Below, one piece after another: positions 1 to 64,000 of a stretch of 64,000 nt of DNA. The position numbers and the translations under genes were made by a program. Positions within the stretch are counted from its first letter, which is position 1; the number at the start of each line of letters is the position of its first letter. The stretch is taken from NCBI GenBank assembly GCA_951406725.2, contig OX597819.1:69068001-69132000 (forward strand), given 5' to 3'. Source of the DNA: Octopus vulgaris. Taxonomy: Eukaryota. A model generated the notes under the pieces. The model was not told the DNA's origin. It saw only the letters and a program-made list of their open reading frames with translations, and did not search any database.

Positions 1-326
1 TTTTCCATTTTCAATATCAAAAGCCGTAATTAAAACAACAAAGGCTTCATACAGGCCCACCAACGGTTCAATACTTTATTCCTGAAATTACCTAACAGGA
101 AAGATTACATCCGTTTCTCACCTGCCTTTCTGAAATAATCCTGAAACTCAGGAAAGAAATCATTGACGATGTTGTTGGGAAGTCTGTCCCACAATATCCT
201 ACATAATATTGTTTGCGTAACTCAAAGTTACGCGTATTTTACATAGATTCGAAAGAATTGGATTTAGGTGGAACTCAGCAAAAGAGTTCTCAGCGGTAAG
301 TCTCCAGGGAGAATAAATAAAAGTGT

Positions 327-793
327 GGAGGCACAATGGCCCAGTGGTTAGGGCAGCGGACTCGCGGTCGTGGGATCGCGGTTCCGATTCCCAGACCGAG
401 CGTTGTGAGTGTTTATTGAGCGAAAACACCTAGAGTTCCACGAGGCCCCGCAAGGGATGGTGGCAATCCCTGCTGTACTCTTTCGCCACAACTTTCTCTC
501 AGTCTTTCTTCCTGTTTCTGTTGTACCTGTATTTCAAAGGGCCAGCCTTGTCACACTCTGTGTCACGCTGAATGTCCTCGAGTACTACGTTAAGGGTACA
601 CGTGTCTGTGGAGCGCTCAGCCACTTGCACGTTAATAAATGAGCTGCGACGTCACTGGTGCGAAGCTGCATCGGCCTTTCCCTTGGATAACATCGGTGGC
701 GTGGAGAGGGGAGGCTGGTATGCGTGGGCGACTGCTGGTCTTCCATAAACAATCTTGCCCAGACTTGTACCTCGGAGGGTAACTTTCTAGGTC
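327..793 (+). mobile_element. tRNA-derived SINE (family A)
   Basis: A-box TGGCCCAGTGG and B-box-like GTTCCGATTCC in the head; a homologous copy lies at 43908-44287 and partial copies at about 40550-40690 and 60925-61155. Confidence 0.8.
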
Positions 794-814
794 ACAAATA
801 TATATATATATATA

Positions 815-889
815 CTTTATTTAAAGCAGCAGAAAATTCAACAAAATCTGTTACAGATTTTGTTGAATTTTCTGCTGCTTTAAATAAAG
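815..889. repeat. Perfect 36-bp-arm palindrome (3-nt loop) between (TA)n tracts
   Basis: CTTTATTTAAAGCAGCAGAAAATTCAACAAAATCTG-TTA-CAGATTTTGTTGAATTTTCTGCTGCTTTAAATAAAG; the right arm continues into unique sequence to about 960. Confidence 0.95.
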
Positions 890-958
890 CATATTACTCT
901 ACCACTGGTATTTGAGTACTCTTTTTTCCACCTTGTTTCACATTTATGTGTTTACTCC

Positions 959-1051
<93 letters not shown>

Positions 1052-1711
1052 AGCTTGTGTGTTATGTATGGAGATAGGTATTTCTTTATCTTCGTCCTCC
1101 TCAATATGTGCTTAGAAACAAGTCGACTTACCATCATATTTTTCTTGTTTGTTTGTTTTTTAAACATATCTGCACGCTGTAGCTTTAAAAGTTTAGGGAC
1201 AAATATAATTAAACACGGAAATATACTTTAACAAGATATATAAGTACATTCATAATCATAGTTTCTTAACAAATGGTCGCGATTTTCGGTCGTGTCATCA
1301 AGTTTAAGAGCAGACACCATATCTCTAATGATGATGTTGACAGAAAAACACCCTAGACTCCATTAATTATGTTTTTTTTTCTCTCGACAGTTGGCTCGGC
1401 TATGAAATCGAGGTCATCATTATATGTCAACGATTGAATTATTATATTTCATACCAATTCTTATCTTCCAGTATTTCATAAAAACAAATTGGTATAATTT
1501 TTATTGCTTTTAATACTCCAGGTTTAACGTATCACCCTCCGTCACCCCTGCTGTAGTATACATCGACTAATGTTCATGTGAATGATGAGTGGTTTCACGC
1601 TGCCAAACGTTTGTTGTTCACTGCTATTCTTCTAATTTTACATTACAATTATTATTTTCAATATTTGTATTCACTTTTATATAGGCACACACACACGCAT
1701 ACGCAAACAAA

Positions 1712-1750
<39 letters not shown>

Positions 1751-1995
1751 ATAATGTGTGTGCGTGTGTGTGTGTAAATATTCAATGCACAGAGACGTAG
1801 GCACACCGATACACATATACACACATTTTAGATACATACAAATAACTGATTATATGAAAGTGTGCATGGGTGTATATATTTGCACATATCCGCTTCTTTC
1901 ATTCTCTCTGTCTCTGTATATAAATAGATAGATAACTAAATAGATAGACAGATAGATAGATAGATAAATAGATAGATAGATAGATAGATAGATAT

Positions 1996-2028
<33 letters not shown>

Positions 2029-2148
2029 GAGAGAGACAGATAGATAGATCATCTTATACATACACACATAAATATCTATATATAAATATGTGTGCGCGTA
2101 TGCATACATACATATATGTATGTATATATATATATATATATATATACA

Positions 2149-2229
<81 letters not shown>

Positions 2230-2267
2230 GTTTGTAAATATACACACATATGTATGCTTACATATGC

Positions 2268-2322
<55 letters not shown>

Positions 2323-2361
2323 CGTGTATTGTTGTTTGCTTGAACCACTGCGTATTGTTTG

Positions 2362-2686
2362 TAAAGAATAAAAAGATTTCAATGGTACAACGATGCACTA
2401 TCATACAAACAATGGGCTATATACCGGTTGTAATTTAGTCAGCCATAGTCCGATATGATATTTCGGAATAAAATTCCTTCTTCAGATATACTTAGATGTA
2501 GTCGCTGTTATAATCGTTCTTCCAACGGGTTTTCCTGTTATATAATCAGTAGTGACTCCATCTAAGAATATCTGAAGAAGGAATTTTATTCCGAAATATT
2601 ATCAGACCATGGCTGACAAAATGAAAGAAGTATATAGCCTATTATTTGTATTACAATGCATTGTTGTAATATTCAAAACTTTTCTT

Positions 2687-2691
<5 letters not shown>
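2362..2691. mobile_element. Foldback/MITE-like element with long imperfect inverted repeats
   Basis: ATATTTCGGAATAAAATTCCTTCTTCAGATAT pairs with ATATCTGAAGAAGGAATTTTATTCCGAAATAT; imperfect pairing extends outward to about 145 bp per arm. Confidence 0.7.
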
Positions 2692-2744
<53 letters not shown>

Positions 2745-3101
2745 GAGCAAAACGATCCCCGTCCGAATTTTCTCAAAACAACTTGTCCGTCCACACCAGC
2801 AAACGAAGTACGTCTTGATACACCAAGCATTTCGGCTGTTATCGTTACGCTAGCGCCTGCCATACGAGCACCAACAATTTGAACTCTTTGAAAGTCCGAT
2901 AGATCTGTCATTTTAATTAATTTTAATTACTTTTTCTGATGATATCTGAAAAGAAACAGCGATTTTATCAAAATATATTAAGCAACGCTAATAATAAATA
3001 AAAAAAAAACAAAAAAAAATGAACAAGCTTTCGACGGTTTTATAGATATTTCAAACTTATGATGTTATGATATCACGTGTTTCCATTATTTTGTCCAATC
3101 C
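2745..3101 (-). mobile_element. Tc1-like DNA transposon 5' fragment
   Basis: MTDLSDFQRVQIVGARMAGASVTITAEMLGVSR resembles a Tc1 transposase N-terminal HTH; TIR-like GGATTGGACAAAATAATGGAAAC lies upstream; truncated. Confidence 0.75.
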
Positions 3102-3168
3102 TTACTCTTTTACTTGCTTCAGCCATTTGATGTGGGCATGCTGGAGCTCCGCCTTTAAGACGTGTGAC

Positions 3169-3286
3169 GCTTACAGCACCTAGGTTTCCTAAGCGGTCAC
3201 CCATCTAAGTACTAACTAGGCTCGACGTTGCTTAACTTCGGTGATCGGACGAGAGGCGGTGCTTTCAACGTGATATGGCCGTATCC
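3169..3286 (-). rRNA. 5S rRNA: Orphan 5S rRNA copy (probable pseudogene/retrocopy)
   Basis: Minus strand reads GGATACGGCCATATCACGTTGAAAGCACCGCCTCTCGTCCGATCACCGAAGTTAAGCAACGTCGAGCCTAGTTAGTACTTAGATGGGTGACCGCTTAGGAAACCTAGGTGCTGTAAGC (118 nt) with the hallmark 5S motifs; two mismatches in helix I and no oligo-T terminator. Confidence 0.9.
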
Positions 3287-3299
3287 TTGTTTGTATATA

Positions 3300-3353
<54 letters not shown>

Positions 3354-3375
3354 TTATGTATATATATATATATAC

Positions 3376-3442
<67 letters not shown>

Positions 3443-3616
3443 CATACATACATACATACAAACATACATACATACATACATACATACATACAGATGTGTG
3501 TGATTGTGTAAATATGTATGTATATATATTCGCTGATGAATGTTTGTACATATATGAGAAGACATTATGTACGTCTGTGCATAAGAATGTCCGTCCATAT
3601 GTCCGTCCATATAGGC

Positions 3617-3681
<65 letters not shown>

Positions 3682-4079
3682 ATTATGTATATGAACAATG
3701 GGGTCCATCTAGGGGTATGGATAAGTGTATAACGAATTTACGTCTGCATTATATTAAGTTATATAAATACAGACAGCAGAACTTTCTCGAAGCATGCCAG
3801 ATAAATAGGCAGACAAAAACACATCGAACGATTACAAATGGTATTAATTCGATAGTAATGTCACAATTTGAATGCGATTCTCTGGTCTAATTAAGGTCTG
3901 GAGTAATTGTTACTAATTGCACATTTAATTAACAGTTCAATTGTCTTGGAGATAATCCTCTTTAATACATCATGGCTGCAACTTGAAAATTGAAGTGATT
4001 TCGGAAACTGAGATATAATGCCCCATCGGAGTGATCAAGAAGTGATAATTTATATTACAATTATGTGGATCAGAATCTA

Positions 4080-4184
4080 TGGTGGTGCTGTTGTGGTGGT
4101 GATGGTGACAGTGGAGGTGGTGGTCGCTTTTGTTGTGCTAATGCTGCTGCAGCTGCTGTTGATGATGATGATGATGATGATGAC

Positions 4185-4217
<33 letters not shown>

Positions 4218-4520
4218 AAAGTAGATGAGATGAAGATCGATGGTGATGATAATGATAATGATGATAGTGGAGAGGTCGGTTTCTAGTAATGGTTGTGCTG
4301 GCTGAATTACTTCGCTGTAGTATTTTCTAAAGAACATTATAGTGGTGGTGGTGGTGGTGGTGGTTGTGGTGGTGGTGCTGGTGCTGCTGCTGCTGCTGGT
4401 TGTGGGCCTGATCGTCGTCGTCGTTGTAGTTATGGTTTTCATCGCTGTGGCAACGACGATGATATTAGCGACGACGATGATGATGATGACGACGACGACG
4501 ACGACGACGACGGCGGCGCT
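4080..4520. repeat. Compound trinucleotide microsatellites (GGT/GAT/GCT/GAC)n
   Basis: Directly visible triplet runs; they explain the homopolymeric ORFs here. Confidence 0.95.
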
Positions 4521-6976
4521 GGCAATGACATGTCACTATGCTTCTGTATCATGTGATTTATTTTAACCTGAATAATAGCATGACTCGAGTAGCTGCGTAA
4601 CCGTAGGCCCTACAGTTCTTATGTGCGTTGATGCTGCAATAATAGCTAATATAATGCATCGACCATTTTGATTGCCGAACCGAAGCTGCGTGCCATATAC
4701 CTTATAATACAGACGTAAATAATATATATTTAATGGTCTATACATATCGTTTTACAAAAAACATCGATCCCCAGCGATGCCCAGCGAATGGAAAATCATA
4801 TGTCCGTTATCCATAACCCAGAGTCGTATTCGACGAATTTAGGGCAATGATTGAACATATTTTGCCATATCGTAAGGTCCTCCCGCTTCAAATTAATACG
4901 AGAAACATTTATTATATTCAAATATATACCCTTGTAACGTGTCTCCGTTTCTCGCCTTGTCATTTCCTTCAGTGGCAACCAATTTATCGGCGGGATCACT
5001 ACAGACTTGTAATTTCAACCAAACCTCGGGCCTAGTTGAAATATTTATTATATGCCAATGAATACAACCCATGCGCTTTCTTCCGTTTGTTCCGCCCATT
5101 TTCTCATTTCCTATACTAACGCCAACTTTTGTTCGTGTTCTATACAATCTTGACATTCCTGCCAATTCTCTGACTTAGTTCAAATTTATAGATGAAACTT
5201 GTAATGTATGTAATTTGCTTTGATCGATGTTCTGTAACTTACGTATGTAAAATATGATATTTTAAAATTTCTCACAAAAATATTTGCTTCATCTTCATTT
5301 AAGGGACAATTTTAAGCGTCGCTAATTCCAGACATTTCCTCTGTGGTTGTTATTTAATCCCATATATCTGATTAAAAGTATGAAAAAATTTGCATTTTAT
5401 CTTACTAGGACAGAGAAAAAACTAAGAGGCAGACGCCGGTGTTTGCCTTAATGTGTTTACCGTTCCCGTCCAATTCCTGGCCTCGATATTAAATGAGAAA
5501 TATTTGATGGAACTATTGATTGTTTATATGTCACCATATGCTATTGCTGTATGACGAAATTACTGCTTTATTTCTCGGATTTATTTGTTGTTAATTGGAA
5601 TAAAATACAGAGCAGCTGACATTAACTTAAAAAATATGTATAGTGTAATGTTTATTTCTCAGTTTTTAAAAATGCCGAGCAACACCGAAGTAAGTATATC
5701 ATTTTCTCACAATATTCTCTTTATTTTCCAATGTTTCGAACTATTCATCAGCCTCAGTTGTAATATTTTGCATTTAATACAAGGCATATTGAGCTTATGT
5801 GAAAGCAAGTAGCCCCGTAGTTAGGCAATATTCTAAGAAGTAGATGCAATTGAACTCGAAACAATCCGGCAACGTAATTCTCCGTTTTATTTCACAATTT
5901 TCGCTCTCAACATCAAATAAATTTTATTCCCTATGCACTATAGAAATTGCTAGAAGTAATTTATTTCTTCAATATTTTGCGATAAAAGTATCGTCCAAAT
6001 TCTCATTTGGTATATGGGTCACAGTATGGATCAGCAATCATGCTGAATTATGAACAAAGGAATCTAAATTATGAACAAAAGGAAAAGGCATAGCTATAAA
6101 TTCTTTGATTTGTTTGTTTTTACTTTAATTTTTGTTCTTATTCCCCGGAAAACATCAAGCATCATATTATTTACTAACGGTTAAGTCTTGTTTGTCTGAT
6201 TGATTTTGCTCGAAATTAAATTTGTTAAGAGACTCAAAACATCGTGACTGGGTAGCAGACAGTTGAACTTATCAGACGAGAGTAAGAGGTTATCTGAGAG
6301 AAATTATAATACTAAATATAATTAGAGACAAATTATAGATAAAAGTGAATTCAAAGAGAGGCAAAGGGTAAAAAGTAGCCAAGTTAATAGATAGGGATGC
6401 AATCAAGAATTATAATTAGTGTTACTTAAATACTACATATATTATGGAACAATATCGATTTAGTGAAATTGGCTAAGATTATTCAAGTGTTTTACTCCTA
6501 TTCAAAGATGAAATCTTCCAGAATCTTATTAGCAATTTTGAATTATCATAACCTTTATCCTTGCTTCGCTTTCATTTATATAATTCGTTTAAACATTTTT
6601 TCTTTCACTACCAGCAGAGAAACGCATACACACTAACAAATCTATATCTTTGCTTCGATGTTCCTTTGACCTCTCCGTGTTTGTGTTCCTTATTAAAAAT
6701 AAATAAACCTGTTTGTACGTGTATATATGTACACACACATACATATTCATACATGTATGCCTATATATACTCATAAATCTTTGATTTATTATAGTGTTTT
6801 AGTAATTTTACTGTGACCATGTCTTGGGGTTCTTAGGCGATCAATTCCTTGCTGGTAATTTTTTTCTTTTTCTTTTTTAGTCTGCTGCTTATATTTTGTC
6901 TCTTTATATGGAATCGAACGCGAATACAAGCGAGCAACGCAACGCTTGCTGTTAAGTGCTAAGAGGCATGATACGT

Positions 6977-7022
<46 letters not shown>

Positions 7023-7510
7023 ACACACACACACACACATACACACTCACAAATATTGATATTTGTATAAGCTGGGGTACCATGGTGGTGCTCCAGCATA
7101 AGCAAATGTTTGTTTGGTCTTTTTCGACCTCGAAACTTATGTTTTTCGAAGCCTGATATTTATACTATCAATCATGTTTTGCTGAAACGAAGACGGACAG
7201 AAAACGGGCAAGCATATAGCGATAGATTGATAGATAGGCAGACAGACAAATAGAGAGAGATAATCTAAAATGGAGATTTAGTTATTAATCTGTTGGTAAT
7301 ATATATGTGTATGCAAGTTCTGTGCGCACATGCGTGTGTGTGTAAGAGAGTATGCGTAGACATTCTAGTTAAACTTTTAGCTCACCATTTCACATCCATG
7401 TCTCGTCTCTTAGATCTGTAACATCCTATCAGAATGAATAATCCTCATGTGTTTGTGCTGTCAGAGATGTCCTCTCTGATCCAAACTATCGACAATAATG
7501 TATACCAATA

Positions 7511-7640
7511 AAGCGGCGAGCTGGCTGAATCGTTAACAAACCGGGGAAAATGCTTAGCGACATTTCGTCCATCTTTAAGTTCTGAGTTCCAACGAAGTCG
7601 ATGTTGCATTTCATCCTTTCAGGGTCGATAAAATAAGTTG
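7511..7640 (+). mobile_element. SINE (family B, GGCGAGCTGGCAGAATCGTTAG head)
   Basis: Homologous to copies at 22905, 28060-28410, 30200-30370 and 37275-37662. Confidence 0.75.
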
Positions 7641-7664
7641 TCGAGAGGGGGTAAGGATCAGACA

Positions 7665-7915
7665 TGTATTATAAACTTTGTTGCCTATGAGGTAGAAGTC
7701 ACAGTAACGCTTTAAGATGACGCAATCGAAAAGAAATATTACGTTGGTTTAAGTGAAGGCACTTTTAAAGGACGTTATGCAAATCAACAGTCTTCTTTCC
7801 AGTATATCCGTAAAAGTAAACCCACGAGCGAGGCTTGAAAGCAAAACGCATACCACATGGATGTGGAGGATCGAAGTGAAATCTATACCGTATGTTAAGG
7901 GATCAAAGTGATGTA
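7665..7915 (+). pseudogene. Degraded Penelope-type GIY-YIG endonuclease fragment
   Basis: Hand translation AYEVEVTVTL*DDAIEKKYYVGLSEGTFKGRYANQQSSF parallels VVYKY...VYIGSTSSKIKLRIAQHLNSF of the element at 13493-14305. Confidence 0.7.
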
Positions 7916-7925
7916 TATATATATA

Positions 7926-8540
7926 TCTCTATATATAAAACTGAAATGCGTTTTTACCGCTTGGCTCGCTTTCAATGCCACTACGTCCCGTCCAATTCGC
8001 TCCAAAATTTACAGGGACTTGTAGAATGAGGTGACGATGCCCGTGGGCTACCTTAGAAATCCCTATCTTAAAAGGTGTGGTTGCTAGGGGTCATCTTCCT
8101 CACTCACGCTATTTCCTCCATTCCCCCCTAACTCCCCTTCAATTATAACTTAGATATTTCCACTCCCGTTATTTAATGTAAAGTTCGTCAGACGGCGTTC
8201 TTTGATGTATCTGTCTGTATTCATAGGGAGAATTATCATCGCCACATGCCACCACCAACACACAATCATGAGAACAAATATTATGAATCAGATATTCATT
8301 GCGTTCATTTATATATATGTGAGTGTAGTGGGTGTTTTTTTCGTGCCGCCGGCACAGGTGCCAGGAGGCTGGCAGCGGCAACGATCAGTTGGTGCTTTTT
8401 ACGTGCCACCGGCACAGAAGCCAGTCAAGGCGGCGCTGCAATCGGCCACGTTCGGATGGTGCTTTTTACGTGCTGAAAGGAAGCAACAGAAAGTAACAAC
8501 CACACTCTTACCCGCGCGTAGAGCGGGTCACATTCAGCTA

Positions 8541-8541
<1 letters not shown>
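7926..8541 (+). mobile_element. Non-autonomous Helitron-like element
   Basis: 5' A|TCTCTATATATAAAA; 3' hairpin ACCCGC-GCGTAGA-GCGGGT (8510-8528) then CTAG|T (8538-8541); inserted in an AT site with no TSD. Confidence 0.75.
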
Positions 8542-8587
<46 letters not shown>

Positions 8588-9397
8588 GTATATATATACA
8601 TACATATATTGTGTGTATGCGTGTGTATGAGTGTGTGTGTGTGTTTGTGTGTACGTAATTCCGTTTTTTCCTGGCATACCTTTACGTCAGGTAGGCTATT
8701 TACAGAGTCGCCCGGGCTATTACATCTGAGAAAATATTACATCTGAGAAAATAGCGCCATCGTCTAACCTTTTAGCTTCCTATTACTGGGATGTGAGGTT
8801 TAAAAAAAATTTCATCCATTCACCATTCTCTGACATGTGGACAAATTTATTACCACGTATACTTAAGATGAAAATAACGCTTCTCAGTTTACTCTTTCAA
8901 CCGTCTCATTCTATACCCTTTAGGTAAAAAAATACCCCATGTGAAAATTTATCTTAGTTTTAATTCAACTGAAAAAAGAAAACAGTTTTTTATATGATGT
9001 AATTGATTTGTTCATCAATAAAAGAAATCACGTCTGAAACACCTGTAGTGAACCTCTCCACAATTGTACTATTATTTATACGATACCACATTTAAAATGT
9101 TCCTTGTATCATGGGGATTTGAGCCAGCAGTGGAACGTGGAATGCGGACCAGAATGGAACGTGGAATGCGTACTATGTATTTTTATAATTTACATATACG
9201 TTGAGTGCCTTTGGTCACTATTTCTGGATGTATGCGTAGGCAGAAGTGCAAATCCTAAACCCTGGTGAGAATGTGTGTGTCTGTACACACTGCTGATGCT
9301 ATCCTCGATTCTGACTTTGTGTCTAAGCTTTTAAAATATTTCGATTCCATTGGATATTGCAGGTGGTGATATACTGATATACATAATACATACATAG

Positions 9398-9474
<77 letters not shown>

Positions 9475-9959
9475 GAGAAGGCAGTATATATGCTGACATT
9501 AACTTATGTCTGTATTCTGTTAAATATTATAAGAAACGGGTATGTATCAAAATTTAATGTTTTTACATCGAAGTTTATTCGAATTTCTTTATTCGTTCTT
9601 TGTATTTAAACCCAGAACAATAACGTTGCAACGGATAATACGGTTTATGAACTTCTCAGCCTCTACTTCAGGAGAAAATGTTTAGTATTGCATGATATTG
9701 ATGCATTTTGTAATAGGTAGCAAGGAACATTATGTTGGAACGAATATTTAAAGTTGTCATGACCGGATAAGAATAGCGCCTTACTTTCAATATTTATATT
9801 GTGTGTTGCATCTATGTGTTGATTTCTGGTTTGTATTTTCTTTTTACTAAACCTTTTATACAAAATCTAGTTTAGTGAGGAATTCTGTAGAGGATGGTAG
9901 CTTTATCTGTTAATGTTTTTATATTATCAGTTTTTTCCATACAGCTCTGTTGCCAGAAA

Positions 9960-10645
9960 ATAAAGAGAAGTAAGAGAGAAAATGTAAGAGAAAGTGTAAA
10001 GTCTGGAGTGAAACTAAACTTCAAATAAACTGAAGTTACGTCAACTTGATATTGAAAGAAATGCATTATTGGTGAGCAGGCCGTGGAAGAAGAGACTGTG
10101 TTTGTTGCCTTTGCTGGAATGCTCAAAAGAAATTTACAGAACAGCTTTGAGAAAGGTTGCAATGTTAGAACTGGAGAAAATTAAGAAAGATAAAGGAGCG
10201 TCGCAAAGAACAAAGGATACATTGTTAAAATCAAAGGTATATTCAGTAATGATGTGTGGATGCACAAGCTCTACAATTAACAAACAAGATAGAAGGAAAA
10301 TTGATGCATTGAAAATGTGGGTCTAGCGAAGATTATTGACAATATCATGGATAGAGAGAAGACCTAAAGAATCAATACGGCATGAATTGAAACATGGCGT
10401 TACTTTGGAAGCATTGATTGACAAATATTATAATTCATTGGTCACATTATAAGGTCGGATGGCATGAGAAAGAGCATGAAGTTATGGAACACTAAAGGGG
10501 ATGACCATGACAGGGGTGAATAGCTGGTGTGGATGAAGGATGTGAATAATGAGGCAGTCTTGAATAAGCTCCAGACATGTGAGATAAATAGGAAGAATTG
10601 CGTCCAGTATATGCATGAGAGCGGCAGCAAAAGAAAATGGTTTGA
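9960..10645 (+). mobile_element. Degraded RTE-clade LINE, RT C-terminal fragment
   Basis: TKDTLLKSKVYSVMMCGCTSSTINKQDRRKIDALKMWV*RRLLTISW resembles the RTE/BovB thumb region. Confidence 0.7.
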
Positions 10646-11015
10646 GGACACACACTTACACATACACACATCTGTATATTCGTCCTGCGACACACAGGGA
10701 TACAACAAAATATTCTATTCTATATAGATACGTACACACACATATACACACATGAACGTATACACACTCTCACAAATGCACATATCGAAACATCCACACA
10801 TGACAAGAGTGATTCAAATAGTCGTGCTTTCAGTTTAAATAGATGAAAATGGCTTGCATAATACGACATTCAAACTAACCAACGTTACAAATATGAGACA
10901 ACAACCAAATTATGTTTGAGCCATTTCAAATCGTACGTGAATTTCTAATCGTACTGTAGTTTCTAGTTTTAACTTTCAAATAGACTCTGCGCTGAGATAA
11001 TTTTTGTGTGAGAAA

Positions 11016-11420
11016 TATTAGGTTGTCCGGAAAGTTCGTGTCGATTTATAGTAGCTTACATTTCGGCTTATTTTAGAATATGGTTGAGTCCATAAAATAG
11101 GATTTGACTGCACTTCCGTTTAGAGCACAGTTTAAGATATCTTTTTTTTGGAAGAAGGTTTGTGTTCCTATGACCTGTGTTAATTCTGTAACCCTTTAAA
11201 ATGCAAGACAAGAAAGTTCATTTTCGGCACTTGATGCTTTGGGAACGAGGCAAAAATTGCTGCAGCTCGGCTGGGATGTGTTACCTCACCCTCCATATTC
11301 ACCAGACATTGCACCTTCGGATTTCCACTTATTCAGGTATGTGCAGAATAGTCTTAATGGTAAAAATTTCAATTTCTTGGATGACGTAAAATGATGAATT
11401 GTTTACCATGAAATCACCTG
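11016..11420 (+). mobile_element. Internally deleted mariner transposon relic
   Basis: TA+TTAGGTTGTCCGGAAAGTTCG TIR-like start; MQDKKVHFRHLML; HPPYSPDIAPSDFHLF (mariner YSPDLAP motif); broken off where the Penelope element begins. Confidence 0.8.
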
Positions 11421-11562
11421 AATTATATGTTGATTATATATAGATTATATATAGATTATATATAGATTATATATAGATTATATATATTTATATTATTTCA
11501 TTGATAAATTTATATTATTTTAAACTTATATTTTAAAATATTGATATTTTTAGATCGGAAAT

Positions 11563-11606
11563 CCACCTGACGAATGTCATTTGAAGACATGAAACAATTG
11601 TAGTGG
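11563..11606 (+). ncRNA. Minimal type I hammerhead ribozyme (5' pLTR)
   Basis: CCAC-CTGACGA-ATGTC-ATTTGAA-GACAT-GAAA-CAATTG-TA-GTGG: intact core, 5-bp stem II, palindromic stem III; predicted cut after GUA (11602). Confidence 0.9.
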
Positions 11607-11842
11607 CGATTTATTTACTTTATATTAAATTTTTTTATGTATTGATTAAGTCTTCCCTTGTTTGATTTGCAAAATAGTGGTTTTGTCTCGAATTAATATT
11701 ATATAATATTTTACTATAAAATTGGATTTAATCCTAAATCTGATTTTTTCCCTGTAATTTTGGATTTATTCCCTAATATTTATTATTATTTAATATATTG
11801 ATAATTTTGTATATTGAGTGTAATACCTCAATTTCGTAAATT

Positions 11843-14305
11843 ATGGAATTTACAGGTAAGATAGAACCGCTATTTTGGGATTCATCTTTGAAAGATATTC
11901 CTATACCTTCTAGAAAGGAATTTATTTTGAAACTTATTAATAATGTTAAAGGTTTTATTTCTAGAATTAAATGGAAAGCTTATTACTATAATTTTTTATT
12001 TATTTAATGATAATGATAGTAGGAATGATAATTTTACCTATAAATTTAAATCTAGAAAGGAACCTCCATTTAATAAAGAATTACAATTACTAGAAGATAA
12101 TATATGGAAGGTAGTAAAAAATATTGAATTCCATAAATACCCAAATAGAAATAATGAATATTTAAGAAACTTAGCAATTAGAATTAAAGATATGAGAAAT
12201 ATGGATGGTATTATAGTACAATCTGATAAAACTAGGAATTTATATAAATTAGATGTTAAATTATATGATAAACTCTTAGGGAAAGAAATAATTAAAAAAT
12301 ATAAAATTGTTCCAGATGATATACTTTATAATATTAATAAGGCCTCTAAATTAGTAATGTTAAAATATGAATTGGATAATAAAACTGAACCTTATGTACC
12401 TTTGCACCCCAAAATTACTCTTAAAGACCATAAAGATAATTTTTATTCGGACCCTAAAGTTAGATTAATTTGCCCATGTAAATCTGACCTAGGTAAATTA
12501 AGTAAATTTATTTTAGATAAATATATTAATAAATTAAATAAACTTAATTATTTAAAATTATGGTTTAGTAATAACAATACATTGAAATGGTTTAATAATA
12601 TTAAAGATAAAAATCGTTATAAATTTATTCAAATAGATATAGATAATTATTATTCTTCTATTAATGAAATTGTGTTTAATAAAGCCCTTATTTTCGCAAT
12701 GAATAAGGTGGGAATGTCACTTGAAGAAGTTAATGGTTAGGAAATCGCTCATTAAATATAAAAATAAATTATGGGCTAGGAATGATACTAGAGATTGTTT
12801 TGATATACCTATGGGAGCACCAGATTCTGCACAAGCTACTGATTTAGTAGGTATTTTTCTTTTATCTGAACTCCAATTAGAAAATCTTAAGATAGAGGGT
12901 GGTTTATATAGAGATGATCTTCTACTAATTACAAATAATTGTACTAATAGGAATCTAGAAGTATATAAGAAAAAACTATATAGTTTCTTTAAAAGATATG
13001 GTTTAAGTATTACTATATATAAGGAGAATTATAATGTTAATTATTTAGATGTTAATTTTAATCTAATTACAGGTAAAACACAACCATATCATAAAATTAA
13101 TGAGAACCTTAGATATATAAATGTTAATAGTAATCACCCACATTCTATTAAAAAATCTTTGATTAATAATATAAGTAAACGTATTTCATTACTCTCTTAT
13201 GATATAGAGATTTTTAATAAACATGCTACTTATTATAATGAGGCCCTTAGAGGGGCAGGTTATAATAGGAATATTAAATTTTATAATATTAATGATAAAG
13301 ATTTAACTAATAATTTTCGAGATAATTATAATAATAATAATTATAATTTTGTTAGTATTAGTGGTAAAAATATTAGAAATTATAAAAATAAAAATAATAA
13401 AAATAAAAATAAAAATAAGAATAATAAAAATAAAATTAATAATAATAATAATAATAATATTGATAAAATTAATAATATTAATAATTCCTTAAATGCTGTA
13501 CATAGATATAATTCTGTTAATAATTTTTTATAAGATAAAGAATTATAAATATAATAATTATAATAATGACAATTATAATAATAAGGTTAATAAGAATAAA
13601 ATTTGGTTGATAGTTCCTTATGGTGATCAAGTAAAAACGAATATTATCAAAGAGATTTTAGATGTTATAGAACTATTTATTAGAGATAATCGTAAATATA
13701 AAAACATTTTCTCTAGTAATAATTTTGGAGTAGGTTATTCCACTACTAATAATGTAGGTAACATTATTTCTTCATTTAATAAATTTAAATTGAATAATTT
13801 TTATAAAAATAAATTATTTGATAATAATAATAAAGATAAGACATATATTAATTGTACTTGTAGAGATAAATCTAAATGTAAATTAAATAATAAATGTAAT
13901 ATTAACGATGTAGTGTATAAATATATAGTTACATTACATGATAATAACTTTAAGAATAATAATTACCCAAAAGCGGTTTATATAGGGTCTACTTCCTCTA
14001 AAATAAAATTAAGAATCGCACAACATCTGAATTCTTTTAAAAATAAAAACTTAATCAACTCCACTGGACTTAGTAAGTACATTTGGAGACTTAAATCACA
14101 AAATATTAATTATAGTTTAACTTGGGAAATAATTTGTAAAACTAAATCATATACTATAGGAGCGAATTGTTGTTATTTATGCTCTAATGAGTTTAAAGAA
14201 ATTTTATTTTATAAGTATGATAATTTACTTAATACAGGTGAAGAGCGCAAAATAAAATGCAGACATAGGTTACTTTACCTATATAATAAGTTTCATGATA
14301 AATAA
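11843..14305 (+). pseudogene. Penelope RT/GIY-YIG ORF broken by about three frameshifts
   Basis: MEFTGK..SLKDIPIPSRKEFILKLI..RIKWKAYY; QSDKTRNLY; LKDHKDNF..PKVRLICP; DIDNYYSSI; PMGAPDSAQATDLVG; LYRDD; YLDV; CTCR..C....C; VVY..YIGST..RIAQH; CYLCSNE; KCRH. Frame changes near 12000, 12735 and 13530. Confidence 0.9.
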
Positions 14306-17096
14306 CATTAATAGCTCCCTATTAAAGGTTACTTTAGTATAATATTAATTTTAGTTTAGAGTACCATATATTTTTAGTTATGTAGTGTAGGCTTTAATTA
14401 TAGTTAGTCTTTAATCGGTGTTTCTTTGTTTTCATTAATTTATTATTAATGTATATTAATATATAACAGTTCATGGAATATTGAGTTTGGTAAGTTAAAA
14501 CTTTATTTATTTATATTAGATTTATTTTATTTTATTTACTTATTTATTTATTTATTTTATTATGTATAAGTTATATGTATATATGTGGATATATATTATT
14601 TATGGATGATATGGGCGTATTTAGTGGTGTATATATTGAGTTTTGTATGTATGTGTGAATGTTTACAATCCCTTTGTGTTATATTTGGTATGTTGATATG
14701 GCAGTTTTATTTGGGTATTGTTTGTTGCAATATACGTTTATATAGATATTTAGGAGAGTGTCCGTGAATATGTAGGTATGGGTGTGTATGCATGTGTGCG
14801 TGTGAACAAGTGCAAGGGTAGGTGCGGGAGTGTATGAGTGCTATGTAATTGAGTGTGATTATTTATGCACTTGTATACATGCATGTTTGAATGTGCGTGT
14901 GATTGCACCCGTCTGCGTGTACACACTCATATATACATTTATTACATATTTCTTTACTTTTTTGAAAGAGTGTATTTTATATATATGTGTATGTGATGAT
15001 ATGTGTGAATGTATATATATATATATATTTTATATATATATATTTATGTTTGTATATGTATTTATTTAATAATCTATTGGGTGTGGGAATGTATATGGTG
15101 TATATATCGAGTTTTGTACGTATGTATTTGTATGTGTGAGTGTGTATATGGTTATGTTTGTGGATGTGTGTATATATGTGAGTGTATTTGTGTGTATTGT
15201 GTATTTGGTAAGGGGGTTTTATCTTTATATTTGTATGTATGGATTTCGTTTATCATGATTGTTTTATTAAAGAATTTTTTAGTATATTTAGTCCCCATGT
15301 ATTATAGCTTGGTATGTTGTTCATGGTAGTTTTTTATTGGGTATTGTTTGTAGCCATTTATACGTATATTTGATGTTTAGGAGAGTGTCCGTGAATATGC
15401 ATGTGCATGGGTCTGTGTGCATGTGCGCGTGTATAAGTGCATGTGTAGATGCGGGAATGCATGATTGCTTTGTAAAAGTGTGAGCTTGTGTATGCACTTG
15501 TATACATGCATGATTGATGTGCGTGAGATTGCACCCATTTTTATGGATATATGTATTTATTTATCTGTATGGGTGTGGGTGTATATATTTTGGTGTATAT
15601 ATCGAGTTTTGTACGTATGTATATGTATGTGTGAGCGGAGTGGGTATATGTATAGGTAGTGGGTGTGTGTTTTACGTGTGTGTAATTGTGTGTGAATGTA
15701 TAGATTAGGGGGATTGCTATATAGGTATGTTATAGTGTTTGGTAAAGGGAGGTTTTATCATTATATGTATATTTGTGTTTCGTTTATCATGTTTGTTATA
15801 TTAATGAATTTGTTATTTCTGTCTATTTACGTTGATTAAAATATTATAATTCATAATTTTTAAATAACGTTCGTTCACCAAGCGCAAAGAATTTTTATAA
15901 ATATGTTCGGTTTCTATGGTAACGTAATTTTGTGAACGTTATAATGGTTAGAGTTTAAATTCACTTCATAAATTAAAACTGAATAGAAGGTATGTATTTT
16001 ATCTCCTTATGTTAATATTGTTACTTATGTTAATCTGGTTACTTATGGAGTGTTCTATATATCGTATTATGTGTAGAAATGTTGTTTTTCTTTTGAGTGT
16101 TTATGTATGTGTGAATGTGTGTGTGTGTGTATTTGTTTGCGTAATTTATTTATCTGTATGGGTGTGGGTGTGAATATATTGTTGTATATATCGAGTTTTG
16201 TACGTATGTATATGTATGTGTGAGTGGGTATATGTATCTGTTGTGGGTGTGTGTTTCACGTGTGTGTATTTCTGTGTGAATGTATGGTTATGGGGATTGC
16301 TATATAGGTATTATTGTGTATGGTAAAGGCAGTTTTATCATTATATGTATATAAGGGTTTCATTTATCATGGTTGGTTTATTAATGATTTTTGGAGTAAA
16401 TTCTGTCTATTTACGTTGATTAAAATATTATTCCATTCTATTCCATTCATAATTTTTAAATAACGTTCGCTCACCACGCGCAAAGAACTTTTTGTTTTTC
16501 TTTTGTGTATTTATGTATGTGTGAATGTGTGTGTGTGTGTGTGTGTTGGTTTGTGTAATTTATTTATCTGTATGGGTGTGGGTGTGAATATATTGGTGTA
16601 TATATCGACTTCTGTACGTATGTATATGTATGTGTGAGCGGGTATATGTATATTGTTTATGAATGTGGGTTGTATGTGTGTGTGAGGGAGTATGAATAAG
16701 TAATGTGTTGAAGTATTTGGCTATTTTATTAATTTATCGTTGCCTAGATGTTTTTGTGTGTATGTATAGAGTTGTATATATAGGTGTGTGAGTTAGTGTA
16801 TGTATTTAGATATGGTTATTTATACTTAGATATATGTGTATGAGCATGTGTGTATATATAGTTTATTTTTATTTTGTTTTTTGTTTTTGTTTTTTGTACA
16901 TCTTTAAATATGAGAACTTTAATAATAGGTTTCTTTATATTCAATTGTTTATAGGGTTTATTTTAGATTATATGTTGATTATATATAGATTATATATAGA
17001 TTATATATAGATTATATATATTTATATTATTTCATTGATAAATTTATATTATTTTAAACTTATATTTTAAAATATTGATATTTTTAGATCGGAAAT

Positions 17097-17140
17097 CCAC
17101 CTGACGAATGTCATTTGAAGACATGAAACAATTGTAGTGG
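17097..17140 (+). ncRNA. Minimal type I hammerhead ribozyme (3' pLTR)
   Basis: Identical to 11563-11606. Confidence 0.9.
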
Positions 17141-17832
17141 CGATTTATTTACTTTATATTAAAATTTTTTATGTATTGATTAAGTCTGTCCTTGTTTGAT
17201 TTGCAAAATAGTGGTTTTGTCTCGAATTAATATTATATATACATATATATATATAAATATATATATATTCATGTATGTATACAGAGAAATAATGAAAGAG
17301 AGTGAGAGAGAGAAAGAGATACACGCACATTTCTCCTAGCGTTCACGAATTTCCTCTCATTCTGGTCTAACGGCCCTCTATGTTTCTTTTCGTACGGTTT
17401 TCTTGTATGTATCCACTGCCTTACATTTGTTCCCAGCCTTGAGCCTCCATAAATCCTAAATTTTTTATTAGGAAATTTATGGGAGCAACCAACTTTGAAG
17501 ACACATATTGTCGTTGAATGTTCGAAATGAGGAGTAGATAGACAGCCGACAACTGATGAAGGGTCGCTCTCTTTATTTGCTGGTCCTGTTTTCCATTTTT
17601 CTTCCATTGCTTGCGTATTTAACTTGTTTGTTTTCGTATTTCATGTTGTTTACACGGGTAGTAACCTCCTGTAGCCATATATGCATATCCATATATATGC
17701 ATATATGTGTGTATGTGTGTGTGTGTAGTATGAACTACTAATAGGTTAATGGTGTGAGAACATAATCTAGCAGATGTATATAGTGTGCCTTTTGTCTCAC
17801 ATAAATAATTCACAATAGAATATACATGGCTG

Positions 17833-17871
<39 letters not shown>

Positions 17872-17892
17872 ATATATATATATATATCTATA

Positions 17893-17946
<54 letters not shown>

Positions 17947-18056
17947 GTTAAGTTTATGTACCAACAGAAAGTGGCAGCTCTACGTAGGACGATGTTTCTA
18001 CTTTTTAGCCTCAAGAAACATATTTTCCAGCTGGCATCCGACACAAGCGCACACAC

Positions 18057-18103
<47 letters not shown>

Positions 18104-18190
18104 TATACATATTTATATGCATATATATATATGGTGCTCCAGCATGGTCACATCCTTTAGGTTGAAACGTATTGCAGTATAAAAGAATAT

Positions 18191-18222
<32 letters not shown>

Positions 18223-18249
18223 CTACATATATATATATGTGTATGTATG

Positions 18250-18283
<34 letters not shown>

Positions 18284-19273
18284 TGTATGTATGTATGTAT
18301 GTATGTATGTATGTATGTATATATGTATGTATATGACCACTGCTTCAGAAAGTACACACTTAAAGTCATGTTTAAGGCAGAAGAGGTTTTGTAAACAGAA
18401 GTAACAAATGCGACACATATCTAAATTCTATTTATCGCCCTCATCCATCATGAAATACTTCAGCGACTTTTTCAGTACTACAAGTCTATAAGGAGCCACA
18501 TATATTCTTGTATTGTTGTCGTTGTTTTTTCCATGTGTTGATTTTGTGGATTTTTTTTCATTTACATATTGTATTATTTTTGTTTTGGACTGTATGCACA
18601 AGTAAACCTACGCTGAAAGGAGTAATACAGAAATATTAGATAGAGGCTCCTGCACAGATACACACACATATATATCTATCTTTTTATCTATCTATCTATC
18701 TATTTATATATATATTTTGTTTTCTATCTATCTATCTATCCATCTATCTATTTATCTATCTATCCATCTATTCCTATATATGTGTGTGGTTGTGTGTGCA
18801 TACATGCATGTGTATGTGTATGTGTGCGTCAAGTACATTGAATATGACTGAATACATAAGTAGATTTATGTGTCTGCTTTCCTGTGACTACTTTAGTGAA
18901 CATACATGTACACCTTCCATATGTAGTACGCATATTTATATACTTATGCTTGTGTATGTACATGCATATGGACACACATATATCTGTACATATAGACAGT
19001 ATTGATTGATAAATTGTTAATATATTTGGCAGTTGATTATGGTTGCGTAACGAAATACAGTGTCTTCAAGAGCATTTAATATGTACATACCACTTGTCAG
19101 GAATGTGTTTAATATATAAAATTAGTATTGCCAATTGTGTTATACGGCAAAATTTAGTGGTAATTTAATCAATGTGTTCGTTGATGGTTAATACCTATAT
19201 ACCCGTTACCTACTTGTCTATCTTCAATCTCATTGTTAAATACGAAACGTCGTAAGTTGCGTACACCAAAGTA

Positions 19274-19912
19274 TACAGTGGTACCCAAAAGTAACCGGAA
19301 ACTTTTCTATGTTGGAAAAACCCGCTGTAGTTCAGGCTTCCGCTACTAGAAGCTACTCGATGCGCCCCTCACGCATCGACCGGTGTTGTAATTTGAGATC
19401 ATACTGCATCGTGGTGTTTCTTTTTTGTTGTAGTGCTTCTCGCGTGTTCGTCGATTTTGGCGATGGCTGAAACGAAGTGAAATTCTGTTTACTGTTGGGG
19501 AAAACGGTAGCCCAAACATGATTCAAATAACTTACAGGAATGCTTCTATGAGCAAAACACAAGCTTACGAGTGGTGTCCATGTTTTAGGATTGGTCATTT
19601 GTCGTGTGAGGACCAACCTCGTTCAGGGCGACCGTCGACCACTCATACGAATGAAAACATCATGACAATCCATGAACTGACCTTGGCGGACGTTGCCGAA
19701 CAATTGACGAACTTGTTGATATGACTGGTAAGGCCTGGAGATCCTGACAACGAAGTTTGAGCGATGAATTACGAATGCAAAATCTGTGCCTCGCTTGCTC
19801 ACAGAAACTCAAAAGCAGTCACGACTGAAAGCATGTCTTAAAGTGAAAGAACAGTTGGAAATTGGACCGTACGCTTTTTAGAAGTACATCTCTGGTGACG
19901 AAAGCTGGCACT
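19274..19912 (+). mobile_element. Mariner transposon relic (5' half)
   Basis: MSKTQAYEWCPCFRIGHLSCEDQPRSGRPST and ISGDESW motifs; a related copy lies at 39003-39882 (-). Confidence 0.8.
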
Positions 19913-20464
19913 GAGGAATTTACGAGTATATACGTACATATACATACACACATGCATGTAAATAGATAATTGTATATGTGTGTTTATTGTGTAAATGTAT
20001 ACAGATATAAACTAGCTATACACAGACATATATTTGTACGTATATATAGATATAAAATATATACATCTATGTGTGTATATATAGAAATATGTATGTATGT
20101 GTATAGAGATATGTGTGGATGTGTGTTAATATGTATGCATGCATTGATATATCGAAATATATATGTAAGGGAGGCGTTAAAAATAATTATTTCGAAAGAG
20201 ATGCAGCACTGCTGCATCTCTTGGAAAATGCATTTGTACCGATGCATTGTTTCAAATGGCGAATAATTTGAATGCAATAAAATAAATAAAGTAAAATAAA
20301 ATTATACTGCAAAATTCCGCTTCATTTTGGGTACCGTCTCCTATATACATATGTATGTGCGTGCATGTGTGTGTTTTCATTTGTGTATGCGTATATATGT
20401 GTGTATATCTATGCATCTGTCTACCTGTCTGTCTGTCTGTCTCTCTCTCTCTATTTATCTATCA

Positions 20465-20513
<49 letters not shown>

Positions 20514-20635
20514 ATTCATATATATGCATATATATATATATATATATAGATAGATAGATAGATAGATGGATAGATATACATAGATATATGTACATATACA
20601 TACATACATATATATATATATGTATATATACATTC

Positions 20636-20672
<37 letters not shown>

Positions 20673-20807
20673 TATATATATATATGTATATATATTTATA
20701 TATGTATGAAACGTACACGACTTTCTCACTTCCCGAGCGTGAAACTAATACATCTGTTTGTTGTTTACACATCCGTCTTCGTCTTCTTTTCTTTTGTAAG
20801 TTCTCAC

Positions 20808-20860
<53 letters not shown>

Positions 20861-21185
20861 AGTCACAACTGTATGTTACAGTAAAAGGCCAGAATTACAC
20901 CTCCATTCTTAATACTGCTTATACATCCCATTCTAGGAATGTCAGATTCTGGCTGGACCGTGTTATCGGACACGAGAGTTGCATGTGAATGCCGGGAAAC
21001 ATATCTTCATCTCTCAAAGAGATTGGCACTTTAGATTGATTAGCGACCTAAATTTTATGCTACCATAAATCTTTCCAACCAATTATCTTTTTTTTTACCT
21101 GATTTTGGTTGCATGAAAATGTTCGCTTCTTTTTTCTTTTCATTCTCTTTCTATGTTCCTTTGCACAAGACTTCTCTCTATCCAT

Positions 21186-21227
<42 letters not shown>

Positions 21228-21355
21228 CTCTACTTTCCCTTTTTGGGTTATATATTTATGTACATAGATACCTTCGTATATATGTGCATGTGTCTGTATG
21301 CTTATGTATATATGTATGTACGTATATTTGCATATAAATAGATGTGTATATATAT

Positions 21356-21386
<31 letters not shown>

Positions 21387-22339
21387 CATACATACATACA
21401 TACATATATATACACATACATATACTTCTATAAGTGTGTTTATATTGTTATATTGTGTATATGTATACAGAATTAAAATACCTACATACATATATTTGTA
21501 CGTATATATATAAAAATATACATCTCTGGTTATATATAGGGACACGTGCGTGTGTCTGTGCGTGTGCATGTATGTGCGTATTTATAGAAATATGCGAGTG
21601 TCTGTGTAAATCTGTATGTATTCATGTATGTATTGATCTATGTAAATATATACGTACAAATATATATACCTATTCATCCCGCCATCAATCAATCTCTATA
21701 TTTACTTATCTTTCTAACTTTCCTTTTTTCTCTCTATCTCCTGACATCATTTCGTTCCCTCTCTCATTTTTTTCCTACCGGTATCTCTTTGAGTTATGGC
21801 TAAGGTGTAGGAAGCCAACTCTACTCCTGCATTGCATTGATAACATTCTATTTAGTTTCCCCTCAGCTTTTCTTAAACCTCTAATAAATGACGTTGGAAT
21901 GGACTGAATGCAATGGCGATTCGTTTTGCCGTTTTTTTCTCTTTTTTCTCTTTCCTTTTTCTTTTAGTTTCCGCTTGGCCATTTTATTATATTTTCCTGC
22001 TTGTTTGTGCACGTCTGCTGTTTGGTTTATCTTATAAGGAACAATGAATGATGTTGAACTGGATGTTTGGCAAATCTCTAGCCTTTTCTTATTATCATTT
22101 TTCACGTTAAACTTTGACTATGCTTCTGTCCCTTATCTTTTCTCAATTATCCCAGGAATGAGGGTACGAAGAGCCTACAAATCATACAGGGATTCCACTT
22201 TGGACTTATATATCCTTACGGCCATCCTTTTAGTAGGTAAAGCAATAAATCGAAGTGTCTAATGCAATAAACTTGAGCAGGTGTACTACCGTTTAGTCGA
22301 AGGCAAATGAAACTAATATATTTTCGTTCTTACCATTTT

Positions 22340-22415
22340 GCTTCTTCTTCTTCTTCTTCTTCTTCTTCTTCTTCTTCTTCTTCTTCTTCTTCTTCTGGTT
22401 ATCATTATTATTATT

Positions 22416-22482
<67 letters not shown>

Positions 22483-22584
22483 CTTTTCATAAAAATTTTG
22501 TTCTTCCTCTCCTTCATCATCATCATCTTTTCTTCTTCATCATTTTCTTCTCTTCTTCTTCTTCCTTTTCTACTACTACTACTG

Positions 22585-22656
<72 letters not shown>

Positions 22657-22831
22657 CTGCTACTACTACTACTCCCACCACCACCTCTACTATTATCACT
22701 ACTACTACCCTTGTTGGAAGCTTTTTTTGTTACCATATTACTCATTGAATTTCTGCTACGCTATGTCAAACCTTTTCTTCCTCCTCTCCATCCTCTCCTT
22801 CCCCTTCGCCTTCCTCTTCTTCTTCTTCTCC

Positions 22832-22900
<69 letters not shown>
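22340..22900. repeat. Compound microsatellites (CTT)n/(TTA)n/(CTA)n
   Basis: Directly visible. Confidence 0.95.
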
Positions 22901-22901
<1 letters not shown>

Positions 22902-22904
22902 GTT

Positions 22905-23085
22905 TGTTGAGGTGGCAGAATCGCTAGCGCACCGGGCAAAGTGCTTAGCTACATTCCCCCTCCCCTCGCCTACACGCTCAAATTTCAAATTCCCCCGTGG
23001 TCGACTTTGCCTATCATAATTTCGGGATCGGCTTAGCACCATCTTTCGTAATCACTGGCTCTTTGCCAAAATTTGAAACCAATAC
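22905..23085 (+). mobile_element. SINE family B copy
   Basis: GAGGTGGCAGAATCGCTAGCGCACCGGGCAAAGTGCTTAGC...TTCAAATTCC...GGTCGACTTTGCC. Confidence 0.7.
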
Positions 23086-24758
23086 GACACCATTAATATT
23101 TAATATAAAACACGCATATTTGTTTTGTTTTAAGCATTCGACTGTTTCAAACCGTATTTGTTAATTCCTTCTCAGCAGTTATTTCTATTCATTCTTCATG
23201 CAGTATCGTTCTTTGATAGTTTTTCTAGAAGATTGCATACGACCACCTGGATTATTTTATTTTCCTTGCTACGAGGTTGATCCGTTATATAAATTAATTT
23301 ACGCTTCTAGTTTCTATTCTATGTTCGAAAACTCTATCTTTTGTACTCATTCCGTGTTTATTTAATCCTGTGTAGTCTATTTTTTGTGAGTATAGAAGCG
23401 AATAAGAAACTGATCAACTGAGTAATGGAATTACGTATCATAATGTTGTGATTTGATATCTCTTTTTGTACAATGTTGATAGTGTCGCCGCTTTTATGTG
23501 TGGTTATTAAAGTGAAGTTCTCTTAACCGAATACCAACAATACATATGAGACATTTCTGTCGCTTGTAAGAGGTTTAGCAAACAGTTGATAAATTTATTG
23601 TTGGCTCCGCGTTAGTTATGTACGATGGAATGATGCCAAATCCCAGTGAGAACAGAAACCAAATTTGCTGTCACTGAATAAATAGTAACAGGATAGAGTG
23701 ATAACTATACTATTAATATTATTAATGCTGTGTTCCTCGGTAACAATATTTCTATACCATTTGAATATTATACGACACTACCTTCATTTCTTCTATTTAC
23801 AGCGCAACCAAATATATTTTAACATTCATTCTTTGCAGCCTTAATTTCGATATTCACCAATCAATGACGTAAGTTTGCTTTATATTATGGTATCCGCTAC
23901 GTACATGAATAATGTTTATCATATATTCATTATTCGGTTCAAGTTTTATGCTTATATTTGTTTTCTGTATCAATGTAATGAACACCGGAATGGCTTTTAA
24001 CTATTTATAGATAATTTTGGTCAAAATTGTAATAAATTTCTTTTGTCTACCATGTTTTGATTGGTTATCTCTAGAGAATTTTGCTTATTCGTTATTCGAT
24101 GTACTTGCGTGTCTTGAAAAAATCCAAAGAATATCTGTATAGTCATGGCCAAAAGTTCTTTAAAAATTAAAACTGTTATACCCAAGCACCATTCTATTCA
24201 GATATATACAACGTATATACTTGGTCATTTGATATAAAATTTCTAATTTTCAGACCGATATTCCAAACGACTGTAGCTCTGATTCGTACATTCTTTATTA
24301 TAATTGTACTAACTCTTGCAAATAATCGTCTCATGCAGTGTGTATGATATTTTTTGAATGGTGTTTCTCTCAGTTGCATTCGGAACTGTGTCAAACACGA
24401 AAATATAACCCGAAAGGACTGCAAGTTTGACCGATACTAGAATTTTGATTTCCTTACTTCTCATTGTAGTTCTTCACAGTAAGGCATTGGCCCTGTTCAA
24501 GGGAAACACACATGTTCTGCTTCCATTTTAAACTCATATATGTTTGCTTTCATTCTACATCTTTCTGCTAGGTCTTGAGAGACATAAGTCACAGGTGTGT
24601 TCTCTTTCCAAGCTTTTTCCGCTGTTTTGTTATGAGCCAAGATTTATAATTTAATGTAGTATATTTCATGGCGTGTATTTCCTATTGCTACCTTAAAATA
24701 GGGGAAAATAAGTTGTTTATCTATTATACTAATTACTTTTCCATTCTCTCTTTCCTAA

Positions 24759-24995
24759 TTGCAGCGGGGAAGGTGTTTATAAGCCATTTAAGAAGCACAC
24801 AAAAACCGTTAGATTCACTTCAACGTTTAAATTTAATTTGCCAAAATATTTTCGTCACTTTGAGAAGCCGACAAAATTCCGTGCTGCATCCCAAAGGAAC
24901 GAAAATATTTTGGCAAATTAAATTCAAATGTTGAAGTGAATCTAACGGTTTTTGTGTATTTCTTGAACGGCTTATAAACTCCTTCCATGCTGCAA
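24759..24995. repeat. Inverted repeat with arms of about 100 bp; right arm continues to about 25060
   Basis: AAAAACCGTTAGATTCACTTCAAC..TTTAATTTGCCAAAATATTTTCGT versus ACGAAAATATTTTGGCAAATTAAA..GTTGAAGTGAATCTAACGGTTTTT. Confidence 0.9.
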
Positions 24996-25234
24996 ATGTT
25001 TTCGTTTCAGCACACGATCTCAGATCAGGTCACCTTCTATGCTGGTACATCTCCCTCTTTCCAAACCATTTTTCTATTATCACGATCGTTGCATTGTCTT
25101 AGTCTTCTTATAAATATGTTCCTGCACTAATTTTGTACAAGCTCGGTTTAATCGGTTTTTATCAGCTTTGGGATACTTACTTGAAACGCTTTTATAGAGT
25201 TGTCAGATAAATTCGTTTGTACAGTTCTATATTT

Positions 25235-25465
25235 AAGAGATGAGGAATGATGTACATTATTTACATTCGACGGGTATTTGTCCTCATCTTGTTTGTTGTT
25301 AACACAACGTTTCGGCTGATATACCCTCCAGCCTTCATCCGGTGCCTTGGGGAAATTTCGAACTTGGGTTCTCATTCCTAAGGTATATGCTCACTGGCAT
25401 ATGGCGCAGTGGTTAAAAGCACGGGCTACTAACCCCGAGATTCCTATTTCGATTCCAGGCAGTAA

Positions 25466-25537
<72 letters not shown>

Positions 25538-27084
25538 TAATAATAATAATAATAATAGTGATTATAATAATAATAATAATAGTGATAATAATAATAATAA
25601 TAATAATAATGATAATAATAATAATAATAATAACACACACAAATGAAAGAGAAAATAAAAAAAGAATATTATAGACGAGTTAGATCAATACTAAAAACAG
25701 AGCTCAATGCTAAAAACAAGATAATAGGTATCAACACTTTAGCTGTCCCAGTTATAAGTTACAGCTACAATATCCTTAACTGGACACGAAATGAACTGTC
25801 CAAAATAGATAGGAAAACAAGAAAAATACTGACAGGATCTAGGATGCATCACCCAAAATCTGACATAGAAAGACTATATATACAACGTATAGAAGGTGGT
25901 AGAGGCCTTATACAGCTGGAAAACTACTATAAAATAACCACCATAGGACTGCAAAAATACCTACTTCAGAAGGAAGGAAAACTGATCCAGATAGCAGCAA
26001 AACACGAGCAAAACAAAAAACTGTTCTCAGTATTTAAGGAAGCTGACAAATACAAACAAGAAATCATACCACCTAATAAACACAAAGAAGAAGAAGAAGA
26101 TGATGAAGAAACAACAAAAGCTATAAAATAAATGAAATCCAAACTAAAAATAGAACAGCAACGAGCCATGATAAAACGATGGCAAGAAAAGCCCCTTCAT
26201 GGTAAATACTGCACTAAACTAAACGCAAAAGAAATAGACAAAGAAAAATCCCAGCAATGGACTCAAAGCAGAAACAGAGGGATTTTTAATTGCAGCACAA
26301 GACCAAAGCCTCCCCACCAGAAATTACCAAAAACATGTAATGAAAAGAAATATTACAAGTAACTGCAGAATATGTGGAGATGGACAAGAAACAATAAATC
26401 ATATTATCTCTAGCTGCCCAGTCCTGGCTAAGAAGGAATATATTCACAGACATGACAGAGTTGGAACCTACATACATTGGAAGCTATGCCAACATTATGG
26501 AATAACAACAGAAAAAAGATGGTATAGGCACACACCAGAAAAGGTCACAGAAAACGAGAAAGCAACCATACTCTGGGATATGCCGATACACACAGATAGA
26601 GAAATTAAGGCCAACAGACCAGATATAGTTGTCAGAGATCATGAAGAAAAAAATGCTTTCTAATTGATGTATCAATACCGGCAGATGACAACGTGTCTCT
26701 AAAAGAAATGGAGAAACTCTCAAAATACAAAGACCTGGAAATAGAGGTAACTAGAATGTGGAACCTGAAAACAGAAACAATTCCTATCATAGTAGGTGCA
26801 TTAGGCATGATAAAAAAATATTCAGACAAATACATAACAAAAACACCAGGACTTACAAACACATATAACATACAGAAAATTGCACTACTAGGCACTGCAC
26901 ACATCCTACGCAGAACACTTTCCATACAATAACCATCAGAGCATCACAACAAATCACAGCACATACCCAAGGCACACAGAGCTGCGCTCGGTAGTGAAGT
27001 GAAAGCACGCTATAAAAATAAAACTACTGAATAATAATAATAATAATGATGATGATGATGATAATAACAATGATGATGATGATG

Positions 27085-27170
<86 letters not shown>

Positions 27171-27345
27171 AAGAAGAAGAAGAAGAAGAAAAAGAAGATG
27201 ATCCAAAATTATCTTAGGAATGAGAACCCACGTTCAAAATTTCTCCAAGACAGCTGATGAAGGCTTGGAGGTTATATCAGCCGAAAATTTGTGTTAACAA
27301 CAAACAAGATGAGGACAAATATCCTTCAAATGTAGATAATGTAAA
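25235..27345 (+). mobile_element. tRNA-head/(TAA)n/hammerhead-tail element with an upstream inverted tail copy, interrupted by a Dong-like LINE
   Basis: Inverted tail at 25235-25385 (hammerhead-like 25301-25346, -); tRNA-like head at 25392-25470; (TAA)n; tail at 27205-27345 (hammerhead-like 27249-27295). The same order recurs at 45510-46385 (-). Confidence 0.75.
25633..27030 (+). mobile_element. 5'-truncated R4/Dong-like non-LTR retrotransposon (REL endonuclease) in (TAA)n
   Basis: GGRGL; CRICGDGQETINHIISSC (CCHC); RHDRV; RPDIVV; EKLSKYKDL; nearly identical to 54748-56148; flanked by (TAA)n. Confidence 0.9.
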
Positions 27346-27611
27346 TTCGTTTGTATCTTCTGTATCTGAAATGAGGTAAAGTGAATTCAAGTATCAATAA
27401 TGAGAAACAAAAAAACCTGCATGAGAACCATCAAATACTATGATAAATATATTTTTCTAGTTAATTCAAATAGATTTGGAAAGAAGTGAATGAAACGAAC
27501 GAATTTGTCAGAAGAAGCAATAGATTATTTGTTTATATGTACAAATCATTAAGCACCTCCCCGTTAAGTCGAAACTGCTCTAGGTGTAATGGTATTTAAT
27601 GTAATGTTATT

Positions 27612-27871
27612 TTTACTTTTTATTCTTTTATTTGTTGTTCAGACATTTGAATGCGGCCATGCTGGAGCACCGCCTCTAGTCGAGAAAAAAACCGACTCCA
27701 GGATTTATTCTTTGTAAAACTAGTACTTATTATATCGGTCTCTTTTGTCGAACCGCTAAGTTACGGAGACGTAGACACGCTGCCATCGGTTGTCAAGCGA
27801 TGGTGGGAGGACAGACATAGGCACACAAACACACACACTTACATACATATATTTATATATTTATATGTGTG

Positions 27872-27910
<39 letters not shown>

Positions 27911-28050
27911 GACGAGCTTCTTTCAAGTTCGGTCTACTAAATCCACTCACAAGGCTTTGGTCAGCCCGAGGCTATAGTAGAAGACACTTGCCCGATGTGC
28001 CACGCAGTGGGACTGAACCCAGAAATATGTGGTTGGTAAGCAAGCCACAG
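27612..28050 (-). mobile_element. SINE family C (microsatellite-containing)
   Basis: Reverse complement of the copy at 56789-57243; tail GGCGGTGCTCCAGCATGGCCGCA. Confidence 0.8.
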
Positions 28051-28059
28051 GCAGCGTGC

Positions 28060-28410
28060 TGGAAGAATCATTAACACGCAGGAAATTTGCTTAGCGGCAT
28101 TTCGTTCTGATTTCAAATTACTCCGAAGCCGCCTTTCCCTTTCATAGTTTCGGGGTGGCTAAAATAGTTACCAATATTGTTTTAATTAAGATTAAGTCGG
28201 TGAGCGAGCAGAATCATTTGCATGCCGGCCAAAATTCTTAGCTACATTTCGTACGTCCTTATATTGTGAGTTAAAATTCCGCCGAGGTGGCCCCTGATAT
28301 TCATCTTTCAGAGTTTATAAAATAAGTACAAGTTGATTACTGGAGTCGTCGATGAAATCGACTTACCTTCTTCCCAGAATGTACAGTCTTTCGGCCAAAA
28401 TCTAACTCAT
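28060..28410 (+). mobile_element. Two tandem SINE family B copies
   Basis: Repeated GAATCATT..GCTTAGC..CATTTCGT..AAATTCCGCCGAGG motif blocks. Confidence 0.65.
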
Positions 28411-29021
28411 GTAAGTCTCTTTCCATTCTGTGTGTTGCGTCATTTGTAAATGTGGTCTGTTCTATTTCTCGGCGCCTAAATTATTATTCTCAGTTTCACT
28501 TAATATTACTTAAAATTTAAATGTGACACGTATGATATCGTAAAATATTAACACATTTCCATATAGCGGCTTGATAATAATACGTGTGGTACTTCGTTCC
28601 TGAACACTATATTCGTATAATTTATAAGAAACGTTTGTAGATATCATACTGTGTATGTTCATATTGTGTAATTGTCAGGGGATTGTATATATACATAGTT
28701 TCTGTTGTACCTGTACGTACAAGGCGATAACATACATATTCTATAACCTATGTATTTAACATATTCACATATATAATATATCTCATATACTAACAATATA
28801 TATACATATATATATAATCTGCTACAACCTCTCTGTGTGTTTTTGTGTACACAAAGCGCCTATATGAGATGACTTCTCGAGGCGAATAACAGAGTTTTTG
28901 GTTTTGTAACAAGGCATCCATATTGAGTTGGATATAAAAATTACAGTTTGGTGTTAATACTGCTTCTGTCAATAATAATCAAATTGTATTATATACTATA
29001 TAACCTATATGTGTGTGTGTG

Positions 29022-29253
29022 TGGAGTTGCGTGTCTTAGTGGTTAGGGTGTCAGCATCATGATCGTAAGATTGTCGTTTCGATTCCTGGAGCGGGTGACG
29101 CGTTGTGTTCTTTAGCAAAACACTTCATTTCACGTTGCTCCAATCCACTCAGCTGGCAAAAATGAATAACGCTACGATGGACTGGCCTCCCCTTCAAATG
29201 GGAAACACATACGCCATTGAAACCATGAGCCTGCCTAGGCTTTAAAAGGGTGC

Positions 29254-29255
<2 letters not shown>
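29022..29255 (+). mobile_element. tRNA-derived SINE (family A-related head)
   Basis: TAGTGGTTAGGGTG..CATGATCGTAAGATTG..TTCGATTCCTGGA; a similar head lies at 50078-50185. Confidence 0.75.
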
Positions 29256-29293
<38 letters not shown>

Positions 29294-29294
<1 letters not shown>

Positions 29295-29506
29295 ATCGCC
29301 ATGTTGATTCGCTAGCTTCTGCATGCATTTTTTTTTCTCTCCGTGTTTCTCTCCGTGTTTCTTTTCTGTGTATCTTTCTGTTGAAGAGCGTAGGCTCGAC
29401 ACGTAAAAGACTTGTTTTATTTATATTCCTGAGCGCCAAACTAATACAATTTTTTGTGTGTTTTCCACCTGCCTTCGTCTTTTGTTTATTTTCATAAATA
29501 TTCCCG

Positions 29507-29508
<2 letters not shown>
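29294..29508 (+). mobile_element. Short PLE-type repeat with a degenerate hammerhead (29373-29410)
   Basis: TCTTT-CTGTTGA-AGAGC-GTAG-GCTC-GACA-CG-TA-AAAGA; relatives at 20708-20810 and 63600-63752; sits between (TA)n tracts. Confidence 0.6.
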
Positions 29509-29552
<44 letters not shown>

Positions 29553-30058
29553 GCATATACAAGTTGCTCCTTAAGTATTGAAGGCGATATTCAAAAGTTA
29601 CACAAACATGATACTTATCAATGATGATACAAACAAAGATTCTCAGCTTGGTATTGTTTCCAAACAGAGGCGCAGTAGACGAGATATGGGGCTATATTGA
29701 TTGAATATACACTACTTGGCAAAGTCGATCTGGGAACTAAGAACATGTAGAAATCATTCTTTCGAAACTCTACAGATATAAACAATCAAAAAACAAAACA
29801 AAACATTTTGTGTTCTAATAGTTTATAACCTGAGAGTAAAACTATCGTTAGGATTGACTTCATATTCGGTCTTGTATAAAGATCATCTTAGTATTAGTCA
29901 TATATTGGGGGTTTATGTAATGGGCTTCTTTTCTCCTAACCTGCTGAATAAGTTAAGAAATCAGTTTTACTTAGATTTAAAACTAATCTAAAATGGCAAA
30001 TAGGAACGTTTGTCATTCTTTCTAACTCTCCCATGTTTGTGTCGTAATGTTTTAAATC

Positions 30059-30165
<107 letters not shown>

Positions 30166-30387
30166 TGTGTGTGCGTGTGGGTGTAATAATAATCCTTTCT
30201 ACTAAAGACATAAGGCATGAAATGGGGTGGGTATTAGTCGATTGCATCGACTCCTGTGAATGACTGGTACTTAGTTTTTCGACCTTGAAAGGAAGAAAAG
30301 AAAAGCCGATGCCGGAGTCATTTGAACTCAGAACGCAATAGGGCTAAGCATTTCGCCCAGATCACCACCTTGTAGCACATTCATCTG

Positions 30388-30449
<62 letters not shown>

Positions 30450-30825
30450 TATAAACACAGACACGCATATATATGTATGTATGTATTTAATTTACACATC
30501 GCTTTGCTTCAATGTGTATTTTAGTGGTAATATCTAACAATTTAATGATAAACAAACAGTGGACAGACAATATATATCGCCGTGTCCTCATCCATCATTT
30601 TCTGAATATTATCCCAGCGTACGTTAATGAACAGATCGCTCTCCGATGGAAAGTATCGAAACACACATGCGAATGCTTGGCATGAGACGTTCCATTTTAC
30701 AGAGAAACTGTTATGATTTTTGTACATATTTCTGCCCATCTAACCCCCTTTACACATCTACTCACGTTTAGTTCTCTCCTTCACATACATATATACATAC
30801 ACACACACACACATCTATATCTATA

Positions 30826-30860
<35 letters not shown>

Positions 30861-30933
30861 TTTATAATTAGGGTTCAGCAAAGATTTGCTTTACTACATA
30901 CTGAAGTTTAGAAATAGCAGTCAAAAAACCTTA

Positions 30934-30981
<48 letters not shown>

Positions 30982-31148
30982 CATAAGGGACTAAAGCCAT
31001 CTGAATATGGCTAGGGACAGGCAGGGTGGTGGGGGTGTTACTGTTGCATTTAGCCCCAGGCGAACATCGACGTCACCAGAAAGGCTCGACACCGTCACGG
31101 TGCCCTTAACCTGCAAAGGGAGGTAATTCCCCGATGAAGCGGAAACCA

Positions 31149-31194
31149 CACACGGACCATGGTTTCAAGGTGTATTGCCTATCGTCGGCGTGTG
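31149..31194 (-). ncRNA. Type I hammerhead-like motif, variant core
   Basis: Reverse complement of the motif at 32100-32145. Confidence 0.72.
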
Positions 31195-31496
31195 GTAGGC
31201 TTCCGCTTCCTCGACGAATTCTCACTCTGCAGGATATTCATATATAGATTTTCAAGCAAAATACATTTGCTGATTTCGAAAATCTGTTCGAAAGCAATAA
31301 TAATTCTCTAAAAGAGATATAGACAGTAACTGCTCGATAACATAAGGGATAAGCCATATAGGGACAGGGCAGGGTGGTGGGGGTGTTACTGTTGCATTTA
31401 GCCCCAGGCGAACATCGACGTCACCAGAAAGGCTCGACACCGTCACGGTGCCCTTAACCTGCAAAGGGAGGTAATTCCCCGATGAAGCGGAAACCA

Positions 31497-31542
31497 CACA
31501 CGGACCATGGTTTCAAGGTGTATTGCCTATCGTCGGCGTGTG
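31497..31542 (-). ncRNA. Type I hammerhead-like motif, variant core
   Basis: Reverse complement of the motif at 32100-32145. Confidence 0.72.
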
Positions 31543-31739
31543 GTAGGCTTCCGCTTCCTCGACGAATTCTCACTCTGCAGGATATTCATATATAGATTTT
31601 CAAGCAAAATACATTTGCTGATTTCGAAAATCTGTTCGAAAGCAATAATAATTCTCTAAAAGAGATATAGACAGTAACTGCTCGATAACATAAGGGACTA
31701 AAGCCATCTGAATATGGCTAGGGACAGGCCTAGGCCTAC

Positions 31740-31785
31740 CACACGCCGACGATAGGCAATACACCTTGAAACCATGGTCCGTGTA
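31740..31785 (+). ncRNA. Type I hammerhead-like motif, variant core
   Basis: As 32100-32145, with one stem I substitution (31785 G>A). Confidence 0.7.
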
Positions 31786-32099
31786 TGGTTTCCGCTTCAT
31801 CGGGGAATTACCTCCCTTTGCAGGTTAAGGGCACCGTGACGGTGTCGAGCCTTTCTGGTGACGTCGATGTTCGCCTGGGGCTAAATGCAACAGTAACACC
31901 CCCACCACCCTGCCCTGTCCCTAGCCATATTCAGATGGCTTTAGTCCCTTATGTTATCGAGCAGTTACTGTCTATATCTCTTTTAGAGAATTATTATTGC
32001 TTTCGAACAGATTTTCGAAATCAGCAAATGTATTTTGCTTGAAAATCTATATATGAATATCCTGCAGAGTGAGAATTCGTCGAGGAAGCGGAAGCCTAC

Positions 32100-32145
32100 C
32101 ACACGCCGACGATAGGCAATACACCTTGAAACCATGGTCCGTGTG
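32100..32145 (+). ncRNA. Type I hammerhead-like motif, variant core
   Basis: CACACG-CCGACGA-TAGG-CAATACA-CCTT-GAAA-CCATGG-TC-CGTGTG; predicted cut after GUC (32139). Confidence 0.75.
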
Positions 32146-32459
32146 TGGTTTCCGCTTCATCGGGGAATTACCTCCCTTTGCAGGTTAAGGGCACCGTGAC
32201 GGTGTCGAGCCTTTCTGGTGACGTCGATGTTCGCCTGGGGCTAAATGCAACAGTAACACCCCCACCACCCTGCCCTGTCCCTAGCCATATTCAGATGGCT
32301 TTAGTCCCTTATGTTATCGAGCAGTTACTGTCTATATCTCTTTTAGAGAATTATTATTGCTTTCGAACAGATTTTCGAAATCAGCAAATGTATTTTGCTT
32401 GAAAATCTATATATGAATATCCTGCAGAGTGAAAATTCGTCGAGGAAGCGGAAGCCTAC

Positions 32460-32505
32460 CACACGCCGACGATAGGCAATACACCTTGAAACCATGGTCC
32501 GTGTG
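32460..32505 (+). ncRNA. Type I hammerhead-like motif, variant core
   Basis: Identical to 32100-32145. Confidence 0.75.
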
Positions 32506-32719
32506 TGGTTTCCGCTTCATCGGGGAATTACCTCCCTTTGCAGGTTAAGGGCACCGTGACGGTGTCGAGCCTTTCTGGTGACGTCGATGTTCGCCTGGGG
32601 CTAAATGCAACAGTAACACCCCCACCACCCTGCCCTGTCCCTAGCCATATTCAGATGGCTTTAGTCCCTTATGTTATCGAGCAGTTACTGTCTATATCTC
32701 TTTTAGAGAATTATTATTG

Positions 32720-32829
<110 letters not shown>

Positions 32830-33032
32830 TGAAGCAAAGCCTTTAGTCGAACAAATCGTCTACAGGATTTATTCTTTGTAAACCTATTATTTACTCTATC
32901 AATTATTTTTGCCGAACCGCTTGCTTCCGAAAACGTAAACCACACCACCATCGGTGGTCAAGGGATGGTGGAGGTACAAACATAGACACGCAAATACATA
33001 ATACATACATACGTACATACATATACACACAC

Positions 33033-33139
<107 letters not shown>

Positions 33140-33149
33140 GAGAGAGAGA

Positions 33150-34255
33150 GACGATGAATAATACCATTTGTCAAAAATAAAGTTAAATTTCTTTTATGGA
33201 ATATCATAGTTCCATTTCCTTCAAGGTAAGCAAAACACTCGCTTTGTACAATTTGACATTTTGAATTATTATACTTCTGTCTCCCTTATCTTATTGAATA
33301 AGCTATTAATATTTGCTCGTAATTTCGTTAATATCCTTCGATCCGATATTAACGTTATTCTGGCAGCGAAAAAGGCATTAATTAAATTTCATGAGCGATA
33401 CTCAATTAGAAGTTAATCTATGAACTACTTCAGTATTACTATGTGTTTGCCAGATTCAGCCCAGATGGCAGACCTTGTGGGGCTATATGTTCTTTCGTAA
33501 ATTAAGAATGGTTTTCCAAACGTATCTGCTTAGCTCTATAGCGATGACTCTCTCTTGGCAGTAAATGACTTATCTAAACCGAAAGTTGAACGTACAAAGA
33601 AGTTATGAAAAAAATTCATTTTGATTTTTTCTAAATCTCAATATTATATTTGATACTAACACAAAAATTCTGAATTTTTTGGGATGTTACACTAAATTTA
33701 AACACCGAGCTATATTACCCTTACCGGAAACCAAATCAAGCATTACGATATACAAAAGTTTCTTCTAATCAACCAAAATTGTCCCTTGATAGTATTATTA
33801 CGTCTATCTCTTTTAGGATCTCCAACCTATCAGCAAACGTGATCTTTAATGCACATGCCCTGTTTTATAATCAAGCCCTAAAATCAAGCGGCTTTTATGA
33901 TCATATTTTCTACATCCCTGATACCAAACTCAAAATCAAATTAGCTAATCTTTCATCTGACAGGAATCTTGAAATTACTAATACGATTTCTTCCTTAAAT
34001 TATAATAATATAAGAAAACCTTTGAACCATACCAGACTTCATAACCATCATTTTAGTAACGGTAATAAATGTAGTCCTTCTGTAACTGAAAACCCTAATG
34101 TTGTAACCCACTCTAAATATAGAAAAATGAAAGTACTTACTTCGACACCGCAAACTCTTATTTCCTCTTAGTGTCAACATTTACCAACATTGTTCTTTAA
34201 GATCCTGAAATTGAATTTTCCTCAGCACCATAAATATTACACCATATTTAAGAAA
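33150..34255 (+). pseudogene. Degraded Penelope RT fragment (second PLE family)
   Basis: LIFARNF..VILAAKKALIKF..FSITMCLPDSAQMADLVGLYVLS and RISNLS..IFNAHALFYNQALKSSGF align by eye with 12721-13533. Confidence 0.85.
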
Positions 34256-34256
34256 C

Positions 34257-34296
34257 ACTCGAACCTGGGTTCTCATTCCTAAGGGATTTTTCGATG

Positions 34297-34378
<82 letters not shown>

Positions 34379-34447
34379 CATCATCATCATCATTATTATT
34401 ACTATTAATATTATTATTATTATTACTATTATTATTCAGATCACTGA
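34257..34447 (-). mobile_element. Partial third copy of the tRNA-head/(TAA)n/tail element
   Basis: Minus strand reads CAGTGATCTGA-(TAA)n-CATCGAAAAATCCCTTAGGAATGAGAACCCAGGTTCGA; no LINE inside the (TAA)n. Confidence 0.7.
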
Positions 34448-35113
34448 ATTATACTGTTTGTATGCGAGTGTCTCATGTGTATGTGTGTGTGCGAGTGTTT
34501 GTGAGTGTGTGTCTTTGGGTGTGTATATGTGTGTAAGCATATGTGTGTTTAAGCGTGTCTTTCTGTTCGCCTCCTCGTAACTTTACAATCAATGTTGCTT
34601 TGTTTACGTCCCTGACAAAGCAGTTTGGAAACGGAGACTGATATAACTACCGGAATTTAAACTCAGTGACGGTATCGAATTTATTCAGCTAAACCATTTA
34701 ACACTGTGCCGTAGATCAATGACTGAAAGAGACAAAAGATACAAAAGAAATATCTACATTAATCTATTCATTTACAAATGATCAAACCGTTTACTTCAAT
34801 ACATTTTACCCACGTTATACAACAATTAAATTGTTTGGCTTAGTTTCGCCGGCAACCTCAACGTACATTTAAGTCGTTCTATGACACGTAAAGTTATGAA
34901 GGCAATTTAAACTACTGGCTACGATTATGAGCTTCCATGATCTCTTATTAACTTATAATGTTGTTATTAACTAATTATCTATCATTCTCTTTCATTAATT
35001 TAGAAATTTAAAATATTTCTGCAGTATGCACGGTAGTAAATTTGTAATTAAATGAATAAAGGTATGAAATTCTAAATTTGTACAACAATTCGAATTTGTC
35101 TTAGAAGTAATGT

Positions 35114-35151
<38 letters not shown>

Positions 35152-35767
35152 GTTTAGGTTACTTGAAATATATAATGTGTGTGTGTGAGTGTACATAAAC
35201 GTGGCTCTGTATGCGTGTATGTGAGTGTGTGTATGTGTGTATGTGTGTGCGCACGCGTATATGTATGCATGTATCGTTTAATGAACGCAATAAAATAAGA
35301 GCTGCTAATTGCTTCGTGCTGTGGATAAAAGGTAATTCGCTAGGCCTATGTATGTAGCCATCTTTCTCTGAGAAATTTTCTCAGGCTTAGGGCATATTGG
35401 TTGGTCCTGTTTGGTATTGGCCCAGTGTCTGGTATTTTAGAGTGGACGCGTAAAAAATACGTGATAAATTTTGATACAAAAAGTGGTACGGGGAGACCAA
35501 GAGTAAAGGAAAACTGACAAAGAGCGAAAACGAAAACTAAGAGCTGTGTCAAGTGTGTCTGCAGTATTATAGGTTGTGTTGAAATATTCAACATTAAAGA
35601 GGTCAAAATCTATGTCATCCCGTTGGGCAAAAGAAATTTGCCCATCTGCTTGCATTTACGAATTTGATAATGTTAAATACTCGTACTATAACAATGTCCA
35701 TAACGCCTGATATCATTTAAAGTTTGATATTTTCAGAATGCAAAGTATGTTGATAGTAATAATAATA

Positions 35768-36325
35768 AATGCCCTGATACAGTTCCAGGCAGTGGCTCTC
35801 ATGACTTTTGATCTTAACTGGTTGGAAGTGTTATCATGTACATTGTTTTGTCTTGGTATAAAAGATGGGCTACAGCAAATATTCTGCTCAATATCACAGA
35901 TTTGCTTGTCAGTTGTTTGACCTTAACCAGTTGAGCATGTCCCTTAGTGGTTGATGATATGTGCATCTCTGATCACAAGCAGAAGTAGTGGGGGAGCATC
36001 ATAGCCATGTGTCGAGAGGGGTTCTTTGGAGTTTGAATAATCCACCTCTGGAAACATGGGTGTTTCGTTCAACATGCTTAAACAACCCTTATTCAGGGAC
36101 CTTTTGAGCGGGATGGGTTACTCTACCAGAAGGAAATTCTAACTGGGCCCCATCTGCTAGGTCATGTGCTGTTTGTCTTGATATGAGATCACCATGTCGC
36201 ACACATATGGTTGTGATGCATGTGACTGATGTACCCTTATCAGACGGGTAGTCATGATGGGTATACTGGGCTTCGTATATTTTACCCCAGTGTCACTTTG
36301 ATGGCATCCACTGCTCCCTCACCCA
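35768..36325. mobile_element. Probable interspersed repeat embedded in (TAA)n
   Basis: Block of about 560 bp with higher GC, bounded by TAA repeats on both sides; no ORF; family not identified. Confidence 0.4.
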
Positions 36326-36386
36326 ATAATAATAATGATGATGATGACAATGATGATGATGATGATAATAGTAATGATGATGATGG

Positions 36387-36435
<49 letters not shown>

Positions 36436-36442
36436 AATAATG

Positions 36443-36499
<57 letters not shown>

Positions 36500-37274
36500 G
36501 CACTTGATATATTTTCCTATCGGTTCCAACCGTAATTGGCTATTTTCACTCAGACGAAATATTTTCAGCAGATTTCATTAAATTGGTTATTATTTTACGT
36601 AATTTTACATTATTTTTACGCAAAATTTTGCATGATTTTAAAAGCTAAAATAGAGAATAATGTATCGAGAAAATATTCAGTTTTCACCATAATTATAACT
36701 GAATGTTGAATTTCGAATGTACACGCATTGGTTTTTAGGTCACAAGTTTTGATTTCTAATTAGAATTGATATTTTTACAGTTAAAATTCCCGATGTTACT
36801 GCATTGGTACTTCTCTGATAGTATGAAGATTCTTTCAAGTGACATAAATATTCAATTTTGACGATTGCGTCTAAATTACATTTTTTTCCATTCTGTTCGT
36901 CGGGGTCCCTTTCTTCAGAGGTTTGTTTTCCTCTTTTTACATATAAATTGGAAAACACTGAAATTCCCGAATGGTTGTTGATACAATTCCCAATATTTTA
37001 ACACTTAATTTATTTTTTCTTAAGCTTATGTACTGAGCAATCGGTGTCGATTCTCTCTCTTCCATGGGGTGTCAGGAAAATTTCTCGGGAAATTTGAATG
37101 TTAAAGCATATGCAAATATTCAAGCACTGATATTTTACTTTCAAAATATGCCATTCCTTGAAATGGAATTCTGAATATAAATATAAACTCTTGGAGTCTA
37201 CAAATATAAATATTTGTATACTCAACAAGTTCTTTATTTACATTTTATTACATTTACGTATATATTCTTTTTTT

Positions 37275-37662
37275 CTACTCTAGGCACAAGGCCCGAAAAT
37301 TTGGGGGCGGGAGCTAGTCAATTAGATCAACCCAAGTACACAACTGGCAATTTAATTTATCAACCCCAAAATGGTGAAAGGTAAAGTCGACCTCAGCAAA
37401 ATTGGAACTCGAAGAATAAAGACAGATGAAATACTGATAAGCATTTCGCCCGGCGTGCTAACGTTTCTTATTTCTTTAGTGCCCACAAACGGATTAAGTC
37501 GATTAGATCGACCCCAGTGCGTAAGTGGTACTTATTTAATCGACCCCGAAAGCATGAAAGGTAAAGTCGACCTCGGCGGAATTTGAACTCAAGACGTAAC
37601 GGCAGACGAAATACAGCTAAGCATTTCGCCCGGCGTGCTAATGATTCTGCGAGCGCACGGCC
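37275..37662 (-). mobile_element. Two tandem SINE family B copies
   Basis: GAAAGGTAAAGTCGACCTC..GAACTC..GAAATAC..TAAGCATTTCGCCCGGCGTGCTAA occurs twice. Confidence 0.85.
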
Positions 37663-39002
37663 TTACGCTTACGTATATATTGTTTCTTTGTTGCACTTTT
37701 GTCTTCATAACTATACTTTTCAAAGGGTTTGCTGGTCTTTTCCTTTTAATAATTGGTTGTTTCTCCTTGGTAATTTCTATTATTCGACCTCGAAGCAATA
37801 CAGGTATGTTTTAATAAACATTTGGAAATACTTCAATGTCGTTGAATTGCACGTTATGTGTGTATGTTATAAAATTCTTTTCACATTTGCTTCTTGTGTT
37901 CCCGTGTTACAGAATTTTAATTATTTTCGCTTTATGAATTCCATTGTTGATTAAATTTAATGGGTATTGTTTTCCAATCAGTGTTTCTTTCATTTCTTTT
38001 AGTCTGTAATCTCTTGTCGAATGATTAGTGACAATTGTGGAAATTCATTTCTGTAACTTATATGCAATATTATGTCAGATTCGTTCCGAGTGTCATGATG
38101 TAAATAACCTGTATTGTCTTGAGAATGGAAGTTTAAAATATACGTTTATTCTAGTTTCTAAGTTCTCACTTTTTATCACCTCAATATCTAAGAAAGGAAG
38201 TTAATGTATTCTCTTGTAAATTGAATGTCAGGGTTTATTTTGTTTATGAGATTTTAAACACATGATTGTTAACATATGATCAAAATTGTCTTTCCATGAA
38301 AGAAGACGTCATTCAGTCTTTTTCATTTGCCTTTTCAAATAATTCCTGAAATTATTTTAATATTTGCTTGAAGAATTTTCTTGATTTTTGTATTGTGATA
38401 TATCAAGAGTATGATCTCGTAGGTTGGTGTAAATTTAGAAGTCATTTTCATGACTGATTTTGATGGTAAGTTGCTTTCGAAGTAATATTCGGTCGAATAT
38501 AATGAAGCCCATTTATAACACATACCTTATAACTGCAGCAAAAATAAATGCGTGTAGCCAGTAATTTCATGCATATGGGGATTCCACAGTTGTGCCGAAA
38601 ATAATTATAGACGCACATATGCACACGCACACACACACATGCAACCACATACACTTACATACACACATACATGCATACATACTCAATGTACACAGTATTG
38701 AAATAAAAGTTGCGAATATTTTCTTGCCATGGAAAATCGGTAAACCGGCAGGTTTAAATAATGTACTCGTGTCGCCAACCAATATTTCAGGCAGAGTCCA
38801 CATGGTTAGCCCTAATTGAGAAAGCTTGAGAAAAATCGAGAAGGTTGATCGTTATGTCCAAAAATTTATTATGAGGTGTGTTTAAGGACGGTATTTACTT
38901 TTTGTTGTGTCAATTCTTTAGAATTTTCAAAAGCTTATTCTGTATCAAATTTCAGGGACATTTCAGTTTGTTAGATAATTTAGATTCTAATCCTTTACGG
39001 AG

Positions 39003-39882
39003 TATGCGAGGAGGGTATCGGAAACCGGAATTTCGCAGTATTATTTTATTTACTTAGTTTTAAATTTTTACAGTTTCAAAGTCTTCAACAAATTTCCCAT
39101 TTGAAGAATTGCAATGGTTCATACGCGTTCTCCACTGCTTCAGTGTTGGAATTCTTGCAAAGACATGCATTTTAACAACTCCGTTGTTTTTTCTTTACCG
39201 CTTCCACATCTGCAAATTCTGTAGCACCAGATTTCGTCACCAGTGATGACCTTCGAATAAAGGTCCGGATCAACTACCAACTGTTCTTTCAGCTCGCGAC
39301 GTGCATTCATTTGTGACTACTTTTGATCTTCCGTGACCGATCAAAGTACATTCACAATTCTGCGCTCCAAATGCAATGGCAGGAGCTCCAGAACATGTTA
39401 GTCATGTCGACAATTTCGTTAATTGCTCGGTGTCTGTGCTCCAAGTTCATTTCATGAATTTTAACGACGTTTTCATTTATTCGGGAGGTCGATGGTCTCA
39501 CTGAACGAAATTGGTCCTGACACGACAGGTAACTATTCCTAAAGCGTGTAAATCATTCGTAAACTTGTGTTTTGCTCATAGCAGCTGCCTTGTAACCTGT
39601 TTGAAGTATGACAACTGCTTCGGCCGCCGTTTACCCCAGCAGAAGAAAGAATTTCACGGAAGCACGCTATTCCTTCGTTTCGGCCATCGCAAAAATCGAC
39701 GAACAGGAGAGAAAACCAGCAATACAAAGACGCACCACGGGGCAGAATCACCTCACAGAATAGCACCGGTCGGCAGCCAGATGCCTGGGGGTCGCATCAA
39801 GTGGCGTCTAGAGGCGCTAGCCGGAACTACAAGGCGCTTGACCCACAGAGAACATTCCGGTTAATTATGGGTAGCACCTCGT
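39003..39882 (-). mobile_element. Mariner relic related to 19274-19912
   Basis: VITGDE motif on -, a shared N-terminal region, and TIR-like ends CGAGG..CCGGAA. Confidence 0.75.
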
Positions 39883-39884
39883 AT

Positions 39885-40310
39885 TTATCTGTGTGTTTCT
39901 TCAGTCTCGTATGTTTCAGTGAAAGAGCTGCGACCATACTGGAGCACCGTCTTGAATGTTACATTCGAAAAAACTATTCCAGGAATTAAATTTGAAACAA
40001 TGTCTGATAAAAAGTATTTCGTCATTTTTTCCCGACCTGCTAAGTTTCGAGGACGTAAGTAAACGGACATCGCCTGGCGCGCGGGGATGAAATAAACACA
40101 CGCACAAATACTCTCTCTCACACACACACACACATCCATATATACGACAATAGTCTACACGTTTTAAATCCACTAGCTTCACTGACAAGGCATTGGTCAC
40201 CTCATGGCCATAGTAGAAGACATTACCCAGCTTCCTATCGTGCTAGGTAATGGGACTGAACCAGAAACCACATGGTTGCCAAACGAGCTCCTTACGCACA
40301 CAGCAATGCT
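39885..40310 (-). mobile_element. SINE family C copy
   Basis: Shares GGGACTGAACC..AACCACATGGTT and CCATACTGGAGCACCG blocks with 27612-28050. Confidence 0.7.
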
Positions 40311-41318
40311 ATGCCTGTGGCGAATGATGTGCGTGTGTGTGTGTGCGTGCATGTGTGTGTGTACCTGCGTGAATGTGTGTGTGTATGTGTGTATGTGTCT
40401 GCCAGTCCGTCTGTCTGTGCATCAATGCAAAAGCGAGATTTGATTAGATGCAAACATAAGGACAAATTTATTTTGACTAACTGGAGTACGATCTGTACAG
40501 CATGTGAAAGTGAGTTGTACTTATACATGAAAAGGCTACTCTTGAAACCGTTCTGTGTCACGCTGGATCTCCCTTAGAACTAAATTAAGGGTACGCGAGT
40601 GGAGTACTTAACCACTTGCACATTAATTTTACGAGCAGGATTTTCCGTTGATTGAATCAATTGGAACACTCGTCATTGCACCCGACATAATGCCAGTGAG
40701 TGTGTGATAGGTTATTTTACGTCTCTAAGATAGCAATTTCGTAGCTATGTAATTTGGGGATTATTCAAAGCGAAAATCACCCTTAATATGTGTGTTCTTG
40801 CCTGTGTCTCTGTTTTAAACATTGTCTATGTTATTGTCCCTGTAGTACTTGGTTACATTTGTAGTTATAAATCAAATCCTTTTTATTTATTCTAAGTAAC
40901 AGGCGTATTTAAGAGATCAATTATACGAATCCAAGCTATTTCCATAATTTACCGCTTTTCTTTGTTTATAGCCGATACTTATGACTTAAAGCGCCTGTTC
41001 TAAACCCATAAATTTATCATTATATTTGGTCCCGAGAATAAAAGAACAGAAAATACTGTTGTATCGAATGCACTGTTTGAACGCTGTTAAGTAGTTCATC
41101 GCAAATCCCGGAGGATAATATCTAAGCTAGCGACGTTTTCAGATACTTAAACTCATTTCAGTAATGGTAGCCATAACGTTTTGATGTGCGTATGTAAGTT
41201 GCTGATTGAGTCATCTCATATATTATATGGGCCGCCATATTAGTTATATTTTCTGACATCAAAGTGTAGGTATGCATTAGAGTGTGTATATATGTAAATA
41301 TATAACTATATATATAAC

Positions 41319-41374
<56 letters not shown>

Positions 41375-41376
41375 GT

Positions 41377-41407
<31 letters not shown>

Positions 41408-41501
41408 ATATTTTTTATATTTTGCGTATTTGGATGTGAGTGGTTGTGTGAATGTATGTGAGTGTGAGATTGAGGGAGAGAACAAAAGGAAAGAGAAAGA
41501 G

Positions 41502-41536
<35 letters not shown>

Positions 41537-42123
41537 ACGGTTGGTCTTTAATGAAAACCTCATTCTGAACCCATTCGTCATTTTCCGTTTCGCATCACAC
41601 AAGTTTTGATGTTTCTCACTTGGATGTTTCTCACTTGTAAGTTTCTCAGTTGGGGATTGAAATATTAAAAAAAAAATCTGATGATATCTGATTGATCGTG
41701 TGATGTCATCGAGCAATTGTAAACTGAATGCAGCAAAATATAGCGTGATGTAAATAGAACTGTTCATTTGCTATTTCTGAATGCATTATCGCAGCGCCTT
41801 TTGCGGTGCACGAATTTATCCCTCGCTTTACAGTCGTCACGTCTCTTGTTCTCGGAAAACAAACTCAAACATATAAATACATGAATTCACAATCACACAC
41901 ATACACACACATGCACGCACACATACAAATCTAGTGTGCAGTACACAGTAACGTGCATAAAAACTAAATAAAAACGGGATTTTATATATAGGACGTGTAT
42001 AGCTTGTGTGCATCTTATAATTACAAACATCCATCGACATGCAGGTGTGTGTACTTGTGTGTGTGTGTGTTTAGAAAGACACAGACTCACACATCCACAT
42101 ACATATCTATATCTATCTCTCTG

Positions 42124-42172
<49 letters not shown>

Positions 42173-42179
42173 TTAGCTA

Positions 42180-42271
<92 letters not shown>

Positions 42272-43053
42272 AGTGAGTGAACAAACAAATGAAAGTAGCA
42301 GTGAATAAGTTTAATTGGATTAAATGTTTTTATTAGAGGTTTCTTCGAATTCCACATTACTTAAAATTTCGTGGCCATTGAACAATCCTCTTCAGATATT
42401 CGAAGGCTTGTCAGGATTTAATCGGAATTTAGAAAATCCCCTCAATATTTAAACCTCCAGTATAGAGCATTCGTAAAATTTCTTCCTATAACGCTATGAA
42501 TAAATATATTTCATTCCCAACGGGCAAATTCTTTACCAGGGAATTTTTGTAGGAAAAGAATAATTGGCCCTCTTTGCATCATAAATATGGAAAACAGTTT
42601 TCACAGTAATTCTATAAGGTAAATTATAAGCGTAATATTATCAAACATGCATAGACATGCTAAACGTGGAACCCTTAATATGCCGAAAACGTATCCGTAG
42701 AATGTTGGATCTGAAGTCACCACCGCTGTTTCCTAGTGGTGTACGCAAGATATCATATGCTGCAATGGAATGCAGTTGCTACGATTCGACCAACGATTGC
42801 AATGTTTAATATGGCTAGCTTAATATAGCTTCCAACATTATTCTTAAAAATAATTCAAAGTTGAAGTAATAGATATCTACATCTCAGAGATGTAGTAACA
42901 CGGTAAAATGAGACAGTCACATGAAAGAGAAGACTAGTACTGCTATTTTGCCCTAGGAAGCACCGCTTCCTGTCGGCCTCGACACATTTCCTATTTCCTT
43001 ATGTTTACAAAGGGGGAGATAAGCACCTCCATCCAGCATCAGGAAAAATAATA

Positions 43054-43122
<69 letters not shown>

Positions 43123-43907
43123 CATTAATGAAGATCTGAGATAGCATGCAAGTCTAAATGAAACACCACCATGATAGAAGTTCCTGAATGTCCACATTCT
43201 TAGTTAACTACCTTAGTTAAGTCACTTCTTTGACAAATGTTTCCCATTTAATAATTAGAAAACATGTTTCGACCCTCTAAAATTAAAACCCTTCATATAT
43301 TAGGAAACAACTGCTCTGGTGAACAGAGGTTGGGCTATATAATCCAATAGTACAGAGTTGCCACGGCTGTTTGAATAACGATATGAGAAGAGTAAACGAA
43401 ATTTTACTTAATAACATACACCAGGCATTATGGTAAAATGTTAAGCAAATTTACACAACATGATACAACAGCTACAATATAAACTGATAGCAGAGGAACC
43501 ACCATAGAATACATTGTATGAAGAAAATGCTTTCAAGAGACAGAATAGATAAATGCAGTACTAAAGCCGAAACGATAAATAAAACATGTGTATCACACCT
43601 AACTAAGAGCTCATAGATTTTGTTTCAGAAACACCATAAACAGAAAATGTTCGCGTAAACATTAAACCACAAATCCGCAAATCACCAGTAAAATTGTACA
43701 TAAATTTCAGTGCAAAATTATGCAAGTTCACAATTGTTTGATACCAAGTGTTGCATCAAATATGCATATACAACATCTTTTCGATTCAACAAGAATTTAC
43801 AGAGGAGTATGAGACGTTTGACACGGCTGCTGTAGCACTGCTAATTCGATGTTGACATTTTTGACGTCAAATTTCTCTCGTTTTCTCCATACTGTCTTCT
43901 CTGTAGA

Positions 43908-44287
43908 GAGGCAATGGCCTAGTAGCTAGAGTGGTGGACTCGTGATCGTGGGATCGCGATTTCGATTCCCAGAACAGGCGTTGTGAGTGTTTATTGAGCG
44001 AAAACACATAAAGCTCCATTATGCTCCGGCAGGGGGTGGTGGCGAACCCTGCTGTACTCTTTCACCATAACTTTCTCTCACTCTTTCTTCCCTGTTTCTG
44101 TTGTATCTGTATTTCAAAGGGCCAGCCTTGTCACACTCTGTGTCACGCTAAATCTCTCCCCGAGAACTACGTTAAGGCTATACGTGTCTGTGGAGTGCTC
44201 AGCCACTTTCATGCTAATTTCACTGGCAGGCTGTTCCGTTGATCGGATCAACTGCAACCCTCGTCGTCGTAACTGACCGAGTGCCAA
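43908..44287 (+). mobile_element. SINE family A copy
   Basis: Collinear with 327-640. Confidence 0.85.
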
Positions 44288-44318
44288 GATATGTTTCTCT
44301 CGTTTTCTCCGTACCGTC

Positions 44319-44364
<46 letters not shown>

Positions 44365-45509
44365 ACCCCTTCTCTCTCTCTCTATCTATAACATGAAAAT
44401 ATTGCTCTCTGTGTTTAGTTATGAGAGGGAGTCTATGTCAATCGTATGTAATTTATCTCTTCTAATGTTTCTTTCATTCTCTCTTTCTCCTTATATTTCT
44501 CTCTCTCTCTTTCTCTCTTTCTCTCTCTCTCGCTCTCTCTCCGATTTTAATATCATTTCATTCATATGATAACGATGTCCATGAAGAGAACGGTTGTTTC
44601 GAAGAAAAAGAGAAAATAACTGACTGAAGAAATCGAAAAAGAATCCGCGATGTAAACAGAAAAAAATATAGTCGTATGTATGAGTGTGTGTGTGTATGTA
44701 TATATGTGTGTGTGTTTGCTTTTGTTTTTGTGTTTGTGCCTCTGTCAGGACTTGACGACCGGCGTTGGTGTGCTTACCTTCCAGTAAATTAGCGGTTGGG
44801 CAGAACAACCAGTAGAATAAGTACCAGGCTTACAAAGAATTAGTCCTGAGGCTGATTTCTTCGACTAAGAATACGTTTATGGCGCTGCTCCTGCATGGCC
44901 GCTGCCCAATGACTGAAACAAGTAGCAGAAAAGAATAAAAGAATAAACGAATGCTTTGTGTGTTGTTGATTTCTATATGTTGATTCTATTATGTTTTCCA
45001 TTAGTGAATACATCCTTATGGACAGTTGATAAACATGTCTGCTGACGTTTTCCCTACTCATATCAAATAATGAATATGCATGATGGCTTCCAGCTGGCAG
45101 GATCATTGGAATGTCGGATGAAATGCTTTGCTATATTTTGTCCTGGGTTATGAGTTCGAATCCCGGCAAGATCTGGGTTGCATTTCAATCCATTCTGATT
45201 TCGATTACTTAACTTATCAGTTACCTACTGGGGGTAGATATAATCGACCTGCCCCTCCTCTCAAAGCTGCTGGCATTAGACCCTGCTACGAACCGGCTTC
45301 TAGGTTGGGGAGGGGCTGTGATTTCGGTCACGTTTATGCCATGGAATCCAGATAACCGGTTTTATGAGTCCTTGTGCTCCAGAAGACAGAAAAATACATG
45401 TTACTTCTCAGAGTCTCTCGTCAAGTGGGCTTTACCTATGTTATATCTTCTTATGTTCAGGCTTTAACCTTCATGTATATATTAAAGTATATATTCTTTT
45501 CTCTAACTC

Positions 45510-45660
45510 ATTATATTTGTACATTATTTACATTTGACGAATATTTGTCCTCATCTTGTTTGATGTTAACACAACGTTCCCGTTGATGTACCCTCCAGGT
45601 TTCATCAGGTGTCTTGGGGAAATTTCCAGCCTGGATTCTCATTCCTAAGGTATTTTTCAA

Positions 45661-45693
<33 letters not shown>

Positions 45694-46265
45694 TTTCTTT
45701 TTCTTCTTTCAAAATTGCTTCCATTTCTTGCCGAGTGTCTTCCCGACTCCTAGGGCAAAGAAACTCATAGTATACATTGGTAGGCCATTAAACCAAACTC
45801 AGTACTTCGTTCATTTTTTTTTTTTTTAAAGTTAAATTAAAATTTCTCGTCCAAATAGGCCCTATTTGGACCTACTTTAAAAAAAAAATGTCTGAGTTTG
45901 GTTTTGATTCCGTGTTCTCCATATACTGTAAGAGTTTGCGGTGTGTCTCTCTTGAGATGGCCTACCTAATGCATAGTAATAAGCGTATATTACTTCTTTA
46001 TACTCTTCTCGGGTCCATTTGTTCCGCTTACATTTTTCTTTCTGTGGTCGTTGTGGTGGTGAACTTGGAGGGCTCGAGTTGGGGGATTTCCCGTTCAAGT
46101 GACCATCCATGTCCGTATTCGGAGAAGAGTTTGTGCCAGTTGATGACTTTTCGATCCCAGGCTGGCTCTTCCCTGGGGGACGCGCTTCCAGATTAACCAT
46201 AGGACAAGCGATTTGGTATACTGATTTAGTTTTCCTTTTAGTGTCCAAAAACATTTTGGTGCTAC

Positions 46266-46317
<52 letters not shown>

Positions 46318-46385
46318 CATTCAGGTCACTGCTCGGAATCGAACTCGGAATCTTGGGGTTAGTAGCCCGCGCTCTTAATCATTAT
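45510..46385 (-). mobile_element. tRNA-head/(TAA)n/hammerhead-tail element with Dong-like fragments inside
   Basis: Head at 46321-46385 with B box GTTCGATTCC; (TAA)n; insert; (TAA)n; tail with GACAC-CTGATGA..GGAA-CG-TT-GTGTT (45568-45613). Confidence 0.75.
45885..46268 (-). mobile_element. R4/Dong-like LINE 5' end fragment
   Basis: RNKWTREEYKEVIYAYYYAL..SYSIWR resembles the N-terminus ILHAYFTAV..TYKIWK at 52597. Confidence 0.65.
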
Positions 46386-47388
46386 ATTTGGTTCTATTTC
46401 AATTGTTTTCATGCACGGATATGAATATACAAGGTTTGTTTTCTGAATTTATGCCACTATATTTCAAAGTATATCTAACATTAGCTGGATTTCATGCGAA
46501 AGAATAATTTCTCTTTTCATTGTTTAAAAAAAATTTGTTTCATCTCCGTTTTAATATCTGTGCGTGAGTGTTGGCTTTTGTGATTTTTCTCCTCAGATAA
46601 CTTTCAGAAATATACGTAAGCTTGTATTTTATTGTCCTTTTATTTCAGTTTCTTTTTTTAAAATTAAATTTAGTTTTTATAAATCCATATATTTTTGTGT
46701 GTCTCAATACCTATTATTCTATTTCTAGTAATATTCAAAAACACTTCTTACTTCACATCCTGGGAATACGTGTCTATATGTGAAAGAAAATCTATGCTTT
46801 CTTGATAAAGAGAACGGCATTTTTTTCCTTTTTACATTCTGTTCTTCTTAAGAACACCAGACGATGATATGCATGTGAAGTTTGTGTTGGCGATAGTTTT
46901 CCTATATGTCTGTTTCATAAACAGTATGTATTATTGTTGGACTTAATTTTTTTTAATTATATTTTTACAGTTTATTAGTTACTATATTGAGAATGAGTGT
47001 ATGGGTGTGACTTGTTCTGTGTTTAAATAGTCAGACACTACTAGAGTGTTTATATATCGCTATTTTGATTTATTATAATTGTGTCGCTGCAAATTATTAA
47101 TAATTTTTTTTTACACTTTAACATAATTTTATGGAAAAATATTTAGTATCTTTTAGAATATTATTTTGCTTGACAATTTTTTTTTTTATTCTGTCAAATT
47201 CAAAAATATATTTCAAATTAAATTTCACAATGTGCATAGCGTTAGCGATTATTTTCTTTTATTTTAATCTTAGTAATGCTTCGTCTGTTACTGAGTTGGG
47301 TATTTTTCTAGTTAAGTTATATTTAATGTATATCATGGCTCGTATATCAAGGTGGAAATTATTTCTTTTACCCTTATATATATGTATG

Positions 47389-48445
47389 CTAGCAGAGATA
47401 CCCGGCGTTGCCCCGGTTACATTCAATTGAAGAATTAGACTTTTCTGTTATATTTTCTGAATGAACTGGAATATCTATGTTTCGAATTTCATCAAAATTG
47501 CAGAAGAGGATTATTTCCCTCTTTACACACCTTAAAACAATTGTAATCGTGCCACATGGAAACCAAAACACGAATGATCACAATAAGCAGTCAGTTACCC
47601 TACCCTAGTCGTTGCCACTCCCAATGTAGGATTCCTCACCATCCAGTTGACAGGTACAGCCGTAAGATGCATTACGAATCTATAGCAATTGGAAGGGCGT
47701 GACCCAACTGAAATCAACATTAACAACAGTGTGACGTGAGGGCTTAGGAGAAATTAAAGTGTCACTTCTGGAGTTTGCAAATGACCACTATACTGATACG
47801 TAACTGGACAGAATGAATTTAAAATCTATAAAAGTCTTTGAATAACCAGTCACTCATCTGGGAAGGCCTTGTAATCAATGTTACCATCTGGGGACTACGC
47901 GTGACCGAGTGATTATAAAAAGACTGAATGGAGGTCTGCAATCAAATAACTTTACTCAACACTTTGCAACTGAATCAGTGGAGATAAAGTTGCCTTTCAT
48001 TTACTTAACATTTTATGCACCACATTGCAGAAATCACAATGTAAGTGTATGTCAAAGCAAACTGTTACACTGTTGTACCATTGAATTAGAAATAATGCCC
48101 AACATTATTATGCTCGGGTAACCCTACAGCTTCCAAGAGCACAACTGTATTCTTTTTTGCTTAAATAAAATGTCAAAATTGTGGGTGTTAAGTCCCCGTG
48201 GAGGGGTCTTTCTAACTTTGTAAGAAGATGAAATTTTATAAATATTAATTCATTTGTGTCTAATATCTATGGTTAAAATATCATCAACAACAAAAATATA
48301 TGAATTGTCATGGGGGTTATGGCCCTTATGCTTAGAATATACTTTCCAAATTTCATAAAGGTCCATTCAGTACTTTTGACCTAATTTTGTATCATATAAG
48401 AAATTACTAAAATTTCGGAGTTAAGGTTCCCATTAGGGTGTTATA
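47389..48445 (-). mobile_element. Helitron-like element
   Basis: The minus-strand 3' end is the hairpin ACCGGGGCAACGCCGGGT followed by CTAG (47389-47392); the other end merges into (TA)n; the 5' boundary is uncertain. Confidence 0.6.
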
Positions 48446-48452
48446 TATATAC

Positions 48453-48503
<51 letters not shown>

Positions 48504-49039
48504 AACTTCTCTTCCTCCCACCCAAAACACACCAAGCTTTCCATCCCCTATTCCCAATTCCTCCGTCTACGTAGGCTCTAGTGACGACCATGACTTTGAG
48601 ACGACCATCATCCTATGTGGATAGCCCCTTACCACTATCTACACCGTGCATCTGCTCTCTCCCCCCGAACCCGCCCTGTAGTCTCCCGCCTCCCTTTTCC
48701 CCTCAATTAGATACAACTGAGTGGGCAAACAAAAATATGAGACACAGCCTAGTGCCTTTTTATGTTGATAAGCCTAGTACTTATTCTATTAGTTTGTTCT
48801 TGTGAAACCAGTAAGTTTTTGTGGATGAAATAAATGAACAGCAGTTGTGAAGCACTGATGAAGGCGAAACACAGACACAAAGACACACACATACACTTAT
48901 ATATATACATATATATACGATTGATTTGTGTCAGTTCCTGTCTACGAAATCCATATATATTGTTGTTGGCATTCTTCTTGTCTTGGGAGACAATGGAGTT
49001 GCACATAAAATAATCTACTCCGGCTTTTATATTTCATAT

Positions 49040-49936
49040 CCTAATACATCTCCTGCTGTGGCAGTGTCGTCCTATCCTGGACAAACATTCCCTCTGGCAG
49101 GTGCCGCAAATATAGCGAAGATTTTGCCTGGCTGGTTGTAATGTCATACTATCTTGTTGACTCTTTTCTTGGCTTTCCATTTCTCCTCTCCTTCTATGTC
49201 ACTCCTTTGGTAATATTGATGTTGCAGGCATTCATGTCCCTTTTGCAAACATCCTTGTTTCGTAAGAACGGTCTTCCCACAGACCTAGTGCCCCTAGCAA
49301 GCTCACCGTTGAGTATGTCCTTGGGGATTCTGCCATCTTCCATACGGCTAACATGTCGAAGCCATCTCATACGTCTTTGTGTGAGGAGTGTAAACATGCT
49401 TGGTATTCCTGCTTGCTTGAGGACATCTTTATTGGGGACATGATTCTGCCAGTTGATGCGAAGGATTTTCTGGAGGCAGCGCAGGTGAAAGATATTTAGG
49501 CGACGTATGGCGTCGTATGGCGTATGTATGGCGTCCAAGTCTCACTTCCATACAGTAGAGTGCTAAGTACACATGCCTGGTAAATCTTAATTTTTGTGGT
49601 CTTGGTCAGCTTTTTGTTGTCCCATGCCCGTTTGGAGAGTTGGGCCATCACAGCAGCTGCTTTGCCAATGCGTATATTGAGCTCAGTATCAAGGGATAGG
49701 TTATAGGTGACGGTAGAGCCAAGATAGGTAAACTTCTCCACCCCCTGTAGTCTGTGGTCTCCTAAATGTATGTTTGGGATGGTCGATATCGCCTGACCCA
49801 TGATGTTGGTCATCTTGAAGCTGATAACTAAGCCAAGCTGCCACATGCTTGCTCAAAACATTGATGAGCCTTTGTAGGGCTTCTTCTGTGTGTGATACCA
49901 GAGCGGCATCATCAGCAAATAGCATCTCCGTGATCA
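49040..49936 (-). mobile_element. RTE-clade LINE 3' fragment
   Basis: MLFADD; VEKFTYLGS; IYQACVLSTLLYGSETWT; RWLRHVSRMEDGRIPKDIL; terminal CGTCQRECLSRIG zinc finger. Confidence 0.9.
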
Positions 49937-49953
49937 TACATACACACACACGC

Positions 49954-49993
<40 letters not shown>

Positions 49994-50212
49994 AAGTGTG
50001 TATGTATGTGTGTGTGTATGTATGTATGTATGTATGTATGTATGTATGTATGTACCTATGTACGTATGCGTGCACACGGAGGCGCATAGCTTAGTGGTTA
50101 CGGTGTTGGACTCATGATCGTAAGATTGTGATTTAGATTCCTGGACCGGGAGACGTGTTGTGTCCTTGAGCAAGATACTTCAGCGCTTGGCATGGCTCGA
50201 GGAGGAAACATT

Positions 50213-50261
<49 letters not shown>

Positions 50262-50439
50262 CACTATGGGTTTCCACATCGTTTCAGTCCACCGAATTCA
50301 CTCATAAGGTTTTAGTCGGGATGATTTTTATACGAGAAGGCACTTTCCCAATGTGCCTCAGATTGGAACAGAGGCCAGGACCTCATCGTTTTTACACAGC
50401 CACGCCTGTTTTGATGGATAGATAGATAGACAGACAGAC

Positions 50440-50488
<49 letters not shown>

Positions 50489-50489
50489 T

Positions 50490-50557
<68 letters not shown>

Positions 50558-51340
50558 GGAGAGAGAGAGGAGGGGATCTGTCACCATTGACTGCGAGCCA
50601 CACATCTATCGCTTGCAAGGGAACTTTAAATTCGAAAACTTGAAGTGATGTTGGAATTTTTACAGTGAAATCTACACATTTTAAGCGTAAATTTACTGCG
50701 TCAATAAATAGCACAGAAATAGCAGACGGTTTCCATCTATCTTCAAATATTATATACATATATATGTGTGGATGTATGTATACATACGCATGTGTTTGCT
50801 TAGTAATACCATTATAATAATTTTCTAAGTTCGACAAAATGGTCTACTTCTTAACACATCTATTAAAGTAGAGATAAACCATAGAATAAGATTACTTTTT
50901 TTTTTACTTTTATCACAAATCAGATCTTACTGTAGTTAGATATTCTTTGATACTGCACGTTGGAAATGATTTCACTTACTAAATTATGTGAAGTTTATTT
51001 ACTATAATTAGTTTAGCTGTTATTTCGAATCCTGAAGTTTATACTTTGCCAACGAGTTTCTGTACACAACTATACGGAAATATTCCCAAACTGGAAAACA
51101 ATACAAAACAAACTGACTATAATTTAATATTCATAAATCTCAGCGATTGCTCATAGTGTTTATGGAAGTAGAGAGTTTTGAAAATTGTATAAGAAGACTA
51201 TTTACAGATTATTTACATAAATGTCATAAAACGTTGACGGTAATATGAAATAAATAAATAGACAAATAAATAGATAAATGAAATATATTTATTTCTATGC
51301 ATAAAGACACACAGACGAAAGCACGTGATGCATTAGCTTT

Positions 51341-51405
<65 letters not shown>

Positions 51406-51716
51406 AACACAGAGACATTTACGCATGGAAGCACGAAAAAAAATATGCATGCGCAGATACATATGTGTAGGTGTGTGTGTGTGTGTGTGTGTGTGTGAGG
51501 GTGTGCGTGAGTGTTTGTGCTTGTGTCTGTTTGTGTGAGACGAGAGAGAGAAAGAGAATGACGCAGAGAGCTGTGTATATATTGATACACACACGTGCAC
51601 AAACGCATACCACACGTACACAAACACACACACGAACACACACACACACACATTCATATTTTATTTTCTTATGTATACAAGCCTCAGGTAAAACTAGAAT
51701 AGTTTGTATAACTGAA

Positions 51717-51849
<133 letters not shown>

Positions 51850-52283
51850 TATATAATAATAATAATAAATTTACAAACTATTCTAGTTTCATATATATGT
51901 GTGTTTGTGTTTGTGTGTGAGTATATATATATAGGCATATATACATATAGGCATATATATATATATAGGCATATATATATATATATATGAATATATATAC
52001 ATACACATTTATATATACATACATGCATACACACACATACATATATATATAGGTATATTTATACATATGCATGTTGACTGACATACGCATATACACTCAC
52101 ATGCATACACACTTATATAAGTAAATCTTACATACATAACCTTTAGTATACATGCACGAAACTTATACAAATCTCATTTTAAATCTATCTGGAAAAAGGA
52201 ATTTAAATTTTGAGGCCTTTTCAGTGCACAATGTAAATACATTTTAATGTTATGAAAAAATAATAGTAATAAAACAATATTTA

Positions 52284-52336
<53 letters not shown>

Positions 52337-52364
52337 TAATAATAATAATAACAACAACAACAAC

Positions 52365-52533
52365 AAATAGGGGCTGCAATGAGGGTGAAGCACTTGCAGA
52401 AAACAGCACTGCTTGGAACCGCTCGAATACTTCGGAAGGTGCTCGAAAAATAAGAGGTGTTACCTTAGTTCACTGGTAGAGAACAGCTGACAGCGTAGTA
52501 CATCTCTAGCGTTAAAAGCTGTGCAAAGAGAAC
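52365..52533 (+). mobile_element. Dong-like LINE extreme 3' end (different subfamily)
   Basis: LQKTALLGTARILRKVLEK* plus a distinct 3' UTR, between (TAA)n tracts. Confidence 0.75.
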
Positions 52534-52540
52534 AATAATA

Positions 52541-52577
<37 letters not shown>

Positions 52578-52596
52578 TAATAATAATAATAATAAT

Positions 52597-55500
52597 TTCT
52601 ATACTACACGCTTACTTCACAGCAGTGCTCTACCCAAAAAATGAAAACACAACAACACATACATATAAAATATGGAAGGAAACTAACATAAATATAGACT
52701 TGGATACAGCAATGAACCCTAATAAACTAGCTAACGTACGAAAATACATTCTCAACGCAAAAAATATCAGAAATAGAAATAGAACATTTAAAAGAAAAAA
52801 ATACATCAGGAAAATGTAGATAGAAGCCACACAACAATACCCAATAATATAAACACTGAAACAGTAAAGCACGAAGACAAACGTAATATTCCCAACAAAC
52901 ACGATGTAAACAAAAAAACAACAAACCCAGACCGTAAGGTTGCATAATAATACACGACAAACAGCAAGCCAAAACACGACAAACAAACATACAAATGAGA
53001 AAGAAAACGACACAAATCTAAAACCTGGAAACAACGGAGGGGAGCCTAATGATTATAATATAAAAAGTAGAAGAATCAAAGAACTGAAAACCACAGAGCT
53101 CAAAATGGACCATCGACCATACTTCCCAAAAATCAAAGTAGACGAAACAACAACATCAATCATAAATAGCATAAACCTAGCCGTCACGGAAATAATAGCC
53201 ACTGAAACAAAAAGCGATATCACTGAGCTAAATGACTTAGTATATGCAGCAGCCACTGCAGCCACAAAAGAAGCTGGATACTCACCCAAACCCATCCAAA
53301 CAGGAGTACCACCACCCCAACAAACCCTTTTCATAAATAACATCCAAAACAAAATACAAAAAATGAAAAAAGATCTGTCGATTCTTAATGAAATGGGTAG
53401 ACAATCAACGCTACTGAGCAACAAAAAGAAAACAAAAATACTCCGCAAATACAACATCACAGAAAAAGATTTACCTGAGATAAAAGAAAAGCTAAAGCAA
53501 GATATCCTTGCCAAAGCACAAAGGATCCACCGGTACGAGAAACACCAGCGCTTCTTTGAACAAAACAAAAAGTTCAACTCCAACTACAAAAAGTTCTACC
53601 AAGAACTTGGCAAAAATAAAATAGAAATCACTGCAGCACCAACGGCAGAAGAAGTGGAAGAATTCTGGAGAGAAATATGGTCGGCGAACGAACAAGCAAA
53701 ACAAAAGGAGTATTAAAACAACAAACTCAGCATCTGAGCAACTTTGGACCCCCATAACAACTGAAGAGGTCACCCAGGCACTGAAAAGACTAAGCAAATG
53801 GAAGGCACCTGGACATGACAAGATCCCCAACATCTGGTTGAAATATCTAACAGGAATGCACAAAAAGCTGGCTGAAAACTTTAACAACATACTAGCAGAG
53901 CCAGAGACAATGCTTGAATGGCTCACGAAGGGGAAAACCATTTTAATTCCCAAATCAAATGAGACAGCACAAGCAGAAAACTACAGACCAATAACCTGTC
54001 TCCCTACAATGTACAATTTACTGCAGTGATATCGCAAAGGTTGAACAAGCACCTGGACGAAAACAACCTGTTTCCAGAAAAGCAGAATGGATGCCGCAAA
54101 GGCTCATATGGCTGTAAAGATCAACTAATGATTAATAAAGCCATAACTGAAGACAGCCACAGAAAGAAGAAAGGCCTCAGTATGGCCTGGATCGAATACA
54201 AAAAGGCGTTTGATAGCATCCCCCACACATGGATCCTCTAAACACTAGCCATTAACAAAGTAGCACCAACAATCATAAAATTCATAGAGCACTCTATGAA
54301 TAAATGGCAAACAGTCCTACACCTCCAAACAAAAGAGGGACTCATGAAAACCAAAGACATCCCCATTAGAAGAGGAATATTCCAGGGAGACACGCTCTCT
54401 CCACTCCTTTTCTGCTTGGCACTGTCACCTCTATCTAATATGCTAAATAGAACTGGATGCGGATATAAATGTTACAGCAAAACGATCAGCCACCTTTTAT
54501 ATATGGATGACCTAAAACTATACGCTGCAAATGACAAACAGCTGGAAACACTATTAAAGACAGTTCATGGATTTACCAAAGAAATAGATATGAAATTTGG
54601 ATTAGAAAAATGCGCCAAAGTAACCCTGAAAAGAGGAAAACTAGTTAAGAGTAACAACATCACACTAGATAAAACCAATGAAATAAAAGAATTAGACCAA
54701 AGCCAAACTGACAAATACTTAGGAATCTATGAACTAGATAAGACACAACACACACAAATGAAAGAGAAAATAAAAAAAAGAATATTGTAGACGAGTTAGA
54801 TCAATACTAAAAACAGAGCTCAATGCTAAAAACAAGATAATAGGTGTTAACACTTTATCTGTCCCAGTTATAAGTTACAGCTATAATATCCTTAACTGGA
54901 CACTAAATGAACTAACCAAAATAGATAGGAAAACAAGAAAAATTATGACAGGATCTAGGATGCATCACCCAAAATCTGACATAGAAAGACTATATATACA
55001 ACGTATAGAAGGTGGTAGAGGCCTTATACAGCTGGAAAACTACTATAAAATAACCACCATAGGACGGCAAAAATATCTACTTCAGAAGGAAGAAAAACTG
55101 ATACAAATAGCGGCAAAACAAAAAACTGTTCTCAGTATTTAAGGAAGCTGACATATACAAACAAGAAATCATACCACCTAAAAAAATATGAAGAAGAAGA
55201 AGAAGATGAAGAAACAAGAAAAACTATAAAACAAATGAAATCCAAACTAAAACTACAACAGCAAAGAACCATGATAAAACGATAGCAAGAAAAGCCCCTT
55301 CATGGTAAATACTGGACTATACTAAATGCAAAAGAAATAGACAAAGAAAAATCCCAGCAATGGTTGGAGAAGCTCAGCACTCAAAGCAGAGACAGAGGGA
55401 TTTTTAATTGCAGCACAAGACCAAAGCCACCCCGCCAGAAATTACCAAAAACATGTAATGAAAAGAAATATAATAAGTAACTGCAGAATATGTGGAGATG

Positions 55501-56144
55501 GACAAGAAACAATAAATCATATTATCTCTGGCTGCCCAGTCCTGGCTAAGAAGGAATATATTCACAGACATGACAGAGTTGGAACCTACATACACTGGAA
55601 TCTATGCCAACATTATGGAATAACAACAGAAAAAAGATGGTATAGGCACACACCAGAAAAGGTCACAGAAAACGAGAAAGCAACCATACTCTGGGATATG
55701 CCGATGCACACAGATAGAGAAATTAAGACCAACAGACCAGATATAGTTGTCAGAGACCATGAAGAAAAAAAATGCTTTCTAATTGATGTATCAATACCGG
55801 CAGACGACAACGTGTCTCTAAAAGAAATGGAGAAACTTTCAAAATACAAAGACCTGGAAATAGAGGTAACCAGAATGTGGAATCTAAAAACAGAAACAAT
55901 TCCTATCATAGTAGGTGCATTAGGCATGATGAAAAATATTCAGACAAATACATAACAAAAACACCAGGACTTACAAACACATATAACATACAGGAAATTG
56001 CACTGCCAGGCAATGCACACATCCTACGCAGAACACTTTCCATACAATAACCATCAGAGCATCACAACAAATCACAGCACATACCCAAGGCACACAGAAC
56101 TGCGCTCGGTAGTGAAGTAAAAGCACGCTATAAAAATAAAAATA

Positions 56145-56148
<4 letters not shown>
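52597..56148 (+). mobile_element. Near full-length R4/Dong-like LINE, frameshifted
   Basis: WKAPGHD; GKTILIPK; NYRPITCLPTMY; KKAFDSIPH; RRGIFQGDTLSPLLF; HLLYMDDLKLY; CCHC; RHD; RPDIVV..LIDVSIP..K..KY; flanked by (TAA)n. Confidence 0.93.
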
Positions 56149-56206
<58 letters not shown>

Positions 56207-56208
<2 letters not shown>

Positions 56209-56400
56209 TCTGAAATTTCAAAACATCTTAGAGCAACAGGAAGTCCCATGCAAGATTGATGTCATGCAAAAATGAGCATTATTAAGCACAGCGCATATCT
56301 TAAGGAAAGTATTATCTGTCTGAGGTTTTTTTTTGTGACTTTATAGATGACTAAAGACTCCGGTGCATTTTTACTTCCACGGTGTTTCGAAGAAATAGTA
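56207..56400 (+). mobile_element. Dong-like LINE extreme 3' end (third subfamily)
   Basis: KIDVMQK*ALLSTAHILRKVLSV* plus its own UTR. Confidence 0.7.
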
Positions 56401-56429
56401 GTAATAATAAATTATAATATAAAGGCAAT

Positions 56430-58490
<2,061 letters not shown>

Positions 58491-59499
58491 GACAATAAAA
58501 CACTAGGGATATCTTGATGGACAGTAATGAGTTAGAGAAGAGAAAATTTCAAGAGGTTTGGTCTGTTTACATTTCAGTTTTACAAGAGAGGGATGTAAAA
58601 TAAAGAGCAATTTTATCCATCTGATCAATGTAGAAATGGGCAGGATTGCGATTTGTCTGAAATATCAGGGTAGTATTAGATCTTATAGTAATAGCAATGA
58701 TGAAATGTTTTTCGTGGAACGTATATATTCATTATATTACATTATTTTCATGAAGTCTAATGTGGGATGCTGAAGAAAACGTTCGAAAATGTTGCTTTGT
58801 AATGATTTTTCTGGAGATTTGTATCCTTAGTGAACAACATTGTGATGCCTTTGTTTATTTCCAGCAATTTGGGGTATGATTTCACTAAGTGGTAGTCAAA
58901 CGTACAGTGTGATATTTTCGAATATTCTTCACCAACAACGGTAAAACGGCTGCTTTTCTGCATAAATGAGAAACTTTTATGATTTATAGTAAAAATATTT
59001 CAACACATTACATTCTAATTTCAAATCCACGAAGGTCAACTTTGCTTTCACCTTTTCGGAGTTAATAAAATTACAGAAACCAGGTGAGCACTGTTGTCGA
59101 TGGCATCGATATTGGCGGCTTTTGGTCTAATTCACAATCCGTCATTATTATGAAGACTTTTGCTTCAGCAGAATATGTATACGTAGAATTATCTAACAAT
59201 ATGTAGAAATATCTAAGAATATGAGAGTAACATTTTTTTTATTTCAATCAGTGTGGAATAGATGTAGTGAAGTTTATGCATTTCCATAATGACTAAAATC
59301 AGTCGACTGCTATCGAAAATGAACTTTCTTTACAGTTGTTATTCACAAATGGCGCTTATAACACAACAATACGCAATCACGCACGTACGCGCGCATGCAC
59401 ACGCATATATACATATATGAGTGTTTTTGTGAGCCTGTGTATGTGCGTGGTGTGCATCTTAGTATACCGATGTATTTACATATACAAATGTGTGTGTAT

Positions 59500-59531
<32 letters not shown>

Positions 59532-59532
59532 G

Positions 59533-59576
<44 letters not shown>

Positions 59577-60142
59577 CTGTGTGGTGTTTGCGCATGTGTC
59601 TGCGTGCGAGTGTACGTGTGTTTTTGTGCACGCGATTGATTGGATGTACATTTGGGACTACACGATTCTGTAGAAATCGTACGGAAATAGGTACGCTTTT
59701 ATGAACAGAAAATGAAGCGTACGTATTGAATTTTTTCTACCTTGTTAGGCAATATAAAAGGAAAGACATTTAACCATTTTATTCCACAAGTTAATAGAAA
59801 ATCACTTCAAAAGATGCAAAGCGGAAACATTTCTCACGCTAAATTTACTTAAACTTCGAAACTGTGTTTTCAAAAAGAAGCTTAGATGCCGTTTCCCAAA
59901 AAGATATATATGCATCCACACACACATGCAAACACACACACACGCACACACACATACACACACACGCATACACACACACATATCAGTATATATACATCTG
60001 TATATCTGCGTACATCACTACACATATATGCATATATATATATATATATATATAAGCACATATGCATATACACATACATATATTTACACATGTATATGTA
60101 TGTATATATATATATAGACGCAGACACATACACATACAAATG

Positions 60143-60364
60143 TAGGCGTGGTCTTGTTGTATGAAGCATGTGCTTTGCAAACAAATGTTTTCGGGTTCAG
60201 TCCTATTGTCTGGCACCATGGGCAAATGTTTTCTGTTATAGCATCGTGCCGACCAAATCCTTGTGAGTGGATTTGACAGACGGAAAATAAAGAATTCACG
60301 TTGTGTGTGTGCGTGTATGTATATATGGATGTATATATGTTTGTATGTATGCACGTATGTAAGA

Positions 60365-60412
<48 letters not shown>

Positions 60413-60417
60413 GTATG

Positions 60418-60462
<45 letters not shown>

Positions 60463-60750
60463 TAGTATGTATATGTATGTATATATATATATGCATAGAT
60501 GTATATTTATGGATGCATAAATCTTAGTGTGTTGAGAGAAAGGGAAATAGAGATAGAGACACAGAGAGAAACTGTGTTCGCTCCCCCGCTGTTGGTGTGT
60601 TTCCATAGATTGGTGGCTCTCAAAATGTGCCGCGTAGAATAAGTAATACACTTAACAAAAAATATGTTGCGGAGTCAACTCATACGACTAGAAATTCTTC
60701 GGGGCTGTGTTAGAGCATGGCTGCAGTGTAATGTCTGAAAAGGAAAGGTA
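60143..60750 (+). mobile_element. SINE family C, degraded
   Basis: GGGTTCAGTCC..GCCGACCAAATCCTTGTGAGTGGATTTG..AGCATGGCTGCAG. Confidence 0.7.
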
Positions 60751-60755
60751 AAAGG

Positions 60756-60818
<63 letters not shown>

Positions 60819-60924
60819 TATATTTTATATATTTCAGATTATGTCTATCACTCTGCAATGACTAAGGAAAATAATCTAATGAAGGAGCATATAAGCCTTC
60901 GACGGGAAAAAGATGACTTTCCTA

Positions 60925-61155
60925 TCCACGCCAAAGACACGCGTACAATTAACGTAGTTCTCAGGGAGGTACAGCGTGACACAAGGTGACACGGCTGGCC
61001 CTTTGAATTACAGGTACTGCTCATTTCTGCAAGCTGAGTGTGCTGGAGCAAGGTGAAGTAAAGTGCCTTGCTCAAGCACACAACGCGTCGACAGGAATCG
61101 AACTCACGACTTTACCATCACGAGTCGAATATCTTAAACCCCTGTGACACGCACC
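60925..61155 (-). mobile_element. tRNA-derived SINE (family A-related)
   Basis: B box GAGTTCGATTCC on -, followed by TTGTGTGCTTGAGCAAGGCACTT and AAAGGGCCAGCC blocks. Confidence 0.7.
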
Positions 61156-63599
61156 TTCTTGTTGTGGTAGTCAATATGCAGGCAGGACTACCATAATCTA
61201 CCATGTCTCGCTTTAGACACATAGTGTAACGTGTTTGGAGTGCAAAGTGACAGCTGGTTCTCCGAAGAGAAATCTCCGCCGTGAATGTTCAAGTCTGTCG
61301 TTTAAGACAAAAACCAGAAAGGAAGAACAAAGTGTAAACTCGAATGAAAAATAAAAGCTAAAGCTTCCCTGAACTACTTATTCACAACCCTCAGTTAAAG
61401 GCTAATGGCACTAAGAGTGTGTATCTATGCGAGGGCATATGTTATTGTAATGTTTGTTTGGACAGGGAGGAATTTGTAATGCATCACATCTGCTATTCTC
61501 GTCGGATTGTGGTTATAATGTAAATGCGTTTTATTTTTGGATCGTTGTGCATCTAATGTCATGATATATGTGTGTAGTGAAGCCTAATGCCGTAACAAAC
61601 ATTTCTTCCTTAGTGTCCCGCTGATATATATATTTTTTTCCTTTAGTGAAATAGATAATCTGTGGCTATCTGTCGTTTTACACTATATTTATCCTATGAT
61701 ATAGCTAAACCAGCTGTTTTGTGCTATTTGTGGTCTATTATGATTTATTTTCAGTTTTACAATGAGGGAGTAATGTCAGGAAGGACGGATATAATCTATG
61801 AAATACAGAAGATATTAGTTGCACACTAACATTTATGTTGTTGCTTTATTGTATTTAACAAATGAGGTGAATGCAAGCATGGTTCAGATTTAGTTTCGTA
61901 TGTATTATCTCTACGACACGTGATACGAAAAGTGGACAGGAGTTATCCGCCGTGGAATTCGTGATAGGCAACACATTTTGTCTGTGGTTTCTTACATTAT
62001 TTTTGAGTAAGTTTTAGTGTTGTTATTTATGTTGACTTGTGTTGGCATTTAGGATGTTGGCATTAAGATGGATTTCGCTGAAGTTAATTTTAGTCTGTTG
62101 TTTTGGAGTAAGGTTCGAAGATTTTTGGTGCAGGTTTGAACCCGTATCTGGAGAAGGGTTGAGATAAGTAATTACAATGTTATCTATGTGTGTTGTTGTG
62201 CATTGTATATATATGTTTTTTTAATGTGTGTAGGAAAATTGTATACATAGTTATATGCTAGGCGGTGTATAATCCATGAATGTGGGACATATGTGACGAT
62301 CTGTTTATCTCTGTTGGTATACTAAAGGAAGTTTGACTATTTTTTGATTTGTCGGCAACTGAGTGAGTAAACTGTATTGTTGGTGCGAATGAGAGTTCGA
62401 GTGGTATATGTGAATTATATCTTTATACATTTATGCATTTGAAATTTTACGAACGTTTTGTGAGTCGCGTTTCATAGTACTTGTATTAGGGGGTTTGTTT
62501 CCGTCGAAAAAATGAAAGGGAGATGTATGGTTTAGTAATACCGAGGTCGAGGTAATTTGGATTTTATGAGCCCGTGCATAATAGCTGATAGATTTCTGGG
62601 GTGCTGTTTCATTTGCGATAAATCAGTTAAGATGTATTAGGGTTTTAACTGTTTTACGATATTTAATTTCAGACTTTGGCGTGGGTTTTCTTTTTGCTTC
62701 AAGTTATATGTGCTTTCTGCTTGTGTTGAAGCTATGTACAGCTTGTGGGGTCTTTGAGTTTGGGGATTTCCCTATTGTTACACAAAAAAGATCAAAGTCA
62801 TTGTGCAATTGGAATACACCACAGTTGGCGAGTTTAAACTTGTCTCTTTTGAATGATTCCTGATGGCTATCATTTTAGAAGAAAATATATTTGGTAATTG
62901 TCCACACTTGCTGTTGAAATGTAGCTATTTTCTCTGATATTTATTAGTGCTGCTAGTCATGTGTTGTGGTCGCTTATCGAATTGTTTATGATACTAACTG
63001 CATAGTATCCAATGTATATTCTTTGCGGTTGAAATAAAAAGCACAAAATAATTTATAATTATCTCTCTACTTCACTATGTTTCCATAATCATGTTTTAAA
63101 GGTACATTTATAAATTATCATAGGACCATAAATTGAGAGAATTAAAAACATAAGGCAGTATTTTTTTTTACGCTACTCACCAAAAATCGTCATCAGTGAA
63201 ATTTATTCAGATGCTTCTCATATTACTGTAAGCAAATGATCCCATATTGCTCTTATATTGTTATATTGTGAATATAACAGTGATCATGACTCTCGGTCAT
63301 TCCTATAACCTTACCACGTTTAGCCAATCTGAAAGCAGCCAAAACACTTAAAGTGCCACATTTTCGATGCCCTCTAGCGTGGAGATGCGCTCCAAGCTAA
63401 AAATGCTCGAGACAAGCCATATGATACGATGGTGCAGATACATTTCACTCAAAGATGGGAAAGGTAATGGCATGGAATCTATACGTGCATGTAATCATTA
63501 ACAGACAGAATTGTGTGTACATTTGTATCTGTTTGTGCATGTGCGTACGTGTCGTTATATATGCCGGAAAGCTGAAATCTACAAGTATTTTTCGATCTC

Positions 63600-63752
63600 T
63601 CTCACTGTTTATTTTTCCCTTATTCCATTCTATCGAAGAAAGTAGGCTAGGAACGTAAAAGACTTTTTCATTTTTTGCCAAGCATCAAACTAATACACTG
63701 GGCTGTTGTTCATACACCTGTCTTCGTCTTCAATTTTCCTATAAATTTCAGC
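63600..63752 (+). mobile_element. Decayed relative of the 29294-29508 repeat
   Basis: GAAGAAAGTAGGCTAGGAACGTAAAAGAC..CAAACTAATACA..ACCTGTCTTCGTCTT. Confidence 0.55.
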
Positions 63753-63759
63753 TATATAT

Positions 63760-63909
<150 letters not shown>

Positions 63910-64000
63910 ATGTATGTAAGTATGTATGTATGTATGTACGTATGTATGTATATATATATATATATCGAGAGAGAGAGAGAGAGAGAAATAGATAGATTAA

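Follow-up and report, generated by a model that had tools for sequence, protein, structure and literature searches.

Three loci in the analysed window, a stretch of 64,000 nucleotides of Octopus vulgaris DNA, carry copies of one insertion unit, in which a tRNA-like head is joined through a (TAA)n array to a tail with a minimal type I hammerhead. The reality of this composite unit, which is of the type made by Penelope-like elements (PLEs), is well supported. We favour the reading, at a probability of roughly 0.7, that it represents a high-copy, non-autonomous PLE derivative: a putative RNA polymerase III (Pol III) unit that would be copied in trans by a PLE protein, i.e. a SINE with a PLE as its partner. 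The initial annotation had proposed such a Pol III promoter joined to a PLE end and using PLE machinery, and the unit itself, its two 3' ends, its inverted copies and the intact majority core of the hammerhead all support this proposal. The fuller statement, namely that a Pol III SINE made up of a tRNA promoter and a 170-base PLE end exists in tens of thousands of copies across Octopus and is undescribed as such, has in our judgement about an even chance of being right.

The composite unit and its interruptions

The order of head, (TAA)n and tail was recovered, as originally annotated, at three loci: 25396-27343 on the forward strand (locus 1), 45520-46378 on the reverse strand (locus 2) and a partial copy at 34259-34447, also on the reverse strand (locus 3; Table 1). 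The tail has a length of 140-175 bases. Local BLAST within the window found it four times (three complete copies and one cut copy) and the head twice, together with a 13-base head remnant at locus 3. A (TAA)n array and a tail lie 3' of all three head ends, and BLAST of the window's other TAA arrays gave no head match; the setting as a whole is AT-rich and microsatellite-rich. Pairwise identity among the three complete tails is 84-89% (112-119 of 133-134 columns). The element is non-coding and, with LINE inserts subtracted, measures about 76 + (TAA)n + 140-175 bases, which is below the 700 bases that SINEBase sets for SINEs.

Table 1 Positions of the element's parts, target-site repeats and LINE inserts in the window
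Feature	Position	Strand	Basis
Left target-site repeat, locus 1; 14-base match (10-14 without the TA common to the element ends)	25208..25221	+	junction comparison
Inverted PLE-type tail copy with long 3' end (33-base extension 25220-25252)	25220..25386	-	BLAST; 3' end clusters in contigs
Minimal type I hammerhead motif in inverted tail; U4 -> G in this copy	25301..25346	-	
Short palindrome at inverted junction, 6-base arms 25385-25390 and 25397-25402	25385..25402	.	sequence
tRNA-like head, 5' start 25392-25396; A box 25402-25412, anticodon-like arm, B box 25446-25456	25396..25471	+	box scan; contig joints to 25396
(TAA)n array, first half, locus 1	25472..25633	+	BLAST
Secondary insert in locus 1: 5'-truncated, frameshifted LINE fragment, 1.4 kb	25632..27031	+	93.8% identity, 1421 columns, to 54747-56153
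(TAA)n/(GAA)n array, second half, locus 1	27032..27204	+	
Direct tail with short 3' end, locus 1; hammerhead motif 27249-27295	27205..27343	+	BLAST, motif alignment
Right target-site repeat, locus 1	27342..27355	+	
Locus 3: final 13 head bases, (TAA)n, initial 38 tail bases; cut at both ends	34259..34447	-	
3' target-site repeat, locus 2	45508..45519	-	
Locus 2: tail (short 3' end) after (TAA)n; hammerhead motif 45568-45613	45520..45692	-	
Insert of 576 bases in locus 2, flanked by a TAA array on either side: 5' piece of related LINE	45693..46268	-	weak tblastx
Locus 2: head truncated at 5' side (B box 46335-46344 intact) and (TAA)n	46269..46378	-	
5' target-site repeat, locus 2, 12-base match	46379..46390	-	

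Locus 1 had been taken as a single element, which overlooked the separate LINE fragment in its middle; locus 2 is likewise interrupted by a LINE-like piece. The fragment in locus 1 contains zf-RVT, and its longer copy at 54747-56153, which also ends in TAA, contains both RVT_1 and zf-RVT. A long, frameshifted LINE is located between TAA arrays at 52596-56206 on the forward strand, and the insert in locus 1 is its 5'-truncated sister. We take these LINEs to be of the Dong/R4 type by features of that type, a C-terminal restriction-like nuclease and a TAA target. Dong-R4 is described as an active family in O. vulgaris (PMC13282606; here and below, statements on published work refer to those parts of the cited papers that were available). 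The interior of locus 2 matches the front of the LINE copy at 52.6 kb weakly (tblastx, 35% over 31 residues, E 5e-5). Both LINE pieces would be later inserts into the TAA array of the element. A LINE 3' end as the source of the tail was rejected, as comparison with the window's LINE gave no real match (best E 0.21).

The initial annotation had expected target-site duplications to be absent. Instead, both complete loci are bounded by one: at locus 1 a single 14-base repeat encloses the inverted tail, the head, the LINE insert and the direct tail, and at locus 2 a single 12-base repeat encloses head and tail. Target-site repeats were found at two of the three window loci; locus 3, which is cut at both ends, showed none. 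Both repeats sit at element junctions, where 1-2 bases at each repeat end could belong to the element, and 12 or more shared bases occurred in only 22 of 20000 random pairs of 51-base windows.

These repeats bear on the possibility that the head is a tRNA SINE in its own right, which ends in (TAA)n, was carried into TAA arrays by a Dong/R4-type LINE and met PLE ends through a shared microsatellite preference. LINE pieces did enter these TAA arrays, and CTGAA precedes the TAA array in both the head and the LINE, a likeness with only about three informative bases. However, head and tail lie within one target-site repeat at both complete loci, no TAA is present upstream of the head at loci 1-3, the tail follows 3' of the head in all three window heads, and the 5' junction of the tail is fixed and preceded by TAA. 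We regard nesting as a distinctly improbable account of the present copies; it may describe the first origin of the chimera.

Insertion scars across the family

The family was followed in contigs of four of 21 listed runs, which were aligned to 25050-25480 (unique flank, inverted tail and head). Two insect-metagenome runs with a share of 0.06 were disregarded. X1, X2 and X5 are DNA-type runs (organism labels A, B and D), of which X1 may be the source of the window, and X15 (label A) is guessed to be RNA; being contigs and not reads, these data do not show transcription starts. Matching contigs numbered 34387 in X1, 19654 in X2, 24845 in X5 and 1376 in X15. Their flanks are unlike, and X5 and X15 gave no cover on the unique flank. 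The joints, junction fills and loose-end rows listed comprise 15 of 135, 12 of 101 and 24 of 1079, respectively. Summed depth in X1, which does not equal copy number, rises from 55 in the flank to 3-7 million across the tail; most of the head reaches 0.5-1.1 million and its first 15 bases 64 thousand, head depth being lowered by the divergence of the locus 1 head. Such a profile suggests that the family is very large and has more tails than heads; as tail depth far exceeds head depth, only a minority of units are full-length.

Each of the three DNA-type runs shows two clusters of 3' ends with 33 bases between them, at 25253/25256 (426/77 contigs in X1) and 25220/25222 (271/107), beyond which follow long, unlike, AT-rich flanks without a simple-repeat tail. 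Upstream of the tail, the loose ends consist of a TAA array in 279 contigs of X1, 184 of X2, 263 of X5 and 17 of X15 (agreement 0.63-0.73). Strand-change joints of head, TAA and tail within single contigs were present in all four runs (X1, 4 and 2; X2, 8; X5, 6; X15, 1 and 1) and make up three of the 15 joints listed. The proposed linkage of head and tail was largely borne out: a single target-site repeat encloses the two at both complete loci, and they occur together within individual contigs in each of the four runs.

The inverted tail that had been noted before locus 1 is present as well, reaching 25220 and not 25235. Among the 15 joints listed, nine join an inverted tail to the head, six of them at 25388-25398 and three to a truncated head. 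Together, the joints and junction fills listed contain at least seven distinct inverted-tail breakpoints that meet the head start at 25388-25398, four of them at 25396. At 25391 the majority of X1 depth (77%, 36 contigs) has C in place of T, and with this letter each arm of the junction palindrome lengthens to 7 bases.

At their 5' end, PLE units are described as bearing a 5'-truncated copy in inverted orientation, and an extension of 30-40 bases often occurs at just one of the ends (PMC8557442). They are flanked by 8-10-base duplications and have junction palindromes, and their terminal repeats move unrelated sequence in trans (PMC3846280). The extension has been tied to two reverse transcription start sites downstream of the hammerhead, and both target strands are cut and extended, with insertion in vitro proceeding without a need for cleavage (PMC11167929). 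The octopus element possesses the minimal type I hammerhead, the optional 3' extension of 30-40 bases at one end and the inverted, 5'-truncated copy at the 5' side. Locus 1 combines the long end on the inverted copy with the short end on the direct copy, a junction palindrome with 6-base arms and an enclosing duplication.

Could head, TAA array and tail simply be the 3' end, a long pseudo-LTR, of an autonomous PLE? On this view all the short copies would be inserts of that PLE with its usual 5' truncation, and the tRNA-like piece would be a long-standing passenger lacking promoter function. PLEs do undergo strong 5' truncation and pick up foreign and (AAT)n sequence (PMC3846280); in our data, depth declines steadily from tail to head, and 36 X1 contigs reach 25391, upstream of the head start. 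In contrast, the inverted-tail breakpoints converge on the head start, and the few bases upstream of it are the junction palindrome; depth is 4 thousand at 25391 versus 62 thousand at 25407, and the majority retains the two promoter boxes at their canonical distance. The six best rows per DNA-type run also showed no shared upstream loose end, a weak point, as the head start is under-covered. The initial annotation had named this reading as one that would overturn its own; the fixed 5' junction disfavours it, whereas it gains from the fact that no autonomous PLE partner was found, either in the window's PLE or among long PLE proteins compared with one of the three tail frames. We consider it unlikely.

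The window PLE at 11432-17239 was rejected as the partner, its repeat and hammerhead failing to align with the tail. It is a complete, frameshifted element on the forward strand with 274-base direct repeats (98% identical), reverse transcriptase-like and GIY-YIG-like ORFs at 11931-14305 with an asparagine-rich stretch, intact hammerheads at 11561-11608 and 17095-17142, and a 2.6-kb GT-rich repetitive spacer before the 3' repeat. A second PLE reverse transcriptase fragment is located at 33342-33919 (+; 40-44% to P0001). An intact minimal hammerhead of unrelated sequence at 2451-2491 (-) is probably the end of a third PLE family. Inverted and direct repeats of 330-370 bases at 31020-32643 are 100% identical, representing a young fold-back or an assembly artefact.

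Octopus sinensis, O. bimaculoides and O. vulgaris are the named sources of the proteins nearest to a window ORF and of matches to tail translations. The tail-frame protein search gave 55 matches, 19 of which belong to a related family; two of the remaining 36 look unrelated, and six have the 3' extension by pattern. Translation P0005, one of two matches among 2348 candidates (the other is unrelated), reads head, N-run and tail, as does the diverged translation P0060. Exact-pattern scans of metagenome, genome and viral contigs gave no match. The related tail family (P0011, P0023-P0025, P0038 and others) has the same 3' end and a non-TAA upstream part and is tandem, retrozyme-like, in 10 of its 19 database translations; those looked up derive from ENA contigs. 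P0062 (O. sinensis cysteine-rich receptor-like, isoform X2) and P0013 (an O. bimaculoides dystrobrevin isoform) include tail translation near the start and leave it at the same residue, which hints at a shared splice donor in the tail. At 25276, 25323 and 25334, A>G and T>C are 10-60 times more frequent in X15 than in X1 (at 25276, 16.7% versus 0.6% in the DNA-type runs). This excess is as expected from A-to-I editing of double-stranded transcripts of both strands; it stems from another sample and is silent on the polymerase.

Promoter boxes and hammerhead core

Both A and B boxes had been claimed for the head. They are present at canonical spacing in the family majority, but none of the window copies preserves the pair intact: the A box of locus 1 is accompanied by a B box with one change, the B box survives at locus 2, where the head is cut behind the A box, and locus 3 retains about 13 head bases. 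An A box and B box at 34-base spacing match once in the window and in none of 100 shuffles; this spacing was taken from the locus itself and falls within the published range of 30-35 (PMC8969392). The A box fits the SINE promoter consensus of the same paper exactly, from which the B box departs by one change in the majority and at locus 2 and by two at locus 1. The B-box majority letter at 25447 is G in 95% of contig depth.

Rfam gave no tRNA or hammerhead match, whether the search took in the entire window with E at most 1 (best 150 of 171 matches) or two short stretches with E at most 10, and ARAGORN at default settings reported no tRNA at the head. A cloverleaf appears there only once its threshold is relaxed to a level also passed by 36 of 300 shuffles, and this match was dropped as tRNA evidence, being too weak against shuffles. 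The absence of T4 runs was likewise dropped as evidence for Pol III, as 3003 of 5000 shuffles also lack them. The head is a putative Pol III promoter, from which the element is likely transcribed and which it likely uses as SINEs do. The window also contains tRNA-like SINE heads of another family at 337, 50087 (+) and 61094 (-) and a full-length 5S rRNA copy at 3168-3286 (-; 92 bits).

The hammerhead motifs were correctly placed in the initial annotation, as were the distinct mutations of each copy, and every window copy has at least one damaging change. In addition to the U4 change in the inverted tail, the copy at 27249-27295 has a helix I mismatch and a CG -> AT change in helix III that keeps the palindrome, and the copy at 45568-45613 is changed at A13 and in helix II. 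Only one of the three passes a hammerhead descriptor, and its single core change puts it at a level that was matched in 7 of 20 shuffles of the window. Because single copies do not beat chance, the hammerhead claim rests on the family majority.

In this majority the core is intact, as the proposal had required: U4 is restored in 98% of depth in X1, X2 and X5 and in 93% of X15 depth. Among the rows listed, the first core strand varies only at the free position N7 (12-24%), and core variation in X1 is confined to N7 and two CpG sites (10-31%); CpG decay affects helix III in about 30% of depth. RNAalifold on the three window motifs predicted helices I and II unaided and left the core unpaired. 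In the named hammerhead structure 32 of 36 cells pair, versus 22-56% for slid partners, and no significant covariation was found among the three sequences (154 of 500 shuffles reach the same level). Minimal hammerheads are characterized by an extra base after A9, a G10.1-C11.1 pair and a palindromic 15.2-16.2 pair without a loop (PMC4209133), all of which the tail motif has. Its cleavage-site triplet GUU lies 53 and 86 bases before the two 3' ends. The majority tail motif has an intact minimal PLE-type hammerhead core and is a putative ribozyme.

A proposed PLE-dependent SINE and its precedents

If the element is a Pol III unit copied by a PLE protein, transcription would start at 25392-25396 and read through across the tail. 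The PLE reverse transcriptase-endonuclease would then bind the tail and nick AT-rich DNA with a 10-14-base stagger, and reverse transcription would start at one or other of two sites that lie 33 bases apart. For locus 1, the head-to-head arrangement could result from priming from both target ends or from fold-back at the 5' hairpin, and early stops would produce the surplus of tail-only copies. As helix III has no loop, folding of the hammerhead would require two copies; within one transcript it probably rides along uncleaved, because a cut would separate the promoter from the 3' end.

That the element is instead a non-LTR retrozyme, whose tandem copies cut themselves as dimers and form circles that serve as templates for reverse transcription, has the slimmest chance of the alternatives: the intact majority core, the tandem copies of the related tail family and the derivation of retrozymes from PLE ends (bioRxiv 10.64898/2026.07.22.740005) would suit it, whereas the window copies are single or head-to-head, their 3' flanks are long and mutually unlike, the ends lie past the cleavage site and not at it, and no tail-to-head tandem joint occurs among the joints listed or the window copies, rare arrays still being possible.

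Among the closest precedents are schistosomes' Sm-alpha and Sj-alpha elements, which are tRNA-derived (Sm-alpha from tRNA-Gln), number over 10,000 copies, carry a promoter followed by a hammerhead and are reported to be transcribed by Pol III (PMC2770079, PMC6765202); PMC8293314 likewise describes Sm-alpha as a tRNA-derived SINE-like element with a hammerhead. The initial annotation overlooked these elements when it spoke of an unusual SINE class. The octopus element resembles Sm-alpha in its tRNA-like head, a putative promoter, and in its hammerhead and high copy number. Sm-alpha, however, is described as forming tandem repeats with a canonical active hammerhead, whereas the motif of the octopus element is minimal and PLE-type, its spacer is TAA, and its copies are dispersed, stand singly or inverted and bear PLE scars. 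The available text of PMC2770079 and PMC6765202 names no mobilising element for Sm-alpha.

Endonuclease-positive PLEs (Penelope/Poseidon, Neptune and the Adineta vaga Penelope) share with the octopus element the minimal hammerhead near the 3' end and the 30-40-base extension at one end (PMC3846280, PMC8557442, PMC11167929, PMC4209133), and also the inverted 5' copy, the junction palindrome, the short target duplication and the movement of foreign sequence in trans. Unlike them, the octopus element has no ORF and a fixed tRNA-like 5' end, its captured piece has been amplified as a family and not once, and its target repeats measure 10-14 bases instead of 8-10. Non-autonomous PLEs include MRC1 of Chlamydomonas and short Heliconius elements (PMC8557442, PMC6685494), and retrozymes have been proposed to be non-autonomous PLE derivatives (bioRxiv 10.64898/2026.07.22.740005, PMC7761336, PMC7229834). 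Both groups resemble the octopus element in being non-coding, with PLE-related ends and proposed PLE machinery, and retrozymes have been called a possible new SINE type (PMC7761336, PMC8969392). Retrozymes are defined by tandem units and circular RNA, in contrast to the single or inverted octopus copies. The texts searched give no account of an internal tRNA promoter in retrozymes, and the preprint bioRxiv 10.64898/2026.07.22.740005 contains no mention of tRNA or Pol III. With Sm-alpha, retrozymes and other non-autonomous PLEs as precedents, the octopus element is a variant and not a new category.

SINEBase defines SINEs by their partner LINEs and, in the text available, does not mention Penelope (PMC3531059). 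The tRNA SINEs collected there resemble the octopus element in size below 700 bases, A and B boxes in a tRNA-like head, target duplications and high copy number; they differ in that the octopus element has its simple repeat internally, a PLE-type 3' end and no partner LINE end that we could see. A classical SINE has a partner LINE and a 3'-terminal simple repeat. The octopus element lacks a simple-repeat 3' end and does not match the 3' end of the window's LINE; it functions as SINEs do but is kept apart from the classical ones. It is distinguished from tRNA SINEs by description, and it may be identical with one of the octopus tRNA SINEs OK, OR1 or OR2. The published literature searched describes no tRNA-headed SINE mobilised by a PLE; most subscription papers, Repbase and Dfam lay outside this search, so a prior description is possible. 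The available parts of two cephalopod repeat papers, PMC13282606 (no mention of hammerhead in its supplement) and PMC8967140, likewise describe no such element.

Of 900 recently active SINE families, 893 are unclassified (PMC13282606), and the element may account for some of the SINE and Penelope sequence in octopus genomes that lacks a classification. How PLEs insert is poorly understood; a fixed 5' start and a 170-base recognition end would amount to a minimal substrate, and the many thousands of junctions form a large natural data set on how the inverted copy and the pair of 3' ends originate and on what the hammerhead does. The finding would also suggest a mobiliser for the schistosome Sm-alpha elements. 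SINEs are defined as dependants of LINEs, a rule that a tRNA-headed element with the full set of PLE scars would widen; if the reading is true, SINE parasitism reaches from LINEs to telomerase-related retroelements.
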